From NCBI RefSeq assembly GCF_902652985.1, contig NC_047021.1, forward strand, positions 35,960,001 through 36,024,000: DNA of 64,000 bases. The letters are read 5' to 3'. How positions within the stretch are numbered: position 1 is the first letter of the stretch; each line of letters opens with the position of its first letter. Shown here in pieces: positions 1 to 64,000 of the stretch. Origin of the DNA: Pecten maximus (taxonomy: Eukaryota). The translations under genes were made by a program, and so were the position numbers. A model generated the notes under the pieces. The model had not been told where the DNA came from, made no database searches, and was given only the letters and a program-made list of their open reading frames with translations.

Positions 1-1920
1 CACCAACAGCAAAGTCATATGAAGAAGTATTAAGATGACACGAACTGACAGGGCCATATGACGACAAGTGTATGGGGGACAAGATACAATCTACCAACAG
101 CAAGGAACATATGAGGACGGGTATCTAGGGGACACCGACTGCCAAGGTGATATGTGGACACGGCTTGCAGGGCCATATGGAGAAGGGTGAATAGAGAGAA
201 ACGATATCCAGTATGAACCGGCTAATAGGGTCACACCAGCAGCAAGATGGATATGTGGACGGATTAAAAGTGTGGCACCAATCAGTCAAGAACACATGAG
301 TACGGGTGTCTAGGGGACACCGACAGCCAGGAACTTATGAGGACATTTTGAGATGGCAAGAACAAGTAGGAGCATATGAGGATACGTGTATATGAAACAA
401 GATACGTTATACCAACAGCAAGAAACATATAAGGACGAGTGTCCAGAAGACACCGACTACTACGGTCATATGTTCGTGTGTCGAGATGACACGAACTAGC
501 AGGTACTTGTTGCGAAAAACGACAGCTAGGGTATTTTATTCTTGTTGCTTAGACTGAACCGACAAATACAGAATCTTGTGGATTTCAGGTTTTGATGGGG
601 ATTGGTGTGTACGGGAATATTGTCATCCAGACAAGTCATACATAAATATACAGCAGAAATAGAAATTGACATTTGTTTCTATGTTATGGGTTTAGCGTGA
701 TCGTAAGAGCAGGGATCACATGAGTACCAATGTCTAGGGAACACCGAGAGACAAGGTCATATCAGGACGAATTGAGATGGCACGAACTGGCAGGGCTCTA
801 GTAGGACAGGTGTGTAGAGGACATCGACAGCCAGCGTAACAACAACAGCGTGTTGGATATGTGTACAGATTAATAGGGTGATACCAACAGCCAGGAACAT
901 ATGTGAAGAAATCTAAGGGATACTGACGGCTAATGTCATATGAGGAGGTATTAAGATGACACGAACAGTGGGGGACATAGGAGAAAGGTGTATAGGGGGG
1001 CAACGAGCCATTGGGTAAATAGGGTAATAGAAACAGCAAAGGGCATATAAAGATGTCTGTCTTTTATTCATAACGATTGAACTCATACGACAAAACAAAA
1101 TATCGTGGAAATCCGGTGATGTTGGGGGTGGATGTGTAAGGTAATATTGCGATCCAGGCAAGTCATACAAAAATATACCACTGGCAGCTTAAACATGGTT
1201 GGACCAGCAGGGAGCACACGAGTGTCTATAGGACACAGCCAAGGTCACATGAGGTTCCATCAAGCTTACCCGAACTTACAGAGCCTTATTGGGACACGTG
1301 TATAGAAGGGCAATGACATCCAGCGTGAACGGGTGAATATGGTCACACCAACAGCTAGTAGGATATGCCTGGGAATATGTGGAGAGATATATGAATATGG
1401 TGATATCAACATTCAGGAATGGCTGTCTTGGGGAAACCGCCAGCCAAGGACGTATGAGGACGTCTTAAGATTACACAAAGTGGCAGGAAATTATGAGGAG
1501 GGGCGTATAGAGGGCAACGACATCCAGCGTGAACGAACGAATTTGGTAGCATCAGCAGCGATTTGGATATGATCATGGATGCTATCAGCATATGAACACG
1601 GGTTTTTAGGTGACACCGACAGCCACAGTCATATGAGGACGCTTTAAAATGAACTAACTGGCAGGGACCATATGAGGTTAAGTGTAAAGAGGAGGGAGAA
1701 ATCGTTGGGTGAATAGATAGATACAAACAACACTCTTGTTGATATCAGAATCGCAAAGGTTTTCTATGATAATGGAGACGTGTGTAAAGGAACATCGAAA
1801 TCCAGGCATGTCGTACAGAGACAGGTGTCTAGATGCACTGCGACAGCCAGAATCATATGGGTACAAGTCACTAGAGGCACCGGGAAAGAGGATGGGGTTA
1901 CAAAGACCACACCGAGAATA
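1..1920. repeat. Degenerate higher-order tandem repeat (~40-bp subunits such as GACACCGACAGCCAAGGTCATATGAGGA), truncated by the window start
   Basis: Recurrent cagccaagg/catatgagga/gatgacacgaact motifs. A distinct block at ~560-655 recurs at ~1088-1180. Confidence 0.7.
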
Positions 1921-4150
1921 GAATTACATTAATTAAAAAAGTAAAAAAATATGAAACAAATTAGTGTATCTCACTGTATCGGCGTCCAAGTAAAAACAAC
2001 CGTTCTCTTTCCTTCTTTTCGCTCCAAATTGTTAAATCTATCGTTGTCACCTTTCGTTATATTACCTACGAGATGTACCCTTTTTTTATATAACCTAATA
2101 CGTGCTGAGAGAATTGTAACTTCTAACAAACAAATACTCCACAAGGAATATCATAAACACACCTACAGGTACTCAGATAGCAGGCGTGTTTACTCCAGTT
2201 TTCATCAACCATTTTATAATTTCCTTTTAATGGATTTTCCGTAGCTGTTTGTGTTGTACTAGATGTTGTTTTACCTATACCTGAATACCCGAGCTCACCT
2301 GGACTGAATAATGGGCATTATAGTATACATGATGTTACACCCGGTGCCTCTAATGCATCAGGCCGTGTTTTCTTTATCTGTATTGTAGTTTCTGATCAAT
2401 AGGTATGATGGACAGTTTAATAATAAGGGATTAATTATTTGGCCTTGTAGACGTAGTGAGATGGGGAGTGTAGGAACAGCAGGAAGCTGTCTAGATAGTA
2501 TACACGGACGCCATAGTCATAGAGTCACAACACGTAAAACCTTTATATAAAGATATAATGATAATGGACACGCTGGTGATGACAATTGTGAAAAAAAATC
2601 TTGAAAGAAATGAGAAAATAATAGGATTGAATGTAATTAAACATTAAAAAATCCCTCATCTTTCCTTTCGCATAAAGATAAGTGGGGGCTGGATATGATG
2701 TCGTTTTGGGAAGGAATTTCCGTCAATGATATTATACACACTAATAGGCAGACTAACGGCATCCTACACATTTAAAGGGTAATACTATCAACAGTATATG
2801 GTACAATAATGTAAGACATTGTTTGCAGTTGCAAGCATCTCCTGGAGCGCACGGTATCGCCGTGTCTGTCACAATTAGACGAGCATTGATAGCATTGCAG
2901 GATTGTCCTGTTCCGTTACTAGTCGATCTCGAAGGATTAAACTGATCTATCCGCCTTAATGGAGGAGAAGTCCATCTCTTAATGACAGATCTCTCACAAA
3001 ATCACCTTAATGGAAGCGAGTTGTGTCACCTAGAGTGACATCAATGCTGATCGCGATTCCAAGTAGAGGCAACACGTGCAGATATCTGTTAAAGGGTTTC
3101 TCTGTAATCCAAGTAGAACTATGTAGTTCAGATCGCTAAATCTTAAATATTCTACATCTTAATCTTAATATATATTGATGATTTATAAATATTTATCGAA
3201 CTTTTGCTTAACTAAATTGTAATAAGCTATGGTTTCATTGAACTAAGTTTGTCCAAAAATTTGAGAAATTGCGTGTATTGTGAGGCCAAATTACTTGACA
3301 CCGGAAACGGTTATATGTTTTCTTTTGAGCTGGATGTGAGGGGTAAGAACGGAGGAGAAAAAAAGTCGGTGATATATAAAGATTTTATATATGATATCTT
3401 TCATTGTATCTCTCTAATTTGGTATTTCATTGGTTTGTGTTTTCGTTATGACATTTTATAATCATTATGCTTCTATCTTCTGTTTACGAATGAATCAAAA
3501 GTACCGATTTGTATGTTTTCAATGGAAGCATATTTCGTTTGAGTTTATGCGCATTTTATGTATGCAGATTAATGAAGACTATGGCGAGTTTTTTTTATAA
3601 TCGTCAGCATGATCTCTCTAGAAATATTCGACGTGTTCAATGCTCATTAATTCACTATGTTACTACCTCGGCTCCGATTTTCAGAGCAGTTACGTGACCC
3701 CTTGTACTTTTTCAGTGATCCCTATGGAAATATTTTTCCATATTTCCCCGCTTTTATCCAGTGAATGACCACCTGTGTAATATACCCTTGAGCGTTTTTA
3801 CATTGGCTGCGCCGCTCAGAAACAGATCGTGACGTCATAATTAGGACAAGGATATTACGTAAATAGAAAATGATACAATAAAATACGGCTGACTCCATTT
3901 AATGTTTTTCTCCACATTTGTAATTAAAACCTTGTCCAAATGTTATTTTTCTGAAACTCAACTTTGTTTTCAGTTCATATTTTTTATTATCAGATTTTAT
4001 CAAAACCGTCTAAAATTGATAACCTTCCACAAATTAGGTTACATGTAATTTAACTGGCTCCATTCCTCAAATAAAGCTTAGTCAAGCTTCGTGAGACACA
4101 CATGCCCCCACTCCCGTTCAAAATTTTAAAAAAGGTAAATCTTAAAAAAA

Positions 4151-4248
4151 AAAATCGGTAAAAATGACACTCCTGGAGTTCGTTACAACACGTAGTTTAA
4201 AACCGTAGTGTTATAATGAACACCAGGCGTGTCATTTTACCGAATTTT
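4151..4248. repeat. Short imperfect hairpin / MITE-like inverted repeat
   Basis: aaaatcggtaaaaatgacactcctggagttcgttacaacac pairs with gtgttataatgaacaccaggcgtgtcattttaccgaatttt. Confidence 0.7.
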
Positions 4249-4439
4249 AATCTAGCCCCCCAAAACGTATGAAAATGTGCTATACACACTAGGGAAGGTC
4301 CAAATACACGTAGACAGTTACAAGTCCTCTAATCCCTGTAGTATAGGCCTCACATTAGAGCTAAGGAGGAAAATCTCAGAACAATGTTTTGAGTGTAGTT
4401 TGAAGCGGTGGGTGTACACATGACAGCTGAAGACGATTT

Positions 4440-4735
4440 GTCTAATCATTTGATACCGATACTTTTATCCATCTGTCTCCCATAGGATGTCAAATAGTGT
4501 TGTCTTCTTCAATTGAATTTAAGGAACGTTCTCCATTTTGAGAAATCAAATCAAGACAAAACCCGTCAGTCCATTAGAGAATACCTATGGGAGACAAAGC
4601 TATATCTGGTAAGTGACCATCGCTTTCAAGACAACATCATCGTCTGTTCCTATCATATGGACAATCAAAATCTCCCCCGTCAACACGTTTCTGACATTAG
4701 ATGGTGGATTCAAAAATTGTCTGACTTGTCCTCAT
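4440..4735 (-). pseudogene. Degraded NHL-like beta-propeller coding fragment
   Basis: Minus-strand frames give GQVRQFLNPPSNVRNVLTGEILIV and LSPIGIL*WTDGFCLDLISQNGERSLNSIEEDNTI*HPMGDRWI, resembling NHL repeats of invertebrate TRIM-like proteins. Contains stops and a frameshift. Confidence 0.4.
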
Positions 4736-4784
4736 ATATGTTTAAAACCTCAAAACCGAGAGACAGGGTAAACCAAGCATTATA

Positions 4785-5573
4785 AATATGGTATATAGAT
4801 ATGGTATATAAATATGGTATATAGATATGGTATATAAATATGGTATATATATATATATATATATGGTATTGGTATCTAAATATAGTATATAAATATGGTA
4901 TATAGATATGGTATATAGATATGGTATATAGATATAGTATATAGATATAGTATATAAATATGGTATATAAATATGGTATATAGATATGGTATATAGATAT
5001 GGTATATAGATATGGTATATAAATTTGGTATTGGTATCTAAATATGGTATATAAATATGGTATATAAGTATGGTATATAGATATGGTATATAGATATGGT
5101 ATATGAATATGGTACAGATATGGTATATAAATATTGTGTGTATATATATATATATATGGTATATAGATATGGCATATAAATATGGTATATACATATGGTA
5201 TATAAATATGGTATATATATATATATATATATGGTATTGGTATCTAAATATAGTATATAAATATGGTATATAGATATGGTATATAGATATAGTATATAAA
5301 TATGGTATATAGATATGGTATATAAATATGGTATTGGTATATAAATATGGTATATAAATATGGTATATAAGTATGGTATATAGATATGGTATATAGATAT
5401 GGTATATAAATATGGTACATATATGGTATATAAATATTGTATATATATATATATATATGGTATATAGATATGGTATATATATATGGTATATAGATATGGT
5501 ATATAAATATGGTACAGATATGGTATATAGATATTGTATATAAATATGGTATATAAATATGGTATATAGATAT
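4785..5573. repeat. 13-bp minisatellite (GGTATATARATAT)n with (AT)n interruptions, followed by a poly-C run
   Basis: Directly visible. It explains the spurious Ile/Tyr-rich minus-strand ORFs. Confidence 0.95.
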
Positions 5574-6771
5574 GAACCCCCCCCCCCCCCCAAAACAAAC
5601 CATGATGAGCGCACAATTATAGACTCATCTACATTACGTAATTCCATAAAATTCAATAAAAACTGTAGGACAAACTGATTTGTATAACTATATTCAGATC
5701 GTTACTATATAATTTTACCATTTTGGTTGTTTTTATACACTTCAGCTGCCGAATGGAAAACTGTGGTACAATATGGAATTAAATACAGAAATCTAGATAT
5801 GATAATTCTAGAATGGTCAGTCCAATGGTACATGTAGTATTCTTCACAATAAGATCCCATTGCGGTTATTCGGTCAAGAGCATGCGCGCTAACACCAACC
5901 CGGATGTTGGGGATAGGCCAACAGTAAGTATTTATTAGAAATGTTTAGACAGACATCAAAAGTATATTACACAAAATTCAACGGGAGGAGAAGGAGGGGT
6001 TTAAACAATTCTGATCTAACGATAAATTTTAACAAAATATCCATGAATGCCTGTTACCTATTATTCAGATAATGTAAATGACGAAACTGTTTCCTATCAA
6101 CTTTACATCGATCTGAATATCATGTTAAAACGAGGTCACTTGTAGAGAGGTTTTGTTTATCTTGAGAATGATGATTTTTAAATTCATCTTTTATACGCTC
6201 ATATGTAATCTCTCTCAAAAGCCTGTAATTTTCTGAATATGTTCACATTATAAAAACTGCAAGGTGATATGTACTGTTTTAAGAAACATTTCTATCAAAG
6301 AAACCATAACATATCACTGGTTAAGACTATTGATATATTTTTGTGGAACAAACACATATAAATCTATGATAAATTTATGGTAGAAATATCCATATTTACC
6401 CCAATATAATAATTCTTCGGGAGCGGTTGAATATACTGTTTACAATTGGGATTAATGGAGATTTAAGTGCTAAACGGTCTATCGGAAATACAGGGAGGGT
6501 CCACTGTGATTTATCTTATGAAACCAGATAAGGCAGCACAGCCAACACCACATCGCAATACATGTCTTAAGATACATACAATTCGTACATGACAATTATA
6601 TGTTATTTCTTTCTTTGTTGTGTTTTTTATGTTGACAAAAAGTATATGTAGTGTAATTAAATTAAGAATATTTCGTCAGTTTCAGTTAAGATTGGTTTTT
6701 TTTTTTTATCTTTCTTTGTTTTGTTTGGTTGTTTGTTTCATTATCATTGAAGAATAATAATGACGTCATGA

Positions 6772-7005
6772 AGGGCCGCGATCGATAGCTCAGTCGGTTA
6801 GAACTACACCCACGTAATCTTAGTGTGCAGATCCAATTTAGGTGCTTGGTTGCGTTCTTAGTGAGCTGACAAACGGCCCTTTCTGGATTACATACGACGG
6901 TCCTCCTGTATATTCTTGAGTGAGGTAGTCACCAACTACACCAAGAAGACTCCTCAAAATGACCATGGCTGTTCACGGAACGACAACCCCAGTAAACAAA
7001 TAAAC
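6772..7005 (+). mobile_element. Degenerate tRNA-derived SINE (copy in duplication unit 1)
   Basis: Head gggccgcgatcgatagctcagtcggttagaa (A-box like). The 3' end cctcaaaatgaccatggctgtt...aaacaaataaac resembles the tail of the SINE at 28488. Confidence 0.6.
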
Positions 7006-8739
7006 ACATCAATATTGATAGAACATGATACACAACTTAATAGACAAAATAGAGAGTTTTTTATGAAAACGTATCCATTGAGGGAAACGTATCCATTGAG
7101 GGAAACGTATCCATTGATTGTCAAATATCCATGGAAAAGTATAGCTTTCATTTCAACACTAACTAAGAACGAACAATGAAGTTACCTTTGATGTTACTGT
7201 ACAGTGACTTTTGCTGGTTTGTCTTCCGCTCTGTTCTATATAATAGTGACATTGGTTTCGAGGGAAGATGTGGTTATCAATATTTGATTGATTTAGTCTT
7301 GGATAATGATATATTAGATTTATAACACGCGCGAGGAACAAGTACCGAAATGCTGATGAATGTCGATGGTAAATTCAGGTGAAAGTCCTTAGACGAGAGC
7401 TTGGCCCTTTTCCTTACACAGCATACATTTGAATTAGTTTGTATTTTACAGTAATAAACTACATGTGTCTTGAAATTAAATGTACAAGTTGATGAGAGTT
7501 TCAGCCGATATGCTGTAAATAATGTGACGTCATTACCAGGCTATTTCACAATCGCATCTATTGGAAAATAACATGATGTGCGCACAATTATATACACATC
7601 TACATTACGTAATTCCATAAAATTCAATAAAAAACTGTAAGACAACCTGATTTATATTACGATCGAAAGATCGTTATTATATCATTTTACCATTTTGATT
7701 GTTATTAAACACTTCAGCTGCCGAATGGAAAAGCTGTGTTACATTATAGCATTATATACAGAAATCTAGATATGATCATTCTAGAATGGTCAGTCCAGTG
7801 GTAGTATCTTTCACAATAAAGATCCCATGCGGTTAGTCGGTCAAGAGCATGCGTGATAACACCGACACGGATGATGGGGATAGGCCAACCGTAAGAAATA
7901 TATATTAGAAATGTTTAGACAGACATCAAAAGTATATTACACAAAATCAACGGGAGGAGGAGAAGGAGGGGTTTAAACAATTCTGATCTAACGATAAATT
8001 TTAACAAAATACCCATGAATGCCTGTTACATGTTACTTATATAATGTAAATTGCGAAACTGTTTTCTATTGATTTTACATCGATCTGAACTTTATTAAAA
8101 ACAAGGTCATTTGTAGAGAGGTGTTGTGTATCTGGAGAATGATTCTTAAATTCATCTTTTATACGCTCATATGTCATCTCTCTCCAAAGCCTGGATTTTC
8201 TGAATATGCTCACATAATAAAAACTGCATGGTGATATGTACTGTTTCAAGAAACATTTCTATCAAAGAAACCATAACATATCAGTGGTTTAGACGATTGA
8301 TATATTTTTGTGGAACAAACACATATAAATATATGATGAATTTATGCTAGAAATATCCATATTTACCCCAATATAATAATTCTTCGGGAGCGGTTGAATA
8401 TACTGTTTACAATTAGAATTAATGGAGATTTTAGTACTACACGGTCTATCGGAAATACGGAGAGGGTCACGATGTGATTTATCTTATGAAACCAGACAAG
8501 GCAGCACAGCCTACACCACATCGCAATGCATGTCTTAAGATACAGACAATTTGTACATGACAATTATATGTTATTTCTTTCTTTGATGTGTTTTTCATGT
8601 TGAAAAAATGATATATAGTGTAAATACATTAAGAATATTTCGTCAGTTTCAGTTAAGATTTTTTTTTTTTTTTTTTTATCTTTCTTTGTTTTGTTTAGTT
8701 GTTTGTTTCATTATCATTGAAGAATAATGACGTCATGAA

Positions 8740-8976
8740 GGGCCGCGATCGATAGCTCAGTCGGTTAGAATACCACCCACGTAATCTTAGTGTGCAGATC
8801 CAATTTAGGTGCTTGGTTGCGTTTCTTAGTGAGCTGAGAAACGGCCCTTTCTGGATTACGTACGACGGGCCTCCCGTATATTCTTGAGTGAGGTAGTCAC
8901 CAACTACAACAAGAAGTCTCCTCCTCAAAATGACCTTGGCTGTTCAAGTGGCTACAAACCCAGTAAACAAACAAAC
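8740..8976 (+). mobile_element. Degenerate tRNA-derived SINE (copy in duplication unit 2)
   Basis: Paralogous to 6772-7005. Confidence 0.6.
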
Positions 8977-9529
8977 ACATTAATATCAATAGAACATGCT
9001 ACACAACTTAATAGAAAATTAAACTTTTTGATGGAAACGTATCCAATGATGGAAACGTATCCATGGAAAAGTATAGCTTTCATTTAAACACAAACTAAGA
9101 ACGAACAATGAAGTAACCTTTTATGTTACTGTACAGTGACTTTGGCTGGTTTGTCTTCCGCTCTGTTCTATATAATAGTGACATTGGTTTCGAGGGAAGA
9201 TTTGGTTATCAATATTTGATTGATTTGTTCTTGGATGATGATTTATTAGATTTATAACACGCGCGAGGAACAAGTACCAAAAAACTGATGAATGTCGATG
9301 GTACATGCAGGTGAAAGTCCTTAGACTAGAGCTTGGCCCTTTTCTTACACAACAGACATTTTAATCGGTTAGTATTTTACATCATTATACTACATATATC
9401 GAAATTGAATGTAGAAGTTCCCTTTTAGTGGCCTCTTCTGAAAATGTTCTTTATGTAAGATAGTTTATACCGAGGACGATTATTTTAAAGGATCGTGATG
9501 TATATATTGCATTTGGTAAGGAATGTTTA

Positions 9530-9985
9530 GAAGATAGTCATTTTTTGTAAATTTCGTAGAGCTAATCAAAGATGTATTGCTGAAATTGGCAGATGGCACC
9601 AGATTGAGTATAAGGAAAGAAAATGTCCATATTGTAAAAATCAACAAAATGTTGATGAATTTCATTAATTACTTGAATGTACAGCATTATCTGCTTATAA
9701 AACTTTATATATAGACAAATACTGTCGGTCAAGACCAAATATTATTAAGTTTAACGAACTAATGAATAAAACTTGCGTTAAAAAACTAATGAAAATGTGT
9801 ACTTTTATCAGAATAATTAATAACATGATATGTCCTTCTTGATAAAAATTTAAATGTTTGTTGTGAAACAGTTCTGTGTATCAACTACGAACACTACTGT
9901 AATTGTATATATTATATTGTAAATATGTTTTCTATACAGATCATGTCAGTATGTGAAAAGAGAATAAAATGAATTTGAATTTAAT
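9530..9985 (+). mobile_element. 5'-truncated non-LTR retrotransposon (LINE) 3' end
   Basis: Translates FCKFRRANQR..EIGRWHQIEYKERKCPYCKNQQNVDEFH*LLEC..RPNIIKFNELMN (C-terminal CCHC region of a LINE ORF2), followed by AATAAA and a tgaatt-type tail. Clade not determined. Confidence 0.8.
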
Positions 9986-11297
9986 TTTGAATAATCCAAC
10001 TGAACTAGGATATTATTGTTTTATTCCGGTTAGTTACAGATCTTTAGATAGGAACCGTGATACATTAAACCTTTTAGACCAATTCCACACCTCATCTAGA
10101 TTTGTTCTAATTGTCATAGACATATCTTATCACTGCTACATCTCAAAGATATATACGTTAGTGACGACGTCATTGGCTGTTTTAAGAATATAATTTTAAC
10201 ACTTCCAAAACGTCATCGTCACTATTTTATCGATCATTTCCACACCATATCTCTCCAAGAGGTCAGTGTAGGGTTCCAAGGACAAGCATATGTATAAACA
10301 TCGAAACAAACCTCAAGGTTAACACGAACTATCTTCGAAAAAGATAACCGTCAAAGTTACCATTATTGTACAAATCTTGTTCTCGACAGGATTGAACGAT
10401 CAACAGGCTCGAGGATACATAATGACTTAATTAAAAACTCTAACATAGAATATCTGCTTACATAAATACCAGGGGTTCGGAAGGACCGGGGCCAGGGGCC
10501 AGGGGCAATGGGCCAGTTCTTAATGGCCCATTGAAATTTGATTCCATAGACAAAAAGTAAATCTCCGTCATAGTGTCAGAAGGTCGTAAGTGGCAGTAAA
10601 GTCTTATTTTGCGTTTTGGTTTTTTTTTTTCATTTTTCTTTTTCGTCTTCGCGGCATTCTCGGATTTTTTTTTCATAGTGGTATGAAAAAAAAATCTCAA
10701 CCAATCAGAAAGCCGCATTCTGCGTACAAACAATAGAAAATTAATTATACTGTAAATAAGACACATTTTCACGACACATTTTCACTTGATATGAAAGATT
10801 GTCTTCCTTTTCAAAATCGTGGAAATATATCCCACGAAAACTGTGATGTACAGTTCAAACAGAATGATATCATTCATGTAATACAATATTGAAGTACTCG
10901 AATTTTACAGTAAGATCGATAGGGAATACAGCCCCGTGAGATTATTTAAATCATTATCATTATATGATATACAGTATATTAATAGAAACCTCAATATTAT
11001 TTACATTATCTGTGGCTCTGATGATTTCTCTTTTTGATAATCACGTTCGATTTTCACATCACATACTCTATACTTGGTTCATTGCAGTAGCTGTGTTCTG
11101 GAACAAAGTTTTGTCATATGCTTCAAAACTATGATCATTATTCTTTTCTTTTTACGATCTTAATTTTTTGTAGAATGTGTTAACGATATGTATTTGCTTT
11201 GATGACAGGGGGCGTGCATTGTCTGGAGGTGGTGAGTATGTCAGCGAGAGACTGCAGATGATGGATGAGTTGACAGATAGGGAGGGAGGTGCTCCTG

Positions 11298-11435
11298 TCC
11301 CCGTCCAGGAGAGCTTCCCTGTACTCCCGCCACGGGAGCCTTCCCTTCCACATCCAGGGGTGTTCTTACACTTCCCCGTCCAGGAGAGCTTACCTGTACT
11401 CCCGCCATGGGAGCCTTCCCTTCCACATCCAGGGG
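11298..11435 (+). repeat. Two-copy GC-rich direct repeat, 75-bp period
   Basis: tccccgtccaggagagcttMcctgtactcccgccaYgggagccttcccttccacatccagggg at 11298 and 11373. Confidence 0.85.
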
Positions 11436-12022
11436 ATCATAAGCTGGTGAACTCGCAACTGAATTGGTAGGGTTATATAGTGGCAGTGCCATACAATGGT
11501 AAATATAAAATGATGTCGTTATGCTATTGTGAGTGCGTCACGTGCCCACTGTCGTTCCCTACCCTCATGTGAGCTCGAATTAATCCTGTAAAGTATATTG
11601 TACGTGAGAAAGATTTTTTTCTTTTTTTTTTCTTCTTTTTTTTAACATAGCGAGACATTCGACGTACATATTATAGGGAGTGAGAAATTCCCATCACATG
11701 TGTCTGTAATTAATACCATAATTCACTCCACCCTTAGGGGATAGTCACGTCATGTGACGTCATATATGATCTTACTCAAGGACTCGTGGGAAGCATTATA
11801 ACGTAATATTTTGGTAATCACTAACTACGATGTGGGATAGTAATTCTAAAGCCTCTGGTTTTAGATTGATATTGATGTTGAAACGTAAGTCCATATTCCC
11901 ACTGGACAGCCACACGTCACCAGGCAAACTGCCAATGCACAAAACGAGTATCGATATATATGCGTTTATAACTTAATTGGAAAAAAAAATAGAAAATCAA
12001 AAATAAAGAAAGTATTATCCAG

Positions 12023-12249
12023 GCCAAGGCTCAGTTCAAAACGTGATTAAAGTAATCACAGTTTAACATAAACTTTTATATCCTTATGAAATCATTTCTG
12101 GTACAACTAAATTGACAAAATTTTACTATGTCTGCCTCTTCCTACCTGCTTATCTTAAGGAATACACACACTAAGGTTTTGAAGTAAAGGAGAAATGTTA
12201 TTTGAACTAGTTAAGTGATTAAGCTAATCACCTTTTGAACAACTTGGCC
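12023..12249 (-). mobile_element. PIF/Harbinger-like MITE, diverged inverted copy of the 35014-35246 family
   Basis: Right end gtgattaagctaatcaccttttgaacaacttggcc followed by CAG. Internal sequence (ctcttcctacctgcttat etc.) matches the reverse complement of the 35014 copy. Confidence 0.7.
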
Positions 12250-13003
12250 CAGTTATAACAAATGCTCGGACATATGTCACATTTTGATACATCAATATTG
12301 CTCAACCAAGGCAAACGCTTTATCCTTTAAACATGTCATTTGAACACATGGCCTTTACATATACTTCTTAACAAAGCTATATCGCTCTCAAATCGCTATA
12401 TTGGTCTTCGTCAAAAATGAATATAAAAATCCCTTCTGTACGAAGGGAAGCAACTCAAAATTGATTCTACATCATGTCTAAATATAAAGAGTTACCTCCC
12501 CTTAACCTCCTGTATACAACTTATCGGGGGATATATGTTTCATCATTTTTTTTCTTTGTATGCTACAATTTGCAGTGATTCGGCCAGTGTATGAATAGAG
12601 TACAACTCCAGGTGTTGTAGGTTAAACAATGACCACCAATTACTTTCGGCCTTGAGAGCTTTCGAATGCTAAAAATTTACAGAAGCCACAACGAAAAATA
12701 AAGAAACGTCACAAGATATGAGAGTTTAATTTTATAATTAAAAAAATGTAGTTAATACGAAATTACTATAAGCGCCATTCCTGATCTATACGAAACTATC
12801 AAATTGACAATGTCGTCACACTAACAGGGGCTCGTTTCCGAATTTTCAGAAATGCAAGACACGATAACATTAAAAGTCAAGTATTTATAAAAAAAAAATA
12901 CACCATGTAGTGTAAAAAAATCGGGAGTATCGACATAGTTTCCGGTTTTATATGTTTACTGTATTTTAGTCTTGTGGTTATTCCGACTGATGTCAAAGGC
13001 CTT

Positions 13004-14091
13004 TGTAGTAGAGTATTTGAACATTTCATTAATTAGTTAGCCAATAGGGCAGGGATAGAGAGCAAGTGATGTAGAGAGCAAGTGATGCATGTGAGGTCAG
13101 AGATAAGGAGATGTGTAGTGGTCAGTGTGAGGTCAGTGTCTGTGAGAGGGAAAGTGGCCAGACAGAGAACAGATGTGTTTTTATACAATATTAAATGCTT
13201 CATTAAATTAGTTATAGTAAGTTTAGAATGATGTATGATGTATCCTTAGTTAGGATATTTTAGTGTAGTTTATATGATACAATTAGATTTAAAATATGAT
13301 AGAAGATAAATGAATAGCAATCATTTAAGTGGCTTTTATAACATACATATGACATGTTTTTGATACTTAAAGTTTGATAACTTTAATATTGTAAAGGTTA
13401 TTATTATTTTAGAAGTTTAAGGTAATAGAGTACAGAAAGCTGGTTATTATGATGTGTGTAAGGATATGTATGACATTATAGTTCATTAGTAAGATAGGAA
13501 TGAGTCCCGTGTGAGTTTAACATGAAAAGAATGAAAGCTTTCTGAGAGTAAGGTTTGGAAGGGTGTCTTCGAGGAAGTACAAGTGTTTGAGATAAGAGTG
13601 ACAGGAAAGTCTGAGTTTTTTGTCCTTCGGAAGGGACGTTAATCCGGGGTCCGGTGTACGGTGAGTCACGCCGTGCACGTTAAAGATCCTCTGCTGGTAT
13701 TCGAACAAGAGTAGGCTAATTGCTAGCCGCCACAGAGTATAGGTTCATATAGGTCTCGATTAGGATAACGTAGGGCATTAAGGCAATTCAGTGACAGGTC
13801 AAAATTTTTTTTTTTTTTAGACATAGAGATAATCGTCTGTCCCTCTCATATTAGATCATTTGGCGATGACGAAATGCGAAATTGCTCCCTATTTAGTGCC
13901 CCGACCCACCCCTTTCCCCTTAGTGTCCTAGGCTCGGTTATAACCGGAACAAGGACGTTAAGCCCAATCAATCAATCAGAGTGAGAGAGATCAGCACGGA
14001 ACATCAGGAGACGAAGTCAGAACTTGTATAAGAAGAACATGAATAAAGAAATTAAGAAGAACAACTCTTGTCAAGATTCCTCGTTATAACA
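13004..14091 (+). mobile_element. Solo LTR (Gypsy-like 4-bp TSD) containing a SINE insertion
   Basis: Begins TGTAG and ends TAACA. CCTT at 13000-13003 and 14092-14095. AATAAA at ~14042, about 50 bp before the end. Confidence 0.62.
13620..13978 (+). mobile_element. 5'-truncated SINE with a Deu/Nin-like central domain
   Basis: tgtccttcggaagggacgttaatccggggtcc...cacgttaaagatcc core; 3' end ggacgttaagccc(aatc)3. Confidence 0.6.
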
Positions 14092-14894
14092 CCTTCCTTA
14101 CAAAATCGAACCCCTGTGAAGTTGAAAATCGTCTGCTAAGTTAGCGACACTGATGTGACCGGTTAGACTGAAATCTGTTTCGAACGAAATATTCTTGGAA
14201 TCATTTTCACCTTCTGTCCAGACGACTTTCATTTAGAATTTAAGAGCTGATATCCTTCTGAAAATAACGTTAATCCAGTCGATAAAAACATAAGTGTTTC
14301 CGAGGAATCGAGTCTGTCCTGTGCAATGCCCGTTCAACGCCGCATCACTTCTAATGTTAACATTGCGCTCAAACCGGTTTCGATTTTAAACGATTTGACG
14401 ATATCTACAAACGTATATGAAATAGAAAATAAAGCCAAATTTGTGCAAAAACCATTTTATGTGCTTGCTATCATTAACGTCATGAGGGACTATATCATTC
14501 CTTCTGGAAATTTCGGCTGTTCCGGTATTTGAACTTGATGACGTCAGTGATAGGGTAAACGGCAAATTAAATTCGCAGGTGGAGATTCAAAAGCCACGGT
14601 GGGAAATCACGTGGTCAGAAGATACCGAAAAATTGCAGCCACTAGCGCATTAATCATAAAATGAATTCGTCAGTTTAATCGATTCGAATCGAAACTTTGG
14701 TCAGAATAGTATGTAAACATTTTATTTTCTGAAAAATATGACTTTATACGGTGTTCATTTCAAAATAAACCAATTTTAGTTTATTTTTTTTAAGAATTTT
14801 GATTCTTTACTTTTCATTCAACCCTTGATAAATATGATATTTATGATACAAAAAAAATATCACCCATAGCCAGGCCTGTGGTTTAGTAATTCAA

Positions 14895-14971
14895 GCCTGT
14901 TTGCGACGGGAATCGAACCCGGATCTCTGGCATGACAAAGCAGCATGCTCCCTCAGCTGAGTGACCGGGAC
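14895..14971 (-). pseudogene. tRNA-like sequence (tRNA pseudogene or isolated SINE head)
   Basis: Minus strand gtcccggtcactcagctgagggagcatgctgctttgtcatgccagagatccgggttcgattcccgtcg has a clean B-box/T-arm but poor acceptor and D stems. Confidence 0.5.
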
Positions 14972-15467
14972 TCCATATTTGATACTACTTCCAGGCCAGG
15001 TCGACCGCTCCTTTTTACATACCAAAATCTGTTTGCGGTTGGTTTCGTACATATCACTTAACCGGCCATTAAAATGCATTTTCATTTTGGATTACAGTAG
15101 TTGTATTATGATTTCCTTTAGCCCGAGTTTCCTCTGGGTCTGACACTATGTCTGGTGTAGGACCAGAGCGCATTACTATATGAAAATGTGGATTCTCCGA
15201 CACCGTTTGGTGTCGCTAGGATTTTGGTGCAAATACGATAAAATCGGGTGTGACATAACACTTACCTTACATATATGGATAAATGAGAAATTTATTTACC
15301 CCAGAACACCCATTTAGTCTCATCTAGGTGTTTTATTTCGTCTGTATAGACCCTCGCGTTTTGGATTCTATTTGAAGGCGTAATACTGTAATACTGTACA
15401 TGTACATTTCCGAAATAGACCGAAATCTTCAAATAGAACAGATAGAAAGAATATATAAAATTCCACC

Positions 15468-17600
15468 ATGAAAGACATTCTTCGGGATCTGTACAAGTGT
15501 AAAATATGTGGTGAAAAATCGCAGCATTCGAAGAAACTGAAATGCCAACATTCGTTCTGCAAAGACTGCTTGGTAACTTATATTTCAACTTACTTTGGAT
15601 CCGCCTATTCTCCTTATCAAACTTGCTCTTACAAACGTGTACCCAATGACCCGGAAACGGAAGTAGAGAAGCATGTATTATTAGAGCTGGAAAAAAATGT
15701 CTGTCAAGAGATCTTCAGAAATTGTGGGACGATGGCAACAAAGGCGACGACAAAAATGAAATTCCCGGACAGGATGCCTATAACAACTTTGCTTGTACGG
15801 CACATTCCGGCTCCATAGCAGAATACCACTGTAAAAATGCAACACAGTGGTGTGTAAAATGTGTAGATATGAAGCGCATGCGCAATGTGATAGTATACGG
15901 AATATCAAAGAAAGCATGACCAAGGAGACGTACCTCAAATGCATACAAGTGTTCGGTGTTTTTGAGAACGCGCACTCACGAGCAAACCTTGTCAAAGATA
16001 AACTGACGAGAAAAAAAAACCCATCTGAAACTTGATGACGAATTTACCCGAAAATTTCCTTCATACTTTGCCAATCTTAAAGTAAAAACATGTTGCTTAT
16101 CTCGATTTTCAAGAACAAAGAGTTCTGGGGAAAGCGAAAGGGATGCAGGAAAAGGAGACGAATCCGATGCAGACCGATGTGACTGTTTGTGAATCGGTAT
16201 TCATATAATTAAATCAGTTGGAAAATCTGATAATACAAATACAAATGCATGCTAACCTTAAACCAGCTCAAAACATGATATTTACAATCATTTAGAATCA
16301 ACGGTAAAGGTTTATACAGTACAGAAGTCGTTTGACCTGCGTTTGGTTATTACAGAGCAAGATAACACAATATTCGGTTCTGATATCATGAGGATTGAAA
16401 TGAAAGGTAGCTTAGAAGTTAGAGCAAGTGGAACGGAAGCTCAATCGGCCGGCATAACAGTTCAAGACGATACGTCTTCCATAAGAAATAGCGATGCTTC
16501 AACGGTAGAATTGAAGTCTGATCCAGAAGATCGATCATCTACAAGAAATCTGGCAGTGCTTAGGTAACACCCAGTGTGAGTCGGAACTAGAGAAGGAGGG
16601 TTTTCAAGAACAACGCTGATTCATGACACTAATTCAACATGTACACTCGAAGTAGGAGACTAGTACCGCACCTTCAGCTCCGTCAAATTTGGACACCAAC
16701 CTTCCTCCTGAATAGGAAGAAGCATCTCAGTCTTACAGAAGTGTGGTCAATCAGTGTTTTGCCTATGGTTTTCCATCAAGTCGGTCCTCTCAATCCGAAC
16801 ACTCCTCTGCACCTGTTCACCACAATGTCGGCGCTACGAACATCACTCCTTCTGCACCCCAATTTCCACTTTCGTCTAATGATAGCTATCGCCTTCCAAG
16901 TCCTACGCAAACGACAAGACCGTTCTACCACAGGAAAACAAAGATCAAATCCCGTTAGAAACAGACGTGATTTTAAGTATCCTACCTCAGCGCCTTCCTC
17001 TAGTCCGTTCGCCAATCTTGTAGCGAACATTCCAAAACACCTTCGACATTCGCCTGCCACTAGTATTAAAGGGTTTTAATTTCGATCTGATCTTGACACA
17101 AAATTACCCAGAGAGAAGAACCGGCCGTACATTGTTAGTATAGCCAGGGTTAGATATTTCTTTGGTGTGTTGGATCAGGCTAATAACTGCTTGAAGCGGT
17201 TGAAAGAAAACGTCATATTGCATTATGTATATTCGTTTGAAGAAGATGTTCATGCAACCGGCGTAGTTGCTATTTCCGACAAAGAAGTGTGTTGTGACTT
17301 CCCCCAATCAGGAGAAGTTGATATTTCTTGAATATGATAAATGGTCAAGACATACATGCACACATACGAAAGATTATCAGAACTGGACCGTATGAGAATT
17401 TGGCGTACGACAAGCGTAGAAATTGTTTGATCGGAGCTCGAGTACTACTAACTGCCGGGGTCGAATTTTTTTTACATGGAACTTGTAGCTTGATCAGAAT
17501 GAATAAAATATCAGATGTGTATCTAAGCTACAGCGTTATGCTTTCAGCGAAGAATTTATCATGACGTATATACCTCCCCAGCCAACAGCAGCTACAGCGC
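15468..17600 (+). pseudogene. Decayed RING/B-box (TRIM-like) gene with remnants of a C-terminal beta-propeller
   Basis: RING-like CKIC...CQHSFCKDCL at 15468. A B-box-like motif is split over frames (CTAHSGSIAEYHCKN / VCKMCRYEAHAQC). Later propeller-like fragments KCVVTSPNQEKLIFL and ENLAYDKRRNCLIGA. Many frameshifts and stops. 3' end is approximate. Confidence 0.7.
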
Positions 17601-18040
17601 GTGACTTGACCAACTATGATACAAGGAATACATTTCATTTTGTCTAATACTGGCCAATGATAAAACGCGTTGATAAATACGGTTGATCATTTCATTAAAT
17701 GAATAATACGTAACAAATATTTGCGATTTTATCTCCTTTAGATCAAAACATGACCATCGCAAGAGAGAAAGTAGCAGCCCCTCACCGGAAGCCGGGGAAC
17801 TTTAGTTTGCGTTGTGTCCTTCCCTCCTTTTCTGCACCTAAATGAGGCGGCATGTCGCGTACCAAAAGAAGGCCAATCTGATATACATTGTGACTTTTGT
17901 TTACATCAAAGAAAAGTGTTGTCCTGGCTCTATCTCTTACCCTCTCCAAAGCAACCACAAAATAAAATATCGACACTTTCTAAGATACGATTACCAAAAC
18001 ATTCGCTCATCAGAGGGTGATATCTCCAAAAATAGTTTTA

Positions 18041-19688
18041 AACAAGAAATATCTTTAAAAAGATAAACGGCATAGTTTTAATGCTGGTGGTTATAATGTA
18101 AAACTACTGGTGAAATAAGTTAACGAACTACATTGTAATTAATAAATGCGCAGTTTCAGCACGGATAACAAAATTATATCAGTTTGAATCATTTTTGGTG
18201 ATAATAAGACTACAAATGTGTCATTTGAATAGATGCATCCACTTATTCAGCTTGCATTCAATTTAAAAGGGATATCACGGTAAAAACGTTGCAATTTTCA
18301 CTAAATGTACGCGTTTTGTTCCTTTCCAGTTATGTTTCTGTGCTGTCCCAATGTTCAGAGTCAATCCCTATGTCCAGCTTGACCACTCGATTTAGTTGGG
18401 AATCGCCCTCTAAATTTAGCGCGGAAATTATTTTTAAATCATTACGTGACTGTTTTGAAATCGTGGCAGCACAAACACACGCTAGTTTACAAGGCGATAT
18501 CTATATTCCATCTGGGTTAGTTGGATAACGATACTATACAGTGGTTTAAATGTTAAATAACACGTTCTGTATATATCACGGCACACATATTTATGTGTAA
18601 ATAAGTGTAATCATTGTTCATATAGTATAGTGACAGTACATGTAGCGATGTACTGGTACAAACTGTATAAATATTACCGAGTTTGTGGAACTATTACCGA
18701 GTTTGTACTGTTACAGTCTATTGTACTGCTTCCCAAGTTTAATTTTTGCATATTCAGATTGTTGATCAGCGAATTGTGATAACCTTTTAATAATTGATAC
18801 ATTTTTTTTATGTACATACATCATCGAATTCGAATGGTTATTGTTCAGAAGGTTATTTTTTTTATAATATATACCCAATAATATGATAAAAAATACAAAA
18901 TAAATATTGGTTTACCGTGAGGTTCTTTTAACTTTGTTTCGTTTTTAACTGTATATCTGCATTTTGCATTGACCGCTACATTGACCAATCACATATTTCA
19001 TCTTGACCAGTAACGCCACCTGTCGCGTCATATCTGGGGCCAAAACAAAATTAGACGGCTATGCCGAAAAATGAAAACTTAAAATATATTTCTTAACTTG
19101 CCCTGTCAGCTTTAACAAAATCACAACATTGCTGGTTATTATCAAACGATTTATCTCCCTTTGTACGCTATAATTCGACTTTGACGTACTCTTTATTTTG
19201 ATCTACCAGAGTTACTTCTCTTTGTTCCACCCAACCAGTATAGATTATGAACCGATCAGCCGGCAGCCGAGAGGGGCCGATATTGTAATTTAGCTACATT
19301 TATAGAATTTTTTCAGCATAGCCGTATAATATTCCTTTGGCCCCGGATATGACGCGACAGGTGGCGTAACTGGTCAAGATCAAGTATGTGATTGGTCAAT
19401 GTAGCGGTAAATGCAAAATGCAGATACATGTATGCAGTTAAAAACGAAACAAAGCTTAAGAATGCAGGCTGAATAAGTGGATGTATCTTTTCAAATGACA
19501 CATTAGTAAAATTGTATTCCTGATTCAAATGCAGTCTTAATATCACCACAAATGATTCAAACTGATCTAATTTTGTTATCCGTTCTGAAAAGCATTAGTT
19601 CGTTGATTTATTTCGCCAGCAGTTTTATACATTATAACCATCAGCATTAAAACTATGCCGTTTATCTTTTTTAAAGATATTTCTTGTT
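18041..19688. mobile_element. Foldback/MITE-like element with long inverted arms; the left arm is interrupted by a nested insertion
   Basis: 18041-18260 plus 18932-19072 is the imperfect reverse complement of ~19308-19688. Confidence 0.8.
18267..18927. mobile_element. TTAA-targeting non-autonomous DNA transposon (Kolobok-like termini), nested in the foldback arm
   Basis: TTAA|aagggatatcacggtaaa ... tttaccgtgaggttctt|TTAA. The opposite arm shows the empty site (gcattc-TTAA-gctttgtttcg on the - strand). Confidence 0.75.
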
Positions 19689-19987
19689 ATAAAATGAAAT
19701 GCTATCGATTTTCTTTTTATTCTCGTTATATTATGAGTTCAATGTGTTTAGGTCGACATCTCCTAACGACGGAAGGAGAACATAATTAACGGGAAGTTTA
19801 TCACGCCATGATGCTGTTGTCTCTTTATTTCTTCAAAGGCAACAGGGGCTTTTACTGGGATTGAAATTTAACAACTTTTTAGACCATTCGTGGAATTTTC
19901 TTGATAATCGACAAAAATAATGGCGCTCTGATTCCAAAATTCATCCACTAAAACGCACTGTCGGCAAATAAATAATTAAATAAGTAA

Positions 19988-20052
19988 ATGAATGAATGAA
20001 TGAATAAAAGAATGAATGAATGAATGAATGAATGAATGAATGAATGAATGAA
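19988..20052. repeat. (TGAA)n microsatellite
   Basis: Directly visible. Confidence 0.9.
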
Positions 20053-21131
20053 CAATGTCCGTTGATCAAAGAGCACCAAAAAGACCCCTAGATAGATGCA
20101 GACAGACAGACAAGATTGTCTGTGATACAATGTATGTCTGCTGCAGTTTAAAGAGAGATAGGGTAACTTGGGTAAATTTTATCAACACCTCTTAAAATTT
20201 ACGGAATTTTTCAGTTTAAGGAATTTTCTAAAGTCAATGAACATTGATAAAACCGAGGTGTGCTGTGTCTTTTAGTTTTTCAGTAGAATGTGTATGTTAT
20301 GATTATGTATTCAACGACGACGACGACGACGACAACAACAACCCTATTCATTTTGACCTCACCGTATGATTTCTCTCAGAACAAACATATTTTATACATG
20401 TATATGCATGTAAATAAAGCGGCTCTAATCTGGTTGGCGAGACAGTGAATGAGAAAATGATAGCAATGACGTTACGACATTTCATGAATGCCAGACTAGG
20501 TATAACCTTTATGGTTCTTCTGCTATGTCACGCTTCAGTGATTTTTAATAGTCTTCCCGTGTTCTTCTGATGTAATCTTGCTCGAGGTAGATTAAGGGAG
20601 ATTTTGTAACAGTACTCTCCTACATTTAAAGATACGTGTCCTAAGGCCGAGGTTCTGTGATTTGTTGTCTACACACGTACTGCTTGACTATTTATCCATA
20701 CAGGTCATGCTAAAAAAACCCAATTATTTTCACAGATGTGGCCGAAAGACTTCACTCTGTTCCAGTAAAAACAGACCGTTGTAATTGATTTAATGTCAAA
20801 TAGATAAATAAATAAATAAATACATGTAAATAGACAAATAAATCAATAAAATCAATAAGATTTAGATATTTATATTGTGGAAAACAATGATATATTAAAA
20901 AAATGATGCACCAAAACTGAGTAAATCTTAATCGTAAAGCGGATGAAGATAGGTGCGATGACAGTGTAGGGTTTTTAAAAACCACCAATATATGACGGCT
21001 GTGCGAACACGAGTGAAAAGAGAAGTATTCAGTCACCACCAAATGTACAATATACGTGACCTTTATTAATTCATAACGTGGTTATCGCCCCTTAAAAGCC
21101 ACAATGCTAGGCTGCTCCCATCGGTTGTCAA

Positions 21132-21340
21132 TTCAATTCAATTCAATTTATTTCTCTTTAACCATACATAACAGTACAGAGAAAACATATTTACACAATA
21201 CAAAAGTTATATACAGTTGTTCAGCCAGTGTATAAAGTATGCACACGCAGACTGTATCAATTAGTTTATCAAAACATCTGATATTTAACCATATCGTTAC
21301 GCATGATACCATTTTATATAATTTCAAATCAACAAAACGA

Positions 21341-21375
<35 letters not shown>

Positions 21376-21600
21376 TCAAGTCAAGATGAACATGATGTGT
21401 AACATCATGCTATGGAGGACACATTGCTAAAGATAATACTAATGAATTTACAGAGTTTTTTCAATGTATTTACGTGGTTTGAGTTCATAAGATCTCTAAA
21501 TTTTAATATGTTCGGCCTTGTATAATAATATTTATTTAGATATAATTTTCTATGCGCAGCTAATGACTGGCATTCTAGCAGATAATGGAATTCATCTCCT
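21132..21600 (-). mobile_element. 5'-truncated LINE 3' end of the same type, with TSD
   Basis: GDEFHYLLEC...RPNILKFRDLMN; AATAAA plus a (TTGAA)n tail on the - strand. Flanking direct repeat GTTGTCAA at 21124-21131 and 21601-21608. Confidence 0.85.
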
Positions 21601-22821
21601 GTTGTCAAGCTATCGCTACAGACGAGGGGAGGTAACTCTGATAAATTAGAAATCATATTTCACGCAGTTGACTGCAAGTTATTAGTGCGAAATAGTTTTC
21701 TCTAATGGTTCGCCCAAATAGGAGGTTCACCACTGTAATGGCACGAAATGCACATGCAGCTACTGGTCAGCTGGCAAGTAAATTCAGGATAACGCACTGG
21801 TCGGTTTGGATGGATGAAAGTGTTTTATATAAGAGATGTATCTCATTTTCATCTTTTATTTATTTTTTTGTAACTTTAAGTGATCTTACTGTTAGCAGGT
21901 CTTAATCCGTTATCTAATATTTGTTTTGTATTAGCAAACGTATTTCCCGGAGCGTCATCTGAATGTTTGTACTTTACGACATGATCACTTTATGCCACAG
22001 AGGCGGAGAAGCATAAACATTACGCTGATCAAAGTAAGAACATAAGTAACACAGAGAACTATAAAATAGCAACATGTCCATCTGATGTCTCAAATAATTA
22101 TATAAAGAATTAGTCAAGCGTTTTCATTTTTCCATTGACGTGTACGTATTAAAAGGGCATTAAAACACAAAAATACATGATGACATCTTTGCTAAAATGG
22201 GAAGACGATTTGAAGTAATTTGTATTAGATAATCATTATAACCCAATCTAGTGAAATTCACACAAATATGTACATTTTATATATTTACCAGCATCAGCAT
22301 ACGTCATGTATGTACGTCCCTGCCAGGATTCGCCAATACGTTTTGAAATTCCTACCATACATGTATATTGTTTGAATTTCTATTTTTGTTTACCGTATGG
22401 CATTAGGCCTGTCCACGTCATAGTAATAAAGGCGATCAACCGCTGTAGTTATTGTACGCTGCTCTTTGTTTCGTATTTAGGAATTTACATTTAACGATAC
22501 GTGTATATAATGTCCAATTGAGGCACTGTGTCTTCACCTTGAAAACTATGACATCAATTACCATATTTTGTATCGTAATTGGAAGTCAGTTAAAGGGGAA
22601 ATTGTTACCCGTGGTATTTAAAGCTCGCTTAGGACACAATTGAGATATATAACAAAGGGATAAATATAGTCGGCGGGGTGTATATGGTCACTCTACCGTG
22701 ACGATCAGCCCGGCAAACCTGTTCCAAGATGGGTGCAGTGAGGCGTGACGTCCAAACACCGGAGGAGGGTGTGATACGTTGAACGGGTGGGTAAAAGGAT
22801 ACCCCGAACTCCTGGACGCAG

Positions 22822-22882
22822 ATGACCAATATGCCGGGAAGGGGAGGGGTAACCCTCGCCCTTATTCTCATACTTACTGCAG
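22822..22882 (+). CDS. Gene A exon 1: signal peptide of a CYYR1/Shisa-like type I membrane protein
   Basis: MTNMPGRGGVTLALILILTA followed by G|gtacgt donor (phase 1). Joins exon 2 to give ...LTAVGARA-DVEC, a plausible signal-peptide cleavage site. Confidence 0.72.
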
Positions 22883-25652
22883 GTACGTTCAATAACAAAC
22901 TTCTAAACACATTCAATAATTATATTTACGCTATTTGACGGCTTTTCATAGCGTAAACACGATGTTCTCTACAAGTGTTTTGTTATTATCGTATCAACAC
23001 AAAGTTTTATTTAATCAATCGACAATCGACATATCTTATTTCAGATTTTAATTGGTCGTTTGTTTATCCGAAATGTCAACCTGTGTGTCGTTTACGACTT
23101 AAAGTGTTAACCATCTTGACTTTATGATATGTTATGCGATATTTAACGATGTCATCTAATATATGTATGTGGGTTCTTAAAATCTACGATCCGTAAAGCC
23201 TTGTCCAACGAGTATATCAGACACCACTTGTAAAGCATGTAGATATTGAAGCTCCTACCCCTGGGCGAAATCCCAACCCCGGGGCGATCTTCTCCGGTCC
23301 TCTTTGTTAATTATGCGGTACCTTACCTATCGGATATGGAACTAGTTACAACTAAATGTACATATGTATACCCATCATACCTGATCTATATATAGACACT
23401 GTAACAGAGGAGATGTAACACTTCATATAGTTCTTACACATACCGTCACGGAACAAGAAATTATTTCTTAAGATGGCCGTTGTTATGTCTTTTAACTACC
23501 ATCAACAGTGTACTACACACACACACACACACACAGATGATAGAATCCGGTTACATGTGTTTTTGTATGTATTTTGCACACACAGCATGTTCTTGAGGTA
23601 TGACAAATTGAAAACATGCATAATTTCGGTAAATATTTCACATTGTGTGACCGTATGGAACTTTTATGTTGTCGGGTGGTCTGGTGTAGCCCTTATTCCT
23701 CTTGTCCCCAATTACCCCCTTCAAACCCATAAAGAAAAAAATAACCCACCCAACCGCTGATCATTAAATGCCTCACAATGTCTTTAAAATCTTGTCCAAA
23801 ATACACCTAATATTTCTTTGTAAAGTAGCCAACATATATATGATTGCATACATTTCTCCGCCAGCCCTTATTCAGACCCACTTTTTTTCTCCCATTCCTT
23901 GCTGTCCCTCACATTCCAAACACCAAAATACTAACTATTATACATTGTGCTGTGACTTAACGCTCCACACCCTCCTCCACTACCCCATACCCATTTTACC
24001 ACACAATATCTTCCCAGTAACGTAGTCCGAAATAAAACTGTTTAAAACCGAAATAAGTACTAATAAAAACATAAAAGCAAAACGGGACTGAGTACCAGAG
24101 TTCCACTCTCCAACAACAAGTCCTAAACCGAAGACCCTGTACAAGGATTTATCCTGAAGTCCAATGACTATATTGTTATAGTAAATGCCGGTGAAAGGCT
24201 AATCTCCGACCCAGCACAATGCGATAGCCGACACCCCTAGTACGTATGACATACCGCTACCCCTACGACAGGCTTTCGAGAGACTAACCACCTTAGAAAT
24301 TCCACGCTGATTATCGTTTCTTTCAATGCTTGTAATGAAAAATTACGTTGACACTCGCTGGGTTTAACTAAGTATCTTGGTTGTTGTGACCCGTACAATT
24401 CAACGGAAGAGTACTGGACCGAGAAAAGCATGGCGAGCTTAATTGTAGTGAACGTAGAATTGTTATTTTGTTGGATGGTTTTGTTTACCCCCAGGCCATG
24501 CAGAGCTTTGGTACTGTAACATGTGTTGTGATACGTTTTTTAGTTAAACATTTAAAGTAGGAATATTCATTTAAGACTAGAGCTATGATAGTGTCAGAAA
24601 ATAATGCCGAAATTTTGGTGGAATATTCATGTTGCTAACGAGGACACAACCGATCAACGGTACGGAAAACATTGTCTATCTCGACAAGACATTTTATCAA
24701 ACCGGAAATAATATGCAAAAGTTTGAAAGACAAATATTAAAGTTTTCCTAGGCCTTTTAGCTGTAAACAACTGATTGATCAATCCACATATGTATGCCAG
24801 GCAATTCTTATTAAAGAAATTGTTTGATGAAGGTAATAGGCATGCGCAAACCACAATTCTACTGATCGTTTCTTAAAGTTTACAACTGATTACGTAAAAG
24901 AGGGAAGGAGGTGCATTGGATAGGAAATTGAAACCCATGCTCCAAGAAGCACGTGTTTGAAAAAAAAAAATATTAAAAAAAAGTAGTAAGCATTTTGTTT
25001 GGATACTGTCAAAAATAGATTATCAGATTGAGAAAACTTCAATAGACATTGCTTAATGCCAGTTTCTGGTAATAAAACGTGTGTGTTGACGTCATGACGG
25101 GTATTTACTTTAATTTCCAAGGGTTAATTCAATGTAATTTCTAAGTGAAATAATTAATGATCACGTTACTTTTTAACAATAGGTTTACCCTACTCTATCC
25201 AATTTGCTGTCCGCTGTATGTAGGTTACGGTAATAAGCAGTCTCGTCACACCCTCTGATCACTGAGGTCGTTGTTCCCGACCCTATTCCGCTAAATATAG
25301 TCATACACACAAAAACTTCAACTCCTTAAAATATACGAGGGATAGTTATACTGTTATTTTTCAGCCGTGTGTACATGTGACCCTTTCTAATTTTCTCGTA
25401 ATGGCGAAAGGTCGCGGTAGAGACGGTTGTCGGCAGTTCCTTCTAACAAAGAGGATGCTAGGGTCCGGGATACCTGTTACTTCAGGATATTGCTGTTTTG
25501 GGGGTTGGAAGTTTCCTTTGTGGAAATGTTTTATCAACATTCAAAGTGTGCGAGATGTAGGCGTGTGCTGAGTCTGCGCTCGTTTTGGGAGGTTGCGGTA
25601 TTTTCGGTTTTTTTTTTCTCTTATGTTAACGCGAAACTAATGCCTAATTTAT

Positions 25653-25860
25653 AGTGTTACCTCACTGAAGTATAGTAACGAAACACCCAGCTGGTACACC
25701 ACGCGGCCACATTATACTGACTACGGATGAACCAGTCCTTACACTCCTAATATCATTAGCGTTTAACAGGAGTACTAAAACAACCATATTTATAGACTCA
25801 GGTTATCTCTTCTAGGGGACACAGCCCAAAGTCGTTCTCACAGGTACGAACGCCCAATCA
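25653..25860 (-). mobile_element. Degenerate SINE (Meta-core-like)
   Basis: ctcactgaag...acacccagc...cacattatactgac...aaccagt shared with the 50567 copy. Confidence 0.55.
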
Positions 25861-28216
25861 AATTCCAAAAGGGAGACATTAGAAAGAAAAAAAGGTTGTT
25901 TAGAACGAGGAGAAACATATATGATCCCTAATCCAGCCGGGTCTTACAATCACGCGAACAGCAGATACACAACTTGCAATTATTAAACTCTACCTACAGG
26001 ACAATGGCAGAATGAGTTGGGGCTAGGATCACAAATTATTTAAATCTGAGATATATATTCTTTTTCAGTGTCCAATACTGTTATATATATGCATACATTT
26101 AAACAATGCGATTGTTTTCTTTTGCGTGCAATTTCTACGGCAACTTCATGAGAAACTGCTAGCGTACATGTAGAGGATGTATGGGTGTTCTTCTTCTTGT
26201 TGGTCCGAATTTCCAACGGCTCATATGTGATGAATGAAGGATTAAAACCCCAATACTTCAATCATTATTATTTCTTCTTATTCCTAACATATAAATATTT
26301 TAATTGAGCTTAGTGTATTTAGCCTAATACGTAATTCAGCAATTATCATACTAAGCAAAACAATTTATTAATATCATCATTAACTAGTCAAACACGATTG
26401 TTGTTTATCAGCGACTTAATATTGAAGAAGCTTGCTTGGACTTTCGACATGGTTGTTCATACGATGAATGAGAAATAAGTTGTATAATATGCGAAACCTT
26501 TACGTTCTACATAGATAGTTTAACACAACAAGTACATTAGTACATATTTATAACATACTATGGCATTGTCACTATTCAACCATACAAACAGTAGTTGAAC
26601 ATTACCATCTTATAAACTGCCAAGTGGCGCATTTATAATGGTCCAAGTGAAACATACCAAAGAGGCAGAAAAAAATATTAAATGTACATTTTTTTTGAAA
26701 AACTATACGGACTTTGACGGAAATATTTCGTATTTGCATAATGTTAATTAACATTAGATAATTGTAAACATTGATTATAACCATTGTCTTTTTATGCGGA
26801 ACAACATGGTAGCGCTTTTTACAGTTTCACAGTCGAGAATGACAGGGTAACTTGAATTCCGTTCATTATAGTGAGAACTAGCGCTTAGTGTTAAAGGTGC
26901 CTTTATCCAGTTGGCATTATCAGCCCATAACTGCCAACTGAAAGCAGTTCATTGCTTAATTACAATACAGATTAGACACATATTTTATATACAGTGAAAG
27001 AATCACTCCAGAAGACATGACACACTTATGTTTGTGAAGTCATATTACTACTTGGTGACTGTTCAGTGTATGCCCTAATAACTAGGTAGATATATACTTT
27101 AGCCATTCACCAGAGAAGGCGATATGATTATTTAAAAAGGTGTATGGTTGACTGAAAAAAAGACAGTAGGACAGACGGGTTATTGTATACGGCTTGTTTC
27201 ATTCACCTCTAGCATCTTACACGAACGCATACCTTGTATAAAGGTTTTAACATACGAAATGGGTATCCATTACATATGTGGCGAGCATAAATGTTTAAGA
27301 TTAAAGGTAGGGAGGAGTTTCACGAGTTCCATATGAAATTAGATACTTTCTAGATTGTGTAGGTGTCATAGGAAACTATGCATGCATTCGGAAGAACACC
27401 ATTTTTGACAGATTTAAAGTTTCCAAAGCTCCCACCACATGTTAAATTAGATATGTCCATTGCATACGTCAGGATACTCACATTTTTCTTCCACGCTAAA
27501 AATCGCTATCGGTTTTTTATGGCAAAGACTCAATCCCTAGCTGTAATGCCATCCGTAGATATTGAAATAAAACATCCGTCATAAACCCGAGAAGAATTAT
27601 TTAATATGTCAAGTTAATTCTTTGTCATTAAACAAAGATCGTTATACTAATTCTAAATAAAGCATTATTTCTTGTTATAAGACATATTTGTGTTTTTATA
27701 TATGTACCACATGGTCTATACAATGGAGGCATGGACTCTACGATATTTCCTCACAAAAACACCGCTTGTTTCCTTGATATAACTATTTAATTTGTAGTAA
27801 AACACACACACACAAAAAAGAAAAGAAAAAAACGAAAAAAACCCCCAAAAAACCGAAACAAACCAAAAACACAAAAACAAAAAACCGTATGAGATGTCTT
27901 TTTAAATATTTCGCAAGAACTCCGATTTTTGTATGTTGAAAATCGGTAGGTAATTCGTATCGGTACGCATATAATGAGTTGACGGATAACGGTCGTCAAT
28001 ACCGTCTTGATTTTAATAATAACACTTGAAACAAAACAAGTAAGGGGTTTTTAAATTCATTATTCGCCTTGAGAGCTGTTTCCTGAAAACATGACATATT
28101 TTTCACGTGGATATACTACAGCCCTTTAGCTTATGACAACTCGTCTCCATTTTAGTCTTAATAATACGATTCATTGTAAAGTGCAATCTGACACATGCGT
28201 TATATGTTTGTTGCAG

Positions 28217-28367
28217 TTGGTGCGCGCGCTGATGTAGAGTGCGGGACTGTGACGTACATGACATTTAACTCCGCCAATGTCCCAGTGTCCACTACTGCTC
28301 CCCGTGTCTGCTATGGCGAGTACATGTGCTGCGGGGATTCCCCCAATGAGTATTGCTGCAACAGTTT
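28217..28367 (+). CDS. Gene A exon 2: extracellular Cys-rich (Shisa/CYYR1-like) domain
   Basis: ttgcag| acceptor and |gtaagt donor. Encodes GARADVECGTVTYMTFNSANVPVSTTAPRVCYGEYMCCGDSPNEYCCNS (C..C..CCG..YCC pattern). Confidence 0.85.
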
Positions 28368-28487
28368 GTAAGTATTTTGAAGACTAATGGACCGAAAACA
28401 CTATACATGTATTACTCTCGTCTGCACATGTAATTTCAGATGTAAGGGCACGTGGTCTTAACGTCAGTTATATTACAATTTAACCAT

Positions 28488-28705
28488 GGCCGCGGTAGCC
28501 GAGTGGTTCAGGTGTCCCGACACTTTATCACTAGCCCTCCACTTCTGGGTTACGAGTTCGAAACTCACGTGGGGCAGTTGCCAGGTACTGACCGTAGGCC
28601 GGTGGTTTTTCCCAGGGTACTTCGGCTTTCCTCAACCTCAAAAATCAGGCACATCCTTAAATGACACTGGCTGTTAATAGGCCCTTAAACAACATGAACC
28701 AAACA
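28488..28705 (+). mobile_element. tRNA-derived SINE with a V-domain-like core, in intron 2 of gene A
   Basis: A box tagccgagtgg; B box gagttcgaaac; core ggtttttcccagggtacttcggctttcctc; 3' tail ccttaaatgacactggctgttaatagg...aaccaaac. Confidence 0.8.
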
Positions 28706-29688
28706 ATTAACCTAACCCTCAGGACGTGTAGCGCTAAAGGCAAACCTCTGATAGTAGACAGAAGTTTAACAGTTGGACGTTTCCTTTAGCAACTCTTCCC
28801 ATCTTTTTGTTCTTGCGTTGGAATATCACATACACTGTATCTTGTATCTGACAATAACCCAAGAAATTAGGCGAAAATGGAATATAAATATTTTCACACT
28901 TCTTTATTGGCCAATAGTGTTACGTCACTGTCAATAGAAAGTAATATTAATCGGCCGTGCAAGGAAAAGTTGGTAAAAAAAGCTGATTAACCAGTTGTAC
29001 AATATTTGATAATAATGGAGTTCAGCTCTTTATGGAACATGAGCAAGCTGCCATCATATAACTAGTTGCTTGTGGACGTGCATTTCCCAAGATTTGATAT
29101 ATATATATTATAAATAGAGGTTACACAAACCACGAGTTTATGACACAATAGAAAGACTATTCTGAGGATGAAATGACTTGTTTTGTGTCAACGTGTGTTT
29201 TTTTCACAAAAGAAGGTGTTATGTAAGGATACGACCTAAATGGAAATGACACTTGTTAATGTGCAAAACTGACCATTTCGGGAATGCATGAAAATAGTAC
29301 ATTTTATTACAAATCACACCAAATAATAGAAAAGATTATTAGTATTCATTTCAAAATCAATAAATTGATAAATATCCATGCATCATTTCAAGAATATGAC
29401 AGAAACAACCGCGCTCGAGTAAAAGTGTTAAAATTTTGAATATGTTTGGTAAGTATTTGTTTCGTGCTACAGCGAAAAGAAAAGCCCTGCTTGCAAGTAA
29501 TTAAATTGATCTTAGTTTGTTGCTATTATTGTTCATCATTTTTCATCAGTGTCACTGTTGCTTCTGTAGATTTTTATATAGTATGACGTCATCCGTTATG
29601 ACGTATCGTTACTATGTATGACGTCAAGGTTTTGTCATATAATTCAATAAGTTGAAACTGGTGAGTTAACAGTGTATATTGATAACAC

Positions 29689-29848
29689 ATATGGATTGAA
29701 TAGATTTTTTAAATTTTCATTGCGGCTATGAATACCAGTAGCTAGCTACATATTCCGTGGCGCGCGGTAGCGCGCCTCGGAGGATATTTAGCTAGCTACT
29801 GGTATTCATAGCCGCAATGAAAATTTAAAAAATCTATTCAATTCATAT
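29689..29848. repeat. Near-perfect 160-bp palindrome centred on ggcgcgcggtagcgcgcc
   Basis: gaatagattttttaaattttcattgcggctatgaataccagtagctagcta / tagctagctactggtattcatagccgcaatgaaaatttaaaaaatctattc. Confidence 0.92.
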
Positions 29849-30576
29849 ATTTACATAACCTTGATTTAAAAAATTTATATCGAGAAAACGAGAAATTTTA
29901 TTAAAAAGAAAAATTTGTCATGTATACGACGAAACGCCAAATTATTAGAACAGCCGGGAGATCCCGCCTTTGCACCACGCCATTGTTTTAATGTCGTTCC
30001 GCATTTTCCGGTCTTTTTTGTTTAATTTTGTATAAAACAAAAAGAAAGAAGTATTAAAGTAAAAATAATATTAAATACAATCATTCAATATTTTGAACAC
30101 TTATCTCGTACCAACGTTATCGATCCAAGGGAAGCTACTCTTCCTGTCTTACTGTCGATGGCGTATTAATATGACCCGATTAATCAGGTGATTTGCACGA
30201 GAGACAATGTTTTCATACGGTTTTCATAGTGTATTCATGGTCATATGTTTGTTGTTTTCACTTGGCATGTTCATATCAGCAAACCACATTAGGAATGTAA
30301 ATATAATGTAGTAACAACATGTCTTGTACATCTCATTAGTATTGATGGTAATATTGTCCTCCGCCATCTTATGCTTGTCTATGTCATGATGATTACGAAA
30401 ATGTTTGTACTGTTCCCTATATGCTTGTTTTGCATTTGGATGAAATAAAAACTATAAACTATTATCTCCAGACATCTTGAAGCAGCCTATAAATGCTAGC
30501 CAATCAAATCGCATAGAATCACATCAGTAGACAATAACCACTGTCACCTAAATTAATTTCTTTTGTTTATCCGTAG

Positions 30577-30680
30577 TTCACCCGCCGGAATCGCCGCCAT
30601 CTTGATCGCCATTCTTTGCCTTATTGGGGCCATCATCGTCATCGTCCTTATCATATATACCATCTGCTGGAGACGACGAG
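30577..30680 (+). CDS. Gene A exon 3: transmembrane helix
   Basis: ccgtag| ... |gtaagt. Encodes SPAGIAAILIAILCLIGAIIVIVLIIYTICWRRR; phases 2/1 fit the neighbouring exons. Confidence 0.87.
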
Positions 30681-32095
30681 GTAAGTGCTATCAATATCGT
30701 CAACGATATTTAGATAATTCTGTATTCGGCGCTGTACATATATATTAAGTTAGAGTGAAAATGCTGTCTGGATTCAGAGACAAATTGATTATATTTAAAG
30801 CCTAGTGAATCCAAATGTATTTCATTTCACACCCCAAAGTCTGTTTTATCTATAAGGAATCAGTTCAATACAAGTAACCGGTAAATAACTGAATAGATAT
30901 GTTCCATTCAATGACATAATAGCGCGATAATACTGTAGCTTTGCAATTTGTGGATTGATGGTAAACATACAATGGCATATCATTTACTATTACTCATTAG
31001 TGCATACGTATTTTAGTTTATGTCCGTTTCCTAGTAGTAAATTAAATACAATATGGGCCATAACAAATACTCAAAACATTGGATATCATGTGTGTATATG
31101 GTGTAATTTACACAACATCAATGACTAATCATCAAACTCTTGCTAACTGCACTTCTAAGTATCTTTGTCGCAAAAAAAAACAACAACAAAAAACATCAAC
31201 AACAAATGCATTTGGCATTTAAATCATTTCCCCAACTCGCTAAGGCCAGCATTACGAAAATTAAAGGTTTAATAACATTGAAAATTTACCCCATGGGCAT
31301 TTCTATTCATAGTTTCAGAAATTGTAGAAGATCGCAGTTTGTGACGTTACATAATGTGCTGTATTTATAACACATTCCCGTATTCCAAAATATGATTTAC
31401 ATCGTATATTTCGTCATTGTCTCTTGTAAAACAGTAAAAATATGTTTTGATAGCAGTAAAATAATGTATTAGTATTAAAATAGTTTAACAGCCCGAACAA
31501 CCGCACATTAATTTTCGTCAAGAGTTTTATATACCACCTTGCATTTTGAAAGCTGAAGAGTATGTAAAGACTATTTTCCCCTGAATTTCTGTTCATCTGA
31601 AGCATCAAAACACAGCGATCAATAAGTCGGGGCGGTTGTCTAGTTAGCAAAAAGGTTTTCTCACGATAACTTGCGTTCCGTTACAAAAACAACCCTCACC
31701 CATCCTTCATGAGATTTTTTGTTTTGCATTACGCTTCGTGTCTGAAGGTCAAACATCAATTCCGCTTTCCATTGATCAAATAATACTTTTACGCTTTATA
31801 GTTAAGTCTATCGAAAATTATGTATTGTTCATTTCCTTCTTTAAAAAGTGCTTGCTGGTACGATATGTCCATAGAATATTGAAATTTGATTCGGACACAA
31901 CCTCTTATTGTATAATATTCTTCGTTTGCTCATAAATGCGAACTCTGTATTTGTGTTTTATCTATATATCCCGCCGATAATCATTAAATTCCTGTTTAAA
32001 CCTTTACTACAATAGTCAGTATAATAGTATATAGTTTGTTTTTATACGTTTGATAGTGTCCATGTGTATAACACGAGGATTTACATTTGTTTCAG

Positions 32096-33240
32096 TAATT
32101 CAGGAGGAAGTCGTTGAAGTACAGGAAGAACACCCACCACCGATGGAGCCGCTTCCGGGAATGGAAACGATCGGGGCGCCGCCAAAGCATTTGCTTATGC
32201 CACCACAACCTATGATGGTGCCACCAATGCGACAGGAAGTGATCGTTCAGCCACCACCCCCGCCCCAGCCTATTCAAATAGTTCCAGTGATTGGGCCACC
32301 CCCTCCACCTCTCCCTCCAAAGATAGTATTCATGGAAGTGCCCGCACCTCCACCACAACCACGCCAGACCCTCTACGTAGAAGTACCCCCCTTACCAAGA
32401 CCAGACACACCACCACCTCCTCTTGTCAAGCTTGCTCTTCCTCCAATTCCCAGACCAAGGACACCGCCAGCACCAGTTGTACATGTCGATGCACCAAAGA
32501 TACCTCCAATTCCCGAAGCTCCTGCACCAATCGTGTACGTTGAACCGCCAGAGTTGCCCGAGATTCCTCGGCCTCCTACGCCCATTGTCCACGTCGCAGC
32601 CCCAAGGCTACCAAGAATTCCAACTCCCCCCGCCCCTGTAGTTATGATAGACCCCCCTGTACAGCCAAGACCAAGAACGCCTCCACCTCCAATCGTAATG
32701 ATGAATCCACCACCTCCAGCACCGCCACCACCTCCTCCACAAGTAGTGTATGTTGATCCACCACGACCTCCTACACCACAGCGAGAAGTCGTCTATGTCG
32801 AGCCTCCACAACCGGAGCCACAATTAGTTTACGTCGAACAAGAAAAACCAAGATTAAGGCGAATCGAAGTAGAACCCGAACCTACTCGAATAATCGAAAC
32901 AGTTCAGATGCCGGAAAACATTTACGCGCGCAGTCTCCGTCAATCTGCGTTCAGGTCTTATGAGGAGCCTACAAGAGCCAAGATAGTTGAACTGGATCGA
33001 AGCCCAACAATACAGCGCCGGACATTAGTACACGAAGATGACTATGGTTCCCCTCGACTGCGACGTTCTATGCGCGCAACAGTTGTCCGTGATGGCGATT
33101 ATCGGCAATCACATCGCGCCACCGTGAGGGAAAAGGACGACGATGCATACGGCGGTGGAGAGGGATTTGTGTACCGTGGACTTGGTCGGAGCACAAGACG
33201 CGTGGGCGAACCGGACCCGGACGAATATTTCTTTAATTAA
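32096..33240 (+). CDS. Gene A exon 4: long proline-rich cytoplasmic tail (total protein 486 aa)
   Basis: tttcag| acceptor in phase 1 inside ORF 32050-33240; ends PDPDEYFFN*. AATAAA near 34142 is a candidate polyA signal. Confidence 0.88.
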
Positions 33241-35013
33241 GGTTATCAAATATTGAAGGATTATCTGAGAATTAATTACTCTCATGTATGTGTCCATGGA
33301 TCCAAAGTACTATGGAATCACTATATAAAAAGCTAATGGAACAGAATGATATTGCAGCGGGAGGCCGATAATCCATTCTACTTCCTCAATAAGATCGAAT
33401 TGATCAGAAGCTGTGAGACAATCTATGGAGAGCCTGAATCGGCGTAAATGTGTTATCCAAAATTGTGGAATAACTAACCTCAAAGTAAGGCTCGCGGATA
33501 GTTAAGAATGGAAACTTTGTTCTTAACTTATACACTTCCGGTGCCAACTTTTCTTTTGTATCTAATACGACAAGCTACTTGGAGTGTAGCTTGTCCCCAA
33601 CTTATTTTCATCCATTGACTTTTATAAAAGAAACATAAAAAAGAGAAAAAGAAAAAAGTTGATGGATAAGGGGTCATTATGTCAACTTTAGAACACGCAG
33701 CCCGGTCACGCGTTGAGGCAACGGGTTAACAAATGACACATCACTCATGTACAGTTTACATTGTCATATTTTACAACTAAGCTTTGTTGTAGAAGCAGAC
33801 TTTCGTAATGTCATAAAATCAACGTTTCGGACACGCTTCATATTGCATATTACCATACATATTTCATTAAATGTGTTAATGCAAAAAAGTGCACATCAAT
33901 ATGCAATAAGTGCAATGTTAAACACAATAAAGTCATTGGAGGACGTGGCTTTAGTGCTGTATATGACTGCTGAGCCACTGAAACTGTTATTGCCAAAATA
34001 TCTGCTGAAGAATTATACGGTATTCAGTATATTTGGTAGAATTGTACATGTATACACTTATCGTTCAAAACCTGTTTTTGTATAATTGGTTTAAAATATC
34101 ACAAAATCAAATATTGTTCAATACAGATTTCATAATTTGAGAATAAATAAAGTACACAATCTCTATTGTCATTATGAATTCGACATTTAACGCCGTGTCT
34201 TGATTTTAGCAATGATTTAATAACAAAAAGAAATGAATTTACTTTTTTTCAATTCGATTTTAACTAGAGTAAGAGTAAATTGTTTTCTTAATGTATTCAA
34301 ATTATTTCACTCTTAAATGAACGATGACAAGACAGATATGTAAATTCATTGCTACATTTGAAATGACCTCTTAATACATTTGCAGAAATAAAAAAAGCAC
34401 CAAACATTTAAAAAAAACAACAACAATAAAACTAAAAACTGAAAACAATTGTCTTCTTCATTAATTTACATTTGGTGACCTTTGAGTTTACATACTTCAA
34501 GTCCTGCTGAGCGTAGATGACGTCAGCTTATACTTATATATAATATAGTATGTATATTGTATTGTATATTGTATTGTATATTCATAACTAAAACAGAACC
34601 CCTTTAATTGTATCATGTTCGTGTTCAAAACATGCATGTATCTACAATTGCAAGTGATTTTATGAAATTATAAATTATAATTGTAATAGTTGATAATGCA
34701 TTTGTTGTTTCTTATTTATGTTCTATGTACGTAAAGATGTTTTTTTCTGACTTAAGAGCAAACACAAAAAAACAAGGATTTGAATGCAAGTCCTTAAAAA
34801 TACATGGTACATAAGACCAGACGTTCCAGAAGAGTAAACATCCTATGCTTCCTCGACGACACCTGCCATACAAATCAAGGTCAAATCGGAGCGTTGCCAA
34901 CAGATACATATGTATTGTGACAATATGTGATCAAAACGATAACAAAGATATGACGTTAACTGTTTGTTGAAATAATGGAATGAAAATAAACATCTCCAAC
35001 ATACTCCAAGCAG

Positions 35014-35246
35014 GGCCCAGTTGTTCAAAAGGTGATTAGCGTAATCACGTGATTAGTAAAAATTTCATGTCTCCTTTATTTTAAGTCCTATGTGTTAGCA
35101 ATCTTCAAAATAAGCAGGTAGGAAGAGACTTACAAGTGTTATAGTTTCACAAAATATTGTCAAGTTAGTTTTACCAGAAAATATATCAGGATTTTAATAT
35201 TGTTTTAAACTGTGATTAGCCTAATAATCTTTTGAACAACTGGGCC
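35014..35246 (+). mobile_element. PIF/Harbinger-like MITE
   Basis: TIRs ggcccagttgttcaaaag / cttttgaacaactgggcc; 3-bp TSD CAG on both sides. Confidence 0.85.
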
Positions 35247-37235
35247 CAGGGCATATCAGTAATAGGGAACGCGAGGAAGCTGATATTCAGGTTCTTTGTA
35301 TATTAGTCGATTTGAGATAATTGGTATCACCCAATCCATTCACAATGCAATTACTTTGTTAATTAAAGTACTGCGAGTATATCAATGAGAGGATGCTAAT
35401 TTTATGGTTGTATGAATCTTATAAGATGATTTGTAATAAAATATGTCTTAACTATTAACTGGGAGCGAAACGTGTATTTTCATCGTCATTTAGAAAACGC
35501 TGCGCAAACTCTATTCGTCAAATCACTTGCGTAGAAATTCCCGTTATACAATTTGAATGGTTGAATTGAAAATCTGGGAGAGATCTTGCGAGAATGATGA
35601 CGGAATGACATTTTGTTTCAGACTGACTTCTGACTTCTTCATGGAAGTACCTAGCACAAATATATGTCTATGCCTCAAAATGATAATCAAAATCATTTTT
35701 GCAACTTATAATGGTATTGTAATGCTAAGGCGCTGTTAATCATGAAATAATGTGTTCAGTCGAAGTATTCCGAGAAAGCGCTTCATCGTTTAATTCTGGG
35801 CGCAGAGGTTTCTCAATTCGGCCCAATGGACAACGGAACTCCGGCGATATATTAATTGAAATTGTAAAAACATCTACTTCCTCTCATCTAAACCTCTAAA
35901 CTATTAAACACAAAAACACAGAGGAGACAGATATTATCCAAATAAGGGACAGCAGTCAGCATAATACATATGTACAAGCAGCGTAGTGTTGCACTAAAAC
36001 AGTCTTCACAAGCTATGTGAGAATGGTGTATTCGTGTGCTGCCTTATATAAGGCCGTGAAGGATTTCGAAATGTAACACTGACTAAATGAAAACGTTTGT
36101 GAATTTTAAAAGAGAATTGTTTAGTTAGCATCAATTGTCGTTAATTTGCCTACGTTTATCTTGCCGTCAACCTTCATGTCATCTGCCACCCAAATTCTAT
36201 TTATGTCGCGACTGTTCGCTAGCACCTGGTAACTATATATGCGATGCTAACATATTCTACACCGCTTAAACTTCTTAAACAACTTTTTTTAAACAACAAA
36301 CATGCAAGTGTATTGCCAGATATAAACAGAAAAATTCAAAATGGCGTCGTCATGTTAACGGAAACGGCGTCACAGAGATGGTACTACTCTTTCAAAACTT
36401 GAAATAAAAAGAAAATTGGACGGTTTCCGTTGATTAAAACATATGTTTCACAAGTATGACGGAACATACCGATACCTTTCACTCGTGAAATATATATATT
36501 TATGGTGTCAAACCCGTGAAATACATGTATATTATGTACATTTGAATTTAACGTCAAATTCCTCTATATATCAAAATAACACCAATGAATAAAAGTAGCC
36601 TTAAATAATCAGAACAAAGTAACATATTCTTCGACAAACATGTTTTGTTCCAATTAAAGAGAAAAAAATAATTTGTTGGGCTCGGTAGCATAAGTGTTAA
36701 GTATGAAAATGCGATACTGTGTTTTGTACATGTATAATATATAGATTTTATTGTATTCAAAAGACCATATTATTCCTTGCTGTGGAGGAAGCATCGTTAA
36801 TACATTATGTAAGATATACAAAAAATCCTGGTATCGAAAGTAATGGACATGTGTTCATAATGTTTGTTTGAACTCTTTCATGGCCCTTGATAAAATATTC
36901 CTTTGCAATAAACCTTACAGTTTGATCGATATTTTCTAAAGCTCAGCTTTGACAGGTGTTACTCTTTATTCGCATACCTGTGTTGTTCAGAACAGAAACA
37001 TATTTTTAAAAGTAACTACATTTTTTATTGGCTGGTGTATTTACAGTACACACGATGACATTGTTAAAATCCCTTTAAAGGTGGATATATACTGTCAGTT
37101 ATGTCGTTTAAATATCCATGTCTACCTCACACACCTGCCTGTTTATTTACATCCATTCATCCGCGACAGACTACATCGTGTAGCTGTGCGTAAGAGTTAT
37201 AAATAACTGCTGCGAAAGGTCATTTGGGATTCAAC

Positions 37236-37278
37236 ATGGCGGCACTGGGTACGCTGTTATTATTCCTGTCAGGAACAG
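37236..37278 (+). CDS. Gene B exon 1: signal peptide of a cysteine/tyrosine-rich (CYYR1-like) membrane protein
   Basis: caacATGGCG context; MAALGTLLLFLSGT followed by G|gtaagt (phase 1). Joins exon 2 to give ...SGTGVALA-VDCY. Confidence 0.82.
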
Positions 37279-37353
37279 GTAAGTCATTTTACTTGGATTT
37301 ACTTACAGTTATAAATCCTTTGTCGGTTGATTGTCCACCATGTTGTTTATACC

Positions 37354-37435
37354 CAACTTCGCTAGCCAAGGGTGTTCAATACGATACTCTCCTATTCACC
37401 CTTGGCGGATCTCACGACAAAACCGAAGTTCCCGC
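37354..37435 (+). repeat. Left terminal inverted repeat (82 bp) of the AcademH-type element
   Basis: caacttcgctagccaagggtg...accgaagttcccgc is the exact reverse complement of 45876-45957. Confidence 0.97.
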
Positions 37436-37533
37436 ACTGCGCCACCTGCTGGATAATCACAGTTGCGTCCCTTTCATTTACGTAACGCCCGACCAATCAA
37501 AATGCTCGTACTATTGAACAATGAACTGAGAAA

Positions 37534-39400
37534 ATGGCCGCGCCCTTTCAGCAACAAGAAATTGTGTGCAACAAATTTAAAATACAACAGCTTAGGTCGA
37601 CACAGATACGAGCAATCAGTTCAGTTAATGAAGGGAAAGACGTTTTTGTCGGGACAAGAACTGGGAGCGGAAAATCGTTGGCTTATGAAAGTTATCCACT
37701 GTTAAACGAAGGGAAAATTGTGCTTGTGGTTGCGCCTCTTGTTAGTATCATGGACGAACAGTGTCGTCGTCTCAATGAACTAGGATTTAAGGCCACGTAT
37801 ATCGGCAAGAGCAACGGCGACAACGATGCTATTTTAGCTGGACATTTTGATTTCATATTTGGCAGCGCGGAACAGTTAGTGGAAGACACAACATGGCGAG
37901 CTATGCTAACAACTGAACCCTACCAAAGCAAACTTGGTCTTATAGTTGTAGATGAAGCACATACCGTAATAAAGTGGTAAGTTTAGAAACTATTAATATA
38001 TGTAGCACTTCATAATTAGGTGTGAGGTTTCCTGAAAACTTATCAATTTATTATAATTGAAGCAGAGAATGAAATACAAATTATGTCTTATTTCAACTTC
38101 ATCACAATAGTACATCGATTTGAAAAAGAAAAAAAGAAAAAAAAAATTAGTCTATTGGAATGTCTTGTTAATTGTCTATAAACAAACCATGCTAAATGTT
38201 AAATATTCTTTAAATTAAAGGGGCCAAGGTACAGACAAGGAAGGACCTTTTCGAGGTAGTTTCTCGAGGATTGGAGAATTAAGGTCCCTGTGCAACAAGG
38301 TTCAGATCCTTGCTCTGACTGCAACTGCAGGACCAACAGAAAGAAGAAGAATCATGAAGAGTCTATGCTTCAGATCAGAATCAGACATTGTTGTCGATTC
38401 TCCAGACAGACCGAACATAAAGATCACCACCATCTGTATCCCTAACAATGATGATCTTTCAAATGTGTTCAAATTCTTGATTGATGACTTTCAAAGAAAA
38501 ACAATAGCGTTTCCCAGGCATGTGATCTTTTGTGAAAGCATAGCAAATGTTTCTAAGGTGTATTTAACTTTTCTTAAACATGTTGGACAGCTGCGTAATC
38601 ATTTTGAAATGTACCATAGCAAAACAAATGATAAAATCAAGGAACAAATTAGAAAAGACATGTCAGAAAGTGGTAATATCAGAGTTCTGATTTGTACGAA
38701 TTCGGCTGGTATGGGGGTGAATTTTCATGATGTGAACAACATTATCCACTATGGCTTGCCAAGAGAAATGGACACTTTTGTGCAGCAAATGGGTCGAGCT
38801 GGTCGCGATGGAGGATACAGCAATGAACTTGTTTTGTATAAGCTGCACAAAGGACATCTAGGTAGAGTGGAGGGTGAACTAGTAAAACTTGTAAAAGATG
38901 ATGTCACATGCAGGCATAAAACACTGTGTGATTCATACGTGACTGCACATGCACCTATTACACCTAAACATAAATGTTGTGATGTTTGTGAGAAACAATG
39001 CGATTGTGGTGAGGAATGCTGCCCCGACATCCATAAAGTGTTCACAGTTCATGACGATATCGAGGATGAAGATGTTGAAATGGAGAGAGATGTGACAGAT
39101 GAAGACAAGAAAATACTGAAACATAAACTTTCTGTGTTAAAGTATTCACTTGAATCGGATCTAAGCAACATTGTGATGAAATCAGAAATACTGCATGGAA
39201 TAACTGACCAGGTCATTGAAGACGTTGTGTCAAGCTGTCATAAAATTTTTACAACATCTGACGTTTTGAAAATGTTTCCAGTTTGGTCGTTTGAAGTCGC
39301 TGTGGAGATTATGACAGTTATAAATACTGTAACTGGTGACACCGAGATGTACAATATGCTCTCGATGAGTGATGAAGTTTCAGATGATGATGCTGATTAG
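37534..39400 (+). CDS. Transposon-encoded RecQ-like superfamily 2 DEAH helicase; exons 37534-37976 and 38221-39400, 540 aa
   Basis: Motif 0 LRSTQIRAI; Walker A GTRTGSGKS; Ia VVAPLVSIMDEQ; II VDEAH. The TG|gtaagt...aag|G splice restores WGQG..PFRGSFSRIGELR and motif III ALTATA. Also IV IFCES, V CTNSAGMGVN, VI QQMGRAGRDG, and RQC-like Zn ligands CRH...CCDVC. Joined length is 1623 nt with no internal stop. Confidence 0.92.
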
Positions 39401-40193
39401 TGAGACTTTTGTCATAGTACTTGTTTTTATAATATGTACAAAGCATCAAGAAAATTCATTTGTTCTACTTTTTTTCTGTACACAGTCGGGAGTCATATTA
39501 TGGCAAAATATAAATTGTATATTACTAGTCGTCACAGCATTTATTTCTAAATTGTTGAAAAAAGAACAAATTTTAATTATAATGAATTGCAAAACAACAG
39601 GACTTGCTCCCAACACTACATTTTATTATCGGTTAAATCGACAACAGAATTTATGTGTTGTTGCATTGGAAATGTATGGATACAAGTTTAGACAATGGTA
39701 GAAAGTTGGAAATTCTTACAAAAAAAAAAGTATTAATCTTGACAAAGTATGAATGTAAGTGAATGATTCATTACTTTATAATTCTACCTGTTGTTTTAAT
39801 ATAATTTTACTTTTAATTACAATTTCATGTAATTGGACCAGAAATAGACAATCATGCAACATGACTCAAGATTATATGTACAAACTATATGAGACTGAGT
39901 ACAAAGTATTACCTGTAATTTGGATTATCTTATATATGGCCAGTATATATTTGTCTGCATTAAATATATTACATGAAGTATAGATGTCAACTTTTCGTTT
40001 TGTATTTTATGGAAAATTTCTTTAACAGAGATGAATAAACATTTTCATGATGACAGGTGTAACATTTCATCATAGAGACCACAGGAGAGATCAAACAGTA
40101 CATGGATGTACTTTGAAATACAAAGTGTCAAAAGTCTTATACTTTGCTAATACTATGACATTCCTAAAATGGAATAGTGATGCCATCATGCAT

Positions 40194-43100
40194 CTAATGC
40201 AATCCTTCAACAGAAAGGCGTTCTTTGGCACGTGTTACCCAAGTATGAAAGTCTTGGACCTTTACCCTTGAATAAATGTCCTTAAAGCCACGGAATGAGT
40301 GGAATTCACGTCCAGGAATGTTCTCCATAATACCTGCCTTAATTAATTTTTCAACTATAAGACTAACATCGCCAGCTTTTGAAACTACAGGTCTTTTTGT
40401 TCCAGACTTTTTTGCATGGCCTTGATTTGCTATATTTTGCTTTATAGCATCTTGTACTTGGACAGTGAGTGCAGCTTTTCTTGCACTTTCATAGGTTGCA
40501 TTGGAACCCTGTGCTTGCACTTTTTTCTTGATTGCTTGCACTTGCAGTTCAACAAGGTTGTCATTTGGTATGTTATGTCCTATGCCACCATGTAAGTTGG
40601 ATGTACAGTTCCATTTATATTCAAACGACATTCTTGGTGAAAGAATTCCATAGATATAGGCCAAAAACTTGAACAGCCAGAGTTGATATTTTGTATGCCT
40701 CCCAACATTAGATAGCAGTAGTTGGAATTTGGCTGTTTCTGTAATTCTGTCACCATCCCCCATTTTATAGGCATCCTCAATGTCCCGCAACAGCAATGCA
40801 CACTTCATAAAGGAAGCTCTGTACAGGGCGATGTGATCAGGTGAATGACCATCCTGTCTGTCCACTCCAAATGTCCATTCATGTTCCCTGCTAAGATGTC
40901 TTTTCAAGAACCCAACTTTCTTGAAAATTTTGTTGCATTCCACGCACTCGTACCTGTTTCCTACATGATCGAACATGTCTTTTAGTGCATCATTTTGGAC
41001 GTTCAGCTCTGAATACTGTGCATTAACCATTTCCAGGTCTGCAATTATGAATTAAAATTCACAATATAAATGTAGCTTTACAAATTGTACATTTTAAGAA
41101 ATGATCCATCTCTCAGAAAAGTAAAATTGATTAATATTTGTTTTCCATGGTTAAGATATTTGATTTGTTTTTCAATAAATGAAAAACTTGCAAGATTTTT
41201 TTATAGCATTCTACACTATTTTTTTCAAATAACATTAAAACTTGAACAACTTGTAGAGAATATCTTCTCCAGATATCTTCATATTGCATTTGTATTAAAT
41301 AATTTTCTTAAATTAATTAAAAATTAAAATTCAACTTTTTATAAGAAATGCACTCAACTGTTTTCTACTTTGATGTACTTGTACAAAATATCTTTTGATA
41401 TCTGATACAAAAATTTGTATCGGGTATGGTCATCCACAATAGCAAACAATGGTTGTTTCCTGTTGGGTTCGGCTTCCATCTCACTTTGACCCAAAAGATG
41501 CATACAGGCTGCCACAATGTAAGAGTCAAGGACATCATCCATAAATGAAAAGTGAGCCCTAGAACATAAGTCACATTTAATTTCAAGTTATGAAAACATA
41601 AAGAGTTTCCAACTTGCACATTAACTAACTGAACATGATTTTCTACTTTACAATTTTACGGATAAATGTAGAGAAAGTTTATGATTGAAATATTATTGAA
41701 GTTGAAATTCACTTTTCTAACTTTTTTAAAATTCATTTTTATGATTACCTGTACTTGTCAATGACACTTTCTGCACCTTGGACATCAATACGGTTGATGA
41801 CATTCCTCAGGTTTGCTAGGGTTCCTTGATCAGTTGCTGATGACTTGTTGTAAAAGATCTGGTAGATCAACTGAAATACAATAAAAATGAAAAAAAGTTA
41901 AAAGAAGAACGCTTTTCATACAGATTTCTATTATAAACCAAAGAAAAAGTCTATTACCATTAACCTTACAACTTTATCAAGCATTTATTTAAAGAATTAA
42001 TGATGATATTAAAAGAAAGTATTACTAAATACATTTGTATCACAAGAAAAATACAACATTTTATATTTTGCAGAACACTTTTACTATTGAGTTAATGTTG
42101 AACTAAGAAACAAAAAAGAAAAGATTGATTTCTTGACATAATTAATGAAAACCAGATTATGACTGTTTATATATCAATATTAGGGAAGCAGTGTTAGTAC
42201 GGAACAGGACATGCAAGACTCAACACTGGTTTTGTTGTATAGACCCAAAAATTAACACCATGAACTTGCATGCAGTAAAAAATAAAACTTAATGCAAACA
42301 CAGATTGTTAAAGTCAATAAAGAGATCAACATCACAAGGGTGTTCATTTAATCCCTGGAAAAATTATGGAGAGATCTTCTCTAAAGGTGAATTGTAACCC
42401 TATTTATTATGATATCATTTTCATACAAGATTCATTTGGTAAGTTTTCAGCATTTGTTTACAAAATAAGAGATATTTAGAATTTCATCAAGACATTTTTC
42501 TGAAAAAGGGTAATTGAGACAGAGAAAGGCTTCCTGTATGTTGTTCAGTGAGGTAGCAACCAGCTACTACAGAGAACATATCCTCCCTAAAGTGACGCTG
42601 GCTATTCCCAGGGTGACCAACTTGGCAAACTAACAAATAATTTGTATGGATTTTTTTTAATGTTTCCATTTTTATTTTGTTTGATTAGGATTCATTATAA
42701 CTGCTGATTTACCCGATACATCTGTGACATGTTCTCAATCGGGAAGATTCAAACACCCAGGTATGTGAATCAAAACAGTTTCTAAAAAGTATGCAAGAAA
42801 ATTGAACTTATTTCAAAATTATATGGCATTCTGAATTCTAATCTACATCTACCTAATAACTTGAAAATTGTAAAACATGCCTTGTAACTTGAACAATGAA
42901 CTGGTTTGACTTCAACAGGATTACCAAAAGGAGATTCATCATTCTATGAAGTCCCTCAGGCCTATGCACAACTCCTGCAAGTTTCTCAAAATCACTTGGA
43001 CTGTTCAACATTGCTAACTGAGCCCAGTATGCACGCTCATTTGTTAGCACATCACCACCAAACACTTTCTTTTTTATGACAGAAGATTCAGCATCGTGTG

Positions 43101-45801
43101 GGATATATCTGTTATGGATATGCTCTAAAATACTGATCATGTCTTCTGTTTTGTTCTCACTTTTATCTAACAAGTCTAATATGACAAAATTAGATTTCTG
43201 GGAAGATTCCTTCATAAATGGGTGTTGAAGATACTTTGGCACACAGCATTCATATCTCTTCAGATGATTTACATGCTTAACCAGAACCCTCATGATATGA
43301 AATATAAATCTCTCCTCCAATGACTGACATTCTTCCAAACTTGGAATAAACTTGGAGTTTTCTAGGAGACTGATGTCAGCTGGTGCAATGTCGGAAAGAT
43401 CAGGATTAGAAATGCGTTTTTCAACACCAACCAGTAAAAACCAGTGCCAGCTCTGCCGACGTTTTTCTTTGGTCATTTTTGACACACTTCTGGTAATATC
43501 TATGTTATCCCCTATTATATCACTAGACTTGCTCCTACCAGATGCCTTCTCAACTGCAAGCTGTGCCTCTTGTGTCTCCCTTGTGTCAGTCTGCTTCTCT
43601 ACAGCATGATGAGCAGGTTCTAAATCAAAAGACAGCATATTAAACATTAATGCATGAATGTATTATATCAGTTAAGTTAAAAAAACATAAAATATAAGAA
43701 AATTATTAGTGACAATGTCAAACAAAAACAATATTTATTATAGATAAGGATGTTATAAAATACAAAACTCTGTTTTTATAGTTTTACAAGGAACGTTTTA
43801 ACTTTTTAAAGCATTAATTTACTAATTGAATTTGCCCTAGAATTGATAAAAAGTGTATACATTAATTATATGTAAATAATTAGGCCAGTCTGATTAAATC
43901 TGATATAAGAAATGAGATACTGGAAGTAATATAAATTGCTTGTATCCTATAAAATTGAGAATCTGAGAAAATATCAAATGAAATATTAGAAATACACATA
44001 TTCATTGTACTAGAATACTTATGTATATCTAGTTGAAATTTTTTTTAAAAATCATGCCATTCCTGTGATTCACAACTCCAATTTTAATACATACCATTGC
44101 ACTCTAACTCAATTTTCTCCTTGATTAACAAGTCTTCAATTTGTTTACTTTGGTGATCCTGTAGCTTTGACTTCATTTTTGACATTGCTGATGTGGATAC
44201 ACACACACCTAGTCTGTTCAGCACTGCAATACACTGAAAGTAAACAAAAATAGACAAAGTCACAAATGATGAAAAAAAATTAGAGGTATTTTCTTTTCAT
44301 TTGTATTATTTAGTTCTAAAGAACTAACTTGATATATATAGAGGCACTACATTGATTAAAATATGAAAATATTTTCAAAATACTTAATTTGAAAGTGTCA
44401 TGTCATGTCATGTAAGTGCATCAGTATAATTATATTGCATAGTAGTGTGAAATGACAACCTTTATATAGCATTTACAATCCACTAACCTCATCAGTGGCA
44501 CCACAATGGTCCAGTACCTGTCCGATCACATGATGGAAGGCTGTCATGTGTGTATTATGGAATTTCAGAATAAGAGCGGACACTACTGCTTCTCCAATTG
44601 ATGAGTTCTTTACCAGGGTTGATATAAGGTTATGAAAAAATGGTGCCCATATCTTTACTTCAGTGATGATGTTTTCAAAGGAAAATGATGTCAGATTCTT
44701 GTGGTCTATTCTTCTAAATAATGACAGATTTAATGTTGAAGTTAATTTAGAAATTTCTTTCTGAATGTCTCTCAAAACACATTTTCTGATTGGTTGTTGG
44801 AGGGCTGAATACACACACTTGGCTGCTCCTGGTTTACCATACATGATACTTTTAACCATTGCGATGGAACCCTTTTCCCTCAATACTTTTGACCTGACCT
44901 TGTCCTTGATTCTGTACAACACCTGAAAATAATAAGGCATTTGCTTAGTTAGATAAAGCATTGGGAAAGGAGAAAACTTAATTGAAGGTCCCTTCAATTA
45001 TATTATTCCTGTAGTGTACTATACGATATTCATAAAAAAAATATCTCGTTACCTGCAATTTACATTATGAAGGACATAGTTCAATTTAGTTGTCACCGGT
45101 ACTCGGATTATGATTCTGAGTAACATATGATATCAGTTAAAAATCACTACACTATAAATTAAGTATTCAGATACATTCTAAAACCTTATAAAAAAATCGG
45201 GGTTATTGATGTACAGTCCCTACTCAGAATCCCAAACTAAGCCTCTGTAACGTACCGAAAAAGTAAAATCTTAAAATGTCTATTTCTATTGTAATTATTT
45301 AATACATACCTTGATCTTTGATGGTGTAAACAGTTTAACTTTCACACCGGTTATAGCTGGCTTTGACGTTTTAGGTGTCGAAGCAGGCGCTGTTTGTACA
45401 GCATGCGTAGAACGTGAAGGTGTAGTCCACAGAGCCTTTTTTGATTTCCTTGGTGTTGGAGTGTGCTGCAGAGGCTTAGTTCGCTTTAAACTTTTAGGTG
45501 TTTGTGTTTGTGGCATATTTGTCAGATATTTGTCTCTGAGTTCTGAAACAAGTTTCTGTTTTTCATTCTTCAGCGTTTCCAATTTTGTTACGAGATCGAA
45601 GTCGATTTTTGACAATTTGTTTAATTTTGTAAAACAGAATCCACATACATATTTACTTTTACCATCGGTTTGGAGAGCAACATACCCTATCACTTGACTA
45701 AGCTGGTCGAAAACATTAAATGTAGGGCCAAATATAATTCTTCTCGACTTCGCTGGCAGCTGATTGTGACACACACGACATGTCTCCGTGGGCGCCGCCA
45801 T
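40194..45801 (-). CDS. Academ-type DDE transposase; 7 exons (45801-45310, 44922-44488, 44233-44095, 43619-42925, 41870-41749, 41558-41359, 41038-40194), ~975 aa; alternative in-frame ATG at 45816
   Basis: All introns are GT-AG with compatible phases (0,0,1,0,2,1), giving 2928 nt open. Motifs: LNRLGVCVS, IIGDNIDI (D1), VFGGDVLTNERA (D2), EGLHRMMNL, HNIPNDNLVEL (E). N-terminal CRVC...CGFC zinc finger and internal C2H2 finger CVECNKIFKKVGFLKRHLSREH. The donor after exon 6 (A|gttgag) is weak. Confidence 0.85.
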
Positions 45802-45875
45802 CTTTGTTGTGTACATTTACAACGCGCGTTTTAATTGGTCGGTTAAATCTAACCGCATCCAATCAAAATGTAGCA

Positions 45876-45957
45876 GCGGGAACTTCGGTTTTGTCGTGAG
45901 ATCCGCCAAGGGTGAATAGGAGAGTATCGTATTGAACACCCTTGGCTAGCGAAGTTG
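45876..45957 (-). repeat. Right terminal inverted repeat (82 bp) of the AcademH-type element
   Basis: gcgggaacttcggt...gctagcgaagttg, followed immediately by TSD gtttatacc. Confidence 0.97.
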
Positions 45958-48446
45958 GTTTATACCGTGATGGACGTTAGGTGACGTCATTGATAGCCTT
46001 GTAATTGGGTTGAAATGTTCACCTGTTCGTTAAATTGTAAACAGTTTGGTGTGTAGCATATATGCAGTTTATAGAATACGGTATTGACAACTATACGTAC
46101 AGTATATAAGTCACCCTTATCAGTCCTTTGGAACAGATACACATTTGTGCCAGCATATTGTTTTATCATTCTCTACGTATACAACAGCTGGCCCACCAAG
46201 GTATTTTTCTCTTGTCAGTATCCCGTACACTGAAAATTCTGTTGTTGATAGACGATACGCTTAGATAGTCGAGCTTCAATTAAAATCGACTTATTAGCTA
46301 TTACAAACGTCTACAATGACTGAATGTATTGTACGCTAATTACCGCCTTTATGTATTGTACAGGTAGGCGTTTAGTTTTAGTTTTCATTGCAATAAGTAC
46401 TTTGGTTGTACGGGTGGGACACTTCTTCGGCATTGCAATCAATGTTATATGAATACTTCACGAAAGGTATTGAGTCTAGTACACGGAGGGTATTTTTATA
46501 TAAAAAAAGTGGATACCTAGTGAAAAAACGTGCCTTATTAAAGACTTTTAATGAAGAAAAACTGCAATGATACAAACGAAATATATCATCCATTGAATGA
46601 AAAAACGATATTAATAGACAATAGAAAGTACCCGGATGCAATGAATTATATTGCAAAATACAAAGAACTCATAAGGCATTAAGACGTCACGATTTTCTTC
46701 AAAAGAATATATATTAAAGTTATTTATCTGTTAATGTTCGCGAGGGTTTAATTTTGCTAAATTCGCGGTCATTAGCGCGAAAAAAAGAAAGAAATGAAAA
46801 CAGCGAATATTTCTGTATGTACACAAACATGTAAATAGGTGTTTAATACTTCATACTGTTTACAAAACCATGTTACGCGAACTTTAATTCCCCGAACTAG
46901 TTTTGACTAGCTATTTATGTCGGTCAACCGTAAAAAAATGTCCTCTGCAATTTAAACGGTATACAGTACTTCATCGAACATCTAAATTGTTACGATATTG
47001 ATGAATTGTGTGGATCAATAATGTACTCTCAGACCTAAAATTTATTATTGACTGAGGCCTTTTTCCTGATTTTCCTGATGAATGATCATATTGTTGACCC
47101 CTGGTTTCACTAACGAGTACTACAATGACGAAACAGCTCTATGCTGCAGTTTTATATTCAATATTGTGCATATTTGTTACCTTTAATACAAATCTAATGT
47201 AAGGACTCCATATGTTACAGGTACTAAATACAAGCTGTTCATGATCTTTTCTAGGATAATATTTCATTACATCTTAATATCCTTTGTATTCATGGCGATC
47301 ATAGATTGACAGCAATACTAGTAAATGTGTTAAACTCTTAATTTGTATTCTTTAATTCAAATAATGTGCAGATCATAACAACAACAATGCAATGTGTCAA
47401 TTATTTATCACCGTAGCCGACAATATTTTGACGGCCTCCCACTTGATCTAACTTTTCCTACCGTACTCTTATAAAAAAAAACCCGGTGAAATAACATTTT
47501 AGGGACATCCGATGTTTTCCACACACACAAATACATGTATTATTTATATGGGGGAAAACGTTTAAACATCACACCTTAGTGTATCATTTGTTAAATTTGA
47601 TAAGAACAAAAGGTGTTTAGCCAGGTATCCATATGGTACCTAACAGGATGCCGATACACGATACGAGGGCTGATTGATATGTTGTGAGCCTCGAATCGAA
47701 GGATTATTTCTCAACATAATCCCCTTCACTATCCATACACTTTTGTCAGCGGTGTTAAAGGACCTCAATGCCACTTTTATAGAACTCCTTTTCTTAGTCA
47801 GAGAATAGTAGGACTTAAAAAGAACATCCTTGAGTACCTCCTTCAATACAAGGCTCACAACATATCAATCTTCCCTCGTATAAAGAACAAAACTAAAGTG
47901 GTATCAATGGTTTATTGCCTAATGAAATTTAATTTTAAGAAAAACTTTTAAATTGTAACCAGTTATTGGATATAAAGCATGGTTCATGAAAAATGCTTAA
48001 ATGGTTTAGATTAACTCATTAGATATACTTGCATTTTCTTGAAGATTTTAGTCTCATGTCACATTTTTCTCACTTCCTTGATGTTAAAGATTTCGTGTGT
48101 TTGTTTTGTTTGTTTGTTGTTTAGTTTACGGGTTATAAAATCTTTGGACCATCTAGTGGAGCGTATGTAAAACAGATACTAAGGACAGAAAACAAATACA
48201 GACAGAGAAGGAAAGAAAGATTGAGAATGAGAATGACAGAAGGGAAATGAAAAAAAAAACAAACAAAAACAGAAAAAAACAAAAAAACAAATCCCAAATG
48301 TTTAAATGAGGACAGAAGATACATTAATGATCTCTTAAATGTCTCTGAAGTAGGTGTCAGCAACTGTATTATCCTAAACATTGCTTTATATACAATAAAT
48401 ACATAATATCTGTCAATAATATGCTAAATTGGTGTTTCATTTTCAG

Positions 48447-48621
48447 GAGTAGCCTTGGCCGTGGATTGTTACTCTACCTACTCCTACTACAATGATCAGT
48501 ACAACAGACTATACTACTCCAGCGACTCATTCTACTGCAGCATCGGGTGCTGCGGAGGAACAGTTGACGCCTACTGTTGTACAGACAGCTACGTGGATTA
48601 CTACAACTACGTGGATTATGT
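48447..48621 (+). CDS. Gene B exon 2: Cys/Tyr-rich extracellular domain
   Basis: tttcag| ... |gtgagt. Encodes VALAVDCYSTYSYYNDQYNRLYYSSDSFYCSIGCCGGTVDAYCCTDSYVDYYNYVDY. Confidence 0.88.
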
Positions 48622-49407
48622 GTGAGTACAAACCGGAACCGGAAATAGACCATAACCGATGTATATGTAAATCATTAATTCACTCCTTGTTGTGTTTAAA
48701 GATGCGTTTATGTCACGGAAAATAAAGGGTTTATGTATATTTATAAACAACTTAATGATATCATGGTTAACGTTTGCAGGGCACTTTATATTACCTTTAA
48801 CAGGGAATTTACAATACACAATAAACAGGTAGTCGTGTATGCTTATTACACTTGAGACATATTAATGATCCCTGATATGTACTTTAGTCTCGCAAGTTGC
48901 TGTGTAACACTAGAACTATAAGCACTTTCGTTGTATGACATCATGGTAATGTGTAGCCGATGTACGTGTGTGTGACTGTATTCGTTTTCAATTCATTTGA
49001 ACAAATATGAAACAAGTCACGGAAATTGTGCTATGCAAGCATTGGCAAGTTTCATGAGATCTAACGTAAATTGAAAAGAAATTTGATATTTTGTATACAT
49101 CACGAAGTTCACAAAGATCAAATTTTGACAGGTTTTAAAGGCAAAATATTGATGTCAAATGCAATCGAATGCACTCAATTTGTTGCGCCATTTGCAATTT
49201 GTGACGTAACATGATTGTCCTCATAATGATGTATAATCTATTTCTGATTGCGGAGCTAATAATGAACGCCCCAGGATATCTTTTGCGCGTGGTACATGCA
49301 AAAGTATCATACGAAGAAATTCATTGAATGAAGAGTTGATTTTGTGATGAAAGTGAATAAGATGATATTGTTTAACAGTACAAATACTGTATTTTATATT
49401 ACTTCAG

Positions 49408-49592
49408 GTCCAACACTACAGGAGGAGTCATTGCCGGAATAGTAATAGGCTGTCTCGTTGGAGTGGGTCTGTTTATAGCATTTATCGTACTCATCTGTGT
49501 GTACTGTGTGAACTCCAGCCGACAGTCTGTTCCCGGGCAAGTCATAACGACGACACCGGGGACAGGGGCTCCGATTACCTATGTCAATACAC
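49408..49592 (+). CDS. Gene B exon 3: transmembrane helix and juxtamembrane segment
   Basis: cttcag| ... |gtaagt. Encodes SNTTGGVIAGIVIGCLVGVGLFIAFIVLICVYCVNSSRQSVPGQVITTTPGTGAPITYVNT. Confidence 0.88.
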
Positions 49593-50566
49593 GTAAGTAA
49601 CGAGCGAAAAACGTACTTACTATTAAAGGTTCTTATATATTGATAATCAAACAAAACATAGCATCGTAACTTATCACCTATGCTGACTTTGGACCGAGTG
49701 GCCAGTTTGGAGGTGTCTTTATGTCTTTATGCTTCGTTCAGTTCATAGTATTGTCAGTTAATATTACTTTAAATATCGAGGTTCTAATCTTGTAAAGAGT
49801 GCATATTGTTTGAAATTATTTTAAAAATTTATTCAGTTATAAATTCATCTCCTCGAGATCAGTGTCGACCTTCCTTTTGTGTGGCGAGGCTGTGGTAATT
49901 TAATCCTCATGTGTTTGGTACATTTCTCTCTGTTTGACTGTTTCTTGAAGTTGCAATATGGTTATCATGTGTATGGAACTGTTAAATATTTCCTGTGTGA
50001 TATCAATATAAAATGTTTCATCAGTATTCGTTAATAAAGTGGCATAATTGTTTAATTCCTCTCCAAACTTACTCTGGTCTCTGGGATTAAATTTCAAGCT
50101 CGTGGTATGGATCAGTTTTCATACTCTAAGTAGAACAGGATACAATTATGTATAATTATAATGAGGTTTTCGAAAAGATTTTTTTTATCGCAAATCAACT
50201 TCAGGTGGAGTGACATATATTGAGGTAAGAGCATCAGGTGCATGGGTGGCCCGTGTCTGCATCAGGAACATTATCAGGTTACCAGAAGTGTCGAACTGAT
50301 CAGAATTGTTTTAAATTCTGATTCGCAATAGTACCTTCGTCTAAGGTTAATTATCGTAAAATATAATTAAAGGAACTGAAGAACATACTTTCTCATTACA
50401 GGAAACTGCTTCATTAAACAATCAATCAAATTTACTGCAGATATCTAATGTTGTCATATGATATACTTCAAACAAAATTAATTGCTGAGGATGAAAGATT
50501 CCAGCTTTAAACGACAAATTCCTATCAACAGCTAAGGCTGCTGTATGTCCGGAACATTTGCCGATT

Positions 50567-50684
50567 TTTAGTGCTAGCTCACTGAAGCATACTGCCGAAA
50601 ACACCCAGCAGGACACTTCACCCGATCACATTATACTGACAACTGGCAAACCAGTAGTTCCACTCCCAAAATTCTGAGCGCTAG
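50567..50684 (-). mobile_element. SINE fragment (Meta-core-like)
   Basis: tagtgctagctcactgaagcatactgccgaaaacacccagcaggacacttcacccgatcacattatactgac; homologous to the 25653 copy. Confidence 0.6.
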
Positions 50685-52106
50685 TAGATGTTTAAGATCT
50701 GAATTATTACGAAATTATAATCTACACTCAAACAGATACATTTTGAAATCTTTGAAACGCGATGCATACACTATGTAGCTGGTTCATGAACTAAACAACA
50801 TCATTTATCTTTTATTCTTGTATATATATTGCGCTGGAATCGCAGTTTCATCGTTATAAACCAGGGGTTGTAAAAAAACCAACAAAAAACAAAAAATTAA
50901 AACAAAATCAGTACACCTACAAATCGAAAAAAGCTCCTGGTGATAATAGAAGTAATCTGGACTGTCAGCCATTTTAAGTTTTATTCCGGGTTTGCTTATC
51001 TGGGGAGCAGTCGGCCTCAGATACTGTTGACTAAGAGAAACATCACTAGTACTGGAAGTCAAAGAAATTACAAAATTAAAATCAAAGGGCCTGTTTCCAG
51101 TAATGTTAATTCTCCATAGGAGCCTGCCCTCGTATAATTTCTTATCTAGCTCAACTACAGTTTTTTTCTTTTCCGAAGAATAATTTTACACTTTTCCGAC
51201 ACTCAGATTTCATAATGTCAGTGAAAATGTATTTTTATAAAGTTGTCATTTTGAGCATCAAAGACATAAGGTCGTAAATAAAAGAAGGTTATCTCGAAAT
51301 TGTAATTCGCAACATTGTATAAATTTCTTTTGATAAATATTTCCAAAACATCGTGTTTATTCATAAAACATAAAACAAAAATTTTCTCGGATGAAAATGC
51401 ACTTGCAGAGACACAATTATGAAGAAAAATGCCATAAAATTGCAATTTTCTCCCGTTATATAGTTTTGGATGCAAATTTCCATCACAAAATCGGATAGAG
51501 CTTTACTTGTTTCATATGTGTACCAAAAATCAGCTAATTCCATGTGGTGGAACGTTCTCATATCGCCGCCTGAATGTGGTTGTAAATTGAAAGAAAAGGG
51601 GAAATGAGTAACAACCTTGTCTGAAACCCTATTATATAGCTTATTATATACAAAATTTTATATTGAATATCAGAGCGGATATTTTCATGACAGTTTTATG
51701 ATATCTAACGACTAAATAAACAGTATCGATATAAAGATTTACACTGAAGACACCATGATACATGAATACTGTTCTATCTCAAGTTGTCCTCTTTTGAATT
51801 TTATGATCGTGTGGCCTTGTACATTTATCCGTATCTTCTTGTCTTTGTCTATACGTTTACGGAATCATTGACTCGACGCTAGCTATTCTTGTCTCACTTT
51901 CCTTGTTTTATTGTCCCATCTCCAAAGCGTTGTGGCTCTGTCAGGGTTGGGACCCTGACTTGTCTCACTTTCTTTGTGCCTGCCGACCACGCCACATCGA
52001 ATAGATAGAGTATCCATATGAAATACTTTATACTAGTACTGTTACTTGTCTTGTCAGTGATGCCTTGGACTAGAATTGTGGAATTCCAGAAGAGAAGAAT
52101 GAATAT

Positions 52107-52947
52107 TGTAGGCGTCGAATACGCCTCGAAATCGTTCTGGCTATCGTAATAATGAATGAGGTCAATTCCATCTTCCTGGCTTCATCTGTGTTTATTATCT
52201 TTGACATCAACTACATACAAGTATAGTACAGGTGTATTGACTCAGTGATAGTTCTACGTAGATAGATTGACTGTAACGAAAAGAAACAGTACTTATTAGA
52301 CTAATTAACTAAGTAACAATTACAATTATGCCTTATCATCTATAACACATGACGAGTTTGATCTGTAGATGAGATCGAGACAACTCGCCCTCTACTATTC
52401 AGTATACAATACACATGACTTGACAAGACTAGGACGTTTCGGCCCAGAATGAATTTAACCGAACCTGATAAATATAGCAAAATACAATACTATTACGATA
52501 CTATTACTCTTACACATTTATAGCGAGTTAAACAGCAATGAAACAGCAATGTATCAATCATATCATAGCATACAAATACAGCAGAAATCAAGTGATAGAC
52601 TAGAATCCACGAGGGACTTGTCGTCTGTCCACGGTTCACTGACATATTTATATATTGGCCGAATTATCCAAAATGACATTATAACATGATGACATGGATT
52701 CCTAAACAAGCATAAATCATATTCAAATCATTCAACAGTAATTAGTTACCGTATCGTATCCTACGATAGTCCGAACGAATCTTCTCATACTCAAAACATG
52801 TGCTGCGCTTGGATAACGCTATCCCATAATATTCGTCTATACTAAAACCGGAAACCGGATAACCGTATTTTCCGGAATCTTAACAAAATTACCACAAACG
52901 AAACTAAACAATAAATTCAACATAAAACTAACATTTAGGCCGTAACA
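52107..52947 (-). repeat. 3' LTR of the BEL/Pao element (841 bp)
   Basis: tgtaggcg...ccgtaaca on the + strand; direct repeat of 59138-59978. Confidence 0.95.
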
Positions 52948-53122
52948 TACCGGCCCCTTAATCGAGGCTTCAACCGAGATTATCAATTCGCAAAAACGGC
53001 CTAATAACCATCAAACACATCAATTAAATCATTATGCTTAATCACAAAATAATTACAATTACAAAAGTACATCTGATATTCTAGTTCGAATTGTCCTTTC
53101 ACTCAAGCGTTCACCGTATCCA

Positions 53123-56100
53123 TTACTCAATGTCTGACTCGAGCAAGAGCACGAGTTTGGTCACTGGACGCGTTAACACATTGGAAGGGGTCTTAACCTT
53201 CACGAATCGCACAATGTCATGTTTGTCTTTCACAACTTCCTGAATCCTACCGGTTATCCACGCATACCTAGGTGTACTATCAGCGATCAGCACAAGATCT
53301 CCAGTCTGCATATTACGTCGTTTCTTCATCCATTTCTGGCGTCCTTGCAAAAGCGGTAAGTATTCCTTGGTCCACCTATTCCAGAAAATATCTGAAAGGT
53401 ACTGTATCTGTCTCCACCTTCTTCTGGCATAGTTATCCGTGGCGACGAATGTTCCAGGTGGGAAATACTCTCCAGGCTGAAGCAATAGCAGATGGTTTGG
53501 GGTCAAAACCCGTAGGTCAGTTACGTTATCCGATGCTTCAGTTAACGGGCGTCCATTTAAGATAGCCTCTACCTCACAAAAGAGTGTCTGAAGTCCTTCG
53601 TCATCCAGTTTCGCATTCTGCTCATGCATAACAGAGTACAACACCTGTCTCACAGACCTAATGAGTCTTTCCCAGACTCCGCCGAAGTGAGAACCGGAGG
53701 GAGGATTGAATTCCCACTGAATGCTACTCTGCAACATGTTATCACGAATTTTGTCTGTGTTCCATTTCTGAATATTTTCCTTCATTTCTCGTTGAGCACC
53801 GACAAGGTTGGTTCCGTTATCCGATCTAATAAATACAGGTTTTCCTCTGCGAGCGATAAATCGTCGAATGGAGTTGATGCAAGAATCTGTATCGAGCGAC
53901 GCAGCAACTTCTAAATGGACCGCACGAGTCACAAGACAGGTAAACAATACCCCATATCGCTTTACCACACTCCTTCCGCGTTTCAGTTCAAAGGGTCCGA
54001 AGAAGTCCATCCCAGTTCTGCTGAAAGGAGGCTGATCAGCTGCGAGTCGCTCTGCGGGTAAGTTTGCCATCTTTTGCTCAACGCATGGAGCTCTGTATTT
54101 CCTACAAGTCACACATTTGGAAAGAATAGATTTCACCAGAGTGCGAGCACCAACAATCCAATATTTTTCTCGAATGAATGCAAGAACAGTGTTCTTTCCT
54201 AAGTGACCACATGATCTGTGGGCATCATCCACAACGAGTCTCGATACGACAGATTCCCTAGGCAACACCACGGGGTGTTTTGCATCATACGAAATTTCAG
54301 CTCTTTCAAGACGACCTCCTACGCGAATGACACCATCTTTAACAAAGGGGTCCATCTTGAATAATTTCGAAGACTTCTTGAGTTTTCGCGACTGAACACC
54401 ATTGTCCTGGTGAAGGATCTTGCTTTCGGCTGCGAAGTACTTTCGTTGCTCATACTTAATCAACGCGGCTTCAGCTCGTTCCAGAATATCCACAGACAGA
54501 CACGCTGTACGAAGGTTTTTCTGTCCTTTGAGAAGTCTATCCTGTCTCTCTTTCGACAATGCTAACTTTATTTTCTGGTCGCGTTTCACAGGATCAGATT
54601 CTGAACTGCTGATGTCCTGTTTTATCTGCCGGCTCCTCTCAACAGCTCCCTGCAGGTTGTCCATAGCTCTCATAAGCCATCCAGTAGCTCTCCTAAGCTT
54701 ATTAAAGTTGGAGTAATAGTCGAAAAGATTTTCGACACCACTGTTTGTGTCTAAAACAACTGATGTAGCGCACGCAGTCGTCCTTATTTCAGGATCATTC
54801 TCTTTATCCGTGATCTTAACATCCTTTTCCACAACGGGCCATTCACGTTCGGATTTCCAGAGGAACATTGGTCCACGAGTCCACGAGTCAGGCAACTTCG
54901 AAATGCTCGTTCCTCTTGATGCAACATCAGCTGGATTCTCCTTAGTGTTGATGTAATACCAGTCATCTTCCGACGTAGCTTCGTGGATAAGAGCAATGCG
55001 GTTAGCTACGAACGTGTGGAAGCGTAAATTCTTGTTTGCGATATACCTTAAGACTGAAGTGCTGTCAGTCCAAAAGAAGAATCGATCTATGTTGTAATTC
55101 AGCTGTTCTGTCACCATCCTGCCCAACTTCACTAGAGAAGAGGCAGCTGTAAGTTCCATCCGGGGTATAGTCACTGCCTTCAGTGGTGCGACTCTCGCCT
55201 TCCCGAACAAGAACGAGCAGTGGATCTTTCCGGTGACATCAACGAGTCGAAGATAGAATACCATTCCATATCCAATGTCACTTGCATCTGCGAAACCATG
55301 AAGTTGACAGGAGGTTACCTTGCCGAGGTTTTTCCCTTTGTAACACCGATCAATGGTAACATGCTCTAGTTCAGGTAGCTGAAGCAGCCAATCGGTCCAG
55401 TCCTTCAGATCTTTTCCTGTGATCTCCTCATCCCATCCCTTACCATCCCTACAAAGTCTTTGCAGAATTGACTTGGCCTTAAGAACAAACGGGGATGCAA
55501 TTCCTAAAGGATCGTACACTGAGCTGGTTACTGATAGAATACCTCTTCTAGTAACGGGCTTGTCTTTCATCTGAATTTGGAATCCAAGGGAGTCATTCTC
55601 CATGAACCAATAAACTCCGAGAGCTCTTTCGATAGGTGGCTTACTATCCAGACTCCACAACTTGACGTCTAGGGCACGATCACCCTCTGGAATAGATTCC
55701 ACAACCTCATCACTGTTACTCGTCCATTTGGTAAGTCGGAATCCTCCGGATTTACACATTTGAGTCACATCATGTATAAGACTAATCGCCTTCTTCTCTG
55801 TAGCAACGGAGGTCAGACAGTCATCGACATACATATTTCTTTTCAGTGCGTCCTGAACTTCTTGGGGAAACCGTTCTTGACTGTCCTTTGCAGTTTTCTG
55901 AAGAGCAAAGTTGCAAACACTGGGAGATGATGAGGCTCCAAACAGGTGAACCGTCATCCTGTAGCTCCTTGGCTCATTCGCAGTATTCCCGTTGGGCCAC
56001 CAGTAAAATCGCAGATAGTCTCTTTCATTTACTGGGACCTTCACCTGATAGAACATCGCTTCAATGTCTCCAATGACAGCCACTGGTTCCTCCCGGAATC

Positions 56101-59065
56101 GCATCAACACACCAAGAAGATTGTTTGTAAGGTCAGGTCCCTGGAGTAAGTTGTCGTTAAGGGAGACACCTTGATATCGAGCAGAGCAATCAAACACCAC
56201 TCGAATCTTGTTCTTTTTCTTGTGGTATACACCATGATGAGGAATGTACCAGACCTTTCCTTTGTCAAATCCCACAGGTGCTGGTTCCGCATGACCTTTT
56301 ACCAACAGTTTTTCCATGAAGGCAGTGTAATCTTCTTTGAACTTGGGATCTGCCTTGAACCTGTTCTCAATGCTGCGTAATCTCCGTTTAGCCATTACCG
56401 AGTTATCAGGCAAAATAGTGACCTTGTTACGAAAAGGCAACGAAACGCAGTAATGTTCTCCATTCTTATAAATAGAGTTTTCAGCCATATCCAAAAATTG
56501 TTTGTCCTCCCTCGAGTCTTCTTTTCTATCGTCAATAAGACGCTCAGGGAAATCGAGGTTCATAGATCTCTTAACCATGTCTTCGATGTCTTCTCCTGAA
56601 TCCTGAATGTGAACTCTGTTGACTTGTATAGTACCGCTTTCTCGAAGAACATTCCAGACCACCCATCCAAGCTTAGTTCTTGTAGCATGTGGTGATCCAC
56701 TAGGGCCTGCAAGTATCTCAATAGGCGAGTAGGCATCTGGTACGTTGCTGCCAATCATCAAACCTATCTCACAGTTAGGCTCAGCTAGTGAAACCTTTGC
56801 TAAGTGTTCCCACCTTGACACCTCTGCTTGTGTTGGGATGTGCTTCTTAGACACGGGCATTTTCTCCTTCGTGAACACTCGCGGAAGATCAATAGCATTT
56901 TCCGAGTCAATGTCACTTACTTGCAGTCCACTGATGGAAAATGTGTTCATGATAAATGGCTCACCCATTGTACTCAGTGTAAGCTGTGTCTTCTTACCTC
57001 TAGCTCCAAGCTGTTTCATAACTGTCTCGGTGCAAAACGAAGCGCTACTACCTGTATCCAAGAATGCGTATGTCTCTATACTATGAGGTTTATCACGCAA
57101 GCGAATTCTAACTGGGACTATCGCCATGGCACAAGACACATCCCCCTTTTGATCTTCTTTTGCGATAGCATAACCAGTACTGGCATTCGATACACTAACA
57201 ACTGACGAGCTTTCTTCGTTGTGTAAGATAGATGGATGACTTTTTTTGCATATGCCGCACTTGGAACGATTACGGCATCTCTTCGACATGTGGCCTTTCT
57301 TGAGACAGCCAAAGCATAATCCCTTTTCTTTAATGAAGTTGACTCTTTCGTTCATAGGTTTGGTAGTTATCTTTTTGCAAGTATCCAGAGAATGGGAAGT
57401 AGAGTCACAGAAGAAACACTTATAATTCGGGGCTGGAGGAGGTACGGTGTCACTGGTGCTCTTAGGTATAGAATCTGTAACAATCTCTGGAACTGCATTG
57501 CTGGAACGTGCAATCTTTTGCGGAGTCTTTGGTCTTGAAGTCCCAGTGGCAATACTTCCATACGTAGGGTCGTTGATTTTCTTAGCCTCTGTCTTCACAA
57601 ACTTCACTAAGTCCTTGAACCGAACCTTCCTCTTTGCTTCCTTGTACTTATATACTTGGTTCCTCCATTTATCATGCAGATAGAAGGGTAGTTTGAGCAT
57701 TAATTTCTTAATATTGTCCGAGTAGTCAAGAACGCCATTTGATTCTGTGCCAACTGCATTATCACACTCTACAAGAAACAAAGAGAAGTCATCGAGTGCC
57801 TTCGGGTCTCCAGGACGAATGGTGGGCCAGTCTAATGCTTTCTTGATGAAAGCTGTCGCTATAACTTCCTCATCGCCATAGCGATCCTCCAGCTGACTCA
57901 TGGCTGCCTTATAAGCCTTGTCGCCGTTAAGATGGCTGAATCCTGACACCACTTTATGTGCATCTCCGAATGTAAGTTGTTCAAGGTAGTTCATCCTTTC
58001 ATCGTCATCATCAGTGTTGATTACAACTTTCGCGTGAAATTGACGAATAAATCTGCGATATTCTAGAGGATCTCCACTAAACTTCTTTACCTCTGCCACA
58101 GGTTTTCTTAAATGTTGAACTACCGACTGAACTACGGTTTGTGAATGGGACGAATCAACATATTGTTCAGGTAGTGTTCTCGATGACACTTCTGCTACAC
58201 CAGTCATATGCGGTCTAGGTCTATCATATAGGATTGGAGGGGGACTTGCACAAACACTCTCATCTGTAAATCGTACAGGCAATGGTCGCGGCTTAGGGGA
58301 GGTAAATCGCGGTTGCTCGAACGCAAGAGCCTGGTCAACTGAAGCATTAAGATTTTCATTTGAGTCGTACTTGTCGAGTACTCCGCTTCTCGCTTGAGCG
58401 ACAGCTATACCGGTATCAAGTTCCAGCTCTTCCTCTTTGAGCTTTAGCGACAACTTAGCTAACTCAATTTCATGTTTCTTTGATAACGCTAGTTTCCTTG
58501 TCTCTAATTCTACCCTAACCTGTTCTTCTTTGATACGTTTCAGAGACGCGTATGAACTGGCAGTACTGGAAACGGATACATTATCATCGGCTTCTGGATC
58601 AGTTTTCTTTATAATGCCTTGGTCTATTTTCTCGCCAGCCACACTCAACTCTTCGGCTACAGATAAAGTGTTCTTACTCAATGTCATAGCACTCCGCGAA
58701 GAAATGTAGTTCTCAATCCAACTTTTGAATTGTTTCGCAGAACCATAATTCTCATTGAACCTTTGAGCAAACTCATCATGCTCATGGGAAGAGACTTGGG
58801 GCAGCAAAATGTCATACAGTTCCAAATATTTTTCGAACTCACTCATCCACATACTGTATTTTTTACGCACAATATCCAAAGGTTCGTCATCTTCAGTGGC
58901 TATTTCTTTTAAATATCTTTCTGACCTACATAGAGACTTGTATTTTTTGTCAAGCTGTTCCATATTGTACTGCATGCCTTTCTCACTAAATTTTCTGGCC
59001 CGTCCAGAATCTGAATTTAAGTCATACATGTAACCTTCTACAGCTTCTCTGTCTCTAGTAGCCAT
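53123..59065 (-). CDS. BEL/Pao gag-pol polyprotein (gag, zinc knuckles, aspartic protease, RT, RNase H, integrase), ~1980 aa
   Basis: Uninterrupted ORF; first ATG at 59065 (MATRD). Knuckles CFFCDSTSHSLDTC / CFGCLKKGHMSKRC / CGICKKSHPSILH; protease AFLDTGS; RT YVDD; RNase H HGFADAS; integrase HRSCGH..CVTC, GMDFFGP, RSDNGTN, GVWERLI. The PR-RT-RH-IN order is as in BEL/Pao. Confidence 0.96.
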   Translation of the reverse strand: MATRDREAVEGYMYDLNSDSGRARKFSEKGMQYNMEQLDKKYKSLCRSERYLKEIATEDDEPLDIVRKKYSMWMSEFEKYLELYDILLPQVSSHEHDEFAQRFNENYGSAKQFKSWIENYISSRSAMTLSKNTLSVAEELSVAGEKIDQGIIKKTDPEADDNVSVSSTASSYASLKRIKEEQVRVELETRKLALSKKHEIELAKLSLKLKEEELELDTGIAVAQARSGVLDKYDSNENLNASVDQALAFEQPRFTSPKPRPLPVRFTDESVCASPPPILYDRPRPHMTGVAEVSSRTLPEQYVDSSHSQTVVQSVVQHLRKPVAEVKKFSGDPLEYRRFIRQFHAKVVINTDDDDERMNYLEQLTFGDAHKVVSGFSHLNGDKAYKAAMSQLEDRYGDEEVIATAFIKKALDWPTIRPGDPKALDDFSLFLVECDNAVGTESNGVLDYSDNIKKLMLKLPFYLHDKWRNQVYKYKEAKRKVRFKDLVKFVKTEAKKINDPTYGSIATGTSRPKTPQKIARSSNAVPEIVTDSIPKSTSDTVPPPAPNYKCFFCDSTSHSLDTCKKITTKPMNERVNFIKEKGLCFGCLKKGHMSKRCRNRSKCGICKKSHPSILHNEESSSVVSVSNASTGYAIAKEDQKGDVSCAMAIVPVRIRLRDKPHSIETYAFLDTGSSASFCTETVMKQLGARGKKTQLTLSTMGEPFIMNTFSISGLQVSDIDSENAIDLPRVFTKEKMPVSKKHIPTQAEVSRWEHLAKVSLAEPNCEIGLMIGSNVPDAYSPIEILAGPSGSPHATRTKLGWVVWNVLRESGTIQVNRVHIQDSGEDIEDMVKRSMNLDFPERLIDDRKEDSREDKQFLDMAENSIYKNGEHYCVSLPFRNKVTILPDNSVMAKRRLRSIENRFKADPKFKEDYTAFMEKLLVKGHAEPAPVGFDKGKVWYIPHHGVYHKKKNKIRVVFDCSARYQGVSLNDNLLQGPDLTNNLLGVLMRFREEPVAVIGDIEAMFYQVKVPVNERDYLRFYWWPNGNTANEPRSYRMTVHLFGASSSPSVCNFALQKTAKDSQERFPQEVQDALKRNMYVDDCLTSVATEKKAISLIHDVTQMCKSGGFRLTKWTSNSDEVVESIPEGDRALDVKLWSLDSKPPIERALGVYWFMENDSLGFQIQMKDKPVTRRGILSVTSSVYDPLGIASPFVLKAKSILQRLCRDGKGWDEEITGKDLKDWTDWLLQLPELEHVTIDRCYKGKNLGKVTSCQLHGFADASDIGYGMVFYLRLVDVTGKIHCSFLFGKARVAPLKAVTIPRMELTAASSLVKLGRMVTEQLNYNIDRFFFWTDSTSVLRYIANKNLRFHTFVANRIALIHEATSEDDWYYINTKENPADVASRGTSISKLPDSWTRGPMFLWKSEREWPVVEKDVKITDKENDPEIRTTACATSVVLDTNSGVENLFDYYSNFNKLRRATGWLMRAMDNLQGAVERSRQIKQDISSSESDPVKRDQKIKLALSKERQDRLLKGQKNLRTACLSVDILERAEAALIKYEQRKYFAAESKILHQDNGVQSRKLKKSSKLFKMDPFVKDGVIRVGGRLERAEISYDAKHPVVLPRESVVSRLVVDDAHRSCGHLGKNTVLAFIREKYWIVGARTLVKSILSKCVTCRKYRAPCVEQKMANLPAERLAADQPPFSRTGMDFFGPFELKRGRSVVKRYGVLFTCLVTRAVHLEVAASLDTDSCINSIRRFIARRGKPVFIRSDNGTNLVGAQREMKENIQKWNTDKIRDNMLQSSIQWEFNPPSGSHFGGVWERLIRSVRQVLYSVMHEQNAKLDDEGLQTLFCEVEAILNGRPLTEASDNVTDLRVLTPNHLLLLQPGEYFPPGTFVATDNYARRRWRQIQYLSDIFWNRWTKEYLPLLQGRQKWMKKRRNMQTGDLVLIADSTPRYAWITGRIQEVVKDKHDIVRFVKVKTPSNVLTRPVTKLVLLLESDIE

Positions 59066-59137
59066 CTTGTTCCAGATCTGTATCACTTAAAAGCTTGAAG
59101 ATCATACCTCTTACATCTGGGATGATACGTCAATGAA

Positions 59138-59978
59138 TGTAGGCGTCGAATACGCCTCGAAATCGTTCTGGCTATCGTAATAATGAATGAGGTCAATTCC
59201 ATCTTCCTGGCTTCATCTGTGTTTATTATCTTTGACATCAACTACATACAAGTATAGTACAGGTGTATTGACTCAGTGATAGTTCTACGTAGATAGATTG
59301 ACTGTAACGAAAAGAAACAGTACTTATTAGACTAATTAACTAAGTAACAATTACAATTATGCCTTATCATCTATAACACATGACGAGTTTGATCTGTAGA
59401 TGAGATCGAGACAACTCGCCCTCTACTATTCAGTATACAATACACATGACTTGACAAGACTAGGACGTTTCGGCCCAGAATGAATTTAACCGAACCTGAT
59501 AAATATAGCAAAATACAATACTATTACGATACTATTACTCTTACACATTTATAGCGAGTTAAACAGCAATGAAACAGCAATGTATCAATCATATCATAGC
59601 ATACAAATACAGCAGAAATCAAGTGATAGACTAGAATCCACGAGGGACTTGTCGTCTGTCCACGGTTCACTGACATATTTATATATTGGCCGAATTATCC
59701 AAAATGACATTATAACATGATGACATGGATTCCTAAACAAGCATAAATCATATTCAAATCATTCAACAGTAATTAGTTACCGTATCGTATCCTACGATAG
59801 TCCGAACGAATCTTCTCATACTCAAAACATGTGCTGCGCTTGGATAACGCTATCCCATAATATTCGTCTATACTAAAACCGGAAACCGGATAACCGTATT
59901 TTCCGGAATCTTAACAAAATTACCACAAACGAAACTAAACAATAAATTCAACATAAAACTAACATTTAGGCCGTAACA
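59138..59978 (-). repeat. 5' LTR of the BEL/Pao element (841 bp)
   Basis: Direct repeat of 52107-52947; no differences seen by eye. Confidence 0.95.
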
Positions 59979-60838
59979 AATATATCTAAAATATATTTTA
60001 TGAATATTTTACGATCATGTGTAAAATATATCAGGGGATATGCATTTACCGCATATATCCGTTTTATATTAAATATTTTTTTAAAAAGAATATAACGTAA
60101 GTGATAATGTTCTGAAATGATGCCAATACTCTAAGAAATGTTAATGGGACACGAGGTTTGTGGTACAAAGCTAGTAGTTACGAAGTGCAAACCAGAAAGT
60201 GACGTATGCATGTGGACTATAAGGAGCTGGTTTGGATGTTAATTTCATACCGTATTTTGTATGCCGATAGACTTAGATTCCTGGGTTTATTTGCATGGTA
60301 CTGTAAGACTTGTTAAATTATATATTGTATAGCACGTAAAAGGATTGAACAGACAAATAAATTTTGTAATAAAAACTAGGAGCTAAATGCCTATACATGA
60401 ATACCTATGATGAACATGAGAAACCCAAACAATCTCCAAGGAAAGGATGGGTTGAGAGGTGCCATAGGCCATTTATTAAATAATGCAAGGTAGACACATG
60501 CATGAGAAGTGGGGAAGTGAAAGTGTTTTGAAAGAAATTTAGGTCAGAACTCTTGGCACGTCTTTCGGACTATCCATTAACTATTTGCATGATGCTAAAA
60601 TATCCTAATAAGACAAAATATAATACATTGAAAGTTAAGCATGATGCATGGGTAATTTGATAATTATTACATTCAAAAAGATAGTATTATGACATTTGAC
60701 TGGTTGTTATATGTCCCATGTGGCGCCAATAAAGGCTATAAATCATAACTGATGTATGCAGAAATATGCGAATATTTTCATTTAATGATTTATGCTGTTT
60801 TCTTTAACATAAAATGTGTATTTAGGATTTGAGTATTA

Positions 60839-61017
60839 CAGTGAAACCTGTCTAATCCGACACCTGACTTTTCCGACACCCTGTCAAATCCGACACTGTA
60901 GCGTATTTCCGTGATGCCAAGCGTAGTCAACAACAAATACCTGACTTTTGCGTCACCCTGTCTTATCCGACCAAAAGTGTCACTCCCACATGGTGTCGGA
61001 TTATACAGGTTTCACTG
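60839..61017. mobile_element. Tc1/mariner (pogo/Tigger-like) MITE, 179 bp
   Basis: TA|cagtgaaacctgtctaatccgacacc ... ggtgtcggattatacaggtttcactg|TA, with internal tccgacac repeats. Confidence 0.88.
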
Positions 61018-61847
61018 TACTTGGATTTCTTGTTGGTCACTTTAATATTCGGACAACATTGTATTATTACTAAGAGGAAGATGACAAATCGGACAAATTA
61101 TATCATCGATGATTAAACCTAGAAGAAAAAGCTTATGTTTTTTTTAGATTTGAAATAAAAAAAAATCACCCCCTTCTATTCAAGAAAGCATTATTATGAA
61201 TCCCTATATTTTTAACTTAATCTTTCATTTTAGTTTTTTTTTTTTTAGTTATTGCATGAGTTTAAATTTACGTGTGTGTAACCAAGGAAGTCGTCATACA
61301 ATGAAGCATTCAAACTAGACGTCTATTATCAGTTAAGAAAACTGTAACACATTCCGGACTTATGTCTTATGATTAATGAAACTTCTTACCCAGACAATTG
61401 ATATCGACTCGTGATTATCATTAACCTACAGTATATCTATGTAAATCTGTGCCTTTAAGTCTATTCATCACATTTTCCTATCCTGCTTTGCCCGTGTTTG
61501 TGAAGTGAAGCTTAGTAATTTGATTAAATAATCAAATTAGTCAAATTTTACCATATTAAAAATTAGCTTTCAAATCCCAGCGTGTCTTTTTCTGTATATT
61601 TTGTGAATTCCCGATTTTGTACGATTTCCAAAGTTCTACACATAAACATGTATTTCATCTGAATTGCAGATGAAGATCTATACCACAATAACACTTGCCA
61701 GTCACATTAATGTCTTGAAAAGCGCAAGTGTTAACTCTGCTACTCAGTATTTAAAAAAAAATCTCAACATTGAAAAGAATGATCATTACAGATATTATAG
61801 ATAAGATATATACATTGTATTCCATAGAACTTTAATGATTATTTCAG

Positions 61848-62185
61848 ATACTGTCCAATCGGGCTATATGAGTCAGCCTGTGCAGGCCTACACAAACCAG
61901 GGGTTCACACACTCAGCAGGTACCGCCTACATTCCTCATCCCGTCTCTTACACGCCCAGTTCAGTTCACTCGTCATCATGTGACGTCAGCGGAGGAGGAG
62001 GATTAGGCGGAGGATTTTCTTCCTGTAACAGCGGTGGTGGAGGTGGATTCGGAGGTGATGGTGGTGGATTTGGGGGTGGTGGAGGCGATTGTGGAGGAGG
62101 CGGTGGTGGAAGCAGTGGCGGCTGTGGGGGAGGGGGTGGAGGAGGCGGAGGAGGAGGAGGAGGAGGAGGATGTGGAGGAGACTAG
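61848..62185 (+). CDS. Gene B exon 4: cytoplasmic tail ending in a Gly/Cys-rich low-complexity segment (total protein 246 aa)
   Basis: tttcag| acceptor in phase 1 within ORF 61835-62185; TVQSGYMSQPVQAYTNQGF...GGCGGD*. An undetected small exon between 49592 and 61848 cannot be excluded. Confidence 0.78.
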
Positions 62186-62947
62186 AGCACTGCAGAATGT
62201 TTCTTGTTGGATAAGAGCTTGCTCGTCAGTCGTGATATTTAGATTTTTTTTTATTTTTGACAATATAATGAACAGTGTATTGTTCGGAGTGTTATCAGAG
62301 AGTTATTTACGAATTCATATGCACGTACATGTACATGAACATTTTTGTATATAATTATGTAAAAAAAATTATGTGATTAAAATCAGTGTTGCATCTTAGA
62401 TATATTGTTCTGCACCTCAGAAAGAATCGAATTGGAACTTTTATACCTTTATGTATATAGCATAACTACTATTTACGCGTACGAAGCTGATAGTTTTTCT
62501 TTTGCGCAGCTTGTCCTAGGTTTAAGTTGAAGTGGATTAGAAATGCAGATACATTGTATATCATCACTCGAATGAGTAAGTCTGTTTATTGGTCAATTTA
62601 GCCTGACCAATGAGGTACGTCGTTACATTGCTGATGTGATATAGTCATGATTTTTATTAATATGTTATATTTGTTTTCAAAACTATGACTGAGATGTTGG
62701 TAATTTTGCCCGGTGTGATACGATTATGAGTGCAATAACTGATTTTATCTGTAAAGGTAGAGGACAACACAGGGGAGCAACTAGGGGTGTGATATGCTAG
62801 AAAACTACATAAAATTTTACCGCGGTTTGACTATAAATGTATATTAATGTCTTCTATTGGTTGTTAAGTACATGCTAATACATGTTCAAGGATTTCAAGT
62901 ACTGTTTAGATTATACGAATGCATCGGGACATTCATTCAGTACAACG

Positions 62948-63236
62948 CAGCCAGGTACCGACAAATGAAACAATTCCAGTCAGGTACCGTCAATTTAAAA
63001 GATTCCAGCCAGGTACCGACGAATTAAAAGATTCCAGCCAGGTACCGATACATTAAAAGATGCTAGTCAGGTACCGACAAATTAAAAGATGCTAGTCAGG
63101 TACCGACAAATTAAAAGATTCGAACCAGGTACCGACAAATTAAAAGATGCTAGTCAGGTACCGACAAATTAAAATATTCAAGCCAGATACCGACAAATTG
63201 AAAATTCCAGCTAGGTACCGACAAATGAAAAGATCC
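62948..63236. repeat. 29-bp minisatellite, 10 copies (cagYcaggtaccgacaaattaaaagatK)
   Basis: The aggtaccg core recurs at 62953, 62982, 63011, 63040, 63069, 63098, 63127, 63156, 63185 and 63213. Confidence 0.93.
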
Positions 63237-64000
63237 AATCCAAGTAAATTTGCTTATTGTTCTAAGTGGTCTCTGTGTAAACCGGACTTCATAATTTGGC
63301 AGGTTTGTAGAAAGATTAAGATTGTATAGATTGTAAATTTTATAATATAGTTGTGATATATATCTTTATATGTATGTAATTAATATATACACACAAATCA
63401 GGAAACGACATTTTATCTGTGTTTTATCCTATTGTATCTGTGGAATACTGTTTATTTTATAATGATAGGTATATTGATATGTAAATCTAGAACGATAAAC
63501 AACATAACAGAGTAGTGTGCCTTGGGTACTCACTCAACATCATTGTGGGGTGCATAATTCATCATTCGCACTGCGAGAGATATATATACAAATGTATGTA
63601 TAATAAAATATCACATTTGCAAACTTGGACCAAATTTAAAAAAAAATCATCGAAAAAAAACTTATTTCCTCCAAAAGATACTAATTTTTGCATTAGATAC
63701 AACTATTTCTTTTTCACAGCCCAAATTTCCATTTGTCAGAGGGAATAATCTTTTGTTAAAAAATATGAACGCAATTTTCAATTGTAATATGTTACCTGCA
63801 TTAACACAAGTAGAAAAATAATTTATCTTCATATAACATTTTTTGTTTTGTTAAAGAACCATTAATCGGGATGTGCATTCAAGCATTGATATTGAATAAT
63901 TTTCGAGATAATTTTACAGAGGAATATAAATATAATCCATTGATAAAACTCTTTTCATTTGCTTATTATCAATTCTGAAATAAATTTTATCAAAGTCGAA

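Follow-up and report, generated by a model that had tools for sequence, protein, structure and literature searches.

The window analysed is a stretch of 64,000 nucleotides of the Pecten maximus genome (contig NC_047021.1, forward strand). An 8,604-bp transposon resides at positions 37354-45957 of the window, between identical 82-bp terminal inverted repeats (TIRs), and is flanked by 9-bp target-site duplications (TSDs). Two genes converge within it. The helicase gene, on the plus strand, is made of 2 exons separated by a GT-AG intron and encodes 540 aa; the transposase gene, on the minus strand, is made of 7 exons, all introns being GT-AG, and encodes 980 aa. The features are the following, in the order of the forward strand.

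37345..37353, no strand: left TSD, GTTTATACC (sequence, and empty allele on scaffold C3684)
37354..37435, plus: left TIR, 82 nt, starting 5'-CAACTTCGCTAGCCAAGGG, 100% complementary to the right arm
37489..37509, plus: CCGACCAATCAAAAT motif, some 25-45 nt before the start codon of the helicase
37534..37976, plus: helicase exon 1, aa 1-148 (Pfam DEAD, 5.8e-18; PDB matches)
38221..39400, plus: helicase exon 2, aa 148-540 and stop (Helicase_C; RNA-supported junction)
39401..40193, no strand: spacer of 793 nt between the two convergent stop codons, a 3' UTR region crossed unbroken by RNA contigs
40194..41038, minus: transposase exon 7, aa 700-980 and stop (Pfam DUF6589, 5.2e-15, profile positions 254-409)
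41359..41558, minus: transposase exon 6 (gene model; 41749/41558 junction RNA-supported)
41749..41870, minus: transposase exon 5, whose acceptor is also used by an alternative splice
42925..43619, minus: transposase exon 4, aa 361-592, with RNase H-like core strands (Pfam DUF6589; AF2 model)
43537..43539, minus: internal alternative donor in exon 4 (exon end 43539, intron GT at 43538-43537)
44095..44233, minus: transposase exon 3 (homologues P0158 and P0160 align contiguously)
44488..44922, minus: transposase exon 2, N-terminal helical domain (gene model and homologues)
45310..45816, minus: transposase exon 1, aa 1-169, ZAD-like zinc module and disordered linker
45876..45957, minus: right TIR, 82 nt, perfect complement of the left arm
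45958..45966, no strand: right TSD, GTTTATACC (sequence, and empty allele)

A repeat search returned inverted arms of 83 nt, 100% complementary, at 37353-37435 and 45876-45958. As one base of each detected arm belongs to the TSD, the TIR measures 82 nt (37354-37435 and 45876-45957). The unplaced scaffold C3684 corresponds to the empty allele of the insertion, and the presence of exactly one GTTTATACC between both flanks fixes the boundaries of the element. Identical 82-bp TIRs, a perfect 9-bp TSD, and a complete element hosting two convergent intron-containing genes had all been proposed in an earlier note on this DNA, and are confirmed. The left TIR features nested palindromes (AACTTCG/CGAAGTT and GCCAAGGGTG/CACCCTTGGC), and its fold as single-strand DNA has a z of -3.75. 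The CCGACCAATCAAAAT motif has an inverted partner (45822-45842) ahead of the transposase start codon, and the pair may be viewed as a candidate CCAAT-type promoter element. No further ORF of at least 100 aa lacking an assignment was found within the element.

The helicase is, by its motifs, a RecQ-like SF2 core. Walker A (GSGKS, aa 44-48) and DEAH (aa 140-143) are encoded by exon 1, motif VI (GRAGRDG, aa 339-345, within QxxGRAGRDG) and a Cys cluster (CCDVCEKQCDCGEECC, aa 400-415) by exon 2, and all helicase motifs are intact in the four full copies of the element described below; residue 414 is changed from Ser to Cys in the window copy only. The protein is identical letter for letter to RefSeq XP_033745061.1 (P0181), in agreement with the 540 aa predicted in the earlier note from an open spliced frame. 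Top PDB matches of both exons are members of the RecQ family (WRN, RecQ, BLM, RECQ1, RECQ5), and the best NCBIfam model is TIGR00614 (RecQ family), matched over profile positions 2-339 of 470 with 198.4 bits, under the curated cut-off of 219.8 bits; the RecQ-like reading of the note is supported by both results, though the score is under the cut-off. Zn-binding (PF16124), RQC and HRDC domains found no Pfam match in the helicase at E <= 1, and the Cys residues clustered at aa 378-415 could represent a diverged zinc site.

Homologous gene models align contiguously across all the transposase exons. Exon 1 encodes a ZAD-like zinc module, which matches zf-AD with an E value of 7.5e-4 (20.1 bits, under the 28-bit cut-off) and has C13, C16, C58 and C61 present; residues 9-90 of a homologue model match ZAD crystal structures (Z 5.0-5.9, rmsd 3.0-4.0), and a homologue of the transposase is named 'ZAD domain-containing protein' in UniProt. 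The module is followed by a helical N-terminal domain, and this by an RNase H-like core into which a large helical domain carrying a C2H2 finger is inserted. Exon 4 features the motifs GDNID (D398, D401) and FGGD (D550), and H585; exon 7 includes the finger (C731, C734, H747, H752), the last part of the insertion domain, and the motif NIPNDNLVE (D859 and E863, the latter a candidate catalytic residue). The GDNxD, GGD and NDNLVE motifs are kept among homologues, conserved acidic residues being located in strand 1, after strand 4 and in the C-terminal helix, and D398 or D401, D550 and E863 are candidates for the catalytic triad.

Predicted structures indicate that this protein is a transposase with an RNase H-like DDE fold. 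No PDB match of significance was obtained when Foldseek was used by itself. The AF2 model of the window exon 4 (pLDDT 88.6), compared by itself to the PDB, matches integrase cores (Z 7.3, rmsd 2.6, 83 aligned residues). The whole-protein model of the homologue from Pinctada (pearl oyster) matches best the P element transposase (Z 10.4, rmsd 6.3, 366 aligned residues), then Hermes (Z 9.0, rmsd 6.9, 285 aligned); nearly all other matches are RNase H-like/DDE proteins, including retroviral integrases, Tn5, Mos1 and RAG1, and the IS256-type ISCth4 (Z 6.8) ranks under P element and hAT. The earlier note had staked its reading on a DDE fold in the minus-strand protein, and the fold is found in these models. 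Its open frame for the transposase stands, while the length of ~975 aa is corrected to 980 aa; the gene models match its count of seven junctions for the two genes.

Four full copies reside in the P. maximus genome, on four chromosomes, with unrelated flanks and a perfect 9-bp TSD of its own each. Both frames are open in all of them. Pairwise differences amount to 0.15-0.20% (42 of 8,612 alignment columns are variable), far under the allelic heterozygosity of the species, which is 1.71% (PMC7191990). The genome further holds a fifth locus, a deletion derivative of 1.5 kb and a MITE-like copy of 189 bp; the non-autonomous derivatives have the same ends as the full copies, and 9-bp TSDs. Perfect 9-bp TSDs flank five insertions of the family, and empty sites carry the 9-bp target once. 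The window insertion is probably heterozygous in the sequenced assembly, as judged from the scaffold carrying the empty allele. The note had called this a very young copy, which is borne out by the divergence and by the empty allele in the same assembly; near-identical copies and non-autonomous derivatives, for which it suggested a genome-wide search, were both found, and all copies examined have the 9-bp TSDs on which its reading hinged.

A chance origin of the TIR/TSD structure is excluded, because the four near-identical copies lie at loci unrelated to each other and have separate TSDs. That two host genes came to lie by chance between inverted repeats, with no transposon involved, would fit the ordinary gene name, 'putative ATP-dependent DNA helicase Q1', given by RefSeq to the helicases of the four copies; against the four copies with their own TSDs and the deletion derivatives with the same ends, the probability of such an arrangement is practically nil, and it is refuted by the empty sites, since these carry the target once.

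Both genes of the transposon are transcribed and spliced. Four junctions, one of the helicase and three of the transposase, were searched, within a stretch of 6 kb, in assembled RNA contigs from four runs; such contigs drop rare forms, and show presence rather than absence. The helicase junction 37976/38221 is present in the contigs of runs X1 and X8, the transposase junctions 41749/41558 and 41359/41038 in 4/4 runs. Contigs also cross the spacer between the genes (38220-41038 in X1, record 3; 38656-40185 in X8, record 23). The junction 42925->41870, needed to make the 980-aa transposase, was found in none of the assembled contigs of the four runs, and is drawn from homologous gene models only. 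The junctions predicted in the earlier note are accordingly confirmed for 3 of the 4 tested, the remaining one being replaced in the RNA by a splice which skips the core.

This splice joins the internal donor at 43539 to the exon 5 acceptor at 41870 in RNA contigs, and the loose-end consensus at 41871 in runs X1 and X3 maps to 43540-43569. Removal of 614 nt of exon 4 leads to a frameshift and a stop, and to a 400-aa product devoid of the catalytic core, which is by prediction a ZAD plus N-terminal-domain protein, cut at the linker preceding the core. Among the isoforms assembled from the sampled RNA, the core-skipping one predominates. The same splice is featured by RefSeq models of a second scallop family (P0313) and of two oysters (Saccostrea, P0310 and P0311), and its conservation is a new point of the present analysis. 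The splice most likely limits transposition, either because its product is an inhibitor or as an unproductive event.

The RNA may also be read as denoting an element which is intact and was recently mobile, and yet is not transposing now, at least in the sampled tissues, the core being spliced out; the burst which made four copies would be over, or activity would be limited to a germline stage outside the samples. The missing 42925->41870 joint in 0/4 runs, the depth of the exon 4 body in X1, X3 and X8 (0-2, versus 20-50 in exons 5-7), the frameshift and stop imposed by the alternative joint, and a copy (C14) in which the exon 5 acceptor is changed from AG to AA are all in line with present inactivity. 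The heterozygous or polymorphic state of the window insertion, the divergence of the copies, far under allelic heterozygosity, the frames open in 4/4 copies, and the inability of contigs to show absence speak to the contrary, and we hold inactivity to be possible, at clearly less than even chances.

The same architecture occurs beyond the window family. Convergent transposase and helicase genes, TIRs and 9-bp TSDs are found in the second scallop family (family 2) and in an element of Pinctada; the terminal motif CA(A/T)CTTC is common to these and to the window family. The same gene pair occurs in Saccostrea (rock oysters), Branchiostoma (amphioxus) and an ENA contig, and the pairing is kept in six other elements or loci overall.

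Prediction of the transposase-helicase complex was run on the Pinctada proteins, whose identity to the scallop ones is about 50%; the pair scored an ipSAE of 0.63, and the highest-scoring of 3 controls 0.01. In calibration, 51 of 78 solved complexes attained the ipSAE mark, as did 2 of 108 mismatched pairs. At least 38% of the contacts are in common among runs, and the partner pLDDT is at least 74. Helicase residues 254-287 are predicted to contact residues 518-523 and 556-572 of the transposase core, encoded by exon 4, and the core-skipping splice also takes out this surface. The model supports binding of the two proteins, and the predicted binding is the second new point of the analysis.

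The helicase could alternatively be foreign to the transposition machinery, as a passenger, or serve in donor-gap repair, anti-silencing defence or replication. The predicted interface of the helicase shows no more conservation than the whole protein (9/18 residues are identical in scallop), and no helicase lies within 10 kb in the Ptychodera relative P0007. Set against this are the convergent pair, kept in two scallop families, pearl and rock oysters, the ENA organism and amphioxus, the helicase motifs and frames intact in 4/4 copies, and a complex prediction which beats controls in model confidence; a helicase with no role in transposition is accordingly regarded as rather unlikely.

In the mechanism proposed, the transposase would bind the conserved CA(A/T)CTTC termini, excise the element and integrate it by a 9-bp staggered cut. 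The helicase would belong to the same complex, its second RecA domain docked on the catalytic core beside D550, where it would act by unwinding or remodelling DNA, either at the element ends or at the target. A three-product system, in which the core-docked helicase makes the transpososome a two-enzyme machine, and a splice conserved from scallop to oyster before the core supplies a ZAD/DNA-binding-domain protein as transposition repressor, is advanced tentatively, as an idea more apt to fail than to hold. The ZAD protein would repress as the P element repressor does, and splice choice may perhaps differ between soma and germline.

The window element is very probably an autonomous transposon of AcademH type, with two genes and recent mobility, of which the genome has at least 5 insertions. 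Kojima is said to have described AcademH in 2020 (Mob DNA 11:15) as a lineage of the Academ superfamily. The filing is the best one by architecture, TSD length and Pfam DUF6589, Academ being compared by description and the link of DUF6589 to Academ being indirect. According to PMC10045372, AcademH elements have 9-10-bp TSDs and encode a helicase; the lineage is also quoted in PMC10799480. DUF6589 is reported to be enriched in rust fungi, the group in which Academ is most abundant (PMC5751038). The AcademH type named in the earlier note is supported by the internal helicase, the DDE fold and the 9-bp TSD. This kind of element is already known, and is not a new family type.

P element and Hermes are the best structural matches, and MULEs share TSDs of 9-11 bp and long TIRs. 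The transposase might then belong to another or unnamed DDE superfamily (P-, hAT- or MULE-like), associated with a RecQ-like helicase gene. This we consider improbable, as Pfam matches in the element exons at E <= 1 include no named transposase family (P, hAT, MULE or others), DUF6589 alone being found, and no THAP or BED domain is present in them; an internal helicase plus a 9-bp TSD corresponds to the AcademH signature published in PMC10045372, and DUF6589 enrichment and Academ abundance coincide in rust fungi (PMC5751038).

Other assignments of the element were tried and rejected. AcademX elements (XPG nuclease, 3-4-bp TSD) differ in TSD, which measures 9 bp here, and no exon or ORF has an XPG Pfam match. 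Likeness to the P element superfamily is confined to the fold, with no THAP or Tnp_P_element Pfam match, a TSD of 9 bp and a TIR of 82 nt. MULE/Mutator fits in TSD and TIR lengths, but no MULE, Transposase_mut or SWIM Pfam match was found at E <= 1.

We know of no Academ element in which the transposition chemistry, or the role of the helicase, has been shown experimentally. The scallop family, of which four copies have intact genes and the ends are exactly known, and which also has a defined 9-bp TSD, a natural empty allele and natural non-autonomous derivatives, provides the materials required for an excision and integration assay. The predicted helicase-transposase contact, and a conserved splice giving a ZAD protein without catalytic domain, give rise to testable hypotheses. 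Transposon helicases bear gene-like names in RefSeq, those of family 2 being called 'ATP-dependent DNA helicase Q-like SIM', so that bivalve RecQ gene counts are inflated by transposon genes.

As in the RecQ helicases WRN, RECQ1, BLM and bacterial RecQ, the window helicase features Walker A, DEAH and QxxGRAGRDG, and a Cys-rich stretch after the core; in contrast to them, it measures just 540 aa, has an acidic C-terminus of its own and is encoded by a transposon. Helitron and KolobokH similarly host a helicase gene inside mobile DNA. Helitrons lack both TIRs and TSD and have a Rep/PIF1-type helicase fusion, whereas the scallop element has both, and a RecQ-like helicase; Kolobok duplicates TTAA, which is missing from the 9-bp scallop TSD. 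Like the scallop protein, the Drosophila P element transposase (PDB 6p5a) has its DNA-binding region followed by an RNase H core into which a large domain is inserted, and it too has an alternative splice form without the catalytic part. The 66-kDa P element repressor is produced by retention of the third intron, whereas truncation in scallop results from an internal donor and a frameshift. The scallop transposase has no THAP and no detectable sequence similarity to that of P, which encodes no helicase; TSDs measure 9 bp versus 8 bp, TIRs 82 bp versus 31 bp. To our knowledge, AcademH has not been described with a conserved core-skipping isoform, a ZAD-like N-terminus, or docking of the helicase on the transposase such as is predicted here. 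Like AcademH elements, the window element is bounded by TIRs and combines a DDE-type transposase with a separate SF2 (DEAD/Helicase_C) helicase; its 9-bp TSD falls inside the published range of 9-10 bp, and it is likewise animal-borne, present in low copy number and without XPG nuclease.

A single outstanding inverted pair was identified in the region by repeat search (37353-37435 and 45876-45958; 83 nt, 100% complementary). The sequence GTTTATACC is found as a direct repeat at 37345-37353 and 45958-45966, and the outermost base of each 83-nt arm is part of this repeat; the element proper therefore spans 37354-45957 (8,604 bp), and is delimited by TIRs of 82 nt. Reading the arms of the inverted pair against the flanks gives the same TIR length as assigned in the earlier note. 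The window has no N bases. Palindromes are nested within the TIR of 37354-37435, at 37365-37407 (AACTTCG...CGAAGTT; GCCAAGGGTG...CACCCTTGGC), and the single-strand DNA fold has a z of -3.75. The inner pair (CCAAGGGT/ACCCTTGG) is retained in a second scallop family (family 2) despite a different loop, and is missing from the TIR of a Pinctada element. The inner palindrome could represent paired binding half-sites or a hairpin.

Used as query against the whole P. maximus genome (918,306,378 bases, 3,983 scaffolds), the element detects four full-length copies, on the assembly sequences C7 (the copy in the window), C11, C14 and C19. An end piece resides on the scaffold C3735, and marks a fifth locus because its flank is different. 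Near-identical copies and non-autonomous derivatives, for which the earlier note had proposed a search, thus populate the genome, the latter as an internal-deletion derivative of 1,484 bp (C14:3141177-3142660) and a TIR-TIR copy of 189 bp on C1; older relatives are also present. A TSD of 9 bp, as reported earlier for the window's copy, also flanks the other full copies and the deletion derivative, each with a perfect TSD of its own sequence; the earlier reading, which copies without 9-bp TSDs would have refuted, thus stands.

Target site duplications of P. maximus copies
C7 (window's copy): GTTTATACC, perfect 9 bp
C11 copy: GGTAAAACT, perfect 9 bp
C14 copy: GGCGTCCAG, perfect 9 bp
C19 copy: TACCATACC, perfect 9 bp
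C14 deletion derivative: GGTGACACT, perfect 9 bp

In the old MITE-like TIR-TIR copy on C1, TSD bases match at 7 of 9 positions. No clear target-site consensus is apparent among the TSDs collected, which make a small sample. In the alignment of the four full copies 42 of 8,612 columns are variable, and pairwise differences amount to 0.15-0.20%, an order of magnitude below the heterozygosity of the species (1.71%; PMC7191990). Both frames are open in all four. The acceptor of transposase exon 5 is changed from AG to AA in the C14 copy, and helicase residue 414 is Cys in the window's copy alone, Ser in the other full copies. On the unplaced scaffold C3684 both flanks of the window's insertion meet through one GTTTATACC, with 2 SNPs relative to the window in the left flank's final 60 nt. 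C3684 is most simply read as the other haplotype, and the animal sequenced is hence probably heterozygous for the window's insertion. For the C14 insertion, C3597 carries the empty and C1824 the filled version; the C11 copy is nested in another repeat, and the uninterrupted target is present in other copies of that repeat. Near-identical copies and empty sites provide direct evidence of very recent mobility. The element had been called apparently active, a statement to be narrowed to mobility during the time in which present alleles coalesce.

The element carries two genes.

Genes of the element
37534-39400, + strand: helicase; ATG at 37534, donor GTAAGT after 37976, resuming after AG at 38221, stop 39398-39400; 1,623 nt, 540 aa
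45816-45310, 44922-44488, 44233-44095, 43619-42925, 41870-41749, 41558-41359, 41038-40194, - strand: transposase; 7 exons, 2,943 nt, 980 aa

The join of the helicase exons recreates the RecQ motif DEAH...W/G...FR (the slash denotes the junction), and the model corresponds, letter by letter, to XP_033745061.1 ('putative ATP-dependent DNA helicase Q1 [Pecten maximus]'). All transposase introns are GT-AG and the exons are in phase. In tblastn searches with the homologues P0001 (Pinctada), P0158 (Argopecten) and P0160 (Mizuhopecten, 80% identical) the query is contiguous across the exon edges. Single exons or database homologues were used as queries in all transposase searches, the joined 980-aa translation only for length, stops, numbering and residue mapping. 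An ORF at 42684-42490 was rejected as a transposase exon: it is not covered by homologues, its RNA contigs are those of a high-copy repeat, and the chain of exons needs no further member.

PDB matches of both helicase exons are mostly to RecQ-family proteins, and the strongest all are (WRN, RecQ, BLM, RECQ1, RECQ5). The motifs GSGKS, DEAH and GRAGRDG are intact. The best NCBIfam model is TIGR00614 (recQ_fam), matched by the whole protein with 198.4 bits, under the cut-off of 219.8, and over the core only (profile 2-339 of 470). Zn-binding, RQC and HRDC domains were not detected by Pfam. The protein is thus a core helicase of RecQ-like type, and has a Cys-rich, acidic C-terminus of its own. Bivalves have many relatives of it, most often listed in annotations as host genes (RecQ, WRN or BLM-like). 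RefSeq lists the helicases of the C7, C11, C14 and C19 copies as host genes under the name 'putative ATP-dependent DNA helicase Q1' (XP_033745061.1, XP_033728741.1, XP_033754627.1 and XP_033760826.1); for family 2 there are several entries named 'ATP-dependent DNA helicase Q-like SIM'. A transposon origin is likewise probable for many of the 'RecQ-like', 'WRN-like' and 'BLM-like' entries of bivalves.

The transposase matches Pfam DUF6589 in exon 4 (profile 6-153) and exon 7 (profile 254-409); exon 7 includes a C2H2 finger, exon 1 a weak zf-AD match, and no exon matches a named transposase family in Pfam at E <= 1. A scan of 1.84 billion proteins returned 982 relatives of exon 4, and those carrying names belong to bivalves, a hemichordate and amphioxus. 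The motifs GDNxD, GGD(V)LTNER, RPEGLH and NIPNDNLVE, as the C2H2 ligands, are nearly invariant in 33 aligned full-length relatives. The AlphaFold2 model of the whole Pinctada homologue P0001 (1,065 aa, pLDDT 78.7) has no Foldseek match in the PDB at E <= 0.001, the best transposase rows being Hermes (prob 0.72) and ISCth4. In the full structural scan the P element transposase ranks at the top (Z 10.4, rmsd 6.3, 366 aligned residues), followed by Hermes (Z 9.0, rmsd 6.9, 285 aligned); retroviral integrase cores score Z 7.7-8.9 (rmsd 3.2-4.4, 121-146 aligned), and Tn5, Mos1, Sleeping Beauty, ISCth4, RAG1, Transib and Mu are also matched. Exon 4 of the window's element, modelled alone (pLDDT 88.6), best matches integrase cores (Z 7.3, rmsd 2.6, 83 aligned residues). 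Z values are modest, yet almost all entries in the lists are RNase H-like enzymes. Conserved acidic residues are placed in the model as in a triad, in strand 1, directly after strand 4 and in the C-terminal helix, and the candidate catalytic triad would be, in the window's numbering, D398 or D401, D550, and E863 (or D859). These matches and residues bear out the DDE transposase assigned earlier to the minus strand.

Residues 9-90 of the Pinctada model match crystal structures of ZAD, the zinc-finger-associated domain. A ZAD-like zinc module is located at the N-terminus of the window's transposase (45310-45816, - strand) and of the bivalve homologues P0001, P0313 and P0310. The ZAD is generally considered to be largely specific to arthropods, and its presence in a transposon of molluscs may be relevant to how the domain arose or spread.

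Transcription was analyzed by comparing a 6-kb stretch (37500-43499), covering four of the predicted junctions, to contigs assembled from four RNA runs (X1, X3, X5, X8) of four studies. Three of the four junctions predicted there are confirmed. The helicase junction 37976 to 38221 is present in X1 and X8 contigs, the transposase junctions 41749 to 41558 and 41359 to 41038 in all four runs; the junction 42925 to 41870 was not seen in these contigs, which drop rare forms. Depth is zero over most of intron 4, which indicates that the runs represent RNA, not DNA. Contigs run unbroken over 38220-41038, from helicase exon 2 through a 793-nt spacer to transposase exon 7, and show neither strand nor ends. 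Because of this continuity, the convergent transcripts probably overlap at their 3' ends, and could yield double-stranded RNA.

In X1 and X3 a contig made by exons 7-6-5 continues into letters mapping to 43540-43569, denoting an alternative splice that starts at a GT donor inside exon 4, after 43539, and enters exon 5 at its normal acceptor. Exon 4 thereby loses 614 nt, which encode D398, D401, D550 and H585 among other residues; the frame is shifted, and a stop after 13 codons limits the product to 400 aa. The body of exon 4 is covered at a depth of 0-2, versus 20-50 for exons 5-7 (X1, X3, X8); X5 has an unspliced contig over the exon 4 body. Short ZAD-only proteins were also returned by profile search. 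P0313 (RefSeq LOC117330830, P. maximus, 414 aa) falls on the element of family 2, and is made by exons 1-3, the start of exon 4 and a frame-shifted exon 5. P0310 (Saccostrea cucullata isoform X2, 393 aa) and P0311 (S. echinata, 391 aa) include about 48 codons of the catalytic exon, followed by the next exon in another frame; at both loci the downstream catalytic region is intact and the helicase convergent. The Mizuhopecten isoforms X1-X3 all keep the catalytic core, and the truncated form is not among them. In the P0001 model the alternative donor falls in a short low-confidence linker, between the end of the N-terminal helical domain (462) and the start of strand 1 (476). The alternative to a functional isoform is plain unproductive splicing. 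Noise is unlikely, since the splice is kept at a domain boundary in two scallop families and two oysters. The truncated product retains the ZAD-like module and the N-terminal domain, and ZAD is a dimerisation domain in Drosophila proteins. The product is likely to act as an inhibitor or a dosage brake.

A complex was modelled between the Pinctada transposase core (P0001 472-1000) and the neighbour helicase P0214, 100% identical to the helicase gene in the P. imbricata contig L039. Three runs gave ipSAE of 0.63, 0.61 and 0.63, versus 0.01 for the best of three controls; 51 of 78 solved complexes attain the ipSAE mark, against 2 of 108 mismatched pairs. Agreement of contacts among runs is 38% or more, and partner pLDDT is at least 74. 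Confident contacts link transposase 602-607 and 642-658, helices on either side of the second catalytic Asp, to helicase 248-280, in the second RecA domain. Scallop equivalents are transposase 518-523 and 556-572 (9/14 identical) and helicase 254-287 (9/18 identical). Built on homologues that share about 50% identity with the proteins of the window, the model supports a predicted binding of transposase to helicase. The predicted transposase surface lies within the part of exon 4 lost by the alternative splice.

Other sequences mark the element and its surroundings. Transposase intron 4 includes, in all four copies, part of an interspersed repeat of high copy number (42525-42640; at least 486 candidate loci, about 76-80% identical); over its 40-nt core (42532-42572) RNA contig depth reaches 2,660, owing to transcripts from elsewhere in the genome. 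Another stretch, of about 120 bp in intron 1 (45093-45214), also in all four copies, matches dozens of loci at 84-93%, often as adjacent inverted pairs, and looks like one arm of a MITE. An Rfam search across the element gave no match at E <= 0.1. To the left of the insertion, 37236-37282 features an ATG, then codons for hydrophobic residues (MAALGTLLLFLSGT) and a donor GTAAGT; it lies some 65 nt from the TSD, and may be the signal-peptide first exon of a host gene; if so, the element lies within the first intron of that gene. At 53123-59086 (- strand) an uninterrupted ORF of 1,987 aa encodes four domains (Pao retrotransposon peptidase, RVT_1, integrase zinc-binding, DUF5641), and identifies an LTR retrotransposon of BEL/Pao type whose polyprotein frame is intact.

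Related elements have been identified in several animals.

Relatives of the window's element
C10:38539783-38549020 (family 2, P. maximus), 9,238 bp: proteins about 50-67% identical, perfect 85-bp TIRs, TSD CTATTTAAG
L039:9834-19589 (Pinctada imbricata), 9,756 bp: 66-bp TIRs, TSD GTGGCAACG, transposase and helicase convergent
ENA contig: transposase and helicase pair, convergent
Saccostrea, two species: transposase and helicase pair, convergent
Branchiostoma: helicase exon 2 only

The family 2 element has, exon by exon, the layout of the window's element, and the TIR start CA(A/T)CTTC is common to the window's family, family 2 and the Pinctada element. In Ptychodera, no helicase is encoded within 10 kb of the relative P0007, and a search for contigs encoding P0160 or the helicase P0181 (XP_033745061.1) found none. 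At the level of exons, DUF6589 is matched at least 89 times in the scallop genome, by members of many families. The profile search based on the N-terminal 500 residues returned the truncated ZAD isoforms and no XPG-fused relatives (AcademX). Neither DUF6589 nor Academ is named in the supplements of PMC10799480. The first observation of the element was right, and its interpretation right in the main lines. The element is of value for its very recent mobility and for two leads open to test, a truncated isoform that is conserved and a docking of the helicase that is predicted; elements of this kind are already known. An internal helicase gene and TSDs of 9-10 bp are the signature of AcademH, while AcademX TSDs measure 3-4 bp (PMC10045372), and the element is filed as AcademH-type by this published signature.
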